A stretch of 64,000 nucleotides of DNA from the NCBI GenBank assembly GCA_963798085.1, contig CAWCRS010000007.1, positions 1,696,001-1,760,000 of the forward strand. The letters run 5' to 3'. Origin of the DNA: an uncultured Gemmatimonadales bacterium (GTDB taxonomy: Bacteria > Gemmatimonadota > Gemmatimonadetes > Longimicrobiales > RSA9). The notes under the pieces are model-generated. The model did not search any database and had not been told where the DNA came from. It saw nothing but the letters and a program-made list of their open reading frames with translations. Positions 1-64,000 of this stretch are shown piece after piece. Made by a program: the position numbers and the translations under genes. Numbering within the stretch: the first letter of the stretch is position 1; the number at the start of each line of letters is the position of its first letter.

Positions 1-471
1 TTGGAAGCGGCGTAGTTCGCCTGGCCACGGTTCCCTGTGAGTCCGACGATACTCGTGATGTTGATGATGCGACCCGAGCGCCTGCGCATCATGCCGCGCG
101 CCGCGGCACGAATGAAATGGAACGCGCCCTTGAGATTCGTGTCGAGGACGCGATCCCAGGCCTCATCACTGAGCCGGACCAGCACGTTGTCTTCGGTAAC
201 GCCCGCGTTGTTCACGAGGATGTCGAGCGGGCCCAGCGTTCCTCGATCGGCCCGCAGCGTGGGATCCACGCTGCTGCCATCCACAACATCGCAGGCGAAG
301 CCGCCGTGCCCCTCTCCCGGCAGCGTTGCGGCTGAAGCTTCGGCCCGTCCCGGCATCGCGCGCAACCACGGCCACACGCGCGCCGGCCCGCGCCAGGGCC
401 TGCGCAATACCGTACCCTATGCCCCGGTTCCCGCCCGTCACGACCGCCATCCGTCCAGCCAGCTCGCTCAC
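1..471 (-). CDS. fabG: 3-oxoacyl-ACP reductase (3' end beyond window edge; frameshifted)
   Basis: N-terminus MSELAGRMAVVTGGNRGIG has the SDR TGxxxGIG motif; other frames give LVNNAGVT and IINITSIVGLTGNRGQANYAAS; it lies downstream of fabD. Confidence 0.93.
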
Positions 472-480
472 GCCACGTCC

Positions 481-1409
481 TCACGCCATGCTGAAGGCGC
501 GCAGATCCGCGTCTGTTCCCAGCGCCTTCGCCTCCGCATCGCGAGCGATGCGGCGCAACAGGCCGGTCAGCACATTGCCCGGGCCCAGCTCGAGAAACGA
601 GCGCACGCCCAGCTGCACGATGGCGCGCATGCTCTCATCCCAGCGCACGGGCGACGTCAACTGCTGGCGCAGCAATCGTCTCGCCTCGGCCGCGTCCGAC
701 CAGGCCCGCCGTGACGTTCGACACTACGGGAAACGCGGGATCAGAAGGGCACGGCCTCGAGCTGCCGGGAAAGGCCGGCTCGGCGACCAGCCATGAGCGG
801 GGAGTGGAATGCCCCGGACACGTTGAACGGCAACCCGGCGCGCGCCGGCCGCGGTGGCCAGCTCCATGGCCCGCTCGACGGCTTCGACGTCGCCACTGAT
901 CACGACCTGACCGGGCGAGTTGTAGTTCGCGGGAACGCAGGTCGCCGCCGGCTTGGGATGCGTCCCGGCAGACGCGCTCCAGTGCTTCATCGTCGAGACC
1001 CAGAACGGCCGCCATCGTGCCGGGCGGTCTTCCCCGCCGCGCAGCATCAGCTCACCGCGGCGCCGGACCGTGCGCACGCCGTCCGCGAAACGGAGATCGA
1101 GCCCGCGGCGACGTACGCGCTGAATTCGCCCAGTGAATGACCGGCCGCGGCGCAGGCACTACCGAGTTCCAGACTCGCCCGAGGCAGCGAAACACGGCGA
1201 TCGAGTGCGTGAGGATCGCGGGCTGCGCATTGTGCGTGAGTACCAGATCGGACTCGGGGCCCTCGAAACACAGTCGCGAAAGCGCGGAGCCCGAGAGCGT
1301 CGTCGGCTTCCTCGAACACGGCGCGCGCGACTCCGGCTGCAGGGCGCACCAGATCCCGGCCCATCCCCACGCACTGCGACCCCTGTCCGGGGAAGAGCAG
1401 TGCTACCAC
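481..1409 (-). CDS. fabD: Malonyl-CoA:ACP transacylase (several frameshifts)
   Basis: LFPGQGSQ, GHSLGE, ANYNSPGQVVISG, QLTSPVRW and FLELGPG motifs are spread over 4 ORF fragments; GTG start overlaps the fabH stop. Confidence 0.93.
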
Positions 1410-2404
1410 CGCAACACCGCTGACGCCCACGTGAAGCCCGCCCCGAACGCAACCAGCAGCAGGTTCTGCCCGGGCTTCAGCCGGCCACCTTCAACGGCCT
1501 CGTCCAGCGCCACGGGCAGCGTGGCCGAGCTCATGTTGCCGTACCGGTCCACATTGACGAAGACCTTTTCCATGGGAATGCCGGCGTACCTCGCCGTCGC
1601 CTCGATGATGCGCATGTTCGCCTGGTGCGGGATCAGGAGATCGATGTCTTCCGCCGGTGAGGCCGGCGCGTGCCAGCGCCTGATCCGCCGCCTCCGCCAT
1701 CGAGCGCACCGCGGCCTTGAACACTTCGCGCCCCGCCATCTTGACGGTGTGCTCCTTGGCGGCGAGCCTCGCCTGATCCAGCGGCAGGAGCACGCCGCCC
1801 GCCGGTCGTCCAGAGCAGTTCGGCCAGGTGTGCCGTCCGAGCGGAGGTAGCTCGAAAGCACGCCTCGGCCGTTCTGCTGCGGCGACCATGGCGGCGCCCG
1901 CCGCCGTCGCCGAACAGGACGCAGGTCTTGCGGTCTTCCCAGTCGACGATACTCGTCATTTTCTCGGTCGAAACGACGAGCGCGATCTCGCCATGGCCCG
2001 CCGCGACGTAGTCCCTCCGCGACGGTCAGTGCGTAGATGAAGCCGGAACAGGCGGCCGAGATGTCGAACGCCGCCGCGTGCGCTGCGCCCAGGCGGGCCT
2101 GGATGTCGCACGCCGTCGCCGGAAGCAGGCGGTCCGGTGTTGCCGTGGACACGACGATAACAGGTCGAGTCTCGCCCGCGCTCGACCCGCCCGTTCCATG
2201 GCGATGCGCGGCCGCGGACGCGCCCATCTCGGCGCAACTGAGATCGCAGGGCGCAATGCGGCGCTCGCGGATGCCCGGTGCGCTCGCGGATCCACTCGTC
2301 ACGACGTGTCCACCATGCGTTCGAGATCCGCGTTCGTCAGAACGCGGTCCGGCAGGATATCGACCCGTCGCCACGATCTCGACCGAGGGCGAAGGCGATT
2401 TCAT
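1403..2404 (-). CDS. fabH: Beta-ketoacyl-ACP synthase III (frameshifted)
   Basis: [14 protein letters not shown] (catalytic Cys), [29 protein letters not shown]. Confidence 0.95.
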
Positions 2405-2465
2405 GTACCCCCCAGTGATGCGGAGCGTCGTATTCGTCCGTGAAGGTTCACCGGTACGTCCGGCG

Positions 2466-3460
2466 TCAAACATTCGCCGTGTCGGCGCCGGCCGCGACGG
2501 CTCGCTCGATGTGTCCGAGCATGCGCGTCTCGACCGCCTGCCGCGCAACGCGTATCGCGTTCCGGATCGCGCGAGGGGGCGAGCCGCCGTGGCAGATGAT
2601 GGAAATTCCGTTCACTCCCAGCAGCGGCGCGCCGCCGTACTCCGTGTAGTCGAACGACTGGAAGATCTCATCGAGCCGCGTCTGCGTGACGGTGGGAGCC
2701 AGCCGCTCGCACATCAGGCCGTGGAAGTACGCGGTCACCGATTCGTAGAACTTGAGGAGTACGTTGCCGACGAACCCATCGGCGACCAGCACGTCACAGG
2801 TGCCGCGGATGATATCGCGGCCTTCCACGTTGCCCACGAAGTTGAGGCCACTCGTCGAGAGAAGCCGGTGGGCCTCCGCCGCGAGTTCATTGCCCTTCTC
2901 GGGTTCCTCTCCGATGTTGAGCAGACCGACTCGCGGTCGGGGCCGCTGCCACGCGTCCTCGACGTAGACTGAGCCGAGGCGGGCGAACTGCAATAGATGG
3001 AACGGTTTACAGTCAACGTTCGCGCCCGCGTCGATCAACAAACACGGCTGGACCGACGTGGGTAGCGCCGTTGCGACCGCCGGCCGATCCACGCCCTGCA
3101 ATCGACGCAGAACGAAGAGCGACGCCGCCATCACCGCACCCGTCGAGCCCGCACTGATGAAGGCGTCCGCGTGGCCGTCCCGTTGCAGCTCCAGTCCGAC
3201 GACGATCGAGGAGTCCGGCTTCCGCCTCACCGCGGAAACCGCTGACTTCGCCCGGCAGGATCGTCTGGGTCGCTTCCCGGATGTGAACGCGATCCCTGGA
3301 ATCTCGTGCCAGTGACCCAGTTCCACCTCGATTTTCGCCGCGGTCACCGACCAACATGATGGCGAAATCGTCAGGACAGTTCGCGCAACGCCTGGACCAC
3401 GCCCTCGACTTCCACGGCCGGATGACGGTCCGTGCCCATGGCGTCCAGAGCGATGCGCAC
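2466..3460 (-). CDS. plsX: Phosphate acyltransferase PlsX (frameshifted near the 5' end)
   Basis: VRIALDAMGTD start; SAGSTGA, VDRPA, DAGANVD, NIGEE, DGFVGNVLLK, YGGAPLLGV. Confidence 0.95.
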
Positions 3461-3471
3461 CTCGCGCTCCC

Positions 3472-3654
3472 TTACAGCTCCTCGACCTCGAGTACCTGCT
3501 CGCCCCGATACGTCCCACAATTCGGGCACACCCGGTGCGGAACCTTCGGATCTCCGCACTTCGGGCAGGGGTGTAACGTCGGCATCGCCGCTTTCATGGC
3601 ACTGCGCCGCTTGCGTTTCCGCTGCTTCGAGACTCGCTTCTTCGGTACGGCCAC
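3472..3654 (-). CDS. rpmF: 50S ribosomal protein L32 (zinc-ribbon form)
   Basis: MAVPKKRVSKQRKRKRR...CPKCG...HRVCPNCGTYRG; GGAGG RBS upstream of the GTG. Confidence 0.97.
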   Translation of the reverse strand: MAVPKKRVSKQRKRKRRSAMKAAMPTLHPCPKCGDPKVPHRVCPNCGTYRGEQVLEVEEL

Positions 3655-3670
3655 GGAGACCCTCCTCCGT

Positions 3671-4169
3671 TCATTCGCGATTTTTCGGAGCCCGCCCAGC
3701 GCGGATCCGGCCGCGACCCCGCAGCCGCACGGGCCATCGTTCAGGTCCGCGCCACAGCGGGGCACAGGCCCCGGCACGGTCTCCGGCGACCACGAAACAG
3801 CGGTACCGCCAGAATCACATGTTCCCGCACCCCGGTGCCAGATCGATCTGCCGTGCGCGCCGGAAACGTGTAGACTTCCTCCGCCTCCGCTTCGACGCGG
3901 TCCAGCCCCGGTCGGAAGAGGAAGAGGACTTCGTCTCGAGAGCGGAGTCGCACCTCGCACAGGCACCGCCTGCAGGCCCGACTGATACCCCGCGAAGCCG
4001 GCCCCGGATGACGACGTACCGCGCCGCCCGCTGCGACCTCGAGCAGGACCTCCAGCGGTGCGCCGAGCCGGATACCGGTATCCTTCCAGGAGCGGATCGC
4101 CCTGGCGCACCGCTGCTTCGATCCGAGTCGGCCCTTCCGCTGTACAAGGCCCGGATCGACTTTCAGCAT
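3671..4169 (-). CDS. yceD: DUF177/YceD family protein (frameshifted; ends approximate)
   Basis: CRRCL, CRGLCP/CGADLNDGPCGC and DPRW motifs across frames; canonical position upstream of rpmF. Confidence 0.85.
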
Positions 4170-4177
4170 AGTCGTCA

Positions 4178-4205
4178 AAGATGCCGGAACCCCGACCTCC
4201 GTCAA
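4178..4205 (-). promoter_or_regulatory. sigma70-like promoter of the yceD-rpmF-plsX-fab operon
   Basis: TTGACG-N16-CATCTT on minus; the -10 element ends 8 nt before the yceD ATG. Confidence 0.5.
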
Positions 4206-4258
4206 CGGACGCCGCGGCCAACTCGCAGCCGTCTTCAGAGGTATCGGCGACCCGGCGC

Positions 4259-4691
4259 TCACTCCGCTGCCGCCGTGCCCAGATGAATCCGCGCCAGCGA
4301 AGAAGAAGGCGATTTCGCGCTCGGCGGTTTCGGGCGCGTCCGAAGCATGAATTGCGTTGCGCTCCTTCGACTCGGCGAAGAGCGCCCGCACCGTACCTGC
4401 CTCCGCCTCGGCCGGATCGGTTGCGCCGATCGCGTGCCGGAGCTCGGCCACGGCGTCGTCGCGTTCCAGCACGAGCGGCAGGCACGGCCCTGAGGTCATG
4501 AAGCGCACGAGCGGCTCGAAGAAGGAGCGTTCCCGGTGCACCGCGTAGAACGCGCGCGCCTGGGCCGTGCTCAGACGCATCATGCGCGCGGCGCGCAGGC
4601 GGAAGCCTTTTTCCTCGAGATGGGCGAGGACGCGGCCCGCCAGGCCGCGCTGCACGGCATCCGGTTTGACGATCGCGAGCGTCAGGGACAT
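4259..4691 (-). CDS. ndk: Nucleoside diphosphate kinase (stop approximate because of a 3' frameshift)
   Basis: TLAIVKPDAVQRGL, FMTSGP, IGATDP, RNAIHASD (phospho-His). Confidence 0.96.
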
Positions 4692-4695
4692 GCGG

Positions 4696-5562
4696 TCATC
4701 TTCCGTAGAGTCGGCGCAGGATGTCGCCGCGGCGCACGAGTCCCACGAGCTTGCCTTCGGCGACAACGGGGATCTCACCCACGTCCTTGTTGATCATCAG
4801 GTTGGCCACCTCTTCGAGCGAGGCGGTGTCTGCCAGGCACAGCACGGAGCGCGTCATCAGATCGCGTACCTTGAGCGGCGCCACCAGGTCGCCGCTGTTG
4901 CTGCGCGAGCGGCGGAGCACCACGCCCTGCAGCACATCCGCTTCGTTCACGATGCCCATCACCTCGCCCTTGTCGCCCACCACGGCGAGGGCGCGCGCGC
5001 CCGAGCGCAGCATGCGTTCGACCGCGTCGCGCACCGGCGTATCGGGCGTGGCTGCGTCGTCCGTCGTGATCATCACATTGCGGGCCGTCAGCACCGGCGC
5101 GATTTCCAGGCTGGCCAGTGCGGGAATCGCGAACAGGTCTGTTACCGATGCCGCCTGCTTCAGCTGCTCGACCACTTCGGATTGACGGAAGGCGCGCGCC
5201 AGCGCGGAAACCGCCTGCAGATAGAGTGTCGCCGCATCGGTCGGAGCGAGCACGAGTGTCACGATGCGCGGGCCGGGCAGCCATTCCGCATCAGCCGTGC
5301 GCAGTGGCTGCGGCGCCACGCCAATGGCCACCACCACGCCGTCCACCGCGTCCGTGCGATAGTGCGGCAGTGCAATGTCGGGGCCCGCGCGCACGGCGCT
5401 CTTGCCCCGCTGTTCGCTGAAGGCGCGCTCGATGGCGGCCGGATCACGCAAGGCGCCCGACTCGCCCAGCCGTTGCGCCAGGATGAACAGACCTTCCGTC
5501 AACGACTCGGCGAGCAACGGCACCACCGCGTGTTCACGCCGCAGCAGCCGCGTATCAGGCAT
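4696..5562 (-). CDS. PTS EIIA(Ntr/Fru)-like domain fused to a tandem CBS pair
   Basis: N-terminal part has DIALPH...VVVAIGV...LVLAP (EIIA-2-like); C-terminal part has two CBS repeats (ARNVM...[20 protein letters not shown]...[13 protein letters not shown]). Confidence 0.8.
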
Positions 5563-5576
5563 GCGCCGGCCGTCCC

Positions 5577-6462
5577 TCAGGCAAGCAGGTTCTGCACCAG
5601 TCCGACGACGTCGGACGGCTTGCGAGCCACGGCAATACCATTGCGCTCGAAGGCTTGCATCTTTTCCGCTGCAGTACCGGCGGAACCGCTGATGATCGCG
5701 CCCGCATGGCCCATGCGTCGTCCGGGTGGCGCGGTCTGGCCCGCAATGAAGCCGATCACCGGCTTGGTCATGTTCGCGGCGACGAATTCCGCGGCATCCT
5801 GTTCGTCGGTGCCGCCGATCTCGCCGATCATGACCACGGCCTTCGTCTCCGGGTCCTGCTCGAATGCAGACAGGCAATCGATGAACGAGGTACCGTTGAT
5901 CGGGTCGCCGCCAATGCCCACGCAGGTGCTCTGGCCGAGGCCTGCGCGGGTCAGCTGGTAGACGACCTCGTAGGTGAGTGTGCCCGAGCGCGAGACCAGA
6001 CCGACCGGCCCGGGTGTCGCGATCTGGCCCGGCAGGATTCCCACCTTGGAGCGCGCCGGCGAAAGCAGTCCCGGACAGTTGGGACCGAGCAGACGAACGC
6101 CGCAGTCCTTCACGTAGGCAAAGGTGCGCGTCATGTCCAGCACCGGAATGCCCTCGGTGATGGCGACAATCAGCTGCACGCGCGCGGCGGCGGCCTCCAT
6201 GATGGCGTCGGCGGCGAAGGCGGGCGGCACGTAGATGACCGACGTGTTGGCACCGGTTTCGCGCACCGCGTGTTCCACGGTGTCGAAGATCGGGAACCAG
6301 CCCGCCGTTCGGTCCTTCGAAGGACTGCCCGCCCTTACCCGGTGTTATACCGGCGACCACACGCGTGCCGTAGTCGATCATCTGTCGCGAGTGGAACGAG
6401 CCATCACGCCCTGTGATGCCCTGTACGATCAGTGTGGTGGTTTCGTCGATGAAGATCGCCAT
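5577..6462 (-). CDS. sucD: Succinyl-CoA synthetase alpha subunit (frameshift ~6295)
   Basis: [34 protein letters not shown] (phospho-His). Confidence 0.97.
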
Positions 6463-6468
6463 GTTGCC

Positions 6469-7611
<1,143 letters not shown>

Positions 7612-7637
7612 CGTCTCGTTCCGTTTTCCCGCGACCG

Positions 7638-8630
7638 TCAGGGCACGATGGTCGTGCCCGTGCGATCTTCCACCGCGTCCAGTCCGTGGTCCAGCCGCGC
7701 GATGCTGGCGCGCTCGCCGCCGCCGCGCACGAACGCGATCGCGGCTTCGACCTTCGGCTGCATGCTGCCGCTGCCGAACACGCCCTGCTCGAGCAGGGCG
7801 GCCGCCTCAGCGACGTGCAGGCGCCGCAGCAGCCGTGCGCGCGGCGTGCCCCAGTCGGCGAAGGCGCCCTCCACGTTCGTCAGAATGAGCAGTGTGGTGG
7901 CGCGCAGGCTCCTGGCCAGCACCTCGGCCGCGCGATCCTTGTCGATCACGGCATCCACACCTTCCAGACCGAGCCGCGCATCACGGTAGACGGGTGTGCC
8001 GCCGCCGCCACCCGCGATCACGATGGCGCCCGAGCGGAACAGATGCTCGATCTCCTCGCGCTCGACGAATTCCAGCGGCTGCGGTGATGGCACCATGCGG
8101 CGCCACGCGCCGTCCACCTTTGCAATCGTCCAGCCGCGTTCGCTCGCCACGCGCTCGGCCGCGTCGTCCGGCAGCACGTTGCCGATGGGCTTGGTCGCCC
8201 GTCGTGTCGCGGGATCATCCGGGTCCACGATCACCTGCGTCACCAGCGTGACAACGGAGCGTGCGACACCACGGCGCGCCAGTGCGTTCTGCAGCGACTG
8301 CTGGATCATGTAGCCGATCCAGCCCGCCGTGGCTGCAACCAGCACACCCAGCGGCAACGGTGGCCGTTCCGCGCGCGCCAGCTCGTTGCGCAGCAGTTCG
8401 TCGCCGATCTGCGGCCCATTGCCGTGCACGATGGCAATTTTCCAGCCGGCCTCGGCCAGCGCGACCACCGCCCCGAGGCTTTCTCGTGTGTGCGCGAACT
8501 GTTGGTGAATGTCGCCGCGCTCACCGGCGGGCTGCAGCGCGTTCCCGCCCAGGGCGACCACGATGGTCCTTGCGTCCGGCGCCGGTGTTCCGGGCCGCGG
8601 AATCATACCGGCGGCCTGCGGGTGCGGCAA
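7638..8630 (-). CDS. arcC: Carbamate kinase (start may be the ATG at 8606)
   Basis: VVALGGNAL, HGNGPQIG, TKPIG, WRRMVPSPQP, GGGGTPV, AVIDKD, GSMQPKVEAA. Confidence 0.93.
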   Translation of the reverse strand: MPHPQAAGMIPRPGTPAPDARTIVVALGGNALQPAGERGDIHQQFAHTRESLGAVVALAEAGWKIAIVHGNGPQIGDELLRNELARAERPPLPLGVLVAATAGWIGYMIQQSLQNALARRGVARSVVTLVTQVIVDPDDPATRRATKPIGNVLPDDAAERVASERGWTIAKVDGAWRRMVPSPQPLEFVEREEIEHLFRSGAIVIAGGGGGTPVYRDARLGLEGVDAVIDKDRAAEVLARSLRATTLLILTNVEGAFADWGTPRARLLRRLHVAEAAALLEQGVFGSGSMQPKVEAAIAFVRGGGERASIARLDHGLDAVEDRTGTTIVP

Positions 8631-8640
8631 GCGCGCGCGC

Positions 8641-11373
8641 TCATTTCCGCGCGTTGCCCGCAGCGCGTCGCAGCAGGTCCTGCAGCTCTTTCCAGCGGCG
8701 CCCGAATTCGTCCCACGAAAGCGCGCGCAGCGCGCGTTCCGCCTGCTGCATCAGATCGAGCGCCTGACGTGGCCAATCCAGCGTTCCCGCCGCGGGCGGC
8801 GTGTTGGCGACGGGGTTTCCGGATTCGTTCGCGCCCCGGATCGCCGCCACGGCCGCGTCCATGTTCTCCGCCATGGCGACCGTGGTGCCATCGCTGATCA
8901 CGACGCGCTGCAGCTGTGGTATCGAGCTATTGGAGCCGGACAGGTAGAGTGGCTCCACGTACAGCACGCTGCCATCCAGCGGCACCACGCGCAGCCGGCC
9001 GATCTCCACGTCGCTGCCGCCCTGTCGCCAGAGCGTGAGCTGCGCCGAGATCACCGGATCCTGCTCGATCAGTGTGCGCACCTGCTGCGGTCCCGAAACC
9101 TGCTGGTCGAGCGGCAACTCGAGCAGCAGCTTGCGACCGTAGTGCGGCGCGTCGTTCTGCACGAGCAGTATGGCCGTCATGTTCTGCCGGTCGCGCGCAA
9201 TGAACGGCAGCGCCAGCAGGAATTCCGGCCGCGTGCCGCCCGGCATGGGCGCGAGCAGATAGATGGGCGGGTAGTCGCGACCCAGTCCCGAGCCGGCACC
9301 TTCCTGCGGCACCTGCCACTCGCGCTGACCGGCAAAGAAAACGGAGGCACTGTCGACGTGGAATTTCTCCAGCACCTGGGCCTGCACCTGCAGCAGGCGC
9401 TGCGGATAGCGCAGGTGCCGCTGCAGCATGAGCGGCATGTCCTGGAGCGGGTGGAACAGTCCCGGGAACGCGCGCGCGTACGCCGCCAGGATCGGCTCCT
9501 GCGGATCAATGGCGTACAGCCGCGTCTCGCCCGTGATGGCGTCCACGGTGGCTTTTACGCTGTTGCGCAGGTAGCTGACGGTGCCCATGTCGCCAACGGT
9601 GCGGCCGGCCGAGAGCGGAAATGTCCGCGAGTAGGTGTACCCGTCCACGAGCCACACGATGTGCCCGTCGAGGATCACCGGTAACGGGCGAGGATCCCAG
9701 CCCAGGAACGGCGCCAGCGTGGCCACGCGTTCCTGCACGGAGCGACGGAACAGCAGCCGGCTCGTGGGCGTCAGCTCGCTCGAAAACAGCAGGTTACGGT
9801 CGCCGAAGCGCCAGGCGTACGCGAACACGCGCAGGAACGTGCCCAGCGGAACGCCCGCGCGCGCCGCCTGCGCGCCGCTGCCGCTCGAATCGCGGGGCGC
9901 GTTGACGATGAGGTATTCCTGGTCGCTCTCGCCGAAGAAGATGTTCGGGTGGTTCAGGACCAGATCGCCGGGCGCGCCCGCTTCGCGGCGGATGCTGGCG
10001 GCGGCCGCCGTGTCGCCGGCGGCTGTCACACTGCGCAGCCAGAACACCGGGTTACCGTCCTCCGTCTTTTCGGAAACCGGCGCTACCACCGCACCATTGC
10101 CGCGCACCTGATCCGCATTGAGATGCAGCGTTCTCCAGGTCGCGGCCGGCAGACCCTGGCGCGCGAATTCGCGCACCGCGATGGCCACCTGTGTCTCCGC
10201 ATTGGGGGGACCGTAGCGATCGAAGTGCACGCTCTCGAAATGGTAGTACGCGACCAGAGACTGCACCTGATTGAAGTAGGCCTGCAGCGGTGTCGCATCC
10301 CAGAGTGGCAGCCGATCCAGTGTGGCGCTGAGTTCACGCAGCTGACTCGTCGGCTGCGGGTGCACGGTGAGCGGCGCCCGCTCGAGGTCTTCCAGACCGA
10401 ATCCTCGTCGGGTGAACTCGAGACTCATGCGGATGTACGGTTCTTCGCGCGCCAGCTCGTTGGGCACGACGCGCAGCTTCTGCACGAAGGACGGGTAGGC
10501 AATGCCGAGTCCCAGACCCGCGAGCAGCAGTATGCCCACCGAGACCAGCGTGGGCAGCCAGTTGCGCACTACCACCGAGTAGACGATGGCCGCCGCAGTG
10601 AGCACGCTCACGAGTGTGAGCACCTGATACGCGGGCAGCCGTGCGTTGACGTCGGTGTAGCCCACGACGCCGCCAAAGCCGCCGCCGTGCAGCACTACCG
10701 CGTAGCGGCCCATCCAGTAGCGTGCCGCGATGAGCAGCACGAGTCCCGCGACCAGGATCGCGAAATGGACCTTGGGATAGTTCTCGACTTCGACGTGTCC
10801 ACCGCGCAGTCGGACAGCGCCCACCAGCACGTAGCCCACCAGGGCCAGCACGGCGCTCCACACGGTGACGAGCAGCAGGAAGTCGAGGAAGCGATCGAGC
10901 AGCGGCAGCGAGAAGACGTAGAAGCCCAGGTCGCGGTGCAGCAGCGGGTCGCGGATGCCCCAGCTCGTGCGCTGGATCCAGGCCAGCACGCCGGGCGCCT
11001 CGTCCGAGGGGATGCTGAGGCCCGACAGCCACCACCCGGCCAGCAGTGCGGCCAGCACGATGCCGGCCGTGACATAGCCGTGGGGTATCTGCTCCGCGAT
11101 TTCCAGATTGCCGTAGCGCCGCCGCAGCTGCACGGGCCCGAGATGCCGCACCACACGCAGCAGGTTGGCCAGCACAATGGCGGCGCCCAGCGCACCCGTG
11201 ACAACGCGCACCGCCGCCATGGCTGCCAGCTGCCGCCACATAACAGACTGATAGCCGAGCTGCTGGAACCACAGCAGCTCGGTGTACAGGTCGACGCCCA
11301 GGCGGCCCAGTATCAGCAGCACGATCAGCAGCACCCCGCCGATCAGAGCCAGCCTGGCCGGGCGCCGCATCAT
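8641..11373 (-). CDS. UPF0182 family integral membrane protein
   Basis: 910 aa with N-terminal TM helices; LWFQQLGY, DPLLHRDLGFYVFSLP, GYTDVNARLP, VVPNELARE, YLRNSVKATVDA, LYVEPLY. Confidence 0.88.
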   Translation of the reverse strand: MMRRPARLALIGGVLLIVLLILGRLGVDLYTELLWFQQLGYQSVMWRQLAAMAAVRVVTGALGAAIVLANLLRVVRHLGPVQLRRRYGNLEIAEQIPHGYVTAGIVLAALLAGWWLSGLSIPSDEAPGVLAWIQRTSWGIRDPLLHRDLGFYVFSLPLLDRFLDFLLLVTVWSAVLALVGYVLVGAVRLRGGHVEVENYPKVHFAILVAGLVLLIAARYWMGRYAVVLHGGGFGGVVGYTDVNARLPAYQVLTLVSVLTAAAIVYSVVVRNWLPTLVSVGILLLAGLGLGIAYPSFVQKLRVVPNELAREEPYIRMSLEFTRRGFGLEDLERAPLTVHPQPTSQLRELSATLDRLPLWDATPLQAYFNQVQSLVAYYHFESVHFDRYGPPNAETQVAIAVREFARQGLPAATWRTLHLNADQVRGNGAVVAPVSEKTEDGNPVFWLRSVTAAGDTAAAASIRREAGAPGDLVLNHPNIFFGESDQEYLIVNAPRDSSGSGAQAARAGVPLGTFLRVFAYAWRFGDRNLLFSSELTPTSRLLFRRSVQERVATLAPFLGWDPRPLPVILDGHIVWLVDGYTYSRTFPLSAGRTVGDMGTVSYLRNSVKATVDAITGETRLYAIDPQEPILAAYARAFPGLFHPLQDMPLMLQRHLRYPQRLLQVQAQVLEKFHVDSASVFFAGQREWQVPQEGAGSGLGRDYPPIYLLAPMPGGTRPEFLLALPFIARDRQNMTAILLVQNDAPHYGRKLLLELPLDQQVSGPQQVRTLIEQDPVISAQLTLWRQGGSDVEIGRLRVVPLDGSVLYVEPLYLSGSNSSIPQLQRVVISDGTTVAMAENMDAAVAAIRGANESGNPVANTPPAAGTLDWPRQALDLMQQAERALRALSWDEFGRRWKELQDLLRRAAGNARK

Positions 11374-11374
11374 C

Positions 11375-12748
11375 TCAGACGGATACTCCCTGTTGTCGCA
11401 GCCAGCCCTGCATGGTTTCCTGGATGTGCTGCAGCTGCGGTGTGGTTCGGGCTTCGAACCGCATGACCAGGACCGGCTGCGTATTGGAGGCGCGCAGCAG
11501 GCCCCAGCCGCCCTCGAACTTTACGCGCGCGCCATCCACGGCGATGACTTCGTGCGTGCGCCCGAACTCCGCTCCCGCCCGCCGCACAATGTCGAACTTG
11601 TTGTCCTCATTGACCTCGACGCGGATTTCCGGTGTGGAAACGTATTTCGGCAGCGCGTCGGTCAACTCGGCCAGCGTCCGGCCCGAGCGCGCCAGCAGTT
11701 CTGTCAGCCGGCATGCGCCAAACAGCGCGTCATCGAAGCCGTAGTAGTCTTCGCCGAAGCAGATGTGGCCGGAGAGTTCGCCGGCGATGGGCGCACCCAC
11801 CTCCTTCATCTTCTCCTTGATCAGCGAATGACCGGTCTTCCACATGATGGGCTCGCCACCGTGCGCGCGAAACACTTCGGGCAGCACCTCCGAGCATTTC
11901 ACATCGAACACCAGCTTCTGCGGCGCACCCAGCCGCTCCAGCACATCCAGGCCGAGCAGCAGCAGCAGCATATCGCCGCGGACGATGCGGCCGCTGCCAT
12001 CCACCGCGCCAATGCGATCCGCATCGCCATCGAACGCGACGCCGTAGTCGGCCTTCTGCTCGCGTACCGTGCGGATCAGGTCCGCGAGGTTCTCATCGAC
12101 GGTGGGATCGGGATGATGATTCGGGAAGGTGCCGTCGGATTCGCAGAAGATGCCGGTGACCTCCGCGCCGATGCGGCGCAGCAGCGCCGTGGCCACCAGG
12201 CTTCCGGTACCATTGCCGCAGTCGGCAACGACGCGCATCTGGTCGCGACAGGTGAAAGCGCGATCCCACGTCCTCGACATACGTCGCCAGCATCTCCTGT
12301 GCGGAAAGCCCGCCTGCACCATTCGCAAAGTCGCGTGCCTCGATGCGGCTGGCGCATGGCCTGGATCTCATTGCCGTACAGCGCGTGTCCCTGCACGATC
12401 AGCTTGAAGCCGTTGTACTCGGGCGGATTGTGCGACCCCGTGATCTGCACGCCGCCGTCCGTGCGCAGTTTCTCCGTCGCGTAGTACAACACCGGGGTTG
12501 GCACGGTCCCCACATTGATCACATCCACGCCCGCGGCACGCAGTCCGGCAACTACGCCAGCCGCCAGTGAAGGCGAGCTGGGTCGGTTGTCGTGACCCAC
12601 GGCAATGCGCGGGGCCGGCGTGCGGACTCGCGCCCGCACATCGCTGCCGAATGCGCGGCCGATAGACACGGGGAACATCGCCGGTGAGATCCTGCGCGAC
12701 GATCCCGCGTATGTCGTATTCACGGAAGATGTGTGCGTTCACCGCCAC
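11375..12748 (-). CDS. Phosphomannomutase/phosphoglucomutase, AlgC-like (frameshifted)
   Basis: IFREYDIRG, ITGSHNPPEYNGFK, FPNHHPDP, FDGDADR, GELSGH, RASNTQP. Confidence 0.93.
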
Positions 12749-12851
12749 GCGCCGCCTCCGGTGTCGTGTGGTTTCGCGGAATGTGGCGGGGCGCCCCGGT
12801 GGTCGTCAAACACGCAGGCCCGATGCCACGATGCGTGTGCTGACCGGCGCG

Positions 12852-14364
12852 TCAGCGAAACAGGAATCCGAAGGAAGCGGCCGGAACGTGCAGCAGAGCT
12901 GGCGGCGCTGCGTTCCGCCGCAGCCAGCACGCTGCCCGGGAAAATGCCCAGTGCGATCACTGCCACGGCTGCGACGGCAACCCCGACGCGCAGGCCGGTG
13001 GACAGCGGGGCCATGGCCGGCTGATCATCGCCGGGTTCACGGAACCACATGTACCATGCCACGCGCAGGTAGTACCAGTAGGAAAGGAGTGAGGCCATTA
13101 CGAGCACGACGGCGAGGAGCACGAGACCGCGCTCCACCGCGGCGCGCAGCAGGAAGACTTTCCCAATGAAGCCTGCGGTGAAGGGGAATCCCGCGAGCGA
13201 CAGGAGGAACACGGTCATGGCGGCAGCCAGCAGCGGCTGGCGCCAGCCAAGTCCGCTGTACGATTCCAGGTCCAGTCTGGCCTCGTGCATGCCGGCCACG
13301 GCAATGACCACGGCGAATGCACCCATGGTCATGATCGTGTAGACCAGCGCATAGAAGAGGAATGACGCGGCGCCCAGCGCACTGCCTGCCGCCAATGCCA
13401 CGAGCAGGTAGCCCGCGTGCGCAATGCTGGAGTACGCGAGCATGCGTTTGATGTTGCCTTCCACCAGCGCCACCAGGTTGGCCACCACCATCGTAATGAC
13501 GGCGAGCCACACGGCGATCGCATCCCACGTGTCGTAGAGACCGGGGAACGCGGTAAGAAACACGCGCAGGAAGGCGGCGAAGGCGGCGGCCTTGACCGCG
13601 GCCGCCATGAAGCCGGTCACGGGTGCGGGCGCTCCTTCGTAGGCATCCGGCGTCCACATGTGGAACGGCACCGCGGCAACCTTGAAGCCGAATCCCACCG
13701 CGAGCATCACGACACCGATGATCGAGCAGCGGGACTCGCGCCCAGTGCCATCCACGCCGGCGGCGAGGGCGATCGCACCAGGCTGGTCGTGCCGGTCGCA
13801 CCGAACACGAGCGCCACGCCCAGCAGGAAGAATGCGCTGGAGAACGCGCCCAGCAGGAAATACTTGAGCGCACCTTCCGCCGAGCGCACATCGCGACGGT
13901 TCACGCCCGTGAGCACGTACACCGGCACGGACATCAGCTCCAGCCCGATGAACATCGAGCATCAGATCGGTCGTGCCCGAGAAGATCATCATGCCCACGG
14001 TGGCGAACAGCACCAGCACATAGAGTTCGCCCAGCCGCAGATGCTCCTGCGACAGATAACGGCCCGAGATGAGCAGGAAGAACGCGACGGCCAGCAGAAA
14101 CACGTAGTTTGTGAAGACCCGGAATCCGTCCAGGGCAACAACGCCCTCGCCGTTGCCGTGCACGGTCAGCAGCCAGGTGTTGGCCGCCAGCGCCAGCAGC
14201 ACGCCGATGCCCGTCAGCAGTGTGATCGACGGTCGCGATGGATCGGGCCGGTCGCCTTTCTGAAACACGTCGACGAGCAGCACCAGCATGGCCCACACCG
14301 ACAGCACCACCTCGGGCAGGAGCGCCAGGGCGTACTGGCCGGGCTGCATCATGTCGAGGTTCAT
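12852..14364 (-). CDS. nuoN: NADH:quinone oxidoreductase subunit N (frameshifted; stop approximate)
   Basis: GLELMS, EGALKYFLLG, FKVAAVPFHMWTPDAYEGAP, KRMLAYSSIAHAGY. Confidence 0.93.
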
Positions 14365-15934
14365 TTCTGCCCTCGCGCGCTGCCCGCGGGAAGCTGCAGC
14401 GCGGCTGCCGACATGGAAGGCGCCCGGCGCTGGCCCACCGAGCGCACCAGTGCCGTGACCGAGGCTTCCATGCGCTCCAGCACAGGTCGGGGATAGCAGC
14501 CCAGCCAGATCATGCCCGCCAGCAGCGGCACGAGCACCGCCATTTCGCGCCGGCTCAGATCAGGCAGTGACCTGTTCTCGGGCTTGTCGAGCGAATTGAA
14601 CCAGACGCGCTGCACCATGGGCAGCATGTAATACGCTGCCAGGATGACGCCTGTCGCGCCGATCATGGCGGCGAACGGGTGCGTCTCGAACGTACCCAGC
14701 AGCGCCAGGAACTCGCCCACGAAGCCGCTCGTGCCCGGCAGGCCTATGCTGGCGAGCGCGGTCACCACGAACGCGGCCGCGAACATGGGCGCTACGGTGG
14801 CGAGTCCGCCGAAATCGGCGATCAGTCGGGTGTGCCGCCGTTCGTAGAGCATGCCGATGCAGCAGGAACATGGCGCCGGTCGACAGTCCGTGCGACAGCA
14901 TCACCATCAGCGCGCCCTGCAGGCTGGGAATCGTGACCGCGAACACGCCCAGCACCACGAAGCCCATGTGCGCCACCAATGTGTACGCGATCAGCTTCTT
15001 GGCATCCGGCTGCACGGCCGCGACCATGGCGGCGTACGTGATGCCCAGCAGTCCGAGCAGCAGCATCAGACCCACGATCAGCGGTTGCGTGGCCGCCTGC
15101 GGGAAGAACGGCAGCAGGAAGCGCAGAAAGCCGTAGGCGCCCAGTTTCAGCAGAACGGCGGCCAGAATCACGGAACCTGGCGTGGGTGCCTCCACGTGCG
15201 CATCGGGCAGCCAGGTGTGGAACGGGAACAGCGGGACCTTGATGGCGAAGGCAAGAGCGAACGCGCCGAACAGCCAGTACTGCTCGCCGAACGTCAGCTG
15301 CACGCGCAGCAGGTCCTCGTAGGCGAACGAGAGGTCGCCTGTCAGCGCGCGGTACTTGAAGAAGAGATAGAGTATGCCCACCAGCATGAGCAGTGAGCCG
15401 AACGTCGTGTAGAGGAAGAACTTCGATGGCCGCATACACCCGCCGCTGCCCGCCCCACAGGCCGATGATGAAGTACATCGGCACCAGCATGATCTCCCAG
15501 AACATGAAGAACAGGAACAGGTCGTTAGCGACGAACACGCCCAGCACGCCCGCTTCCAGCAGCAGCATCAGGGCGTAGAAGCTCCGTTCCCGCTCCCGGA
15601 TGTAGCGGAATGACGCCAGCAGCGTCAGCGGCATGAGGAACGTCGTGAGCAGCACCAGCATGAGGCTGATGCCGTCGATGCCCACGCGATAGTGGATGCC
15701 CCACTGCGGGATCCAGGCCACGTCTGCCGTGAACTGCATGCCGGCCGCGGCCGGATTGAACAGGAACCAGAGTGGCAGCGACAGCAGGAACTCCGCGGCC
15801 GCCAGCAGTGTCGCGAGCACGCGTGGCGTGCGGCCCACGCCCAGCAGCAGCAGTGCCGTGCCCAGCGCGGGCAGCAGCAGCAGCGCGCCGAGCACCCAGC
15901 TCGGATAACCCACCGACTGCAGCAGCCCGCTCAT
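14361..15934 (-). CDS. nuoM: NADH:quinone oxidoreductase subunit M (frameshifted)
   Basis: GIDGIS, FWEIMLVPMY, AIKVPLFPFHTWLPDAHVEAPT, GLPGTSGFVGEF. Confidence 0.94.
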
Positions 15935-17956
15935 CGCAGCACCATCAGCGCGAGGAGCAGCAGCACGCCGGCCACCACGGCGAACGCGTAGCTGTTCAGC
16001 TGGCCCGTCTGCAGTCGCGAGCCCACCCAGCCGAAGGCGCGCGCGGCGTACCCTGCCCCGTTCACCGTGCCGTCGATGAGGAAGCCATCGATGAAGCGTG
16101 CCAGCCCGCGCGAAAGCGCCATGATCGGGCGCACGATGAGCGCGTCGTAGATCTCATCGACGTACCACTTGTGGTAGAGCACACGCGCAAAGCCGCGCGG
16201 TTCGGGCGATGTCGCGGCCGGTTCGTACCTGTGACTGCCGATGATGCGCGCCGCCAGCAGGATGGTCCGCCACTGCCAGCGCGAACGCGATCAGCGCGCC
16301 CACACTCCCTCGCCGCCGCCGACCGGCGCCTGCTCCAGCGGGCGAGGCAGGTGTGTGAGTGCGATGTTGTCGGCGTGCGCCGTCACCGGGCTCAGCCACT
16401 CGAGCAGCCATTCCGAGGACGGCAGCCAGCCCAGCACGGGTGCCTGCGAAATCGATTCGGGAACGTTGATCCAGCCACCGACCGTGGACAGCAGCGCCAG
16501 CACCACGAGTGGTACCCACATGACGCGCGGCACTTCGTGCAGATGCTTGCGTTCGGCTTCACCCGTGCGGTTGCTGCCGTGGAACGTCATCACCATCAGG
16601 CGAGTCATGTAGAACGCGGTCAGCAGCGCCGCGAGCAGCGCCATGAGCCAGTCCAGGCGGAACCAGAAGCCTTGTGCACCCGTCGCGCGCGCGCCCACCT
16701 GCCAGATGATCTCATCCTTGGAGAAGAATCCGGCGAACGGCCATACACCGGAAATGGCCAGTGTCGCCACCCACATGCACGCCCAGGTGATCGGCAGGTA
16801 CCGGCGCAGGCCGCCCATGTTGCGCATGTCCTGCGCGTCCGCGTGGCTGTGCGTGTGATGCAGTGCACTGTGCATGGCGTGGATCACGGCGCCCGAACCC
16901 AGGAAGAGCAGCGCCTTGAAGAACGCGTGTGTCATCAGGTGGAAGATGCCGGCCGCGTAGGCGCCCACACCCACACCCACGAACATGTAGCCGAGCTGGG
17001 AAACGGTGGAGTACGCCAGCACCTTCTTGATGTCGTATTGCGCGAGGCCGATGGTGGCTGCGAACAGTGCTGTCAGCGCGCCCACGGTGGCCACCACGGT
17101 CCCGGACACGGGCGCCAGCGCGAAGAGCACGCCGGCCGGGCGACCAGGTAGACGCCGGCGGTGACCATGGTAGCCGCGTGGATCAGCGCACTCACCGGTG
17201 TGGGTCCGGCCATGGCGTCGGGCAGCCACACATACAGGGGAATCTGCGCGCTCTTGCCTACCGCGCCCAGGAACAGGAACAGCGTGAGCGCGGTGATGGC
17301 CGCGTCGCCGTACGCGAACGTGGCGGGCGCCTGCTGCGAAGATGCGCACGAAGTCGAGCGTGCCCACGTTCGCGTACAGCATGAACATCGCGATCATGAA
17401 GCCGACATCGCCAATGCGGTTCACGATGAAGGCCTTCTTGCCGGCGTCCGCCTTCGCCTGGTCCGTGAACCAGAAACCGATGAGCAGGTAGCTGCACAGT
17501 CCGACGCCTTCCCAGCCCACGAACATCAGCGGGAAATTCGCGCCCAGCACCAGTACCAGCATGAAGAAGACGAAGAGATTGAGATACGCGAAATAGCGCG
17601 CGTATCCCGGATCGTCTCCCATGTAGCCCACGCTGAACAGATGGATCAGGAAGCCCACGCCCGTAACGATCAGTGCCATCAGCACGGACAGCTGATCCAG
17701 CTGGAACGCCGCGTTCACGTGCAGGCTGCCGGCAACCAGCCACTGCCAGTAGGTCTGCACGATCGGTCCCGCGATCTTCGGCGCCGCGCAGTCGCAGGAA
17801 GTTGGTCAGCGCGATCAGGAACGCGGCGCCTATCATGGCCGGCCCCACGACCGTGGGGATGCGCTTGCGCTGCGGCGCGAGGAACGCTGCCGCGCTGTTG
17901 ATCACGAAACCGAGCAGCGGCAGAACCGCAATGGCCCAGAAGAAAAAGGGCTCCAC
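15931..17956 (-). CDS. nuoL: NADH:quinone oxidoreductase subunit L (frameshifted)
   Basis: [57 protein letters not shown]. Confidence 0.94.
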
Positions 17957-17957
17957 G

Positions 17958-18251
17958 TTACCAGCGCAGCAGGTTGAAGTTCTTCATGTCTACCGTCTCC
18001 GTGAGACGGAAGATCGAAATGATGATGGCAAGACCCACGGCCGCTTCGGCGGCGGCCACGGTCATGACGAAGAAGACGAAGACCTGCCCCTGAATGCCGA
18101 TGGTGGTCGACAACGCGACAAACGCCAGGTTCACTGCATTGAGCATCAGCTCGATGCAGAGAAACAGGATGATGGCATTGCGCCGGAAGATCACGCCCGC
18201 CGTGCCAATGGCGAAGAGGATGGCCGACAGCACGAGCGACTCGGTGACCAC
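17958..18251 (-). CDS. nuoK: NADH:quinone oxidoreductase subunit K
   Basis: RRNAII...[10 protein letters not shown]...[12 protein letters not shown]. Confidence 0.95.
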
Positions 18252-18252
18252 G

Positions 18253-18768
18253 TCACACCCTCCGTTTCGCAAGGATCACGGCGCCCACAATGGCCACGAG
18301 CAGCAGGATCGAAGTCAGCTCGAACGGCAACAGGAAGTTGCGGTACAGCGGGTCGGCAATGGCTCCGACGGCGTTCAGCTCCGTCGACAGCCGCATCGAT
18401 CTTTGCGGCTCCGCCCGCTGTACCACCGCCTGGGGCGCCATGACCGCGTGCGACACGGCCCAGCCGATCATGCCGGCGGCGCTGAATCCCAGCACCACCC
18501 AGCCGCCGCTGCGCATGTCCGACCGGTAGTCGTGGCCCAGGTTCAGCAGCATGATGACGAACAGGAAGAGTACCAGAATGGCGCCCGCGTAGACGATCAC
18601 CTGCGCCACGGCAATGAAATGCGCGCCCAGCAGCACGTAGATGCCGGCGAGCGAGAAGAACGTGAGCACCAGGAACATGAGACTGGCGACCGGATTGCGC
18701 CGGGTAACGGTCCCGATGCCGCCGCCAATCGCGACGGATGCGAACACCCACCAGATGAATTGCGTCAT
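18253..18768 (-). CDS. nuoJ: NADH:quinone oxidoreductase subunit J
   Basis: [36 protein letters not shown]. Confidence 0.95.
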
Positions 18769-19262
18769 TGGCCGAGCGGATCCTCCGGATCCCACAGTGC
18801 CGTGACCGGGTGGTCCTGCGCCATCAACCGATCCAGGTCGTAGATGAAACGCTCGCGCGTGAATTCCGCATTCTCGTAATCCTGACCGACGTGGATCGCT
18901 TCCACCGGACAGACTTCCTGGCACATGCCGCAGAAGATGCAGCGGAATTCGTCGATCTCGTAAACCACCGGATAGCGATTCCCCTGATCATCCTCGCCCG
19001 GCACCAGGCGAATGCAGTTGGCCGGGCATATGGTCGGGCAGAGTCCGCAGGCCACGCACTTGGGCCGCCCGTCCGCGTGCACCGCCATGCGATGGGTGCC
19101 CCGCCAGCGCGGCGAAAGTGGTGCCTTTTCGTCCGGGTACTCGAGTGTGACTTTGCGCGGCCGGATCAGATGGCGGAACGTCAGCGCCATGCCGCGCATC
19201 GAGGCGCGCAGGTACGATGTGTTGACCTCGGGCCTGCGCACCACTTTCACCGCAATTGCCAT
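18765..19262 (-). CDS. nuoI: NADH:quinone oxidoreductase subunit I
   Basis: Two CxxCxxCxxxCP motifs (CVACGLCPTICP; CIFCGMCQEVCP). Confidence 0.96.
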   Translation of the reverse strand: MAIAVKVVRRPEVNTSYLRASMRGMALTFRHLIRPRKVTLEYPDEKAPLSPRWRGTHRMAVHADGRPKCVACGLCPTICPANCIRLVPGEDDQGNRYPVVYEIDEFRCIFCGMCQEVCPVEAIHVGQDYENAEFTRERFIYDLDRLMAQDHPVTALWDPEDPLGQ

Positions 19263-20581
19263 CAGTCCTCCCTCGCCGCGCTGCTCGTGGCCTCGGCGCG
19301 GCGCACGCGGTGCAGGGTCACGCCTGCGGGCAATCCGGCCGCCGCACGCCGCTGCGGCTTCTCCGTACCGCTGATGATGTGGTCCCGGTCGATGAGCCTG
19401 TGGAAGACCAGTGTAGCCACGCCCGTCACGGCCGTGAGGATCAGTCCATAGAGTGGAATGCCGTGCCAGAAGCCGTAGGGCAGCCCGGTCTGGTCCAGCA
19501 CGAGGATGGTCGTGCCGATCAGCGCGATGTACCCGAGCGCAGTGGGCAGCAGCACCTTCCAGCCGAGATGCATCACCTGGTCATAGCGGAAACGCGGCAC
19601 GGTCCAGCGGATCCACATGAACACGAACACGAAGAACAGCGTCTTGATCGTGAAGCTGATGAACGTCAGCACTGTCTTCCACCATGCCGGGCTGGCGCCC
19701 AGGATCACGCCTGGCGCCACCACGTACATGTTGTCGCCCCGCCAGAAGGGAATGTCCCAGCCGCCCAGGAACAGCGTGGCCATGAGTGCGGAAGACGTCA
19801 GCATGTTGGCGTATTCGGCAATGAAGAACATGCTGAACTTCATCGACGAATACTCGGTGTGATAACCGGTGACCAGCTCGGACTCCGCTTCCGCCAGATC
19901 GAAGGGCAGGCGGTTGGTCTCGGCCAGCGCCGAGATCACGAACAGCACGAAGGAGAGGCTGAGCGGAAAGATCAGCCAGATGCCCAGCTCCTGCTGCTGC
20001 GTCCAGATGATGTGCGTCAGCGTCACGTTGCCGGCCAGCATGAAGACAGGCACCAGGCTCATGCCCAGTGACACTTCGTAGCTGACCATCTGCGCGCTCG
20101 CGCGCAGGCCGCCCAGGAACGCGTACTTGTTGTTGGATGCCCAGCCCGCCATCACGATGCCGTAGACGCCGAGACTCGTGAGCGCCAGCACGTACAGGAC
20201 GCCGATGGGCAGGTCGGCGATGATCATGTCGACGAGGCCCCATGGCGTGGGCAGCGGTGCGGCGAACGGCACTACCGCGAAGGTCACGAGGGCCGGCCCG
20301 ATGGCGAACATCGGCGCGAGGATGAAGAACACGCGCGATGCGCGCAGCGGGTACGTCTCTTCCTTCACCAGGTTCTTGAGACCATCGGCGAACGGCTGCA
20401 GCAGGCCGCGCGGTCCCACGCGATTGGGACCCATGCGATCCTGGATCCACGCCGAGATGCGTCGCTCCGCCAGCGTCAGCATCGCCACGGTGACCATCAC
20501 CACGGTGAACACGATGATGATCTTCAAGACGCTGAAGACCAGGAACATCGTTTCCGACAGCGTCCCGACCTGGTGCTGCAT
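19262..20581 (-). CDS. nuoH: NADH:quinone oxidoreductase subunit H
   Basis: ERRISAWIQDRMGPNRVG, GLLQPFADGLK, AETNRLPFDLAEAESEL, PRFRYDQ. Confidence 0.96.
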   Translation of the reverse strand: MQHQVGTLSETMFLVFSVLKIIIVFTVVMVTVAMLTLAERRISAWIQDRMGPNRVGPRGLLQPFADGLKNLVKEETYPLRASRVFFILAPMFAIGPALVTFAVVPFAAPLPTPWGLVDMIIADLPIGVLYVLALTSLGVYGIVMAGWASNNKYAFLGGLRASAQMVSYEVSLGMSLVPVFMLAGNVTLTHIIWTQQQELGIWLIFPLSLSFVLFVISALAETNRLPFDLAEAESELVTGYHTEYSSMKFSMFFIAEYANMLTSSALMATLFLGGWDIPFWRGDNMYVVAPGVILGASPAWWKTVLTFISFTIKTLFFVFVFMWIRWTVPRFRYDQVMHLGWKVLLPTALGYIALIGTTILVLDQTGLPYGFWHGIPLYGLILTAVTGVATLVFHRLIDRDHIISGTEKPQRRAAAGLPAGVTLHRVRRAEATSSAARED

Positions 20582-22179
20582 CAGTCGCCTCCCGCCGTTT
20601 CCAGCAGGGCCGGCTCGCGCAGCATGGCGCCGCGCGCGCCCACGATCTCCCAGGACAATCCGGCAAACGCGTCGCAGCTCTCGCCCAGCATCAGGAATGC
20701 GTGTGCGCCATCCGCGGGCGCGCCACCGGCATCCAGCCCGGCCAGCAGCACGCCCGCCACCTGCCACGCCGGTCGCGCCCCGGACGGCGGCCGCACGGCG
20801 GGCCAGAAGCGCTGCACGCGGCCTTCGTGATTCACGAACGTGCCATCGGCTTCGGCAAACGTTGTGACCGGCAATGTGAAATGCGCGTGACGCAGCGCCG
20901 GCGTGGCGGCGTGCGCGAATGCGACGAACAGCGTTGCATCAGAGGCGAAATCCTCACCCGCATCCGCGAGCGGATCCCCCAGCACGAGCACCACGCGGCC
21001 GCTGGTCTGCGGCAGGCCAGCCGAGCCCGCATCGTCGCCTGCACGACGGAAGCCCAGCGCGTCCAGGCCGCGCACGTTGGCCGCCAGGTCACGCCGCCTC
21101 GCCAGGCGAGGGAAACCCGGGCAGGCTTCTTCCGCCGCCGCACGCGGCGAGCGGTACACCGCCTCCACCCGGCCCAGCGACTGCGCCAGCCGCAATAACA
21201 GCCCGTTATCCTCGTTGCCCAGCAGCGCCGAGCCGATGAGCAGCACGTCTGCGCCGCCACCCAGCTTCCTGAGACGCTCCACCAGCTGCAGCACCGCCGG
21301 CTGCCAGCCCAGCGGCTCCGCCCCTTCCGTTCCCGGCACCAGCGGTGCCGGAACGCGGTTCTCCATGTTGATCCACTCGTAGTGGTGGCGTCCGTAGTCG
21401 CACATCCAGTACGAGTTCACATCGGGATTCAGGCGGGGCCGCAGGCGCATCACGAGGTCGTCGCGCGCATCGAGGCGAATGTTGCAGCCCTGCGAGCAGT
21501 TGGGGCACACCGAGGGCGTGCTGTCCAGATCCCAGACCCGGGCCTTGTGCAGGAAGTCCTTCGAGAGCAGCGCACCCACCGGGCAGATGTCGACCACATT
21601 GCCCGCCCATGCGTCGCCTTCCACGCCCTCATCGAAGAACGTGTCGATGACCGAGCGGTTGCCGCGCTGCACCACGCCCAGTCGGTCCGATTGCGAGATC
21701 TCGCGCATGAAGCGCACGCAGCGCGTGCACATGATGCAGCGATCGCCGTCGTAGAGGATGTCGCCCCCCAGGTCGTCCTGCCCGAGTACGCGCTTGGGCT
21801 CGACCGAGCGACCGTGCCGGCGGCCCTCCGCGTGCACGAAATCCTGCAGCCGGCATTCGCCCGACTTGTCGCACACGGGGCAGTCCAGCGGGTGATTCGC
21901 CAGGTAGAACTCGAGATTCCCGCGGCGGGCCTCTCTCGCCTTCTCGCCCTCCGTGTGGATGACATTGCCCTCGGCGACCGGTGTCACACACGCGGGCAGC
22001 AGCTTGGGCGCACCTTCGACTTCCACCAGGCACATGCGGCACATGGCCGGCGCGGACAGTGCCGGGTGATAACAGTAGTTTGCGATGCCGATGCCCGCCT
22101 GCTCGGCCGCTTCGATGATGCGCGTGCCTTTGGCGACCTCGATCTTCCTGCCGTTGATCGTGCAGTTGACCGTATCCAT
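20581..22179 (-). CDS. nuoG: NADH:quinone oxidoreductase subunit G (short, 532 aa)
   Basis: CYHP...CRMCLVE, NHPLDCPVCDKSGECRLQD, RCIMCTRCVRF, CPVGAL, CPNCSQGC. Confidence 0.94.
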   Translation of the reverse strand: MDTVNCTINGRKIEVAKGTRIIEAAEQAGIGIANYCYHPALSAPAMCRMCLVEVEGAPKLLPACVTPVAEGNVIHTEGEKAREARRGNLEFYLANHPLDCPVCDKSGECRLQDFVHAEGRRHGRSVEPKRVLGQDDLGGDILYDGDRCIMCTRCVRFMREISQSDRLGVVQRGNRSVIDTFFDEGVEGDAWAGNVVDICPVGALLSKDFLHKARVWDLDSTPSVCPNCSQGCNIRLDARDDLVMRLRPRLNPDVNSYWMCDYGRHHYEWINMENRVPAPLVPGTEGAEPLGWQPAVLQLVERLRKLGGGADVLLIGSALLGNEDNGLLLRLAQSLGRVEAVYRSPRAAAEEACPGFPRLARRRDLAANVRGLDALGFRRAGDDAGSAGLPQTSGRVVLVLGDPLADAGEDFASDATLFVAFAHAATPALRHAHFTLPVTTFAEADGTFVNHEGRVQRFWPAVRPPSGARPAWQVAGVLLAGLDAGGAPADGAHAFLMLGESCDAFAGLSWEIVGARGAMLREPALLETAGGD

Positions 22180-22214
22180 CGCGTTCCCGGCGCTCCGTTC
22201 GGCTGGCCGTCGCG

Positions 22215-23510
22215 TCAGACGCCGGCCAGCGCCGCTTCGCCGCGGCGGAGGCGTGCGTCGTATTCGCTGCGGAACTTGTTCAGTGAGCTGATGATCGGCG
22301 CCGCCGCCGAATCACTCAGCACGCAGATGGTCGTGCCCGTCATGTTGCGGCCCAGTTCGACCAGTGTTTCGATGTCCGCCTCCGTGCCATCGCCTGCCTC
22401 AATGCGGCGCAGGATCCTCGCCATCCACGCGGTGCCTTCGCGACACGGCGTGCACTGCCCGCACGATTCGTGGGCGTAGAACTCGACGATGCGACGCACC
22501 TGCTTCACCATGTCGGTGCGATCATCCATCACGATCACGGAAGCCGTGCCAAGCATGCTCCCCGCTTTCGCGACACTCTCGTAATCCAGCGCTATGTCGA
22601 TCTCATCGGCGCTCAGGATGGGAACCGAGCTGCCACCCGGAATCACCGCCTTGAGCTTGTGCCCGTCGCGGATGCCACCGCAAACATCGTAGATCAGTTC
22701 CTTGAGATTGAAGCCCAGCGGAAACTCGTAGTTGCCGCGGCGCACGAGGTGGCCCGACAGGTTGAACAGCTTGGTGCCCGGGCTCTTCTCCGTGCCGAAC
22801 GAGCGATACCAGGCAGCACCGTTACTTACGATGTGCGGCACCGCGCACAGCGTCTCCACGTTGTTGATGGTGGTGGGCTGCCCGAAAGCGCCCACCGCGG
22901 CGGGGAACGGCGGCTTGATGCGGGGCTGGCCGCGCCGGCCCTCGAGTGAATTCATGAGCCCGGTCTCTTCGCCGCAGATGTAGGCGCCCGCGCCCAGGTG
23001 CAGCGTGATGTCGATGGCATTGCCGGACCCCATGACATCATCGCCGGCAATACCCGCGGCATAGACCTCCTCGATCGCGCGTGCCACGATCTGCGCCGGC
23101 TCGAAGAATTCGCCGCGTATGTAGATGTAGACGTGCCGGGCTCGGATCGCGAACGCGCCGATCAGTGCACCTTCCAGCAGCTGGTGCGGAGTCCAGCGGC
23201 ACAGCTCACGGTCCTTGAAGGCGCCCGGCTCGGACTCGTCGGCATTGATCAGCAGGTAATGCGGCTGGCGCTTGTCGTCCTTGGGCATGAAGGTCCACTT
23301 GAGACCTGTCGGAAACCCGGCGCCGCCGCGGCCGCGCAGACCGCTGCCCTTCACTTCCTCGACCACTTTTTCGCGACCGATCTCCAGCGCCTTGCGCAGC
23401 GCTTCGTAACCGCCGCGTTTCTTCCAGCCTTCGAGTGTGCGCGCCTCCGGCTCGCCGAAGTGCGCACTCAGGATGCGCGTTTCCTTTTCGTGCCGATAAG
23501 GGTAGGCCAT
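22215..23510 (-). CDS. nuoF: NADH:quinone oxidoreductase subunit F
   Basis: GLRGRGGAGFPTG, NADESEPG, GAYICGEET, ESCGQCTPCREG. Confidence 0.97.
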   Translation of the reverse strand: MAYPYRHEKETRILSAHFGEPEARTLEGWKKRGGYEALRKALEIGREKVVEEVKGSGLRGRGGAGFPTGLKWTFMPKDDKRQPHYLLINADESEPGAFKDRELCRWTPHQLLEGALIGAFAIRARHVYIYIRGEFFEPAQIVARAIEEVYAAGIAGDDVMGSGNAIDITLHLGAGAYICGEETGLMNSLEGRRGQPRIKPPFPAAVGAFGQPTTINNVETLCAVPHIVSNGAAWYRSFGTEKSPGTKLFNLSGHLVRRGNYEFPLGFNLKELIYDVCGGIRDGHKLKAVIPGGSSVPILSADEIDIALDYESVAKAGSMLGTASVIVMDDRTDMVKQVRRIVEFYAHESCGQCTPCREGTAWMARILRRIEAGDGTEADIETLVELGRNMTGTTICVLSDSAAAPIISSLNKFRSEYDARLRRGEAALAGV

Positions 23511-24208
23511 CAGCCCGTCCCTCCGCTGCGCCCTGCCCCGGCCGCATCCGCTTCGTCGTGCAAGCGCTGCAGAATGACCGGCACATCCGCGGCCGTCACG
23601 TTCTCGAAATAGCGCTCATTGATCTGCACCGCGGCGGGAAAGCCGCAGGCACCCAGGCATTCGGCTTCTATGATCGTGAAGCGGCCATCTTCCGAGATCT
23701 CGCCCTGTTCCGTGCCCGTCTGCTCGAGGAAGGCGGCCGCAACCTCATCCGCGCCGCACAGATTGCACGACACGTTGGTGCAAACCTGGATGAGATAGCG
23801 ACCCACGGGGCGGGTATTGTACATCGTGTAGAAGGACGCGGCGCCGCGCACCACTGCGGGCGGCAGGTCGAGGATCTCGGCCACGCGCGCCATGGTTTCC
23901 GGCGAGATGTAGCCGCGCACTTCTTCGGCGAGGTTGAGCACCGGCAGCAGTGCGCCGCGGCGGTCCGGGTAACGGGAGCGGATCTTGGCGAGCCGTTCCG
24001 CGTAAGGTCCTTCGAACAGCGGCGCATCCGGCTGTTTCTCGGCGAGCTGGTAGGGATAGGAGCAGGCCGCACCGGCGGCGCCGCCCCCGGGTGGCCGCCG
24101 TCCCACAAAGCCCGTGCCGCGCACATCCGCTTCCGTCAGGTGTGCGAACTCTCCTGTTTCCCCGGCAAACCCGGGATTCGCGCCCAGCCGCGTTCGCTCG
24201 TCAGCCAT
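23510..24208 (-). CDS. nuoE: NADH:quinone oxidoreductase subunit E (N-terminally extended)
   Basis: ASFYTMY, VCTNVSC, ECLGACG [2Fe-2S] ligands. Confidence 0.93.
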   Translation of the reverse strand: MADERTRLGANPGFAGETGEFAHLTEADVRGTGFVGRRPPGGGAAGAACSYPYQLAEKQPDAPLFEGPYAERLAKIRSRYPDRRGALLPVLNLAEEVRGYISPETMARVAEILDLPPAVVRGAASFYTMYNTRPVGRYLIQVCTNVSCNLCGADEVAAAFLEQTGTEQGEISEDGRFTIIEAECLGACGFPAAVQINERYFENVTAADVPVILQRLHDEADAAGAGRSGGTG

Positions 24209-24252
24209 GCTCGCTGTGGTAGTCTCCCCCGCTTCGCCGGCCGCAGTAACGC

Positions 24253-25527
24253 CTAACGGTCGATTTCGCCCAGCACGATGTCGAGGCTCGCGTTCACCGC
24301 AATGACATCGGACAGCAGTCTGCCCTGCACCATGCGCGGCAGGGCCGAGAGATTGATGAAGCTGGGGCCGCGCACACGCCAGCGCACGGGCTTGGATCCG
24401 CCATCGCTCACGACGTAGTTGCCCAGCTCACCCTTCGAGCTTTCCACCGAGAACCAGCTCTCGCCGGGCGGCGCCTTCACCCCTTCCATCACCACCTTGA
24501 AGTGATGGATCATCGATTCCATGTCCGTCATGCAGTCGGTCTTGCCCGGCAGGATGACGCGTGGATCATCCACGTTGATGGGGCCATCCGGCAACCGCTC
24601 GATCGCCTGGTCCAGAATGCGCAGGCTCTGCCGCATCTCCTCCATGCGCACCAGGTAGCGGTCGTAGCAGTCGCCGTGCTCACCCACCGGCACTTCGAAA
24701 TCGTAGGTCTCGTAATCGTAGTATGGACGATCCTTGCGCACATCGTAGGTCACGCCGGAGGCGCGCAGGTTGGGACCCGACAAGCCGTAGTTGATTGCAT
24801 CCTCGTCGCTGATGATGCCCACGTCGCGGTTGCGGCCGATCCAGATCTGGTTGTTCGTGAGCAGCGTCTCGCATTCGTCGAGTGTGCGCGGCAGCGTGTC
24901 CACGAAGTTGCGCAGCTCGCTGATCCAGCCCACGGGCAGATCGGCCATCATACCGCCAATGCGCGTGGAGGATGTCGTGATGCGTGCGCCCGTCAGCGCC
25001 TCGTGCAGCGTGTAGATGCGCTCGCGCTCCTGGAAGGTGTAGAGGAACACCGTGAACGCACCAATGTCGATGGCGGTCGTGCCCAGCCACAACAGGTGAC
25101 TGAAGACGCGATCCAGCTCCATGCAGATGACGCGCACCACCTTGCAGCGTTCGGTGACCTCGATGCCCATCATCTTCTCGACCGCCATGGCGTAAGCGCA
25201 GTTGTAGATCAGCGGCGCCAGGTAGTCCATGCGATCCGTGAGCGGGATCACCTGATTCCACGAGCGGTACTCGCCCAGCTTCTCGAAGCTCGAGTGCAGA
25301 TAGCCGATGTGCGGCGTACAGTCGATCACCGTCTCGCCATCCAGCTCGAGCACCAGGCGGAGCACACCGTGCGTCGCCGGATGCTGCGGCCCGATGTTGA
25401 TGAGCATGTGCTCGCCATGCAGCTCGGGCTCCATGCCCGAAGGCAGCAGTGGTGCGTGCACCAGCTGGCCGCCCGCCGCCATCTCGGGCGTGCGCGTAAC
25501 CAGGTACTCTACCGTCTTCGTACTCAT
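24253..25527 (-). CDS. nuoD: NADH:quinone oxidoreductase subunit D
   Basis: NIGPQHPATHGVLRL, GYLH, DRMDY, ESSKGELG, LDIVLGEIDR. Confidence 0.97.
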   Translation of the reverse strand: MSTKTVEYLVTRTPEMAAGGQLVHAPLLPSGMEPELHGEHMLINIGPQHPATHGVLRLVLELDGETVIDCTPHIGYLHSSFEKLGEYRSWNQVIPLTDRMDYLAPLIYNCAYAMAVEKMMGIEVTERCKVVRVICMELDRVFSHLLWLGTTAIDIGAFTVFLYTFQERERIYTLHEALTGARITTSSTRIGGMMADLPVGWISELRNFVDTLPRTLDECETLLTNNQIWIGRNRDVGIISDEDAINYGLSGPNLRASGVTYDVRKDRPYYDYETYDFEVPVGEHGDCYDRYLVRMEEMRQSLRILDQAIERLPDGPINVDDPRVILPGKTDCMTDMESMIHHFKVVMEGVKAPPGESWFSVESSKGELGNYVVSDGGSKPVRWRVRGPSFINLSALPRMVQGRLLSDVIAVNASLDIVLGEIDR

Positions 25528-26223
25528 GACGCGTTCTCTGCGTCCCCGTGCGCCGCGGCCTCGCGCCGGATGTGCTCACCGACTTCCTCGAAGACCGCGA
25601 TTTCTTCCGGGAAGTAGTGTTCCTCCACGGTCATCGCCAGCGCCCGCCGCGTCTGCTCGGCACGACTGAAACGACCACGCAGGGGAAAATCCTTGCGCAG
25701 TGGATAACCCTCCGCGTAGCTGTCGGGCATGAGAATGCGGCGCAGGTCCGGGTGTCCGCGAAAACGAATCCCGAACATGTCCCAGACCTCGCGCTCCAGC
25801 CAGTTCGCCGTCCGCCAGATGGACACGACCGAATCGACTTCGAGCGCGTTCAGCGGCAGGCGGGTCTTCACCCGCAGTGCGCGACGATGTGGCACGGACC
25901 AGAGCTGATAGACGACCTCCAGTGGCCGGCCCCCGCCGTAGTCGACGGCCGTCAGGTCTGCGAGATAGTCGTAACGGTGTTCGGGCTCACTCTGCAGGAA
26001 CGTCAGGATCTCGACCACCTGCTCCGGCGCGGATGTGGATGACGTGCTCATCCCCCGCCATCACCGCGTGGTGCAGAATGCTGCTGCGGAAGTGTGTGAC
26101 CAGCGCCGCGACCGTCGGATGGCTGGCGGCGTCTGCCGCTTCCCCGCTCGGCGCGTCCGTCCCCGACGGCGCGCGCCCGACGTCCAACCCTTCCAGCGCC
26201 GCCTTGAAGTCCTTCTCCGCCAT
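25524..26223 (-). CDS. nuoC: NADH:quinone oxidoreductase subunit C (frameshift ~26035)
   Basis: ANWLEREVWDMFGIRFRGHPDLRRIL...YPLRKDFPL. Confidence 0.93.
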
Positions 26224-26874
26224 CTATGGCTTCCGGTCCGCCGGCCGCGCCAGCGCAGTGGTGCGCACGAAGCCGCTCACCCGGTTCTGCGAAGTCGAAT
26301 TGCCGAACGGCCCCGCGATCTCATCGATCACGCGATCCGGCAGATTCGGCTGGCCCGCGCGCTCCGGATCCTCTTCGCGCAGTGCCGGGTTCGTCAGCGA
26401 CTCACCCTTGATCTTCTCGTGCAGCATCAGGATCCCGTAGATCAGACCCTCGGGCCGCGGCGGACATCCCGGCACATACACATCCACCGGAATGATCGTG
26501 TCGATGCCCTGCACCATCGAGTAGACATCGAACACCCCGCCCGACGATGCGCACGCGCCCATCGAAATCGCCCACTTCGGCTGTGGCATCTGATCCCAGA
26601 TGCGACGCAGCACCGGCGCCATCTTGTAGGCCACGCGGCCGGCGCACAGCAGCAGGTCCGCCTGCCGCGGCGAGAACGCCATGCGCTCCATCCCGAAGCG
26701 CGCCAGATCATACTTCAATGCGGCCGTCGCCATCATCTCGATCGCGCAGCAGGCCGTACCGAATGGCATCGGCCACAACGAATTGCGCCGAGCCCAGTTC
26801 ACGACTTCATCGAGCCGCGTCGTCAGGAAGCTCGCCTCGCCGCTCTTCGGTACTGTCGGCAGGCTCAATCCCAT
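26224..26874 (-). CDS. nuoB: NADH:quinone oxidoreductase subunit B
   Basis: [34 protein letters not shown]. Confidence 0.97.
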
Positions 26875-27221
26875 TCGAGCGCTCCCTTCTTCCAGACGTA
26901 CACCAACCCCACCAGCAACACTGCAATGAACACCAGCATCTCGACAAATCCGAATACCCCGAGACGCCGGAAAAGAACACCCCAGGGAATCAGGAAGATG
27001 GTTTCGATATCGAAGATGATGAACAGCAGCGCGACCAGATAGAACTTCACCGAGAAACGCTCGCGTGTGTCGCCCAGCGGCGTCATCCCGGACTCGTACG
27101 GCTCCACCTTCACGGGTGTCGGCCGCAGCGGACTCGCAACATGCGACAGCACCACCAGCGCCAACGCATTGATCAGCGAGAGTCCCATCAGCAGCAGGAC
27201 CGGCACGTACACCGCGCGCAT
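26865..27221 (-). CDS. nuoA: NADH:quinone oxidoreductase subunit A
   Basis: [30 protein letters not shown]. Confidence 0.96.
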
Positions 27222-27243
27222 TCCCCGAGCCCGTCCCCGTACT

Positions 27244-27261
27244 TTGTGAATTCGTTCACTT
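27244..27261. promoter_or_regulatory. Rex-like operator in the nuoA leader
   Basis: TTGTGAA-TTCG-TTCACTT versus the Rex consensus TTGTGAA-N4-TTCACAA; it sits between the -10 element and the nuoA start. Confidence 0.6.
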
Positions 27262-27275
27262 GGTACAGCCGCCCG

Positions 27276-27305
27276 AACATACCCACCCCGCCGCGCCAGT
27301 GTCAA
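27276..27305 (-). promoter_or_regulatory. sigma70-like promoter of the nuo operon
   Basis: TTGACA-N18-TATGTT on minus. Confidence 0.7.
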
Positions 27306-27373
27306 GCACGGCCCGCCGCGTTGCGCATAGCCGCCCGTCGCCTGATTTTGGGCCCGGCAAAGGGGGCATCGTC

Positions 27374-27928
27374 ATGAGCATCCGCAGCGACCGCTGGATC
27401 CGCCGCATGGCGGCCGAGCAACGCATGATCGAGCCATTCGAGGCGCACCAGGTGCGCGACGGCGCCATCAGCTACGGCGTCTCATCCTTCGGCTACGATG
27501 TGCGCGTGGGTGATGAGTACAAGGTCTTCACCGACGTGCACAGCGTGATCGTGGACCCGAAGCATTTCGACTCGCGCTCGTTTGTCGACATCAAGGGTGA
27601 TCACTGCATCATCCCGCCGCACTCATTCGCGCTGGCCGCGACCATGGAGTACTTCCGCATCCCGCGTGACGTGCTCGTGATCTGTGTCGGCAAATCGACG
27701 TATGCGCGTTGCGGCATCATCGTCAACGTGACGCCACTGGAGCCCGAGTGGTGCGGCCACCTGACGCTGGAGATCTCCAACACCACGCCGCTGCCCGCCC
27801 GCATCTACAGCCGCGAAGGCCTGGCCCAGCTGCTCTTCTTCCAGGGCGATGAAACGCCCGAGATCACATACGCCCAGCGCGGCGGCAAGTACCAGGATCA
27901 GCGCGGGGTCACGCTGCCCAAGCTGTAA
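27374..27928 (+). CDS. dcd: dCTP deaminase
   Basis: [42 protein letters not shown]. Confidence 0.96.
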
Positions 27929-28007
27929 CGGCCCTTGCGCTCCTCGTTGAGATCGCCCAGCGGTTCGGTCGCGGCCGCGGTCGCATCGGACTGCGGCGCT
28001 GGGGCTG

Positions 28008-28380
28008 GTTGCTGGGGCTCGTTGCTCGGGAACGGATTCTCTTAACAGCGGGCTAGGGATGGGGCTGGGGTTCGGAACTCACGATTGTCTATTTCCGCGG
28101 CATTCAGTCCAGCCTCGGGTGACGTGCGTGTGACGGCCGGCCAAATGCAGGATCCGCGCTGGCTTGAATGCCCCGCGGCCTGCCGTCCGCACCACGCAGT
28201 GCACCCTCCCTGCTCCAGCGTTTCAGCACACCGAAATGTGCGGAGCTGTGCGTTCCCGAAGGCTCCGAAACGGTGGACATTCCCCGTGACCCATACCGGA
28301 CGTGAGTTCCCAGCCCCAGCCCGGGCCCTAGCCCGCAGTTAGAAACACGTTCCCCAGCAACCAGCCCGAGCCCCAGCAAC
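28008..28380. repeat. Imperfect long inverted repeat (arms 28008-28083 and 28301-28380) around a structured 217-bp core; possible MITE/REPIN-like element or structured RNA
   Basis: Left arm GTTGCTGGGGCTC...GGGAACG...TAACAGCGGGCTAGGG...GGGCTGGGG..GGAACTCACG matches the reverse complement of the right arm; both arms are built from GCTGG/GCTCG units. Confidence 0.8.
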
Positions 28381-28387
28381 GCCGTGC

Positions 28388-29140
28388 CTAGGCGCCGGGC
28401 CTTCGCGTTACCGCCAGGATGAGATCGCGGTTGAGGCGCGCAATGTAGTCGATGCTGATGTCCTTGGGGCAGGCGTTCTGGCAGGCGCCGTGGTTGGTGC
28501 AGTGACCGAAGCGTTCGCTGTCCATGGCGGCCACCATGGCGGTGACGCGCTGGTAGCGTTCCGGCTGGCCCTGCGGCAGGCTGGCGAGGTGTGACACCTT
28601 GGCAGCGGTGAAGAGCATGGCAGATGCGTTCGGGCAGGCGGCCACGCAGGCGCCGCAGCCAATGCACTCCGCGGCGTCCATGGCTGCGTCGGCGCCGGGT
28701 TTGGAGACGGGCGTGGCGTTGGCTTCCGGTGCGCTGCCCGTGCGCACGGAGATGAAGCCGCCTGCCTGGATGATGCGGTCGAAGGCCGCGCGATCGACGA
28801 TCAGGTCCTTGATTACGGGGAAGCCCGCGGCGCGCCAGGGCTCGATCCAGATTTCGGCGCCATCGCTGTAATTGCGCATGTGCAACTGGCAGACAGTCGT
28901 GCGCGGCAGCGGTCCGTGGGGCTCGCCGTCGATGACGAAGCCGCAGGAGCCGCAGATGCCTTCGCGGCAATCGTGGTCGAACGCGATGGGGCTCCTGCCC
29001 TGCTCCACCAGCTGATCGTTGACCACGTCCAGCATCTCGAGGAAGGAGTTGTGCTCGGTGATGCCTTCGGCCACGTAGGTCTCGAAGCGACCTTCCGTGG
29101 CCGGCTTCTCCTGCCGCCAGACGTGCAGCGTGAAGCGCAT
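28388..29140 (-). CDS. sdhB: Succinate dehydrogenase/fumarate reductase Fe-S subunit
   Basis: [34 protein letters not shown]. Confidence 0.95.
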
Positions 29141-29142
29141 GG

Positions 29143-31062
29143 CTACTTGTAGCTCCGTTGCGAAAGGGGCACGTTCTCGAACGTCAACGGCTCGCGGTGC
29201 AGTCGGGGCCGCTCACCGACGCCGGTGAATTCCCAGACGGAGGAGTGGGCGAAGTCTTCGTCATTGCGCAGCGCCTCGCCGTCCGCGGTCTGGTGCTCGA
29301 CGCGGAAGTGGCCGCCGCAGGATTCGTCGCGCTCGAGTGCGTCGTAGCACATGAGTTCGGCGAATTCGAGGAAGTCCGCCACGCGGCCCGCGTATTCCAG
29401 CGACTGATTGAGGTCCGACGCACTGCCCGGAACGCGCACGTCGCGCCAGAACTCTTCGCGCAGCTCGGGAATGCGAGCCAGTGCCGTGTGCAGGCCTTCC
29501 GCGCTTCTCGCCATGCCGCAGTACTCCCAGAGCAGGGCGCCCAGCCGCTGGTGGAAGTCGCGTACCGGTCGCGTACCGCGCACGGCCAGCAGGGCATCCT
29601 GGCGCTTGCGCACATCGGCTTCCACTGCGCGGAACTCGGCGTTATCGGGCGAGACCGGCTCCGGCTTTGCCTGCGCGATGTAGTCGCCGATCGTGAGTGG
29701 CAGAATGAAGTAGCCGTCGGCCAGGCCCTGCATGAGGGCGCTGGCGCCCAGTCGGTTGGCGCCGTGGTCCGAGAAGTTCGCCTCGCCAATGACGTGAAGC
29801 CCCGGGACCGTGCTCATCAGGTTGTAGTCCACCCACAGGCCGCCCATGGTGTAGTGCGGCGCCGGGTAGATCCGCATGGGCACTTCGTACGGGTTCTCGC
29901 CCGTGATGTTCTGGTACATGTCGAAGAGGTTGCCGTAACGATCGGCGATCACGTCGCGGCCCAGGCGCTGGATGGCGTCGCGGAAATCCAGGTAGACGCC
30001 AATGCCGCTGGGCCCCACGCCTCTACCCTCGTCGACGACTTCCTTGGCGCGGCGCGACGCAATGTCGCGCGGCGCGAGGTTGCCGAAGCTCGGATAATAG
30101 CGCTCGAGGTAGTAATCGCGGTCCGCGTCCGGAATCTGGTTGGCGCCGCGCTTGTCGCCTTTCTGTTTCGGCACCCGAATGCGCCCGTCGTTGCGCAGCG
30201 ACTCGGACATCAGCGTGAGCTTCGATTGATTCTCGCCAGCCGGCGGAATCGAGGTCGGGTGGATCTGCGTGAAGCACGGGTTGGCAAAGCCCGCGCCCCG
30301 CCTGTGCGCGCGCCAGATTGCGGTTACGTTGCAGCCCTTGGCGTTGGTGGACAGGTGGAAGACATTGCTGTATCCGCCGGTGGCCAGCACCACGGCGTCG
30401 CCGGGAAACCCCTCGATCGCGCCGCTCACCAGGTCACGCACGATGATGCCGCGGGCCCGGCCCTGCACCAGCACCACATCCAGCATCTCGTGCCGCGCGA
30501 ACATGCGCACCGTTCCCGCCGCGATCTGGCGCTCCAGCGCCTGGTATGCGCCCAGCAGCAGCTGCTGCCCGGTCTGGCCGCGCGCGTAGAAGGTGCGTGA
30601 CACCTGGGCGCCGCCGAACGAGCGGTTAGCCAGGTGCCCGTCGTATTCGCGGGCGAAAGGTACGCCCTGCGCCACGCACTGGTCGATGATGTTCAGGCTG
30701 ATCTGCGCCAGCCGATAGACATTCGCCTCGCGCGACCGGAAATCGCCGCCCTTGATGGTGTCGTAGAACAGCCGGAACACGCTGTCACCATCGTTCTGGT
30801 AGTTCTTGGCGGCATTGATGCCGCCCTGCGCGGCAATCGAATGCGCCCGGCGAGGGCTGTCCTGGAAGCAGAAGCAGTCGACGAGGTAGCCCAGCTCGCC
30901 CAGCGTCGCGGCGGCCGCGCCGCCGGCCAGCCCCGAGCCCACCACGATAATACGGTGTTTGCGCTTGTTGGCGGGGTTGACCAGCTTCAGGTGGAAGCGA
31001 TGCCGATCCCACTTCTCTTCAATGGGGCCAGCCGGAATCCGGGCGTCGAGTTCCATGGCCAT
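29143..31062 (-). CDS. sdhA: Succinate dehydrogenase/fumarate reductase flavoprotein
   Basis: [19 protein letters not shown] (FAD-His), RSFGG, QIHPT, HYTMGG, HGANRLG. Confidence 0.95.
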
Positions 31063-31067
31063 GGCCG

Positions 31068-31766
31068 TCAGCGCAGCACGCCGGTCAGCACAGCCAGGGG
31101 AAACAGCATGTTGCCTCCTGCCACCAGCACGGCGAGCGTGAGCGCCAGCGGCCGGCGCCAGCGATTGTAGGCCGGATTGTTCACGCCCATCGTCTGGAAT
31201 GCGCTCCAGATGCCGTGATACAGGTGGAAGCCCAGCGGCACCATGGCGGCGATGTAGGCCAGGGACACGGGCCAGACCTGGAAGCCGGTGACGAAGTTGT
31301 GATAGGCATCACCGGCAATGAAGTCGGGGTGGACCGTGCCGAATGTCAGGTGCAGCAGGTGGAAGAGGACGAAGCCCAGAATCGTCAGGCCGCCCCATAC
31401 CATGGTACGCGAAGCGTAGCTGATGGAAAGCGAGTCGAACTTGCGGTAGCGCTGCGGCCGCGCCCGCCGGCTCTGCAGCGTGAGCTGCGTTGCGGCGCCC
31501 ACGTGAATCACGACGGCCACGAGCAGTACCAGGCGCACCAGCCAGAGCAGCTGGCCGCGCGCGAAGAACGGCGAGCCGATCGTGCGCAGTCCTTCGGCGT
31601 AGTGGTTGAAGGCTTCAGGACCGAAGAAGACCTTGAGATTGCCGACGAAGTGACCGATCACGAAGAGCACCAGGATGGCGCCCGAGAGCGCCATCGCGAC
31701 CTTTCTGCCGACGGACGAGCGGAGCGGAGCGGCCGATCGTCCGGCAACTCGCGCGGCTGTCGCCAT
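31068..31766 (-). CDS. sdhC: Succinate dehydrogenase cytochrome b membrane anchor (single subunit)
   Basis: [13 protein letters not shown]; about 5 TM helices with His residues (GHFVGN, IHV, FHLLH, HLYHG). Confidence 0.9.
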
Positions 31767-32692
31767 CAGGAAAGCAGCGCCATGGTTTCACGGGTGGCGG
31801 CCGCAGAGCGTTCCAGCGCCGCCTGCTCATCCGTCGTGAGCGGCACCTGGATGATGCCCTCGAGTCCCGTGCGGCCGAGTTTGCAGGGCACGCCGAGGAA
31901 CAGGTCGCGCAATCCGAATTCACCCTCGAGCCAGACCGAGCACGGGAGAATGCGCTTCTTGTCGTGCACAATGGCTTCCGCCATCTGCACGGCTGCCGCG
32001 CCGGGCGCGTAGTAGGCGCTGCCGGTTTTCAGCAGGCCCACGATCTCGGCGCCGCCGCTGCGTGTGCGGTCCACGAGCTTCTGGATGCGATCCTCCGCCA
32101 GCAGCCGCGCCAGCGGTATGCCGCTCACGGTCGTGTAGGATGCCAGCGGCACCATGGTATCGCCGTGGCCGCCCAGCACCAGGGCCTGGATGTCCTCGAC
32201 ACTGACATCGAGTTCCAGCGCGATGAACGAGCGGTAGCGCGCCGTGTCCAGGACGCCCGCCATGCCGATGACGCGCTCGCGCGGGAAGCCGGTCGTCTGG
32301 CGGCACACATACGCCATCACATCGAGCGGGTTGGATACCATGATGACGATGGCATCGGGCGAGTAGCGCCTGATCTCTTCGGACACGCTGCGCACGATGC
32401 CGGCGTTGGTCTTGAGCAGATCCTCACGGGACATGCCCGGCTTGCGCGCGATGCCCGCCGTCACGATGAACAGCTGCGAGCCCGCGGTGTCCGCGTAGTT
32501 GTTGCTGCCGCTCACCCGTGCGTCGAAACCCTCGATGGGCGCCGACTCCCACTGATCCAGGCCCTTGCCCTGGGGCACGCCCTCAACGACATCCACCAGC
32601 ACGACGTGACGGGCCAGGTGTTTCTGGGCAAGCAGAAGTGCGGCGCTGGCTCCCACGTTCCCGGCGCCGACTACTGTGATCTTCTCGAACAT
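31766..32692 (-). CDS. mdh: Malate dehydrogenase (LDH-like family)
   Basis: [40 protein letters not shown]. Confidence 0.96.
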
Positions 32693-32737
32693 GGCAATGA
32701 TTTTCTGCGCAGTAGGGTACTCAACAAGACTCGCGGA

Positions 32738-32767
32738 AAGCTAGGCCGGCCGGGGCGGCACTGTCAA
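32738..32767 (-). promoter_or_regulatory. sigma70-like promoter of mdh-sdhCAB
   Basis: TTGACA-N18-TAGCTT on minus. Confidence 0.65.
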
Positions 32768-32802
32768 CGCGCGCGCGGCGCGCAGAGACGGGTCGTTGTC
32801 GC

Positions 32803-33849
32803 TCATCCGCCCACCTGTGAAAGGGCCAGCAGCCCGCCCGAACCCTGCGCACTGCCCTGCACCAGCGAATGCCGTTCAGGCTTGATGCGCAGTGTTTCCT
32901 CGATCAGCGGGCGCAGCGGTTCGCGGCGCCGCAGCGGACCGCGCAGATCCGTTTCAATGGAGCCGAACAGGCACGGCCGGAGCTTGCCATTGGCCGTGAG
33001 GCGCATGCGATTGCAGCGGTCGCAGTAGTTGTGGCTCATGGGCGTGATCACGCCCACTGTGCCTCTGGCTTCCGGGAAACGGAAATACGTGGCGGGTCCA
33101 TTGCCCGGCGGACCGGGAACCGGCTCGAGCTGACCGATGCGCTGCACAGTCTCGAGCATCTCGAGCGCGGAAACGAATTCCTCCGCCGAAACATCCAGAT
33201 TCTCGCCCACCGGCATTACTTCAATGAAGCGCACGTGCCACGGGCGGTCCAGCGTAATGCGCGCGAACGCTTCCAGCTCGTCATCATTTCGTCCGCGCAT
33301 GACCACGGTGTTGATCTTGATCGGCTCGAATCCCACGCGTTCGGCGGCATCCAGCCCTTCGAGGATGGCAGTGTGTGCACCCGGGCGGCGTGCGATGGCA
33401 TCAATGCGATCGGGACGCAGCGAGTCCAGCGAGATGTTCACGCGGCGCACACCGGCATCGCGCAGCTCCTGTGCAATGGGCGCGAGCAGCACGGCATTCG
33501 TGGACAGCGCGATGTCATCAATGCCGGGAATCTCGTTCAGCTCGCGGATCAGCGTGATCACATCGCGCCGCACCAGCGGTTCACCACCCGTGACGCGTAC
33601 GCGACGCAGCCCCATTTCCGCCATCGCGCGCACGATCGTCGCGATCTCTTCGTAGTTCAGGATCTCCGAGCGCTTGAGCCACGGCAAACCATCTTCGGGC
33701 ATGCAGTAGACGCAGCGCAGGTTGCACTTGTCGGTGACGGAAATGCGCAGGTACTCGATGCGCCGGCCAAAGGTGTCGCGCATGCCGGCGTCGTCGTGCA
33801 CGGTCAGCGAGCGGCGTGCGCTGCTGGCGCGGGTGAGCAGTTCACTCAC
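32803..33849 (-). CDS. moaA: GTP 3',8-cyclase (radical SAM)
   Basis: YLRISVTDKCNLRCVYCMP, TGGEP, C-terminal CDRCNRMRLT...PCL and a terminal GG. Confidence 0.96.
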   Translation of the reverse strand: MSELLTRASSARRSLTVHDDAGMRDTFGRRIEYLRISVTDKCNLRCVYCMPEDGLPWLKRSEILNYEEIATIVRAMAEMGLRRVRVTGGEPLVRRDVITLIRELNEIPGIDDIALSTNAVLLAPIAQELRDAGVRRVNISLDSLRPDRIDAIARRPGAHTAILEGLDAAERVGFEPIKINTVVMRGRNDDELEAFARITLDRPWHVRFIEVMPVGENLDVSAEEFVSALEMLETVQRIGQLEPVPGPPGNGPATYFRFPEARGTVGVITPMSHNYCDRCNRMRLTANGKLRPCLFGSIETDLRGPLRRREPLRPLIEETLRIKPERHSLVQGSAQGSGGLLALSQVGG

Positions 33850-34285
33850 GGCTCACCTCCGGCGTCTCCGGAAGCCTGCCTTCGAGCCAGCGCGAACCAT
33901 CCACGTAGTGCTCCTGTTTCCAGACGGGCAGCCGCTGCTTGATCTCCTCGATCACGTAACGGCCCGCATCGAAGGCTTCCGCGCGGTGTGGTGATGAAAC
34001 CGCGATCAGCACACTGCACTCGCCGACGTTCAACTCGCCGGTACGGTGCACCGCCGCAATGCGGGAAACCTCCCACCTGGCCGCCGCCTCCTGCGCGATC
34101 TCGCGCAGCACGCGCTCCGCCATTTCGCGGTAGGCGTCGTAGCGCATGCCGGTCACCGCGCGACCATCGTTCTGGTTGCGTACCGTACCCGCGAACAGCA
34201 AAACCGCGCCGTCGTCGGGAGTGCCCACGCGTTCGAGCATCGCGGCGCTGTCGAGCGGCTCGGAGGTGATCCAGGTGTCGAGCAT
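33842..34285 (-). CDS. moaE: Molybdopterin synthase catalytic subunit
   Basis: FAGTVRN, HRTGEL, SSPHRAEAF, IKQRLPVWKQE. Confidence 0.95.
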   Translation of the reverse strand: MLDTWITSEPLDSAAMLERVGTPDDGAVLLFAGTVRNQNDGRAVTGMRYDAYREMAERVLREIAQEAAARWEVSRIAAVHRTGELNVGECSVLIAVSSPHRAEAFDAGRYVIEEIKQRLPVWKQEHYVDGSRWLEGRLPETPEVSRE

Positions 34286-34530
34286 CAGCCGCCAGCCACG
34301 GGCGGGAGGAGGGCCATCTCGTCGCCGTCACCGAGTGCGGTGTCGAGCGCGGCGTATTCCTGGTTCACCGCGACCACAGGCTCGGCCGGTATGCGTGCGA
34401 GTCCGCCGCCCATCGAGCGCAGCTGTGCCACCGCACTGCGCGCCGTAGCGGACGGCGGCAGATCCAGATCGATCTCGCCGGCGCCGGCCAGATCCCGGTA
34501 CAACGCGAAGAACATGACCTTGACGAACAC
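34285..34530 (-). CDS. moaD: Molybdopterin synthase sulfur carrier
   Basis: 81 aa ubiquitin-like fold; VAVNQEY; ends PPVAGG. Confidence 0.95.
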   Translation of the reverse strand: MFVKVMFFALYRDLAGAGEIDLDLPPSATARSAVAQLRSMGGGLARIPAEPVVAVNQEYAALDTALGDGDEMALLPPVAGG

Positions 34531-34536
34531 GACCGG

Positions 34537-34566
34537 AAGCTAGCCGCAGGGTTGGCGGCGGATCAA
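34537..34566 (-). promoter_or_regulatory. sigma70-like promoter of moaDEA (apparently leaderless)
   Basis: TTGATC-N18-TAGCTT, 6 nt before the GTG start. Confidence 0.55.
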
Positions 34567-34621
34567 GCGCGGGGCCGGCAGGCCGGCTGTCAGGCGTAAT
34601 GGTGGACCGGCCGCCAGGGGG

Positions 34622-35158
34622 TCAGCGTGTCGTGTCCGGGAGGCTGTCCAACGCGCCGGCGCGCGTGGCCATCTGCCGGATGCGTTCCTGGAAGCGGGTC
34701 CAGCGCAGCATGAACTGGGCGCGCTGCTGCGGCGTGAGCGTCGTCGCCAGTGCATCCTGATCCCGCCGCCACTGCTCCTGCTCACGCTGCCGCAGCGCCT
34801 CCACCTCACTCGTGATCGCGTGCAGGTCGGCATCGGATGTCCTGGGGTCGCGGCTCGCTTGTGCCAGCCTTCGCCGCACCTCCATGCTGCGCTGCACGAG
34901 GTCGCGCCGGCGGTCATTGCTGTCGTTCAGGATCTTCTCCAGCCGGTTCTGCGTGTCCGAAGACAGCTTCATTTCCCGGCCGCTTTGCTGCACGAAGCGG
35001 CGCAGAATCTGCCGCTCGAGCTGGGTCCGACGGTTCATCTGCGCCGGGCCCATGCGCGGCGGCGGTCGCAGCGCACGACCTCGCCCCTGCGCGCCGGCGC
35101 CTGCAGGCAGCCACGCGAGCAGCAGCATGGTGGTCAGGGTGTAAAGCCACTTCCTCAC
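34622..35158 (-). CDS. Exported helical protein, Spy/CpxP- or heavy-metal-resistance-like
   Basis: Signal peptide (VRKWLYTLTTMLLLAWLPAGAGAQ), Arg/Gln-rich helices and an LTPQQ motif; GTG overlaps the anti-sigma stop. Confidence 0.65.
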   Translation of the reverse strand: MRKWLYTLTTMLLLAWLPAGAGAQGRGRALRPPPRMGPAQMNRRTQLERQILRRFVQQSGREMKLSSDTQNRLEKILNDSNDRRRDLVQRSMEVRRRLAQASRDPRTSDADLHAITSEVEALRQREQEQWRRDQDALATTLTPQQRAQFMLRWTRFQERIRQMATRAGALDSLPDTTR

Positions 35159-35622
35159 GATCCCATCTCCTGCAGCAGGCTGGCCAGCTGATCTTCCGAC
35201 AAAGCCTGCAATCCGATGTCGCCATGCAGCAGCGGGTCTCCCGCATCGGGCCAGCCGAAATCCAGCGAAGCGATATCGTCCACTTCGGCGGCGGTGGGCT
35301 CGCGGTCGCTCCGGAACTGCTGCCAGAGCAGCGAACCCGACAGGGCCGCGAATGCGAGTGTGGCTGCTAATGCGTAGTTGCGCAGCGGGCCGCGGGCGCG
35401 CGGCGCAGGCGCCCGATTCTGCAACGCCGACAGCACGCGCGCCTCCAGACCCGCCGGCACGGGCACGGGCGCGGTCAGTACGCGAATCAGCTCGGCTTCC
35501 GATCGACACTGGGCGCACGTGACGAGGTGCGCGCGCACGGATCCCGCAGCCACGGCGTTCAGCTCGCCGCGCTGATACTCGGGCAGTCGATCCTGCACCC
35601 AGGCGCACGCTTGCTCGGTCAT
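35155..35622 (-). CDS. Anti-sigma factor with zf-HC2 (ZAS) domain and one TM helix
   Basis: C...HLVTCAQC (HxxxCxxC), then hydrophobic YALAATLAFAALSGSLLW; overlaps the ECF sigma stop. Confidence 0.85.
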   Translation of the reverse strand: MTEQACAWVQDRLPEYQRGELNAVAAGSVRAHLVTCAQCRSEAELIRVLTAPVPVPAGLEARVLSALQNRAPAPRARGPLRNYALAATLAFAALSGSLLWQQFRSDREPTAAEVDDIASLDFGWPDAGDPLLHGDIGLQALSEDQLASLLQEMGS

Positions 35623-36182
35623 GACATCATCTCCCGCAGGCGCTTGATGCCCAGGTGGTAGTTCACCCGTGCAGCGCCTTCAGAGCAGTCGAGTATCTGC
35701 CCCACTTCCGCGTAACTCAGTCCCTGGTTCACTCTCAGTTCCACAGCCATTCTCTGCTTGGGCGGCAGCCGCGCCAGCAGCTCTGTTGCCCGTGCTGCTT
35801 CGGTGCCGACCTCTGCCGTATGCGCCGGATCGTCATCACCCGCCAGCTCCTGCGCCGCATCCAGCGTGGATTCCCGCTTCCGCCAGCGGCGCCGGCCCAG
35901 CGATTTCGCCGAGTTCGCCGCGATGCGCAGGAGCCAGGTGCGGAAGCTCGACTCGCCACGAAACCTCGCCAGACCATGGAGTGCGTTCACCAGCGCATCC
36001 TGCGTCGCGTCCTGAGCCAGATCCGGCTCACCCAGGATGCGCAGCGCCAGTGCGTACACGGCGCTCAGGTGACGCCGGACCAGCACCTCTTGTGCATCGC
36101 GGTCACCGCCTCGCGCCCTGTCGATCAGCGTGGCTTCGTCCAGCTCCGCCTCGCCCAGCAGGTGCAGGCCCGTCTTGCTCAC
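35619..36182 (-). CDS. ECF-family RNA polymerase sigma factor
   Basis: AQDATQD, FRGESSFRTWLLRIAAN (region 2); LPPKQR...GLSYAEVGQIL (region 4). Confidence 0.93.
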   Translation of the reverse strand: MSKTGLHLLGEAELDEATLIDRARGGDRDAQEVLVRRHLSAVYALALRILGEPDLAQDATQDALVNALHGLARFRGESSFRTWLLRIAANSAKSLGRRRWRKRESTLDAAQELAGDDDPAHTAEVGTEAARATELLARLPPKQRMAVELRVNQGLSYAEVGQILDCSEGAARVNYHLGIKRLREMMS

Positions 36183-36189
36183 CAGCTTC

Positions 36190-36216
36190 TAGACGCTCCC
36201 CCGGCCGCATGCGTTA
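36190..36216 (-). promoter_or_regulatory. ECF-type (probably autoregulatory) promoter, apparently leaderless
   Basis: TAAC-N17-CGTCTA on minus, ending 7 nt before the GTG start of the sigma gene. Confidence 0.5.
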
Positions 36217-36342
36217 AACGCAGACTCCGGCTGTCGTTGCTTCACGCTGTTACCCTGTCGTTGCCGGGTGGTGGCGGCCCGATGCAGAGGCGCCCCGACC
36301 GGATCCCGGCCGGGGCGCCTCCAACATGACGGCTGCAGGGTG

Positions 36343-36642
36343 CTAGACCGGAACGTGGATCCCTTCCGAGACCTGAACCCGCAGATCCTTGGATGGCTTG
36401 AAGATCGGCACTGCACGCGCCGGAACTTCAACGGGATCGCCGGTACGCGGATTCCTCGCCATGCGGGAGCGACGCTTGCGCACCTTGAAGGTGCCGAACC
36501 CGCGAATCTCAATGTGCGTGTGGTCCGCCATCGCGTTCTTGATCGCGTTCAGCAGACCATCGACCACCAGCGCACAGTCCTTCTTCGTGATTCCCGGGCC
36601 GATCGCCTCAGCCACCTGCTCGACGAGGTCCGCTTTCGTCAT
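36343..36642 (-). CDS. HU/IHF family DNA-binding protein
   Basis: MTKADLV...IEIRGFGTF...ARNPRTG...FKPSKDL. Confidence 0.95.
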   Translation of the reverse strand: MTKADLVEQVAEAIGPGITKKDCALVVDGLLNAIKNAMADHTHIEIRGFGTFKVRKRRSRMARNPRTGDPVEVPARAVPIFKPSKDLRVQVSEGIHVPV

Positions 36643-36816
36643 GTTCCCTCCAGCTCGAAGTGTATGCTCTGTGGCTGGCGGTCTCCCCAGGCTGGAGCGC
36701 GGCGACAGCGCTGCCGGGGTTGGCTCGGACCAGGCCAGCTCTTTCGATTCAAGCCGTGAACAAGCTTCGGAACGGTAATTTGGCCGACGGATCAGGACGT
36801 CGGGAAAGCAGCGTCC

Positions 36817-36845
36817 AGCTTATCCTTTGATCGCGCTAAAGTCAA
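36817..36845 (-). promoter_or_regulatory. sigma70-like promoter of the HU/IHF gene
   Basis: TTGACT-N17-TAAGCT overlapping the carA stop; implies a ~170-nt leader. Confidence 0.6.
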
Positions 36846-37961
36846 GTGCCTGTTTGGGTTCGCTGCATCGCCGCCAGGAAACGATCGAACAGATACAGCG
36901 AGTCATGCGGCCCCGGCGCAGCCTCCGGATGATACTGTACGCTGAATACCGGCAGTTCGCGGTGTTCAGCCCCTTCCATTGTCTGGTCATTGAGATTCAC
37001 GTGCGTCACCCGCAGCCCCGGTGCTCCATTTACGGTATCGGCAGGGCCTCGCCGCACCGCAAACCCGTGATTCTGCGCGGTGATCTCCACGGCGCCATCC
37101 TCGAGCCGGCGAACCGGGTGATTCCCTGCGCGGTGGCCATAGAGCAGCTTGAAGGTGTGCCCGCCGAAGGCGCGCCCCATCAGCTGGTGTCCGAGACAAA
37201 TGCCGAACACGGGAATACCGCGACGCGCCAGCTGACGGATGGTCTCCAATGCGTGCTCGACGGCGCCCGGATCACCGGGCCCGTTGGACAGGAAGAAGCC
37301 GTCCGGTTCCTGCTCGAGGATGGCCTCGACTGCGGTGGCGGAAGGCAGTGTGGTCACGCGACAGCCGCGCTCCGCTAACAGCCGGAGAGAATTCCGCTTG
37401 ACGCCGAAGTCGTAAGCCAGCACGTGAAACCGCTCGTCGCCGGTCGGCTTCACATCGTAGGGCTGCGGTGTCGACACGGCACACGTCAGGTCCAGGCCCT
37501 CCATGTGCGGAATGCGCGAGAATGCGTTGCAGCATTTCCCCGGCGGGCACGCTGTCACCAGCGATACCCGCGCGCATTGCTCCCTGCGAGCGCAGATGTA
37601 TGGTCAGCGCGCGTGTGTCGACCTCCGAGAGGCCGACAATGCCGTTGCGTTCCAGGTACTGCTGCAGCGATGACTGTGCGCGCCAGTTGCTGTGACGACC
37701 GGCGAGTTCGCGCACAATGAAGCCGGCCACCTGCACGCGCGCCGACTCTGCGTCCGCGCTGGCTACACCGTAGTTACCGATCAGCGGGTACGTCATTACC
37801 ACGATCTGCCCCGCGTAGGACGGATCTGTGAGCACTTCCTGGTACCCGGTCATCGACGTGTTGAAAACGACCTCTCCCAGGGTGTCGCCGGCGGCGCCGA
37901 TCAGTTCGCCGTCAAAGCGCCTGCCATCTTCCAGGAGAAGGTATCCGGACTGGCGTTCCAT
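36842..37961 (-). CDS. carA: Carbamoyl-phosphate synthase small subunit (frameshift ~37510)
   Basis: [51 protein letters not shown]. Confidence 0.95.
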
Positions 37962-37993
37962 GCGTGGGCGGATTCCCGTCTGAGGGTCGCGCG

Positions 37994-38021
37994 AAACTAG
38001 GCCGCAGCCTGAAGATGTCAA
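37994..38021 (-). promoter_or_regulatory. sigma70-like promoter of carA
   Basis: TTGACA-N16-TAGTTT on minus. Confidence 0.55.
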
Positions 38022-38032
38022 GTCGCACGCAG

Positions 38033-38061
38033 TTGCGGCAGTGCCTCTGCCCAACCACGAT
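38033..38061 (+). promoter_or_regulatory. sigma70-like promoter of rnhA (apparently leaderless)
   Basis: TTGCGG-N17-CACGAT, 7 nt before the ATG at 38069; no SD sequence. Confidence 0.4.
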
Positions 38062-38068
38062 TCCTTCC

Positions 38069-38821
38069 ATGCAGAAGCTGGTCTACATGTACGCTGACGA
38101 ATCGTGCCTGGGAATCCAGTACACGGATCGCGACTCGCCCGGCGGCGCAGCCGGCCTCATCGAGTACTGGCATGTCGACCATTGGGTGCGACGCGACTAC
38201 TGGGTCAGCGAGCCCGCAACCACGAACAACCGCATGGCGCTGCGCAGCGGCATCGAAGGACTTCGTCGCCTGCGGCGCCGCTGTCGCGTGGTGTTCACAT
38301 CGGACTCCCAGTACCTGATCCGCGGGATGCGCGAGTGGGTACACGACTGGTCGCATCGCGGCTGGCGCCGCAAGTCGGGCGCAGTGGAAAATGCGGAGCT
38401 GTGGAAGGAACTGGTCGCCGAAGCCGCGCGACATCTCATCGACTGGCGCTGGGTGCGCGGGCATGCGGACCACCCGCAGAACGAGTATGCCAACATGCTC
38501 GCAGTGCGGGCCGCGCGCACGCAGGATGCAACGGCAGGACTGGTCGAATCGGGTTTCGCCGAGTGGATCGCGTCACAGCAGAGCGATCATGCGCGCTTCC
38601 GCGACTACGTCGCATCCGCGCCGCCACTCGTGGACGAGTTCCAGCCCGGTCGGCCTGTCGACATTCTGAGTTGCAGAACACCAGGATGTTCGAAGCCCCC
38701 AGGAACGACACCTTCGTTACCTGGGGGCTCCATACCGCTGGCGGGAATGTTTCTCTTGTTCCGGATCTCGCCACGTGCGGCGACTCGTCACACTCCCTTA
38801 CCCTCGTCAAGCGGTCTTTGA
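38069..38821 (+). CDS. rnhA: Ribonuclease HI (the true stop may be near 38669 if there is a 3' frameshift)
   Basis: [57 protein letters not shown]. Confidence 0.9.
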
Positions 38822-38975
38822 CTCAGGCATCCCGTGACTCACAGGATTCGTGTTGCGGCCAGCGACCCCGCAACCGGCTCGCAGAGGCCGAACTCCTCTG
38901 ACGAGCTTCTCACCGGTCGGTTTCCGTTTCCGGCGAGCTTGCATTCGACAGCAGTTGACCGCCACTGCCGAACGC
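38676..38975 (-). ncRNA. Candidate structured small RNA of unknown family
   Basis: Eight consecutive stem-loops whose G-U wobbles mostly favour the minus strand; the predicted +1 coincides with the base of the first hairpin; ends in a strong GC hairpin. Confidence 0.6.
38692..38731. terminator. Strong GC hairpin between the convergent rnhA and ncRNA/lipB transcripts
   Basis: GGAGCCCCCAGG-U-AACGA/AGGUG/UCGUU-CCUGGGGGCUUC on minus; no U-tract. Confidence 0.5.
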
Positions 38976-38982
38976 GACGCGC

Positions 38983-39012
38983 AATCTACTCGCGCGCCGC
39001 TGCGTGCGGCAA
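38983..39012 (-). promoter_or_regulatory. sigma70-like promoter of the candidate ncRNA
   Basis: TTGCCG-N18-TAGATT just downstream of the lipB stop. Confidence 0.6.
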
Positions 39013-39034
39013 GTCTTTCGGGATGTATTCGCCG

Positions 39035-39721
39035 CTATGCGGCCAGTGCGCGCTCGAACACGGCCGCGAACTCTTGTGCGACGACAGCAGCGACGGTCGT
39101 GATGTCGGGCGCCACACCGGTGCGGCGCGCGATGGACGTGACACCGCGATCGCTGATCCCGCACGGGACTATGGCGTCGAAGTAGCGCAGATCGGTATCG
39201 ACGTTGAGCGCGAATCCGTGTGAGGTGATCCAGCCGCTCGACACGCGCACGCCAATGGCCGCGATCTTTTCATTGCCCACCCACACGCCCGTGTAGCCGC
39301 TCACGCGCTGCGCGCGGATGTCGAAGTGCGCGAGCGTGCGCATCAGCGTTTCCTCGAGATCCCGAACGTAGCGATGCAGGTCGCGGCGATCGGGCTTCAG
39401 GTCGATGATGGGATAGCCGACGAGTTGACCCGGACCATGATAGGTCACATCACCGCCGCGTCCGGTTTCGAAGCACTCGATGCCGAGCAGCCCGCGCTGC
39501 GCATCGTCGAGCAGCAGATGCTCCGCGCTTGCCGATGTGCCGAGCGTAATGACGTGCGGATGCTCGAGCAGCAGGAGTGTGTCCGGGATCTCACCCTGGC
39601 GCCGCTGCATCACGCACTGCGACTGCAGCGCGAGCGCCTCGGCGTACGCCACGCGCTGCAGCCATTGCCATTGCAGTGTGCGCGTCGTCGCGGCCCTGGA
39701 GGCAGACAGCGCTGCTTGCAT
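39035..39721 (-). CDS. lipB: Lipoyl(octanoyl) transferase
   Basis: [49 protein letters not shown]. Confidence 0.96.
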
Positions 39722-41116
39722 CAGCGACTCAGCCGGCCTGCTCGGGGAAGCTCTCGAGCGACGCCTTGAGCCGGGCGAGGAAGCGCGCGGCGTCCGCGCC
39801 ATCGACGATGCGGTGGTCGTAGCCCAGCGAGAAGAACGCGCGTTTGCGTACAGCAATCGCATCTGCGCCGCCTGACATCGATGACCACGGCACGCTTCTC
39901 GATGGCGCCCGTGCCCAGGATGGCCGCGGTGCCTTCGGGAATGATGGGCATGCCCACGAGCGTTCCGAGGACGCCGGGATTGGTGATCGAGAACGTTGCC
40001 CCCTGAATCTCGTCCGGCTTGAGCTTGCGATCGCGCGCGCGTTGTGCCAGGTCTGCGATGCGCCGCGCCAGCCCCACGAGGTTCAGCTCGTCGCTGTTGC
40101 GTATGACGGGCACGATGAGTCCCGGATTGAGATCCACGGCAATGCCAATGTTGACGTCGCCCCGGTAAATGATGCTCGCGCCCGACACGGTGGAGTTGAC
40201 CATGGGGAACTCGCGCAGCAGCCTCGCCACGGCCCATGCGACGAAGGCTGTATAACTGACCTTTACACCCTGCTGCTCCCACGCGGCCCGCGCTGCTGCG
40301 CGCACGTGGTCGATGCTCGTGAAATCGACCTCCACGAACGAGTGCACGTGCGGTGCAATGCGTTTGGCGCGCACCATGTGATCCGCCGTCAGCCGGCGGA
40401 TGCGATCCATGGGCTGCACCTTGTCGCCTGCGCGTACCGGGAATTCCGGGTGTTGCACCGGTCCGAAGAACGTGCTCCAGAAATCGTCGGCGGCCACCGG
40501 TACGCCTGTGCGGGGAGCTGCCGGCGCCGTGGTCGGGGCTGGCGCCTGCTCGCGCTGCTCCAGGAAGGACATGATGTCGTTGCGTGTCACGCGTCCTGCA
40601 TGACCGCTGCCCTCGACATCGCGAAATGTCGACGCCGTGCTCGGCGGCAATGCGGCGCACCAGTGGCGTCGAGCGGCGCCGCAGTCGATCCTCTGCGCTT
40701 TCGCCGCGTCCGCCGTTGTCCGTGGCGGCGACGCGAGCGGCTGCGGGCTGCGCTGCGGGTGCAGGCGGAACGGGTGTGCGCGCCGGCGTTTCCGTTGCGG
40801 GCGATGCGGGCTTCGCCTCCGCGGCGTGGGCCGGCGGTGCAGGCGCCGCCGTGCCGGCTGGCTTCGCGGCACTCTTTTCGGTTTCGATGAAGGCGACGAC
40901 GGTACCTACTTCCACCGTCTTGCCTTCCGGCACCACGATTTCCGCCAGCGTTCCTGCGGCGGGCGATGGGATTTCCGCGTCGACCTTGTCGGTGGAGATC
41001 TCGAGCAGCGGCTCATCGCGCGCGACGTCGTCGCCCACTTTCTTGAGCCATTTCGAGACCGTTCCCTCGGCGATGGATTCCCCCATCTGGGGCATCGGGA
41101 CTTCGATTCGCGCCAT
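39721..41116 (-). CDS. 2-oxoacid dehydrogenase E2 (dihydrolipoamide acyltransferase; frameshifted)
   Basis: One lipoyl domain (MPQMGES...[14 protein letters not shown]), E3-binding domain ([12 protein letters not shown]...[12 protein letters not shown]), catalytic [15 protein letters not shown] and YDHRIVDG. Confidence 0.93.
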
Positions 41117-41143
41117 GACTCCGCTCCGCCCGTGTCGTTGTCG

Positions 41144-42189
41144 CTAGTACTTCACAAGGTAACGCGCTGCTTTCACGATATCATCCACCTGCGGCAGGTA
41201 GTAGTCCTCCAGCGGTGGCGAGTACGGTACCGGCGTGTCGATCGCCGTAACGCGCAGCATGGGTGCATCGAGAAACTCGAACGCTTTCTCGCTCACGCGC
41301 ATTGCGATTTCGCCGGCAATCCCGCCAGTGCGCGTGTCCTCGTGCACGACGAGCAGCCGGCTGGTGCGTCTCACGCTCTCGAGAATCGCGTCCTCATCGA
41401 GCGGCGCGAGCGTACGCAGATCGAGGATCTCGATCTCGACGCCGTCCGCGGCCAGTTGTTCCGCGGCGCGCTGGCTCTCGTGCACCATCATGCCATAGGT
41501 GACGATCGTCAGGTCGCGGCCGGCGCGGTGCACTCTCGCCTTGCCCAGTGGCTCGACGCTCGCGTCCGGCGGCAGCACTTCGCGCAGGAACGGCGCGCGA
41601 TAGAGCTTCTTGTGCTCGAAGAACAGCACGGGGTCGTCGTCGCGGATGGCAGCCTTGAGCAGCGCCTTCGCATCATGCGCGGTCGCCGGATAGACGATCT
41701 TCAGACCCGGCGTGTGGAAGAACGCCATTTCCGGATTCTGCGAGTGGAACGGGCCGCCGCGCACACCGCCGCCCACCGGTCCGCGCACTACCATGGGAAG
41801 CGGGCCACTGCCCCGCCAGCGCGAGGTGGCAATGTAGTTGGTCAGCGGCTCGTAGGCGCACGACACGAAATCCATGAACTGCATTTCCACCACCGGCCGC
41901 ATGCCCATGTGCGCGGCGCCGGCGGCGGCGCCGGTGAAGCCGGCCTCGCTGATGGGCGTGTCGATGATGCGCCCATCGCCAAAGAAATCGAGAAAGCCTT
42001 CGGTGACCTTGAATGCGCCGCCGTACACGCCAATGTCTTCACCCAGCAGGATGACAGCGTCGTCGCGCTCCATTTCTTCCCAGAGTGCTTCGCGGATGGC
42101 CTCGAGCATGGTGACGGGCTTGCCCTGCTGCGGTGCTGCACGTGCTCGGGCTTCTCCCGCGTGCGCTCCGCTTTCGTCATTGTGGCCAT
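41144..42189 (-). CDS. 2-oxoacid dehydrogenase E1 beta subunit (5' end uncertain; frameshift)
   Basis: GEDIGVYGGAF, DTPISEAG, EMQFMDF, FHSQ, FFEHK, DLRTLAPLD. Confidence 0.93.
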
Positions 42190-42194
42190 CGATT

Positions 42195-43265
42195 TCAGCT
42201 CCGCCGCGGGTCGGGAGTGTCGAGCCGGGTCCATGGGGTGGCGACGGTCTGTCCGCCAGCGACTTCGGCCAGTGCCTGGCGCGCATCGGGCAGCGGTGAC
42301 GCTTCCGCGAGGGTGCGCGCGGCATCGACTTCCGCTTCCACGCGCTGCGCCACCGCCGCCAGCTCGCGGGTGCCGAGCCAGCCTTCGGCAGTGACCTTCT
42401 TCTCGAAACGCAGCAGCGGGTCACGCGCTTCCCAGGCTGCCACCTCACCGGCGGGCACGTAGTGCTGCGCGTCGTGCTCGGCGTGGCCCTTGCGCCGGTA
42501 CGTGATCACTTCCAGCAGCGCGGCACCTTCGCCCCGCCGTGCCCGCTCCACCGCCTTGCGCGTCATCGCGTACACCGCAAACACGTCGTTACCATCGCAC
42601 TGGTCGCCGTACACGCCGTAGGCCGGCGCGCGCAGCACGAACGACGCCGCGGCGGTCTGACGCGACACCGGTGTGGAGTAGGCGTAGGCGTTGTTCTCCA
42701 CGATCACGACCAGCGGTGCGCGCTGCACGGCAGCCAGGTTGAAGCCTTCGTGAAACGCGCCCGTCGATGCGCCGCCATCGCCAATGTAGGCCAGCGCCAC
42801 GCGCGGCTCGCCGCGCAGCCGGAAACTGAGCGCGACGCCGCTCATCACCTCGATCATGATGCCGAGGTGCGAGATCAGGCCGATCCAGCCGCGCTGAAAA
42901 TCGGTGAAGTGGACGTTCTGCTCGCGTCCCTGGGTGGGTGAGCCGGCTCTTGCCATGTACTGCATCATGATGTCGGCCGGCTGCGCACCCATCACGAAAA
43001 GCGATCCCAGATTGCGGATCGCGGGCGCCATGATGTCGCCGGTGCCATCGTTTGCGCGGCGCAGGGCCCAGGCGCTGCCCACCGCGGTGGCCTCCTGCCC
43101 GAGTGAGCGGTAGAGGCCGCCCAGGACGTGCTGCTGGCGGTAGAGATTGGAGAGAACCTGCTCGACCTGCCGGGTCAGCTGCAGGTAGTAATACAACTGG
43201 ATCAGTTCATCGCGGGAGAGACCGTGGATCAGTTCCGTGCTCGCGCTGCGGGTGCGTTTCGCCAT
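42195..43265 (-). CDS. 2-oxoacid dehydrogenase E1 alpha subunit
   Basis: GQEA; ThDP motif GDGG...ENN; YRRKGHAEHD. Confidence 0.92.
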   Translation of the reverse strand: MAKRTRSASTELIHGLSRDELIQLYYYLQLTRQVEQVLSNLYRQQHVLGGLYRSLGQEATAVGSAWALRRANDGTGDIMAPAIRNLGSLFVMGAQPADIMMQYMARAGSPTQGREQNVHFTDFQRGWIGLISHLGIMIEVMSGVALSFRLRGEPRVALAYIGDGGASTGAFHEGFNLAAVQRAPLVVIVENNAYAYSTPVSRQTAAASFVLRAPAYGVYGDQCDGNDVFAVYAMTRKAVERARRGEGAALLEVITYRRKGHAEHDAQHYVPAGEVAAWEARDPLLRFEKKVTAEGWLGTRELAAVAQRVEAEVDAARTLAEASPLPDARQALAEVAGGQTVATPWTRLDTPDPRRS

Positions 43266-43362
43266 CGCGTCCCGTGACTCCTACCCGAGCTGCGCACGTT
43301 CATCGCCGCACATGCGCCAAGATGCCGGCGTTCGCGCGACATCGTCAAGCGAGGATGCAGGA

Positions 43363-43389
43363 AACCCCGCGAATGCGATCCGCGGGGTT
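43363..43389 (-). terminator. Putative terminator hairpin downstream of secG
   Basis: AACCCCGCG-GAUCGCAUU-CGCGGGGUU followed by UCCU on minus. Confidence 0.45.
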
Positions 43390-43416
43390 CGTCCATGCAT
43401 GCGGGGTTGTTCCGTG

Positions 43417-43845
43417 CTACTTGCCGGGCGCTTTGCCTTTGTCGGCCTGGCCCGCAGGCGGCTGGGCTGGCGGCTTCGCGGAACCACTGCCGGCCGCGCC
43501 GGCTGCGCCGCTGCCGGCACCCTGCGTGTTCGCGGGCGGCAGCAACGGCTGCGGCGGTGCTTCCTGTTCGACGGGAACTGACCGCGCAGCAGCGGCTGCG
43601 GTGCGCGGGCCCGCGACGACATGACGGAGAGCACGAACAGCAGTGTCAGGAACGTCGCTCCCGTAACCCACGTCGCCTTGGTGAGCAGCGTGGCCGCCTG
43701 GCGGCCGCCCAGCAGGCTGTCCGCCATGGTGCCACCCGACCCGCCCATCGCGGCGAGGCCATCGCCCTTGCCGGCTTGCAGCAGGACGATGACGGTCAGG
43801 ATCGAGACCGTCCAGGATCGCGATCGCGAGCAGAAAACCGAACAC
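43417..43845 (-). CDS. secG: Preprotein translocase subunit SecG (frameshifted)
   Basis: VLLQAGKGDGLAAMGGSGG...LGGRQAATLLTKATW; canonical position after tpiA; Pro/Ala-rich tail. Confidence 0.88.
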   Translation of the reverse strand: MFGFLLAIAILDGLDPDRHRPAASRQGRWPRRDGRVGWHHGGQPAGRPPGGHAAHQGDVGYGSDVPDTAVRALRHVVAGPRTAAAAARSVPVEQEAPPQPLLPPANTQGAGSGAAGAAGSGSAKPPAQPPAGQADKGKAPGK

Positions 43846-43944
43846 GGTCAACTCCGTGGAAATGGTGTTACGGCAACGGCGTAAGCTCGCGCCGGGCTTC
43901 CGCCTTGTCAATCCGCGGCGTGCCGGTTTGCGAGGCGTGCGAGG

Positions 43945-44706
43945 TCAGGCTGGCAGCGCGGCGGCGGCAATGCGAGCGAAAGTATCCGGCTTGAGGCTGG
44001 CGCCACCGACGAGCACGCCGTCGACATTGGTCGCCGCCATGAGCGACCTGGCGTTTTCCGGGCTCACCGAACCGCCATACAGGATCGCGGTGTCCTGCGC
44101 GCGTCGGGCTCCCCAGCGAGCCGCGATTCGCTCACGCAGGAACGTGTGCGCGCCCGCGGCATCGTCGGGCGTTGCGTTCACGCCGGTGCCGATGGCCCAC
44201 ACCGGCTCGTACGCCAGAGTTACGCGCGTCAGCAGGGCTTCGTCGATTCGTTCCAGCGCGGTGCTCAGCTGGCGCTCGAGCACCGCCTCGAGGCGGCCTG
44301 CGCGCCGCTCGTCGAGCATTTCGCCCACGCAGAGCAGGACATCAAGGCCGCTGCTCAGCGCGGCGGACACCTTGCGCGCCACCTGCTCGTCGGTTTCACC
44401 GAATACGTGGCGGCGTTCCGAGTGTCCGACCAGCGCCACTTGCGCGCCTGCCTCCTTCGCCATGGGCGCACTGGTCTCACCGGTGAACGCGCCCGCCGCC
44501 TCCCAGTGGATGTTCTGCACCCCTGTGCGCACATCGTTTCGCTGCGCCACCGCCTGCGCAACGGCGCCCAGCGTGACGGCCGGCGGAAACAGCCAGAGGC
44601 TGCGCTGCATCACAATGGGACAGGCCGGCAGGAAATCGTGCAGGAACCGCGTCGCCTCGAGCGGTCCCTTGTTCATCTTCCAGTTGCCGGCGACGATGCG
44701 CCGCAT
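43945..44706 (-). CDS. tpiA: Triosephosphate isomerase (alternative GTG start at 44733)
   Basis: AGNWKMN, GAFTGE, GHSERR, AYEPVWAIGTG, LYGGSV, LVGGASL. Confidence 0.97.
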   Translation of the reverse strand: MRRIVAGNWKMNKGPLEATRFLHDFLPACPIVMQRSLWLFPPAVTLGAVAQAVAQRNDVRTGVQNIHWEAAGAFTGETSAPMAKEAGAQVALVGHSERRHVFGETDEQVARKVSAALSSGLDVLLCVGEMLDERRAGRLEAVLERQLSTALERIDEALLTRVTLAYEPVWAIGTGVNATPDDAAGAHTFLRERIAARWGARRAQDTAILYGGSVSPENARSLMAATNVDGVLVGGASLKPDTFARIAAAALPA

Positions 44707-44729
44707 CGATCCGCCTTTCTCCCCGGTGT

Positions 44730-45935
44730 TCACGCGTCGTCCAGCACGGCGACGCCCGGCAGCACGCGGCCTTCGAGGAATTCCAGCGACGCACCGCCTC
44801 CCGTCGATACGTGCGTCACCCTGCTTGCCAGTCCCGCCTGTTCCAGTGCGGCCGCCGTGTCGCCGCCGCCCGCCACCGTGATTGCGCCTTTCGCGGTCGC
44901 ATCGGCGACGGCCTGGGCCACGCCTTGCGTGCCGCGCGCGAAATCAGCGATCTCGAACAGGCCCATCGGTCCGTTCCACAGGACGGTGGCGGCATCGAGT
45001 ATGCGCGCGCGGAAGGCGGACACGCTGCCCGGTCCGATGTCGAGGATGCGTTCTTCGTGCGTCACCGCGTCGCGCTCGCACACCCGCGACGGCGCGCCCG
45101 CCACCGCCTCCTTCGCCACGACGCAGTCGAGCGGCAGCAGCAGGCGGTTGCCGGCACGCTGCAGCAGGTCTCTGGCCATGTCCACGCGGTCAGCTTCCAC
45201 CAGTGATGCGCCCGTCTCCAGCCCGAGCGCCCGAAAGAACGTGTTTGCCATGGCGCCGCCGATGAGCAGCGCATCCACGCGCGGCAGCAATGCCTCGATC
45301 ACGTCGATCTTGCCCGAGATCTTGGCGCCGCCCAGGATGGCCAGGAACGGACGCCGCGGCCGTTCCAGCGCGCTGCCCAGGAACTGCAGTTCCTTCTGCA
45401 TCAGGAACCCGGCCACCGCCGGCTTGCCCGCACGCTTCATGGCATCGGGTAGTGCCGCGGTCGAAGCGTGCGCCCGGTGCGCCGTGCCAAACGCATCATT
45501 AACGTACACATCGGCCAGCGTCGCCAGCTCGGCGCCCAGGCCGGCATCATTCTCTTCCTCGCCCTTTTCGAAGCGCACGTTCTCCAGCAGCAGCACCGAG
45601 CCCGGCTTCAGGTCCTGGACCGCTTGCTGCACGAGCGCGCCCCGTACCTCGGGCACGAACTGCACGGGAATTCCCGCCAGTGTGCTCAGACGGTCCGCCA
45701 CGGGTGCAAGGCTGAACTCCGCAGCGCGTTTTCCCCCGGGCCGGCCCAGGTGCGATACCAGGATGACGCGCGCGCGCCGATCAAGCAGATAACGAAGTGT
45801 TCGGAGCGTCGCCTCAATGCGCGTGTCATCCGTGACCCGCCCCTCTTCCACGGGTACATTGTAATCCACACGCACCAGCACGCGCTGGCCGCGCAGCGCC
45901 GCATCGTTGAGCTCGCTCAGAATGCGCTTCTTCAT
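44730..45935 (-). CDS. pgk: Phosphoglycerate kinase
   Basis: RVDYNVP, SHLGRP, LLENVRF, NDAFGTAHRAHAS, WNGPMG, STGGGASLE. Confidence 0.97.
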   Translation of the reverse strand: MKKRILSELNDAALRGQRVLVRVDYNVPVEEGRVTDDTRIEATLRTLRYLLDRRARVILVSHLGRPGGKRAAEFSLAPVADRLSTLAGIPVQFVPEVRGALVQQAVQDLKPGSVLLLENVRFEKGEEENDAGLGAELATLADVYVNDAFGTAHRAHASTAALPDAMKRAGKPAVAGFLMQKELQFLGSALERPRRPFLAILGGAKISGKIDVIEALLPRVDALLIGGAMANTFFRALGLETGASLVEADRVDMARDLLQRAGNRLLLPLDCVVAKEAVAGAPSRVCERDAVTHEERILDIGPGSVSAFRARILDAATVLWNGPMGLFEIADFARGTQGVAQAVADATAKGAITVAGGGDTAAALEQAGLASRVTHVSTGGGASLEFLEGRVLPGVAVLDDA

Positions 45936-45981
45936 GGTCGCGCTGTCTCCTGTTGCAATGGTGCCGGAATCCGGATGCTCA

Positions 45982-46015
45982 TGTGGCCACGACGCCTGCC
46001 GGCATCGTGGCCACA
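45982..46015 (-). other. 15-bp RNA hairpin with a GNRA loop between the Zn-ribbon gene and pgk
   Basis: UGUGGCCACGAUGCC-GGCA-GGCGUCGUGGCCACA on minus. Confidence 0.6.
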
Positions 46016-46038
46016 CGCGCTGTGCGAACGGCGGAACG

Positions 46039-46254
46039 TCAGGTGCGCAGCGTCGCTCCCGAGCGGTCGTCGGACAGCTGCACGCTGAGGAACACGGCGC
46101 GCGCGTCGCGCGCGCTCACCTGCAGCGGGCTGCTGCAGTTGCTGCACACGATCTGACGTGCGGGCTGCCCAGCGCTCACGTCGGTGCCATCGCGGTGCCC
46201 GCAGACCGGGCAGCGGTACATTCCGTGTAGTGGCTTTTCCATTGCGTTCGCCAT
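46039..46254 (-). CDS. Small zinc-ribbon protein (71 aa), unknown function
   Basis: YRCPVCG...IVCSNCS (two CxxC); AGGA RBS; fills the gap-pgk interval. Confidence 0.7.
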   Translation of the reverse strand: MANAMEKPLHGMYRCPVCGHRDGTDVSAGQPARQIVCSNCSSPLQVSARDARAVFLSVQLSDDRSGATLRT

Positions 46255-46286
46255 GCTGTTCCTGTGCTGCAATGGTCACGCGTCGG

Positions 46287-46301
46287 GCGAGTTGCATGCC
46301 A
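46287..46301 (-). promoter_or_regulatory. sigma54-like promoter upstream of the Zn-ribbon gene
   Basis: TGGCATGCAACTCGC: GG-N10-GC spacing, 2 mismatches to TGGCACG-N4-TTGC. Confidence 0.4.
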
Positions 46302-46455
46302 TGACCGGGGCGCCGCCGGCTGCGGGCTGGCCCGCGGGCTTCGCGCCTGCCCGTGACGCCCGCACCGTTCCCCGAAATGTTGACGACCGCCCCTGCCTGG
46401 TCGCCGTCCTGGCTGTGCGCTGCGCAACGGCTTCCCGCATAATCGCTTGCCGTGG

Positions 46456-48266
<1,811 letters not shown>

Positions 48267-48335
48267 GCGCCCATGCTCGCGATCACGGTGGTGCGGTGGA
48301 ATGGCGGCGCGGGTCAGGCTTGGGCGCGGCGCGCG

Positions 48336-49187
48336 TCAGGTCTGCGCCGTGGCTTTCTCTTCTGCCGCGGCGATGGCCTGCGCCATCACGCCCGCGGGCG
48401 AGGCGCGCCCGAACCAGCGCGCAAAGGCCGCTTCGCCCTGCGCCACGAGCATCGGCTCCCCGCCCTGCGCCGGAATGCCGCGCTGCCGCGCGCACGCCAG
48501 CCACGGCGTGCCGCCCGCGCGGTACACCAGATCGATCACCGCGCCAATGCGACGGCCGTGATCCAGATCGAACGGCAGCGGATCCGACGGCTGCATCCCG
48601 AGCGGCGTCGCATTGATCACTACATCGAATTCCGCCTGACGCAGTGTCAAGCCGTCGAGTGGACGCAAGGCGGGATCATCCCGGCCCAGCTGCTCGATGA
48701 GGCGCAGCACGGATCCCGCATTGCGGCCCAGCAGCTCCACGCGGCGCGCGCCGGCCTGCAGCAGTGCGTGCACCACCGCGCGCGCCGCTCCACCCGCGCC
48801 CAATACCAGCGCGCGCGCGTCGTGCAGCGGGCCCAGCAGGGCCTCGGCCGCCGTCCGGAATCCTGTAACATCGGTGTTATCACCACAGAGGCGGCCATGC
48901 TCCAGCCAGAAGCAGTTGCAGGCGCCGGTCGCTTGTACATCGGCGGTGGGCCGGTCGACGGCGGCAGCCGCGCTCTGCTTGTGCGGGATGGTCACATTGC
49001 CGCCGCCGCCCGCGCGGGCCAGCGTCCGCATGAGCGGCTCCAGCTGTGTGGCATCACAGGGCAGCGCCACGTAGACGGCGTCCACATCCGCGGCCTGCAT
49101 GGCGGCGTTCTGCATGACAGGTGATGCGGAGTGGCGCACCGGGTCGCCGAGGAGAGCGTATAACCGTGTGTTTGCGGTGAGCCTCAC
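48336..49187 (-). CDS. aroE: Shikimate dehydrogenase
   Basis: GDPVRHSASP, NVTIPHK, NTDVTG, LGAGGAARA, INATPLG, MLVAQG. Confidence 0.94.
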   Translation of the reverse strand: MRLTANTRLYALLGDPVRHSASPVMQNAAMQAADVDAVYVALPCDATQLEPLMRTLARAGGGGNVTIPHKQSAAAAVDRPTADVQATGACNCFWLEHGRLCGDNTDVTGFRTAAEALLGPLHDARALVLGAGGAARAVVHALLQAGARRVELLGRNAGSVLRLIEQLGRDDPALRPLDGLTLRQAEFDVVINATPLGMQPSDPLPFDLDHGRRIGAVIDLVYRAGGTPWLACARQRGIPAQGGEPMLVAQGEAAFARWFGRASPAGVMAQAIAAAEEKATAQT

Positions 49188-49699
49188 GGCGCCAGAATGG
49201 GCTCGAGGCGGGCCAGCAGGCCCTCGATCGCCAGGCGCAGCTGGGCCAGCGTCTGGCGGTACGCGTCCAGGTCACCGCCGAAGGGATCGCGCACCGGCTC
49301 ACCCGATCCCGCGCCCTCCATGAAGTCGGTGGCCAGCGCCACCTTCCCGGCGCCGCCCAGCGCTGCGGCCATCTCGAACTGCGATGGCGTCATGGCCAGT
49401 ACCAGGTCGGCCCAGTCCAGCAGCGGGGGCGTCAACTCCCGGGCGCGATGCGACTCCAGGTCGAGCCCCTGCTCGGCGGCCACCGTGATGGCCAGCGGCG
49501 AGGCGGGCGCGCCCTCCACCACGGCGGTGCCGGCCGAATCCACACGCACGTGATTCCAGCCGCGCTCGGCCAGCAGCCGCTCCGTGAGCGCCCGCGCCAG
49601 CGGGCTGCGGCAGGTGTTGCCGCTGCACACAAACAGCAGGTTATAGGTCGTGGGAGCGTTGCCCGGCTCAAACTCCCTGTTTCCGGGTTGCGATTCCAT
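49184..49699 (-). CDS. Low-molecular-weight protein phosphatase, YwlE-like (probably phospho-arginine)
   Basis: P-loop CSGNTCRS, SAGT, DLVLAMT, DPFGG. Confidence 0.85.
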   Translation of the reverse strand: MESQPGNREFEPGNAPTTYNLLFVCSGNTCRSPLARALTERLLAERGWNHVRVDSAGTAVVEGAPASPLAITVAAEQGLDLESHRARELTPPLLDWADLVLAMTPSQFEMAAALGGAGKVALATDFMEGAGSGEPVRDPFGGDLDAYRQTLAQLRLAIEGLLARLEPILAP

Positions 49700-50333
49700 G
49701 AATGATCTCCGCAATCTCCGCTTCAGTCACCGCGCCGGTACGCACGATGCGCGGTGGATCCACCGAACAATCGACAATCGTGGACGGCGCCGAAGGCGGC
49801 AGCGTACCGCCATCCAGGACCAGCACATCGACCGCTGCCTGCTGCCCTGCGAGGACCGCAGCCACCTGTTGCGCGGAACGTGCGGGCTCGCGGCCCGGTG
49901 CATTCGCACTGGTCGACGTGAGCGCTGCGCCCAGCGTCTCGATCAGCATGCGCATGCCGGCATGAGCCGTGGAACGCACCGCAACGCGTCCGGCATCCAG
50001 CACACGCGCCGGAAATACGCCCGGCGGCGCGGGGAGTGCCAGGGTTACCGGACCGGGCCAGAACGCACCCGCCAGCGCGCGCGCCGCCGTTGTCCAGCTG
50101 ACGCCCGGCACCATGGATGCGTCGCTGACCAGCAGCAGAAAAGCCTTCTCTGCCGGGCGCTGCTTCAGCGCGGCCAGCGCCGCCAGCGCCGGTTCCTGCA
50201 GCATACAGCCGAAGCCGTAGACGGTTTCCGTCGGGCACGCGATCAGGCCGCCGTGCCGCAGGTGGTCCGCCACGCGCGCGATCGCCGCCTCCTGCTCCGC
50301 CGTCGAGGTGAATGGCACCAGCGTGGCATTCAC
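49668..50333 (-). CDS. tsaC: L-threonylcarbamoyladenylate synthase (YrdC/TsaC)
   Basis: PTETVYG, KQRP, FWPGPVT, VAVR, TSTSANAPG, PSTIVD. Confidence 0.92.
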   Translation of the reverse strand: MNATLVPFTSTAEQEAAIARVADHLRHGGLIACPTETVYGFGCMLQEPALAALAALKQRPAEKAFLLLVSDASMVPGVSWTTAARALAGAFWPGPVTLALPAPPGVFPARVLDAGRVAVRSTAHAGMRMLIETLGAALTSTSANAPGREPARSAQQVAAVLAGQQAAVDVLVLDGGTLPPSAPSTIVDCSVDPPRIVRTGAVTEAEIAEIIHGIATRKQGV

Positions 50334-51052
50334 GATCGTTCCAGCAGGGCGCGGGCCGTCGCCAGGTCCTCGGGTACCGTGAGCTTGATGTTGCTGCGTT
50401 CGCCTTCGACCACGCGCACGACATGACCGTAGCGCCGCACCAGCGCGGCATCGTCCGTCGCGCCAATGCCCTCGGCCTGCGCCCGCCGGTGCGCTTCGCG
50501 CAGCACATCGGTGGCGAACGCCTGTGGTGTCTGGGCCAGCCACAGCCCGGCTCGATCGGGGGTGCGCACGATACAGCCGCCCGCGTCCACTTCGTGCACG
50601 GTATCCGTGAGCGGAAGAGCCGCGATCACGGCCGGCGCCTCGTTCGCGTGATCGATCATGCGCGCAACCAGCGCCTGCGACACGAGCGGCCTCGCCGCAT
50701 CGTGCACGAGTACCACATCGCAATCGGCGGGCACCGCGGCAAGCGCCAGGCGAACGGAATCGGCGCGCGCCTCGCCGCCCGCCACGAGGCATACCCGCGG
50801 GTCGATTCTTGTCAGCCAGTCCGGAGGCGAAGCCGCCGTTTGTGCATTGAGCGCGACCACGATGCACGCGACCCGTGCTTCGTGCAGGAACGGGCGCAGT
50901 GTGTGGGCCAGCAGCGGCTGACCGGCGATTTCCAGCCATGCCTTGGCCGCACCCATGCGCCGGCCTGCGCCAGCCGCCGGTACGATCACCGCGACACGCT
51001 TGTGCTGGCGGTCGCCGGGCGATGACGTGGCGCCACCGCCCACGCTGCTCAC
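50330..51052 (-). CDS. ispD: 2-C-methyl-D-erythritol 4-phosphate cytidylyltransferase
   Basis: PAAGAGRRMG, VLVHDAARP, AQTPQAF, TDDA, NIKLT. Confidence 0.95.
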   Translation of the reverse strand: MSSVGGGATSSPGDRQHKRVAVIVPAAGAGRRMGAAKAWLEIAGQPLLAHTLRPFLHEARVACIVVALNAQTAASPPDWLTRIDPRVCLVAGGEARADSVRLALAAVPADCDVVLVHDAARPLVSQALVARMIDHANEAPAVIAALPLTDTVHEVDAGGCIVRTPDRAGLWLAQTPQAFATDVLREAHRRAQAEGIGATDDAALVRRYGHVVRVVEGERSNIKLTVPEDLATARALLERS

Positions 51053-52425
51053 GGCACCATGCCTTGCGCCAAGGACTCGAAGCGCGTGCACTCACGCCGG
51101 AAGAAGAGATCCACCGTGCCGGTGGGGCCGTTCCGCTGCTTGCCAATGATCAGTTCGGCGCGTCCGTCCAGTTCCTTCTCGCGCGCCTCGGCTTCCTTCA
51201 TGTAGTACTCCGGGCGATAGAGGAACATCACGAGATCCGCGTCCTGCTCCAGTGAGCCGGACTCGCGCAGGTCGGACAGCTGCGGCCGGTGGTCGGTGCG
51301 CTGCTCGGGCGCGCGTGACAGCTGCGACAGCGCCAGAATGGGCACCGTGAGTTCCTTGGCGAGCGCCTTGAGTCCACGACTGATTACGCTCACTTCCTGT
51401 ACGCGGTTCTCCGCCTCGCCGGATGCATTCATGAGCTGGATGTAATCGACGATGATCATGCCCAGCTCGGGCTGATCCGCCTTCAGCCGCCTTGCCTTGG
51501 CGCGCATCTCGAGGACGGTCAGCGCGCCCGAGTCGTCGATCCAGATGGGTGCGGTGTTGAGGTGCCCCGCCGCCTGTGCCAGCTGCACGTAGTCGTCATC
51601 GCTCAGACGGCCGCGCAGCAGTCGACTCAGATCCACGAGCGCTTCCGAGCACAGCATGCGCTGCACCAGCTGCTCCTTCGACATTTCCAGCGAGAAGAGC
51701 GCGACCGGCAGGCGGTGCGAGATCGCGGCGTGCAGCGCGAGACCGGTCACGAATGCGGTCTTCCCCATGCTGGGCGGGCCGCCACAATGACCAGGTCGCC
51801 CTTCTGGAAACCGCCCGTTTTTTCGTCGAGGTCGTGAAAGCCGGTGGGCACGCCGGTGATGCCGCCCTTGGCCGCCTGCAGCTGCTCGATCCGTTCGAAC
51901 GTCGGATACAGGATCTTCTTGATCCAGACGAAGCCGCCGCGCTCGTGCTGCTGTGCCACCTGGAAGATGCGCTGCTCGGCTTCGTCGAGAATCTCGATTG
52001 ACCGTGCGCTCGCCGCTCTCGTAGGCGTCGCGGATGATCTCGGTGGATGCGTCGATCAGGCGGCGCAGCAGCGCGCGCTCGCGCACAATGCGTGCGTGAT
52101 ATTCAATGTTAGCCGCGGTGGGCACGGCATCGAGCAGCTCGCTCAGGTACTCGATCCCGCCGATGGACTCCAGCTCATCCGTCTTGTTCAGCTCTTCCCC
52201 GAGCGTCACCGGATCGACTACCTGCCCGTGCTGGAAGAGCCGGCTCATGGCGCGGAAGACGCGACGGTTCGCCTCCCGGTAGAACATCGTGTCGTCGACG
52301 ATCTCGATGGCCTTGGCCACCGCATCGCCATCGATGAGCATGCCGCCCAGCACGCTGATCTCCGCTTCCGGCGCCCAGGGTGGTTGCCGTTCGGAGACGG
52401 AGACGCCGTACTCAGACGTGCTCAT
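51049..52425 (-). CDS. dnaB: Replicative DNA helicase (frameshifted)
   Basis: EAEISVLGG, VPTAAN, GVPTGF, ARP/SMGKT, SLEM, DYIQLM, LSQLSR, DLRESGSLEQDAD, KQRNGPTG; no intein. Confidence 0.95.
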   Translation of the reverse strand: MSTSEYGVSVSERQPPWAPEAEISVLGGMLIDGDAVAKAIEIVDDTMFYREANRRVFRAMSRLFQHGQVVDPVTLGEELNKTDELESIGGIEYLSELLDAVPTAANIEYHARIVRERALLRRLIDASTEIIRDAYESGERTVNRDSRRSRAAHLPGGTAARARRLRLDQEDPVSDVRTDRAAAGGQGRHHRRAHRLSRPRRKNGRFPEGRPGHCGGPPSMGKTAFVTGLALHAAISHRLPVALFSLEMSKEQLVQRMLCSEALVDLSRLLRGRLSDDDYVQLAQAAGHLNTAPIWIDDSGALTVLEMRAKARRLKADQPELGMIIVDYIQLMNASGEAENRVQEVSVISRGLKALAKELTVPILALSQLSRAPEQRTDHRPQLSDLRESGSLEQDADLVMFLYRPEYYMKEAEAREKELDGRAELIIGKQRNGPTGTVDLFFRRECTRFESLAQGMVP

Positions 52426-53166
52426 CGAGCACCGAACGCAGCAGCTGAGGTCGGACCACGCCGTGCGCACCATGTTCGGGCTGCGCAGCAGGAAGGCGGG
52501 ATGATAACTGACGATCACGCGGGATCCCGCGATAGGCGTGCACCCGTCCGCGCAGCCGGCCAATGGCTTCGTCACGCTGCAGCAGCGCCTGCACCGCGAA
52601 GCGGCCCACGGCCAGCAGCGCCCGCGGTACAATGGTCGTTCAGCTGCGCGTGCAGGAACAATCGGCTGCACGCGTCCATTTCCGCGGGTTCGGGATTGCG
52701 GTTGTTGGGTGGCCGGCATTTGAGCACGTTGCAGATGTACACGCTCTCCCGCGGGAAGCCAACGCTCATGAGGAGCAGGTCCAGCAGCTTCCCGGCGCGG
52801 CCCACGAAGGGCCGGCCCGTGCGATCCTCTTCCTGGCCCGGCGCTTCGCCCACCACCACCAGTGCGGCGGCGGGATCGCCTTCGCCGAACACCGCCTGGG
52901 TGCGCGAGGCGTGCAGCTGGCACGCCGTGCACACCGCGGCCTGCTGCGCGAGCACCTGCAGCGTCGCGCGCCGCTCCGCCCGTGTCCCATCCTCCGCGAC
53001 TGCGGCGGACGGGGCAGTCGACAACGCCGCGGCAGCACCCGACGCGTGGAGTCCGCCCAGGGCAATGGCCTGCTTCCGGTCGAGCGATTCCAGATAGAGA
53101 TCGGGACCGCCCAGCTCGCCGAGCTGGCGCGATGTAGCGGCCCAGCTCCTGACGGAAGCGGGTCAT
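52412..53166 (-). CDS. Uracil-DNA glycosylase family 4 (4Fe-4S; frameshifted)
   Basis: CTAC, GEAPGQEED..GRPFVG, YICNVLKCRPPNNR, YHPAFLLR. Confidence 0.9.
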
Positions 53167-54390
53167 GGAAGGTTGGCGAGACGCTGCTCGATATGATCCA
53201 GGATCAGCTCCGCCACTTCGGTCTTGGGCAGCAGCGGCAGTTCCTGTTCGCGCGCATTGTCGATGAGAACCACGTGGTTGGTGTCGACTTCGAAGCCCGC
53301 ACCGGATTCGCCGGCATGATTCAGCACGATGAGGTCGAGTCCCTTCGCAGCGAGCTTGCGTTTCGCTTCCGCGCGGCCATCGCCGGTCTCCAGCGCGAAG
53401 CCGACAGTGAAGAGGCCCTCGGGGCGTGCGTCCTTCGTGGCTGCGAGCACGTCGGTCGCCGCTTCCAGAGGTATTCGCGCGGCGCCTGTTGTCGCTTGAT
53501 CTTGGCGTCTGCGCGTGCGCGGGCCGGAAGTCCGCCACCGCGGCTGCCATCAGCAGCACGCGTGCGGCGGGCAGCGCCGCGCGCACGGCATCGGCCATCC
53601 GGCAGCGGTTTCCACGCGCACATGTGGGGCCCGACCGGCGAGTTCCACGCCGTGGGTCCTGCGATCAGCACCACGTCGCCGCCTCGCCGCCAGGCGGCCG
53701 CTGCAAGGGCAAAGCCCATGCGCCCGGACGAGCGGTTGGACAGCACCCGCACGGGGTCGACGGCTTCGCGCGTGGGTCCCGCCGTCACCACGATCACCTG
53801 ACCTGTCAGTGCGCTCGCGGCCGTCAGGGCGCGACCGATGTGTTCGACGATCGCCTCGGGCTCGACCATGCGACCCGGGGCCCTCGCCCTCACCCTGCGC
53901 CAGCGGGCCGGTTGCCGGACCAATGATACGGTAGCCCAGCGTCGTCGCCAGGTGCGCCACATTCGCCTGTGTCTGTGCGTGCGCCCACATGGCATCGTTC
54001 ATGGCCGGGCACATCAGCACGGGTGCGCGCGTGGCGAGGAGGACGGCGGTCAGCAGGTCGTCGGCGCGGCCGCTGGCGGCACGTGCCATGAGGTCGGCCG
54101 TGGCTGGCGCCACGCAGACGACGTCGGCCTCGCGCGCCACTCGGATGTGTTCGAGCGCATGGCCCGGCTCGATCAATTCGATCAGCACGGGTCGGCCGGT
54201 CACGGCTTCGAATGTGATGGGACCCACGAAGGCGCGCGCGGCCCGCGTGAGAATGATGTCCACGGCCGCGCCCAGCCGGGTGAGATCGCGCGCGAGCTGC
54301 ACGCACTTGTACGCGGCGATGCCGCCGGCTACGCCAAGCACGACGCGACGGCCCTGCCACGGCCGTCGTTCGTTCCGCCTCCGGAGTCAC
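53163..54390 (-). CDS. coaBC: Bifunctional phosphopantothenoylcysteine decarboxylase/synthase (frameshifted)
   Basis: GGIAAYK, APATAD, PAMN, TAGPTRE..DPVR.LSNRSSGRMG, AAAVADF, VGFALET. Confidence 0.94.
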
Positions 54391-54430
54391 CGCCTCGCGG
54401 CCGGCCCGCTCCGGCCGAGCCGCTCATGGC

Positions 54431-54646
54431 TCAGACGGTTCCCTTGCGCCGACGCTTCACCAGATTGAACTCGAAGCTCGTCGTTGACCAGCGCTTCCAG
54501 CGATCGCGTGGTGAGCTTCTTCTGCGCGTGGCCGGCATGGTATCACGCGGCAGCGCGTTCAGCTCGCGTGCGTAACGCGCGGCGACCAGCAGCCCGAGGT
54601 ACTTGCTTCCCGGCTTGCTGGTCTCGTCCGGTGTGAACACCCTCAT
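54431..54646 (-). CDS. rpoZ: RNA polymerase omega subunit (likely internal indels)
   Basis: SKYLGLLVAARYAREL; position between gmk and coaBC. Confidence 0.8.
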   Translation of the reverse strand: MRVFTPDETSKPGSKYLGLLVAARYARELNALPRDTMPATRRRSSPRDRWKRWSTTSFEFNLVKRRRKGTV

Positions 54647-54649
54647 TGC

Positions 54650-55291
54650 TTACTCCTCCCGATCTCCTGCAGATACCCTGCAATCTCGGAAACGCGTCCT
54701 TCGAGCCCCGGTACCGTGTCCGGCAATGCGTTCCGCCACGAAAATGGCATTCAGCGTATCCGCCGCCCGCTCGAAGTGGTCGTTGATCACGACGTAGTCG
54801 AATTCGGGCGGCGCATCCAGTTCCTTGAGCGCCGTACGCATGCGCGTCAGCTGTTCGACGCTGGCCTCGCTCCCCCGGCCCGCCAGTCGACGGTGCAGTT
54901 CCTTCGCCGATGGCGGCAGCACGAACACCAGCACGGCGTCGGGAAACAGGCTGCGCACGTTGTGCGCCCCCTGCACGTCGATATCCAGCACCACGCTGCG
55001 GCCGGACTGGAGTGCCCGCGTCACACCGTCGCGCAGCGTGCCGTAACGGTAGCTGTGTACCCAGGCCCATTCGAGCAGCGCACCCTCGGAAAGGAGCTGA
55101 TCGAAACCCGCGTCGTCGACGAAGTGATAATCGTACTCGCGACGTTCCGCGGGCCGCGGCGGCCGCGTCGTTGCGGACAGGGAGAACACCGGGTCCGAGT
55201 TGTGCTGCACCAGCGTCCTGGCGAGCGTGGTCTTGCCCGCGCCACTGGGCGCTGCCACCACCAGCGGAAACGGCTGGCTGCTCAGAGTCAT
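54650..55291 (-). CDS. gmk: Guanylate kinase
   Basis: APSGAGKTT, SATTRPPR, YGT, LDIDVQG, FVLPPS, FDYVVIND. Confidence 0.95.
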   Translation of the reverse strand: MTLSSQPFPLVVAAPSGAGKTTLARTLVQHNSDPVFSLSATTRPPRPAERREYDYHFVDDAGFDQLLSEGALLEWAWVHSYRYGTLRDGVTRALQSGRSVVLDIDVQGAHNVRSLFPDAVLVFVLPPSAKELHRRLAGRGSEASVEQLTRMRTALKELDAPPEFDYVVINDHFERAADTLNAIFVAERIAGHGTGARRTRFRDCRVSAGDREE

Positions 55292-56175
55292 TCCACGTTC
55301 TCTACCTGCTCGCGCAGGCGCTCGATCTCCTCCTTGATGCCGATCACGCGGTGCTCGATGGGCGCGTCGTTGGCCTTTGAACCGATGGTATTCGCTTCGC
55401 GGTTCATTTCCTGTGTCAGGAAGCTCAGGCGCTTGCCCACCGGTTCGGCGTCGTCCGCCGCCAGCGATGCGCGGAAGAGTTCGATGTGCGAACGCAGTCG
55501 TACCAGTTCTTCGCTGACATCCCAGCGTTCGGCAATCTGCGCGATCTCACGGGCAATGCGTTCCTCATCGACGGCAATGCCCTCGAGCAGATCCGTGATC
55601 ACGCGACGCATGCGATCCCGTTCCACCACCAGACGCTCGGGGGCGCGCTGCGCAATGTGGGCGAGCGCGTTTTCAATGGCGGACAGCCGCCCTTCCATGT
55701 CATCCGCCAGCCGCCGTCCTTCTTCGCCGCGCATCGTGAGTGCCGCGCGTGCCGCCTGCTCGGTAACCGCGCGCACCGCTTCCGGGTCCAGCGCCAGGTC
55801 CTCCTGATCCTCCCACACGAGGATATCGCCGAAGCGCGTGAGCATGCTCAAGTCGATCTCGCCTTTTAGGCCCAGCGTGGTGCGCAGCTTCTCCAGCGCA
55901 TCCGCGTACTGCCGGGCCTTCACCTCATCGACCTGCAGAGAGCCCTGGCCGATGGGCTGGCCATCGCGCTCCAGCTGCATGGTGAAGTGCACGTGTCCGC
56001 GCGGCAGCAGTGCGCGCAGCCACTCGCGCACCTGTGGATCGAACCGCTCGAGCCCGCGGGCCAGCCGCAGGTTGGGACTGAAATAGCGATGGTTGACAGT
56101 GCGGATCTCAGCCCGCAGCCGTCCCGCGGCCGTGTCCACCGCGGCCTCGCCGAAGCCTGTCATGCTGCGGATCAT
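55288..56175 (-). CDS. yicC: YicC/YloC family endoribonuclease
   Basis: MIRSMTGFG, VNHRY, DVSEELVRL, GKRLSFLTQEMNREANTIGSK, REQVENVE. Confidence 0.95.
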   Translation of the reverse strand: MIRSMTGFGEAAVDTAAGRLRAEIRTVNHRYFSPNLRLARGLERFDPQVREWLRALLPRGHVHFTMQLERDGQPIGQGSLQVDEVKARQYADALEKLRTTLGLKGEIDLSMLTRFGDILVWEDQEDLALDPEAVRAVTEQAARAALTMRGEEGRRLADDMEGRLSAIENALAHIAQRAPERLVVERDRMRRVITDLLEGIAVDEERIAREIAQIAERWDVSEELVRLRSHIELFRASLAADDAEPVGKRLSFLTQEMNREANTIGSKANDAPIEHRVIGIKEEIERLREQVENVE

Positions 56176-56196
56176 TGCATCTCCCCGTAGCCTTCA

Positions 56197-56225
56197 ATGC
56201 TAGGCGAAACCGCAGGCAGGGTCAA
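56197..56225 (-). promoter_or_regulatory. sigma70-like promoter of the yicC-gmk operon
   Basis: TTGACC-N17-TAGCAT on minus. Confidence 0.6.
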
Positions 56226-56260
56226 ACCGGAGCCATCGCTCGACACCCGTTCGAAGTCGA

Positions 56261-58072
56261 TCAGTTCAGGAAGGACCATTTGACTCCGTAGACGATGCGC
56301 GGGCCCGCGAGGCGGATGCCGGGAAGATCGCCGATATCGGCGCCGGTCATGTCATCGAAGCGCACGAAGATGCGCACATCAATGACACGGATCTGGAAGT
56401 ACGCGCTGAGCACAGTGTGCGCCGGCACAATGCTGCCGACGTCCAGCGGCGGCGTCAGCATGGCGCCGCGTCGGGTCGCCTCAATGCGCGCCATGAGTTC
56501 GAGATTGCCGGAGGGCAGCGGAATCGTGTGGATGTCGAGTCCGCCCGTTCCCAGAGAAACGGGTCGATAGGCGCCGGTCCGCCCGCTGAACCACGTCGCA
56601 TACGATCCTTCCGCCCAAAGCCACTTGCGGATCAGCGGGAGGTGCACGCTGGTCTCCCAGCCTGTGACCGTGTCACCCGGCACGACGACACTGCCCGTAT
56701 CCGTGGCGAGGCCGAATAATGCGATCGAGTCCGCCCGTACGTGCAGGAGTGCACCGGCCGCGTGCAGGCCGTGCCAGGTCAGCTCCGCGCCGCCACGCAG
56801 CACGGTGCTGCGCGTGCGGCGAGGGCCCAGCGTCGTGTCGCCTGCGTACCCCGCGGCGCCCCGGGCGCCCGACCCGAACTCGGCGAACAGCCGCAGGCCC
56901 GTGAGCAGGTCCGCCGCACCGAAGGCGTGCATGGATATGGCACCCGGTACGTTGCTCCAGCTCTGGTGCGCTATTTCACCGCTGCCCTGGAGGCGTGCAC
57001 CCACCTGCCCATGCGCGGAGAGGCTCGCCTCCAGGTGCGGCAGTGCATCGAGGTTGCGCCAGCGGAAATCGGCCAGGACGGCGCCAGAGCCTCGCTCCAT
57101 TGCGAGTCGGCCGCCCGCCTGTGTGGCGCTTCGGTCAATGTGCCGCTGCAGCGAATCCGGCAGCAGCGGATCGGCGCCAATGATCTTCTCGCTGCTGCGG
57201 CCGCCGTACAGTTCACCCACCAGCGCGCTGCCCAGTCGTGTGCGCGCCCGCAGGACGACGTCCTGACGCGTCAGCTGCTCCGGAAACGGCGCGTCAGGAT
57301 CGCGATTCAGCCGATTGCGCCGAAACTGCACTTCAATGCCGCGGTCCGGGTGCAGTACGCCCCAGCGCAACCAGGTCGAGAAGTTGTCGGCGGGCTCGGC
57401 ACGGCCGCCGCCGGTCAGCTCGACGCGCTCCACCGCCAGCCCGATGGGACCGATCAGGAAACGCGGCGCCAGCAGCATGCCGCGGAACAGATTCGTGCGC
57501 GGCTGACCCACGCCCGCGGCAATGCGCGAGTAGGGCTGGGCCGTAAGCGACGCTTCGCTCGTCAGTTTGACGAGCAGGACATCCACCCGTCGCTCGACGC
57601 GCACGCGGTGCAGGTGGACCAGTTCGATGGTTGAAAGATCGAGCGCTGCGCTGTTGAGCGGGTCGAGTACGAAACCATCCCACTCGACGCGCAATCGCGT
57701 TCCGCCGGTCGTCAACGCCGTTGCCGCTTCAGGCTCGAGGAAGACGCCGGAGCGGAGAATGGTGACGCCCGGGATGCGGTGCAGCAGATCGAGCAGTGTG
57801 ATCTCGCCATCGAGCAGAAGCTGGTCGCGGTCCCATTCCCAGACGCCAGCGGCGAAAGAGGGAGCGGGCAGCGAATCCGGCCACGTAACGAGGTGAGGCG
57901 GAGGCGTGGTGTCTCGAGGAACCGTGTCCTGGCGCAGCGTATCGGCGCGCAGTGTGTCCGTGCGTGTCGTGTCGCGTCGCTGCTGGGCCTGTGAGCGTTG
58001 CGGAACCGCGAACAGCGCGAGCAGCAGCGCGGCACGCGCGAGCGTGCGCGGTCCCCAACGACCTGGCGTCAT
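56261..58072 (-). CDS. Outer-membrane beta-barrel protein with an N-terminal TonB-plug-like domain
   Basis: Signal peptide; plug-like LLDLLHRIPGV...DG...DLSTIEL..LHRVRVER; amphipathic beta-strands; C-terminus YGVKWSFLN. Confidence 0.65.
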   Translation of the reverse strand: MTPGRWGPRTLARAALLLALFAVPQRSQAQQRRDTTRTDTLRADTLRQDTVPRDTTPPPHLVTWPDSLPAPSFAAGVWEWDRDQLLLDGEITLLDLLHRIPGVTILRSGVFLEPEAATALTTGGTRLRVEWDGFVLDPLNSAALDLSTIELVHLHRVRVERRVDVLLVKLTSEASLTAQPYSRIAAGVGQPRTNLFRGMLLAPRFLIGPIGLAVERVELTGGGRAEPADNFSTWLRWGVLHPDRGIEVQFRRNRLNRDPDAPFPEQLTRQDVVLRARTRLGSALVGELYGGRSSEKIIGADPLLPDSLQRHIDRSATQAGGRLAMERGSGAVLADFRWRNLDALPHLEASLSAHGQVGARLQGSGEIAHQSWSNVPGAISMHAFGAADLLTGLRLFAEFGSGARGAAGYAGDTTLGPRRTRSTVLRGGAELTWHGLHAAGALLHVRADSIALFGLATDTGSVVVPGDTVTGWETSVHLPLIRKWLWAEGSYATWFSGRTGAYRPVSLGTGGLDIHTIPLPSGNLELMARIEATRRGAMLTPPLDVGSIVPAHTVLSAYFQIRVIDVRIFVRFDDMTGADIGDLPGIRLAGPRIVYGVKWSFLN

Positions 58073-59589
58073 CCGGCCGATCGCGAACGCACCCACTCGA
58101 TGAAGAGGCGCGTGGGCACGCCGGTCGGGCCCTTCCGCAGCCAGGGAACGGGGTCGTCGCGATAGGCCGTGCCCGCGATATCGAGATGCGCCCACGGTGT
58201 GGTGCCCGCGAACTCGCGCAGGAACCAGCCCGCGGTGAGCGAGCCTGCGGGCCGCCCGCCCGTGTTCTTGATGTCGGCGAAGGTGCTGTCGATCTGCTCG
58301 CGGTACTCCTGCCACAGCGGCATCGGCCAGCAGCGCTCGCCCACGGTCTCGCCAATGGCGCGCACTTCGTCGATCAACGCGTCGTCATTGCCCATGAGTC
58401 CGGTGGCGTGATTCCCGAGCGCCACCACGATCGCGCCCGTCAGCGTCGCGGCGTCGAGCATGGCCGCCGGCTTGAAGCGCTGTGCGTAGGACAGAGCATC
58501 CGCCAGGATCAGCCGCCCCTCGGCATCGGTGTTCACCACTTCGATCGTCTTCCCCAGATGCGAGCCAATGATGTCACCCGGCTTGACTGCGGTTCCCGAT
58601 GGCAGGTTTTCCGTCGATGGCACCAGTCCCACGACGTTCGCTTTCAGTCCGAGCTCCGCGATGCCCTGCATGGCGCCGAGCGTGCCCGCCGCGCCCGACA
58701 TGTCGTACTTCATGTCCTCCATGCGCTCGGCCGGCTTGATCGAGATGCCGCCCGAGTCGAAGGTCACACCCTTGCCGATCAGCACCAGAGGCGCGCGATC
58801 GTCTCCGGCCCCGTGATACTCCAGCGCAATGAAGCGTGGTTCCTCTTCACTGCCGGCGGCCACCGCCAGCAGCGCGTGCATGCCTTCGCGGCGCATGGCT
58901 TCGCGATCCAGCACAGTCGACTTCAAGCCGAATCGGCTGGCGATCTCGGTCGCCGTCTGGGCAAGGTAGGTTGGAGTGGCGACGTTGCCGGGGCGGATGG
59001 CCAGGCCGCGCGCGACATTCGCGGCGCCTGCCGTCACCGCGCCGCCCTGCGCTGCCGCCCTCGCGCCTGACACCGCGTTTGCGGACGCGAACAGTGTGAG
59101 CGACTCGAGTCGTACAGTTTCCTTCGTGACTGCGTCCGTCTTCATTTCCAGCCAGTCCCACGCGGCCAGCGTCACGGCCTCGGCAATGACGCGAGCCGCG
59201 ACAGTGACCGCCAGACGAGAGGCTTCGGCAGCCTGGTCGACCATGAAGGCGAGCGCACGCCCGCGGATCTTCTCCGCCTGGCGGACGCCTTGACCGGCCG
59301 CGCGCCGCAGACGTCCGGCGCCCGCATCCTCGGGCTTGCCCATGCCAATCAGCACGATGCGTTCGACACCTGCATCCGCGACCGCCGGATAGAGCAGCAG
59401 TGTCTCGTCCTTGCGACCGCGGAAATCGCCACGCGCGAGCGCCTGTGCCAGCGCACCGCCGGCGCGCGCATCGATGGCCGCGAGCACGCCGGCGCGCGCA
59501 TCTTCGCCTTCACACACTGGAACCGCGAGCAGCGGGCCGCGCAGCTCTGCTGCGCTGGCACCCGAGACCGTGAGCTGCAGATTCGCCAT
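58069..59589 (-). CDS. pepA: Leucyl aminopeptidase (M17)
   Basis: GKGVTFDSGGISIK, MKYDMSGA, NTDAEGRL, ATLTGA, HLDIAG. Confidence 0.95.
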   Translation of the reverse strand: MANLQLTVSGASAAELRGPLLAVPVCEGEDARAGVLAAIDARAGGALAQALARGDFRGRKDETLLLYPAVADAGVERIVLIGMGKPEDAGAGRLRRAAGQGVRQAEKIRGRALAFMVDQAAEASRLAVTVAARVIAEAVTLAAWDWLEMKTDAVTKETVRLESLTLFASANAVSGARAAAQGGAVTAGAANVARGLAIRPGNVATPTYLAQTATEIASRFGLKSTVLDREAMRREGMHALLAVAAGSEEEPRFIALEYHGAGDDRAPLVLIGKGVTFDSGGISIKPAERMEDMKYDMSGAAGTLGAMQGIAELGLKANVVGLVPSTENLPSGTAVKPGDIIGSHLGKTIEVVNTDAEGRLILADALSYAQRFKPAAMLDAATLTGAIVVALGNHATGLMGNDDALIDEVRAIGETVGERCWPMPLWQEYREQIDSTFADIKNTGGRPAGSLTAGWFLREFAGTTPWAHLDIAGTAYRDDPVPWLRKGPTGVPTRLFIEWVRSRSAG

Positions 59590-59600
59590 GCCTGTTCCCC

Positions 59601-60833
59601 TCACATGTTGCGCACGATGGCTTCACCGAACTGCGAAGTAGACAACAACGTGGCCCCCTGCATCTGCCGCTCCAGATCATACGTCACGGTACGCGCCTGG
59701 ATGGTGCGCTCGATGCCATGCACCACCAGTTCGGCCGCTTCGTTCCAGCCCATGTGCTCCAGCATCATCACACCGGAGAGCATCAGTGATCCGGGATTGA
59801 CCTTGTCCTGATTCGCGTACTTGGGCGCGGTGCCGTGCGTCGCTTCGAATACGGCTGCTTCATCGCCCACGTTGGCGCCCGGCGCCATACCCAGCCCGCC
59901 CACCTGGGCGGCCGTGGCATCGGACAGGTAGTCTCCGTTGAGGTTGGGTGTGGCGAGAACCGAGTACTCGTCCGGGCGCAGCAGCACCTGCTGGAACATG
60001 GCATCGGCAATGCGATCCTTGATCAGCACACGACCGTTCCGATCGCCTTTCAGCTCGGCTTCCGTGACGGTCTGCTGCGCGAATTTCTCGCGCGCCACCT
60101 CGTAGCCCCAGTCGCGGAAGGCGCCTTCCGTGTACTTCATGATGTTGCCCTTGTGCACGAGCGTGACCGACGCACGGCCGCGCTGCAGCGCGTAGCGGAT
60201 CGCGGCCGCGACCAGTCGCTTCGATCCGAATTCGCTCATCGGCTTGATGCCGATCGCGCTCTTCTCGCGAATATCCGCGTGCAACTCATCGACCAGGAAT
60301 TGGCGCAGACGGTCGGCCTCGGGACTGCCTGCCTTCCACTCGATGCCCGCGTACACGTCCTCGGTGTTTTCGCGGAAGATCACCACATCGAGCTTGTCCG
60401 GTTCCTTCACGGGGCATGGCACGCCCGCGAAGTAGCGCACGGGCCGGATGCACGCGTACAGGTCGAGCACCTGGCGCAGTGCGACGTTCAGGGATCGGAT
60501 GCCGCCACCCACGGGCGTGGTGAGCGGGCCCTTGATGCCGACGCGGAATTCGCGTAACGCGCGGAGCGTCTCGCCGGGCAGCCATTCGGCTGTCTTCTCG
60601 ACAGCCTTCTCGCCTGCGTAGACCTCCATCCACACGATGCGCCGGCGTCCGTCATAGGCTTTCCTGACCGCGCCTTCGAGCACGTGCTGCGTGGCACGCC
60701 AGATGTCGGGGCCCGTACCGTCGCCTTCAATGTACGGAACGATGGGCTGGTCCGGCACGACGAGTTCACCATCCACAATGCGGATCTGCTCGCCTGCCTC
60801 TGGAACGCGGATCAGCTTGTAGCCTTCGGGCAT
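59601..60833 (-). CDS. icd: Isocitrate dehydrogenase (E. coli-type, probably NADP)
   Basis: [58 protein letters not shown]. Confidence 0.96.
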
Positions 60834-60883
60834 GGTGGTTCTCCTGCTATTTGTCCGGGTCGCGCGCCGGCGGCGCGCAGGGT

Positions 60884-62018
60884 TCAGTCGCGCTCGTCGA
60901 TCGGGCGTACGCGCAGACCGTCCGGACCGAGATACGTCGCGTCCGGCCGGATGAGCCGGTTGTTCTCGTGTTGCTCGATCACGTGTGCCGCCCATCCCGG
61001 CATGCGGGCACAGGCGAAGATGTTCGTGAACAGCTCGAGCGGAATCCCCAGCGTGTAGTAGACCGATGCGCTGAAGAAGTCGACGTTGGGGTAGATGCGC
61101 TTCTCTCGTTTCTGCATCTCCTCGCGCATCACCTCCTGCACACGCTCGGCGATGCGCAGCCAGCGCGCGTCCCCGGCGCGCGCCTCCAGCTTCCCGGCCA
61201 TGCGCTGGAGTATGGGCGCGCGCGGGTCCAGCGTGCGGTACACGCGATGCCCGAAGCCCATCACGCGGTCGCCGCGCGCCAGCGCACTGCGCACCCAGTC
61301 CTCCGCCCGGTCCACGCTCTCGATCTGCAGGAGCATGCGCATGACGCCTTCATTGGCGCCGCCGTGCAACGGACCCTTGAGTGTTCCAATGGCGGAGACC
61401 ATGGCGGAGTGCATGTCGCTCAAGGTGCCCGCCGTCACGCGGGCCGCGAATGTCGACGCGTTCATCCCGTGCTCGGCGTGAAGCACAAAGGCTACATTCG
61501 ATCGTGCGCGCTTCCAGCGCATCGGCCGGGTGGCCACGCAGCATGTACAGGAAGTTGGCGGCCAGACCCAGGTCGGAACGCGGTGTCAGGGCATCGAGTC
61601 CCGAGCGGAACCGGCCGATCGCCGCGGTCAGCGTGATGGCCTGCGCCGTCAGGCGGATGGCCTTCCGTTCCAGCGCGGCCCGCGCATTGTCTTCCGCATC
61701 CGGGTCCGTGAAGGCGAGTGCGGAGACCGCTGTGCGCAGGACCGCCATGGGATGCGTGAGCGTAGCGCCGGTGCGGGCTATGTCCAGAATGCGCGGGTCG
61801 ACCGGAAGCGCCGCGCGCAGGCGGCTGGACAAGGCTTCCAGTTCGGCGCGGCGGGGCAGCCGGCCGTACCAGAGCAGGTGGCAGACCTCTTCAAAACTCG
61901 CGTTTTCCGCGAGATCCTCGATGTCGTATCCAGCGTAGGTGAGCCGGCCTTCTTCCCCCAGAACCCGGCTGATGCGCGTTTCTGCCGCGACCACGCCCTC
62001 CAGACCCTTGCCCGACAT
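60884..62018 (-). CDS. gltA: Citrate synthase (type I/methylcitrate-synthase-like; frameshift ~61500)
   Basis: [37 protein letters not shown]. Confidence 0.9.
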
Positions 62019-62143
62019 GCCCGCTGTTCCCCCGTCTTTGTTCCGCTTCCCAGAACCGGCTGATGCACGAAGGGGCCTCTGCGTGGCCATGTGAGACTGG
62101 CACGCGGGGCCCCAGCACTGCACCGCCGGTCCGCAGCCGGCCG

Positions 62144-62172
62144 AACATAGTGGTCACCTGCAGGCCCCGCAA
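62144..62172 (-). promoter_or_regulatory. sigma70-like promoter of gltA-icd-pepA
   Basis: TTGCGG-N17-TATGTT on minus. Confidence 0.55.
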
Positions 62173-62231
62173 GCAGGTCCGCAGTGGAAGTTGTGCCCCT
62201 ATCTGATGTTGCGCTGGAACTTCGGGAAGGC

Positions 62232-62909
62232 TCAGTGCGGCGGAAGCTGTGCGACGAGCGCGTTCACCAGGCCGGCCGCATGCGATCCGACATCGAGCGC
62301 TTTCGCGGCATCGCCTTGTGCCAGCGCCTTGCGAGCATCCTGCTCCACATCGCGTGCGCTGGCCGCCATGCGCAGCAGCCTCGGCATGTCGTCCTTGTGC
62401 CTGGCATCCAGCCGCCGCACCGACGCCTCCGCGCGCAGGCGGGCGCGGTCGACCAGAGAAACGAAGAGGAGCGACGTCGCCGGCCCGAGGATTTCGACCG
62501 TAGCTGATGCCTGGAACGACCGGGCGGCCGCCAGGCTGCGTTGGCCCGCGTCCTCGTCTCCGCTGTCCACCGCCCGCCAGGCCGCGGCCAGCAGAACGCG
62601 ATGCTGCTGGCGAAGTGCCGCTGCGTGGGCAGGGGCTCTGCGGTCCTCGGTGAGCAGCGCAAGTGTGAAGAGACTGTCCAGTCCGGGAACCTGCGAGGGG
62701 GACATCCCGTCCGGCCGCTCGATACGGGCGAAGGCCTCGAACAACACACGGTGCGCAGGCTCGCGGCTGGCCTGACCGGACGCTTGCAGAATGCGTGCGA
62801 CGCCGTCGGAATCGAGCTGATCGAGGGCGGTGGGCGAGAGATCGCAGCCGGCTGCCAGAATCAGCGCCAGCAATGCCGGGGCCCGCCACGAGCCGAAAAG
62901 ACGCGTCAT
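62232..62909 (-). CDS. Hypothetical helical lipoprotein
   Basis: Signal peptide with lipobox LAAG-C; Ala/Arg-rich helical body. Confidence 0.65.
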   Translation of the reverse strand: MTRLFGSWRAPALLALILAAGCDLSPTALDQLDSDGVARILQASGQASREPAHRVLFEAFARIERPDGMSPSQVPGLDSLFTLALLTEDRRAPAHAAALRQQHRVLLAAAWRAVDSGDEDAGQRSLAAARSFQASATVEILGPATSLLFVSLVDRARLRAEASVRRLDARHKDDMPRLLRMAASARDVEQDARKALAQGDAAKALDVGSHAAGLVNALVAQLPPH

Positions 62910-62970
62910 GCGACCGTGCTGCTGAGGTGATACAGGACCCTCGCCCGGGAACTACCGCCCGCCCAGGGTA

Positions 62971-62986
62971 TGCAAGCCAGGTGCCG
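62971..62986 (-). promoter_or_regulatory. sigma54-like promoter upstream of the lipoprotein gene
   Basis: CGGCAC-CTGGC-TTGCA, one mismatch to TGGCAC-N5-TTGCA. Confidence 0.55.
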
Positions 62987-62987
62987 C

Positions 62988-63016
62988 CGTTCCAGCGCGC
63001 GCGACGCGCTGGAACG
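62988..63016. other. Perfect 12-bp inverted repeat (terminator or protein-binding site)
   Basis: CGTTCCAGCGCG-cgcga-CGCGCTGGAACG. Confidence 0.6.
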
Positions 63017-63037
63017 CGACTGTTACGCAACAACCGG

Positions 63038-63232
63038 TCAGCTATGCGGCCCGGCCGCCGGATTGCCGCCCCGCGTGTAGAGCGCGAGCAGCGCGGCACC
63101 CACCGCCAGCAGCGCCGTTCCCAGCAGAGCGGGTCGCAGCGTGTGTACGGCGAGCGCGTGCCCGACGAAAAGTGCGAAGGAGACCGAGCACGCAGCGCCG
63201 GCCAGCAGCAGGATCGAGCGCAGGAGCCCCAT
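63038..63232 (-). CDS. Small two-TM membrane protein (64 aa)
   Basis: Two hydrophobic segments; GGAG RBS just after the peptidase stop. Confidence 0.55.
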   Translation of the reverse strand: MGLLRSILLLAGAACSVSFALFVGHALAVHTLRPALLGTALLAVGAALLALYTRGGNPAAGPHS

Positions 63233-63244
63233 GCATTCTCCGCT

Positions 63245-64000
63245 TCAGCGTATGCGACGGGGATGGACCTCGGCGATCCCGTCGCGCGTCCATTTCGGCG
63301 CGTTCCTGTCGTCAGCCACGCCGAGTCCGAGCCAGAAGGCCAGGCGCGCGATGCGCGCGGCCTTGTCCCCGTTGATCTTGTCCACTTCGTCCGATGGGCG
63401 ATGGTAGTCTGCGTGTACACCGGAAAAGAAGAAGAGGGCCGGGATGCCGGCGCGCGCGAAGTTGTAGTGATCGCTGCGGAAGAAGAAGCGTTCGTCTGGC
63501 CACGGGTCATCGATCACGGCGAGGCCCAGCTCGGGATGCGTACCCGCCGTCTGCAGCACGCGTGAACCCATGTCGGAATAGCGCATGCCGATGGCAACCA
63601 CGGTATCCGGTGCGTTGCGGCCGATCATGTCGATGTTGATGTCGGCGACGATGCGATCCATGGGAATCCGTCCGTGCTCGACGAATGCCTGTGAACCGAA
63701 CAGTCCGATCTCTTCGCCGCTCACCGTGAGGAAGATGATGGAGCGCGCGGGTCGTGCGGGAAGCGACGCGAACGCCTGCGCCAGTTCGAGCACGGCCGAC
63801 GTACCCGATGCATTGTCGTCCGCGCCATTGTAGATGCTGTCGCCGCGCGTATCCGGTGCGCCCACGCCCACGTGGTCCATGTGCGCGCCAAACACGACGT
63901 ACGTGTCACGCAGCCGCGCATCCGAGCCGCGCAGGATGCCCACCACATTAGGTGCGCGCCCGCGTCCCGGCGCGCCGGTGACGGCATACCACTGCAGGTA
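63245..64000 (-). CDS. M28 family metallopeptidase (5' end beyond the window)
   Basis: GAHMDH, NGADDNASG, GEEIGLFGS, NIDMIG, RSDH, DYH. Confidence 0.92.
   Translation of the reverse strand, partial: YLQWYAVTGAPGRGRAPNVVGILRGSDARLRDTYVVFGAHMDHVGVGAPDTRGDSIYNGADDNASGTSAVLELAQAFASLPARPARSIIFLTVSGEEIGLFGSQAFVEHGRIPMDRIVADINIDMIGRNAPDTVVAIGMRYSDMGSRVLQTAGTHPELGLAVIDDPWPDERFFFRSDHYNFARAGIPALFFFSGVHADYHRPSDEVDKINGDKAARIARLAFWLGLGVADDRNAPKWTRDGIAEVHPRRIR

What the first reader, a model, noticed from the sequence alone, without database searches (positions are those of the whole stretch)
38676..39012. Candidate undescribed ~290-nt multi-hairpin ncRNA with its own promoter, convergent on RNase HI
Seen: the lipB-rnhA interval has no convincing protein ORF. 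On minus it carries TTGCCG-N18-TAGATT (39012-38983), the same promoter style found at mdh, nuoA, yicC and moaD. The predicted +1 (38975) is the first base of a hairpin, and eight stem-loops follow almost back to back: H1 38941-38975, H2 38909-38937, H3 38877-38906, H4 38852-38874, H5 38829-38847, H6 ~38801-38827, H7 38735-38780, and the GC-rich H8 38692-38731. Stem mismatches in H1, H2, H5 and H8 are G-U pairs only on the minus strand (H7 has one exception), which is what selection on RNA structure would produce. One purine-rich single-stranded stretch is present (GAGGGUAAGGGAGUGUGACGAG). It does not resemble tRNA, tmRNA, RNase P RNA, SRP RNA, 6S RNA or any riboswitch I recognise, and there is no downstream same-strand gene for it to regulate in cis. 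Inference: a standalone trans-acting sRNA or protein-sponge RNA, possibly antisense to the rnhA 3' end.
Basis: partly seen in the sequence, partly recalled or inferred. Interest (0 to 1): 0.8.

Follow-up and report, generated by a model that had tools for sequence, protein, structure and literature searches.

The report
SOS-boxed four-pseudoknot bacterial RNA family
This is a real, apparently undescribed RNA gene of about 295 bases, found across a phylum of soil and water bacteria, that folds into a tightly knotted shape and, in this branch of the family, sits behind the DNA-damage (SOS) switch, hinting at a structured RNA that acts during DNA damage.

Summary
Confirmed and extended. 38975-~38683 (minus) is a standalone non-coding RNA gene with no Rfam 15 match. 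A covariance model finds it in 29 of 36 genomes of this Longimicrobiales family, in other Gemmatimonadota families, and in 3 Steroidobacteraceae genomes, at many unrelated loci, 1-4 copies per genome (one paralog in this genome). All 67 modelled pairs show double-sided changes. Four long-range pairings not in the model (loop-loop and loop-linker pseudoknots) covary too, also in held-out sequences. New: CGAA-N7-CGAA lies 4 bp before the -35. The same motif is in 26/26 Gemmatimonadota lexA and 22/26 recA upstream regions, and its best genome-wide sites are recA, lexA, dnaE2, uvrC-like and imuA, so it is the inferred LexA box. It precedes 34/84 RNA copies (1/84 downstream controls), but not all branches. 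Best reading: a compact trans-acting RNA of the raiA/OLE 'ornate' type, probably DNA-damage-induced here. Expression, LexA binding and function are untested.

The parts
38683..38975 (-). Structured non-coding RNA gene (~293 nt; family median 293, range 236-334)
   Evidence: (207.6 bits)
39017..39031 (-). Inferred LexA (SOS) box CGAA-N7-CGAA, ending 4 bp before the -35
   Evidence: 13.5 bits; rank 53 in the genome; paralog's box 17.8 bits, rank 9
38983..39012 (-). Sigma-70-type promoter: -35 TTGCCG 39012-39007, -10 TAGATT 38988-38983
   Evidence: sequence; conserved position in homologs; not picked by strict scan
38941..38975 (-). P1 hairpin; loop 38962-38958 forms PK1
38909..38937 (-). P2, variable stem (conserved GACG-type loop in most homologs, not in this copy)
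38877..38906 (-). P3 hairpin; loop 38892-38888 forms PK2
38851..38875 (-). P4 hairpin with the most conserved loop; 38864-38859 forms PK3
38829..38847 (-). P5 hairpin, variable loop
38801..38827 (-). P6; loop 38815-38811 pairs with the P1 loop (PK1, kissing loop)
38743..38797 (-). P7 (38797-38790 with 38750-38743) enclosing P7a (38784-38767; loop 38778-38775 forms PK4) and the PK2 partner strand 38764-38760
38736..38741 (-). Linker strand pairing with the P4 loop (PK3)
   Evidence: (99.4% paired)
38692..38731 (-). P8, terminator-like GC hairpin; loop 38711-38708 pairs with the P7a loop (PK4); followed by a U-rich tail in most homologs
   Evidence: >=4 U in 62 of 82
39035..39721 (-). lipB, upstream neighbour (context only)
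38069..38821 (+). rnhA, convergent neighbour; frame as sequenced overruns into the RNA (context only)

Best explanation
A standalone non-coding RNA gene of a new structural class. It is transcribed from its own sigma-70-type promoter and ends at a terminator-like hairpin. Eight stems are stitched by four long-range pairings (P1 loop-P6 loop, P3 loop-linker, P4 loop-linker, P7a loop-P8 loop) into a compact tertiary fold around an invariant P4/PK3 core. In this branch LexA binds just upstream of the -35 and most likely represses it, so the RNA should rise after DNA damage. It most likely works in trans through its shape, as a protein-binding scaffold or decoy like raiA/ModT or OLE RNA, not by pairing with mRNAs or by cis control. 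Shown here: conservation, covariation, non-coding character, context independence, presence of the motif. Inferred: that the motif is the LexA box (about 0.9), that LexA represses rather than activates (about 0.7), that the RNA is expressed (about 0.95), that it acts through a protein partner (about 0.55).
For: Family: 22/36 family genomes by blastn, 7 more at 93-144 bits by covariance model; 32 of 120 GTDB pattern hits confirmed at 97-248 bits; 58 of 120 metagenome pattern hits confirmed. Nested stems: 67/67 pairs with changes on both sides, 89.3% of cells paired versus 39-46% when slid; top-ranked pairs of a tree-null G-test are all stem pairs. Pseudoknots, which were not in the model: 94.0, 98.5, 99.4 and 87.0% paired with double changes in 3, 4, 3 and 2 pairs; own-versus-cross complementarity z=9.1, 8.5, 9.3, 9.8 in 68 sequences while five wrong pairings give z<=1.2; held-out 40 sequences z=7.7, 5.2, 7.1 for PK1, PK2, PK4, controls <=0. 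Non-coding: anchor distances fall in all three frames. Trans: unrelated neighbours in both orientations. SOS: motif in 26/26 lexA and 22/26 recA upstream regions; top genome sites at recA, lexA (two), dnaE2, uvrC-like, imuA, gyrA; >=10 bits upstream of 34/84 copies versus 1/84 downstream, and 13/39 versus 0/38 in held-out copies; kept even where it lies in lipB's last codons (L415).
Against: No expression or binding data. The box is missing from several branches: 1 of 10 newly found family copies, most f2 copies, one Gemmatimonadaceae/Steroidobacteraceae branch, so SOS control is not intrinsic to the class. The box lies upstream of the -35, not in the spacer as at lexA, recA, dnaE2 and imuA, a position also compatible with activation. 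The window's own site is middling (rank 53; 106 sites score >=12). Copies are related, so counts overstate independence; the weight matrix was trained on exact matches of a motif first seen at the RNA. The RNA was not found in 7/7 genomes of family f3 or in many other class members (limited sensitivity), and single copies are lost cleanly. No partner protein was identified.
Confidence: 0.55

Rival explanations
1. RNA-only oligomer: some of the four covarying loop pairings form between molecules and build a dimer or cage as in OLE, ROOL and GOLLD.
For: In ROOL and GOLLD, contacts first seen by covariation proved intermolecular (PMC12286853, passages). Paralogs in one genome mostly keep compatible loops, and the P7a loop is often self-complementary.
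Against: Covariation cannot tell intra- from intermolecular pairing; at ~293 nt it is under half the size of ROOL (659 nt in the passage read). Not exclusive of the best explanation.
Confidence: 0.15
2. Ribozyme or ligand-binding RNA: the invariant P4-loop/PK3 core is an active or binding site.
For: 27 positions are >=93% conserved and cluster in the P3 loop, P4 loop, PK3 and P8 base, including some with no assigned partner.
Against: No Rfam ribozyme or riboswitch match; no linked substrate or pathway genes.
Confidence: 0.12
3. Non-autonomous mobile or selfish element that moves with its own SOS-responsive promoter.
For: Many different loci, tandem pairs (L017, L022, L077, L126, G020), clean empty lipB-rnhA sites of 42 and 6 bp, one transfer into Steroidobacteraceae, one IS110 neighbour.
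Against: 1-4 copies only, paralogs ~68% identical, loci shared across genera and families, tree clustered by host family (9 changes versus 39 shuffled), promoter always travels with the RNA, no transposase, integrase or reverse transcriptase among the other flanking proteins scanned, none in 74 viral pattern hits, phages or plasmids.
Confidence: 0.06
4. Cis-acting riboswitch or attenuator in which PK4 gates the P8 terminator.
For: PK4 involves the loop of the terminator-like hairpin; in the Steroidobacteraceae-type branch it always lies 5' of a threonine synthase gene.
Against: Here and at several other loci the next gene is convergent (rnhA, GSDH, purH, SSF); same-strand neighbours are functionally unrelated; no alternative antiterminator was seen.
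Confidence: 0.05
5. LexA-controlled mRNA for a small peptide, like the tisB or dinQ type I toxin mRNAs (comparison recalled, not tested against those sequences).
For: SOS box, strong structure, terminator, a purine-rich tract resembling a ribosome-binding site.
Against: No start codon shared by more than 55 of 82 copies and that one leaves 9 codons inside the terminator; anchor distances are not multiples of three; the purine tract is paired.
Confidence: 0.03
6. Antisense RNA to the rnhA 3' end.
For: Convergent on rnhA at 16 loci in two families; 139-nt overlap in this assembly.
Against: 13 of 14 other loci have no overlap; most copies are elsewhere; two relatives have lipB next to rnhA without the RNA.
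Confidence: 0.02

Closest known systems
raiA motif RNA / ModT (Rfam family; PMC12968392 and PMC11706538, abstracts and outlines read)
   Same: Standalone, compact, multi-stem bacterial ncRNA with pseudoknots, subtypes differing in peripheral stems, acting in trans, function unresolved.
   Different: No Rfam match; raiA has two pseudoknots and a conserved closing P1, this RNA has four long-range pairings, no closing stem and a 3' terminator hairpin; different phyla (Bacillota/Actinomycetota versus Gemmatimonadota); SOS box not reported for raiA in what was read.
GOLLD, ROOL, OLE ornate RNAs (PMC12286853, passages read)
   Same: Many stems tied by covarying kissing loops.
   Different: About half the size or less; no Rfam match; not found in viral contigs, phages or near tRNA islands here.
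smtA motif / Soda Lake RNA (PMC11109978, section 14 read; supplement unreadable)
   Same: Large structured RNA of unknown function with narrow distribution.
   Different: >350 nt, stated to be exclusive to Thioalkalivibrio and upstream of smtA; sequences could not be compared.
tmRNA, RNase P RNA, 6S RNA, Y RNA
   Same: Standalone structured RNAs of similar size; tmRNA also has four pseudoknots.
   Different: No Rfam or ARAGORN match; the genome has its RNase P RNA and tmRNA elsewhere and a probable 6S elsewhere; no TROVE/Ro60 gene found in this 90%-complete genome.
Alphaproteobacterial LexA box GTTC-N7-GTTC (PMC8565304, one passage read)
   Same: Direct-repeat SOS box with 11-bp period.
   Different: Here TTCG-N7-TTCG; shifted by one base; no Gemmatimonadota motif was found in the searches run.

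Membership tests
Any Rfam 15 family | Score above the family's gathering threshold | tested here: not met
   Window: 0 hits; best weak hit 22 bits vs 62; 10 + 8 diverse loci, no hit at threshold on the RNA
raiA motif RNA | Conserved closing P1 and PK1/PK2 core matching the Rfam model | tested here: not met
   No Rfam match; covarying structure has no closing stem
Large ornate ncRNA (descriptive kind) | Many stems and pseudoknots supported by covariation | tested here: met
Large ornate ncRNA (descriptive kind) | Non-coding and independent of neighbouring genes | tested here: met
Large ornate ncRNA (descriptive kind) | Abundant discrete transcript | not testable with these tools
   No RNA run was listed
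GOLLD/ROOL-type RNA nanocage | Intermolecular kissing loops forming an oligomer | not testable with these tools
   Needs biophysics or cryo-EM
tmRNA | tRNA-like ends and tag reading frame | tested here: not met
   ARAGORN 0 genes; true tmRNA at G000:C7:1551847; no conserved frame
6S RNA | Single long rod with central bubble | tested here: not met
   Eight separate stems; rod-like candidate elsewhere
SOS (LexA) regulon | Operator identical to that at lexA and recA, in the promoter | tested here: met
   met for this branch only
SOS (LexA) regulon | LexA binds the site and DNA damage changes expression | not testable with these tools
   Needs EMSA and RNA measurement
Riboswitch / cis leader | Consistently 5' of same-strand, functionally related genes | tested here: not met
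   exception: threonine synthase in one branch
Guide or template RNA of IS110, IS200/605, retron or DRT systems | Cognate recombinase, nuclease or reverse transcriptase gene adjacent | tested here: not met
   1 IS110 gene among 168 flanking frames scanned with Pfam; none of the others

The most novel reading that the evidence does not exclude
A new class of large, four-pseudoknot bacterial RNA that is a dedicated effector of the SOS response in Longimicrobiales: switched on when LexA is cleaved and acting through its tertiary (perhaps oligomeric or catalytic) structure in DNA-damage survival, while other lineages have rewired the same RNA to another regulator. It would be an ornate RNA class that comes with a defined inducing signal.
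Probability: 0.4. Interest if true: 0.92.

Novelty: new variant of a known kind. Interest (0 to 1): 0.82.

Why it matters
Large, heavily pseudoknotted bacterial RNA classes are rare, and for most (raiA, OLE, ROOL, GOLLD) the function is a long-standing open question. This is a further class, unrelated by sequence or model to any Rfam 15 family, ancient in Gemmatimonadota and transferred at least once into Gammaproteobacteria. Unlike most such RNAs it comes with a testable physiological handle, an inferred LexA operator, which names the condition (DNA damage) in which to look for expression, partners and phenotype. At ~295 nt with four covarying long-range pairings it is also a ready cryo-EM and structure-prediction target. 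The Gemmatimonadota SOS box itself was not found in the literature searched. I file it as a new variant of the descriptive kind 'ornate ncRNA'; it would be categorically new if an SOS effector role is shown.

Tried and rejected
Sequencing runs: no RNA holder was listed; no evidence either way. Viral contigs: 8 and 66 pattern hits, none passed the model; phages and plasmids: no blastn match. Steroidobacterales: 0 convincing of 200 by blastn and 0 of 30 family genomes by model besides the seed, so the RNA is confined to a sub-lineage there. An Archangium hit of 26 bits was not kept by the second model and is rejected. Two weak family hits (G028 fragments, G034 34.5 bits) and blastn loci L030-L032 were not counted. 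Second lexA paralogs do not carry the palindrome seen before Gemmatimonadaceae copies (18 promoters), so that box is unexplained. mRNA targets: no complement longer than chance in the genome. Ro60/Y RNA link: no TROVE gene. SRP location in the genome was not obtained (one search gave no answer). Larger model searches gave no answer and smaller sets were used. R-scape was not available; a home-made G-test with tree null was used, in which pseudoknot pairs ranked 45th-67th and were not individually significant, being mostly invariant. Literature: 10 full-text searches found no description; word searches in four motif-discovery papers found no Gemmatimonadota mention in main texts. Their supplements (one unreadable; the two bioRxiv ones closed; one not asked for) could list this motif unnamed. 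Earlier scan notes: nothing relevant.

Full report
Observation. The minus strand of 38676-38975 folds far better than shuffles (z=-6.06) and better than the plus strand (z=-2.91). The flanks are lipB upstream on the same strand and rnhA convergent. Rfam 15 gives nothing at gathering score in the window and only sub-threshold noise on the interval or on 18 diverse loci. RNase P RNA and tmRNA lie elsewhere in the genome.

A family, not a one-off. The genome has a second copy about 68% identical, between an M28 peptidase and a glucose/sorbosone dehydrogenase-type gene. blastn found matches in 22 of 36 genomes of the family. A covariance model from 26 copies (R1) and a second from 42 (R2) added 7 strong genomes, giving 29 of 36; 5 had no match and 2 only weak ones. 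Other families of the class carry it as well (blastn: f2 14/48, f5 10/70, f4 2/125, f3 1/4, others 0; lower bounds), while 7 further f3 genomes had none. A pattern scan of GTDB stopped at 120 hits; 32 passed the model at 97-248 bits: 28 titled Gemmatimonadota, 3 Steroidobacteraceae, 1 unclassified. Record titles of relatives place the window's family in Longimicrobiales. 58 of 120 metagenome hits passed. The Steroidobacteraceae genomes have an E. coli-type SOS box at lexA and the RNA sits behind a def/LysM gene pair, so these are real gammaproteobacterial loci; in a tree of 81 copies they nest with support inside the Gemmatimonadaceae branch, and copies cluster by host family (9 changes versus 39 shuffled; labels of GTDB-scan loci were assigned by me from titles and neighbours). 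This reads as an old, mostly vertical family with duplications, relocations and one transfer.

Structure. On 81 distinct aligned copies all 67 nested pairs show changes on both sides and 89.3% of cells pair, against 39-46% for slid controls (the alignment was fitted to these stems, so this leans favourable). A G-test with a tree-based null on 78 sequences ranks stem pairs first, 22 of them above every null value. Four long-range pairings were never in the model: PK1 (P1 loop 38962-38958 with P6 loop 38815-38811), PK2 (P3 loop 38892-38888 with 38764-38760), PK3 (P4 loop 38864-38859 with 38741-38736) and PK4 (P7a loop 38778-38775 with P8 loop 38711-38708). They pair in 94.0, 98.5, 99.4 and 87.0% of cells with double changes in each. 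Each loop matches its own partner better than other copies' partners (z 8.5-9.8 in 68 sequences) while five wrong combinations do not; 40 held-out metagenome copies repeat this for PK1, PK2 and PK4 (z 7.7, 5.2, 7.1; PK3 was fixed by the search pattern). Kinship inflates these z values, but several independent swaps are visible per helix. Distances between anchors fall in all three frames, so there is no conserved peptide. Some f2 copies have 5' extensions and lack PK1, so P3-P8 with PK2-PK4 is the core.

Context. Neighbours include lipB/rnhA, M28 peptidase, rplU-rpmA/solute symporter, HMG-CoA reductase, HEAT proteins, threonine synthase and many singletons, in both orientations. Of five relatives checked, one has the RNA between lipB and rnhA and two have the genes 42 and 6 bp apart. 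At rnhA loci the gene normally stops before the RNA. Cis control and antisense action are therefore unlikely.

Regulation. Promoters of this branch share CGAA-N7-CGAA ending 4 bp before the -35. That full arrangement occurs 5 times in the 6.2-Mb genome, two being the RNA copies. The same repeat lies in the recA promoter and twice in the lexA promoter, and in 26 of 26 lexA and 22 of 26 recA upstream regions of Gemmatimonadota from five families. A weight matrix from those sites ranks recA, lexA, dnaE2, lexA, a uvrC-like gene, imuA and gyrA first, the paralog's box 9th and this box 53rd; lower-ranked sites are mostly beside unrelated genes. It scores >=10 bits upstream of 34 of 84 copies and downstream of 1, and 13 of 39 versus 0 of 38 in held-out copies. 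I infer that this is the phylum's LexA box, akin to the alphaproteobacterial GTTC-N7-GTTC (PMC8565304, one passage). It is not universal: a divergent f1 branch has strong promoters without it (1 of 10), one Gemmatimonadaceae branch has a flipped near-match at the same place, and another, with the Steroidobacteraceae, has a different palindrome-like element. LexA usually represses, but activation and binding without regulation are reported (PMC3381160, passages), and the box here lies upstream of the -35 rather than in the spacer, so the sign is open.

How it most likely works. Shown: a non-coding, context-independent RNA with a four-pseudoknot fold and, in this branch, an SOS-type operator. 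Inferred: it is made as a discrete ~293-nt transcript, rises when LexA is cleaved, and acts in trans through its shape, most likely with a protein, as proposed for raiA/ModT (PMC11706538, PMC12968392, abstracts). Rivals are an RNA-only oligomer (covarying loops proved intermolecular in ROOL and GOLLD; PMC12286853, passages), a ribozyme or sensor, a passive mobile element, a cis switch, a small-peptide mRNA and antisense control, in falling order.

Novelty. No Rfam family, and ten full-text searches plus word searches in four discovery papers found no description. Most subscription papers and those papers' supplements could not be seen. Verdict: a real, probably undescribed class of ornate bacterial ncRNA with a testable link to the SOS response; function unproven.

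Noticed in passing
lexA and recA promoters, L290-L343; G000:C7:1102902-1102946, 1216887: TTCG-N7-TTCG looks like the Gemmatimonadota LexA box (26/26 lexA, 22/26 recA); not found in the literature searches run.
   Followed up: yes
G000:C7:1417718-1418019 (L002/L041): Paralog of the RNA with its own promoter and a stronger SOS box (rank 9 in the genome).
   Followed up: yes
L038:1501-1656 (G000:C2:146711-146866, minus): Rod-shaped RNA with its own promoter and terminator, 21 bits to 6S (cut-off 46): probably the divergent 6S RNA, upstream of PTPS and GTP cyclohydrolase I genes.
   Followed up: partly
window 38069-38821, 36842-37961, 39721-41116: rnhA overruns its usual stop, and carA and the E2 gene appear split between frames: likely single-base assembly errors in this genome.
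   Followed up: partly
G000:C7:1436756 onward (L216): Second LexA-type DNA-binding domain continuing into what looks like a tRNA adenosine deaminase domain (identification recalled, not tested); relatives have a second full-length lexA-like gene instead. Real fusion or assembly slip.
   Followed up: no
G000:C2:159085-159106 (L352): The trxB promoter region has the same CGAA-N7-CGAA-N4-TTG geometry as the RNA promoters.
   Followed up: partly
L063, L064, L066, L068, L069, L107, L111, L137, L152: Longer (~390 nt) variant downstream of rplU-rpmA with extra 5' stems and without PK1.
   Followed up: partly
L047, L050, L053, L055, L060, L062, L082, L119, L156 upstream regions: A different palindrome-like element abuts the -35, with a weak -10; regulator unknown; not autoregulatory for the second lexA.
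   Followed up: partly
L082, L119, L156, L438, L463, L480, L484, L485, L493: In the Steroidobacteraceae-type branch the RNA lies 5' of a PALP-family gene, identified as threonine synthase in the 3 tested, often after a LysM gene.
   Followed up: partly
L017, L022, L077, L126, L117, L540/L547: Tandem or near-tandem copies of the RNA, each with its own promoter where inspected.
   Followed up: no
G000:C5:190101-193302: Cluster of weak partial tmRNA-model matches, probably a tRNA array.
   Followed up: no
L428:188-1369: IS110 transposase convergent on one metagenomic copy; the only mobile gene seen next to the RNA.
   Followed up: no
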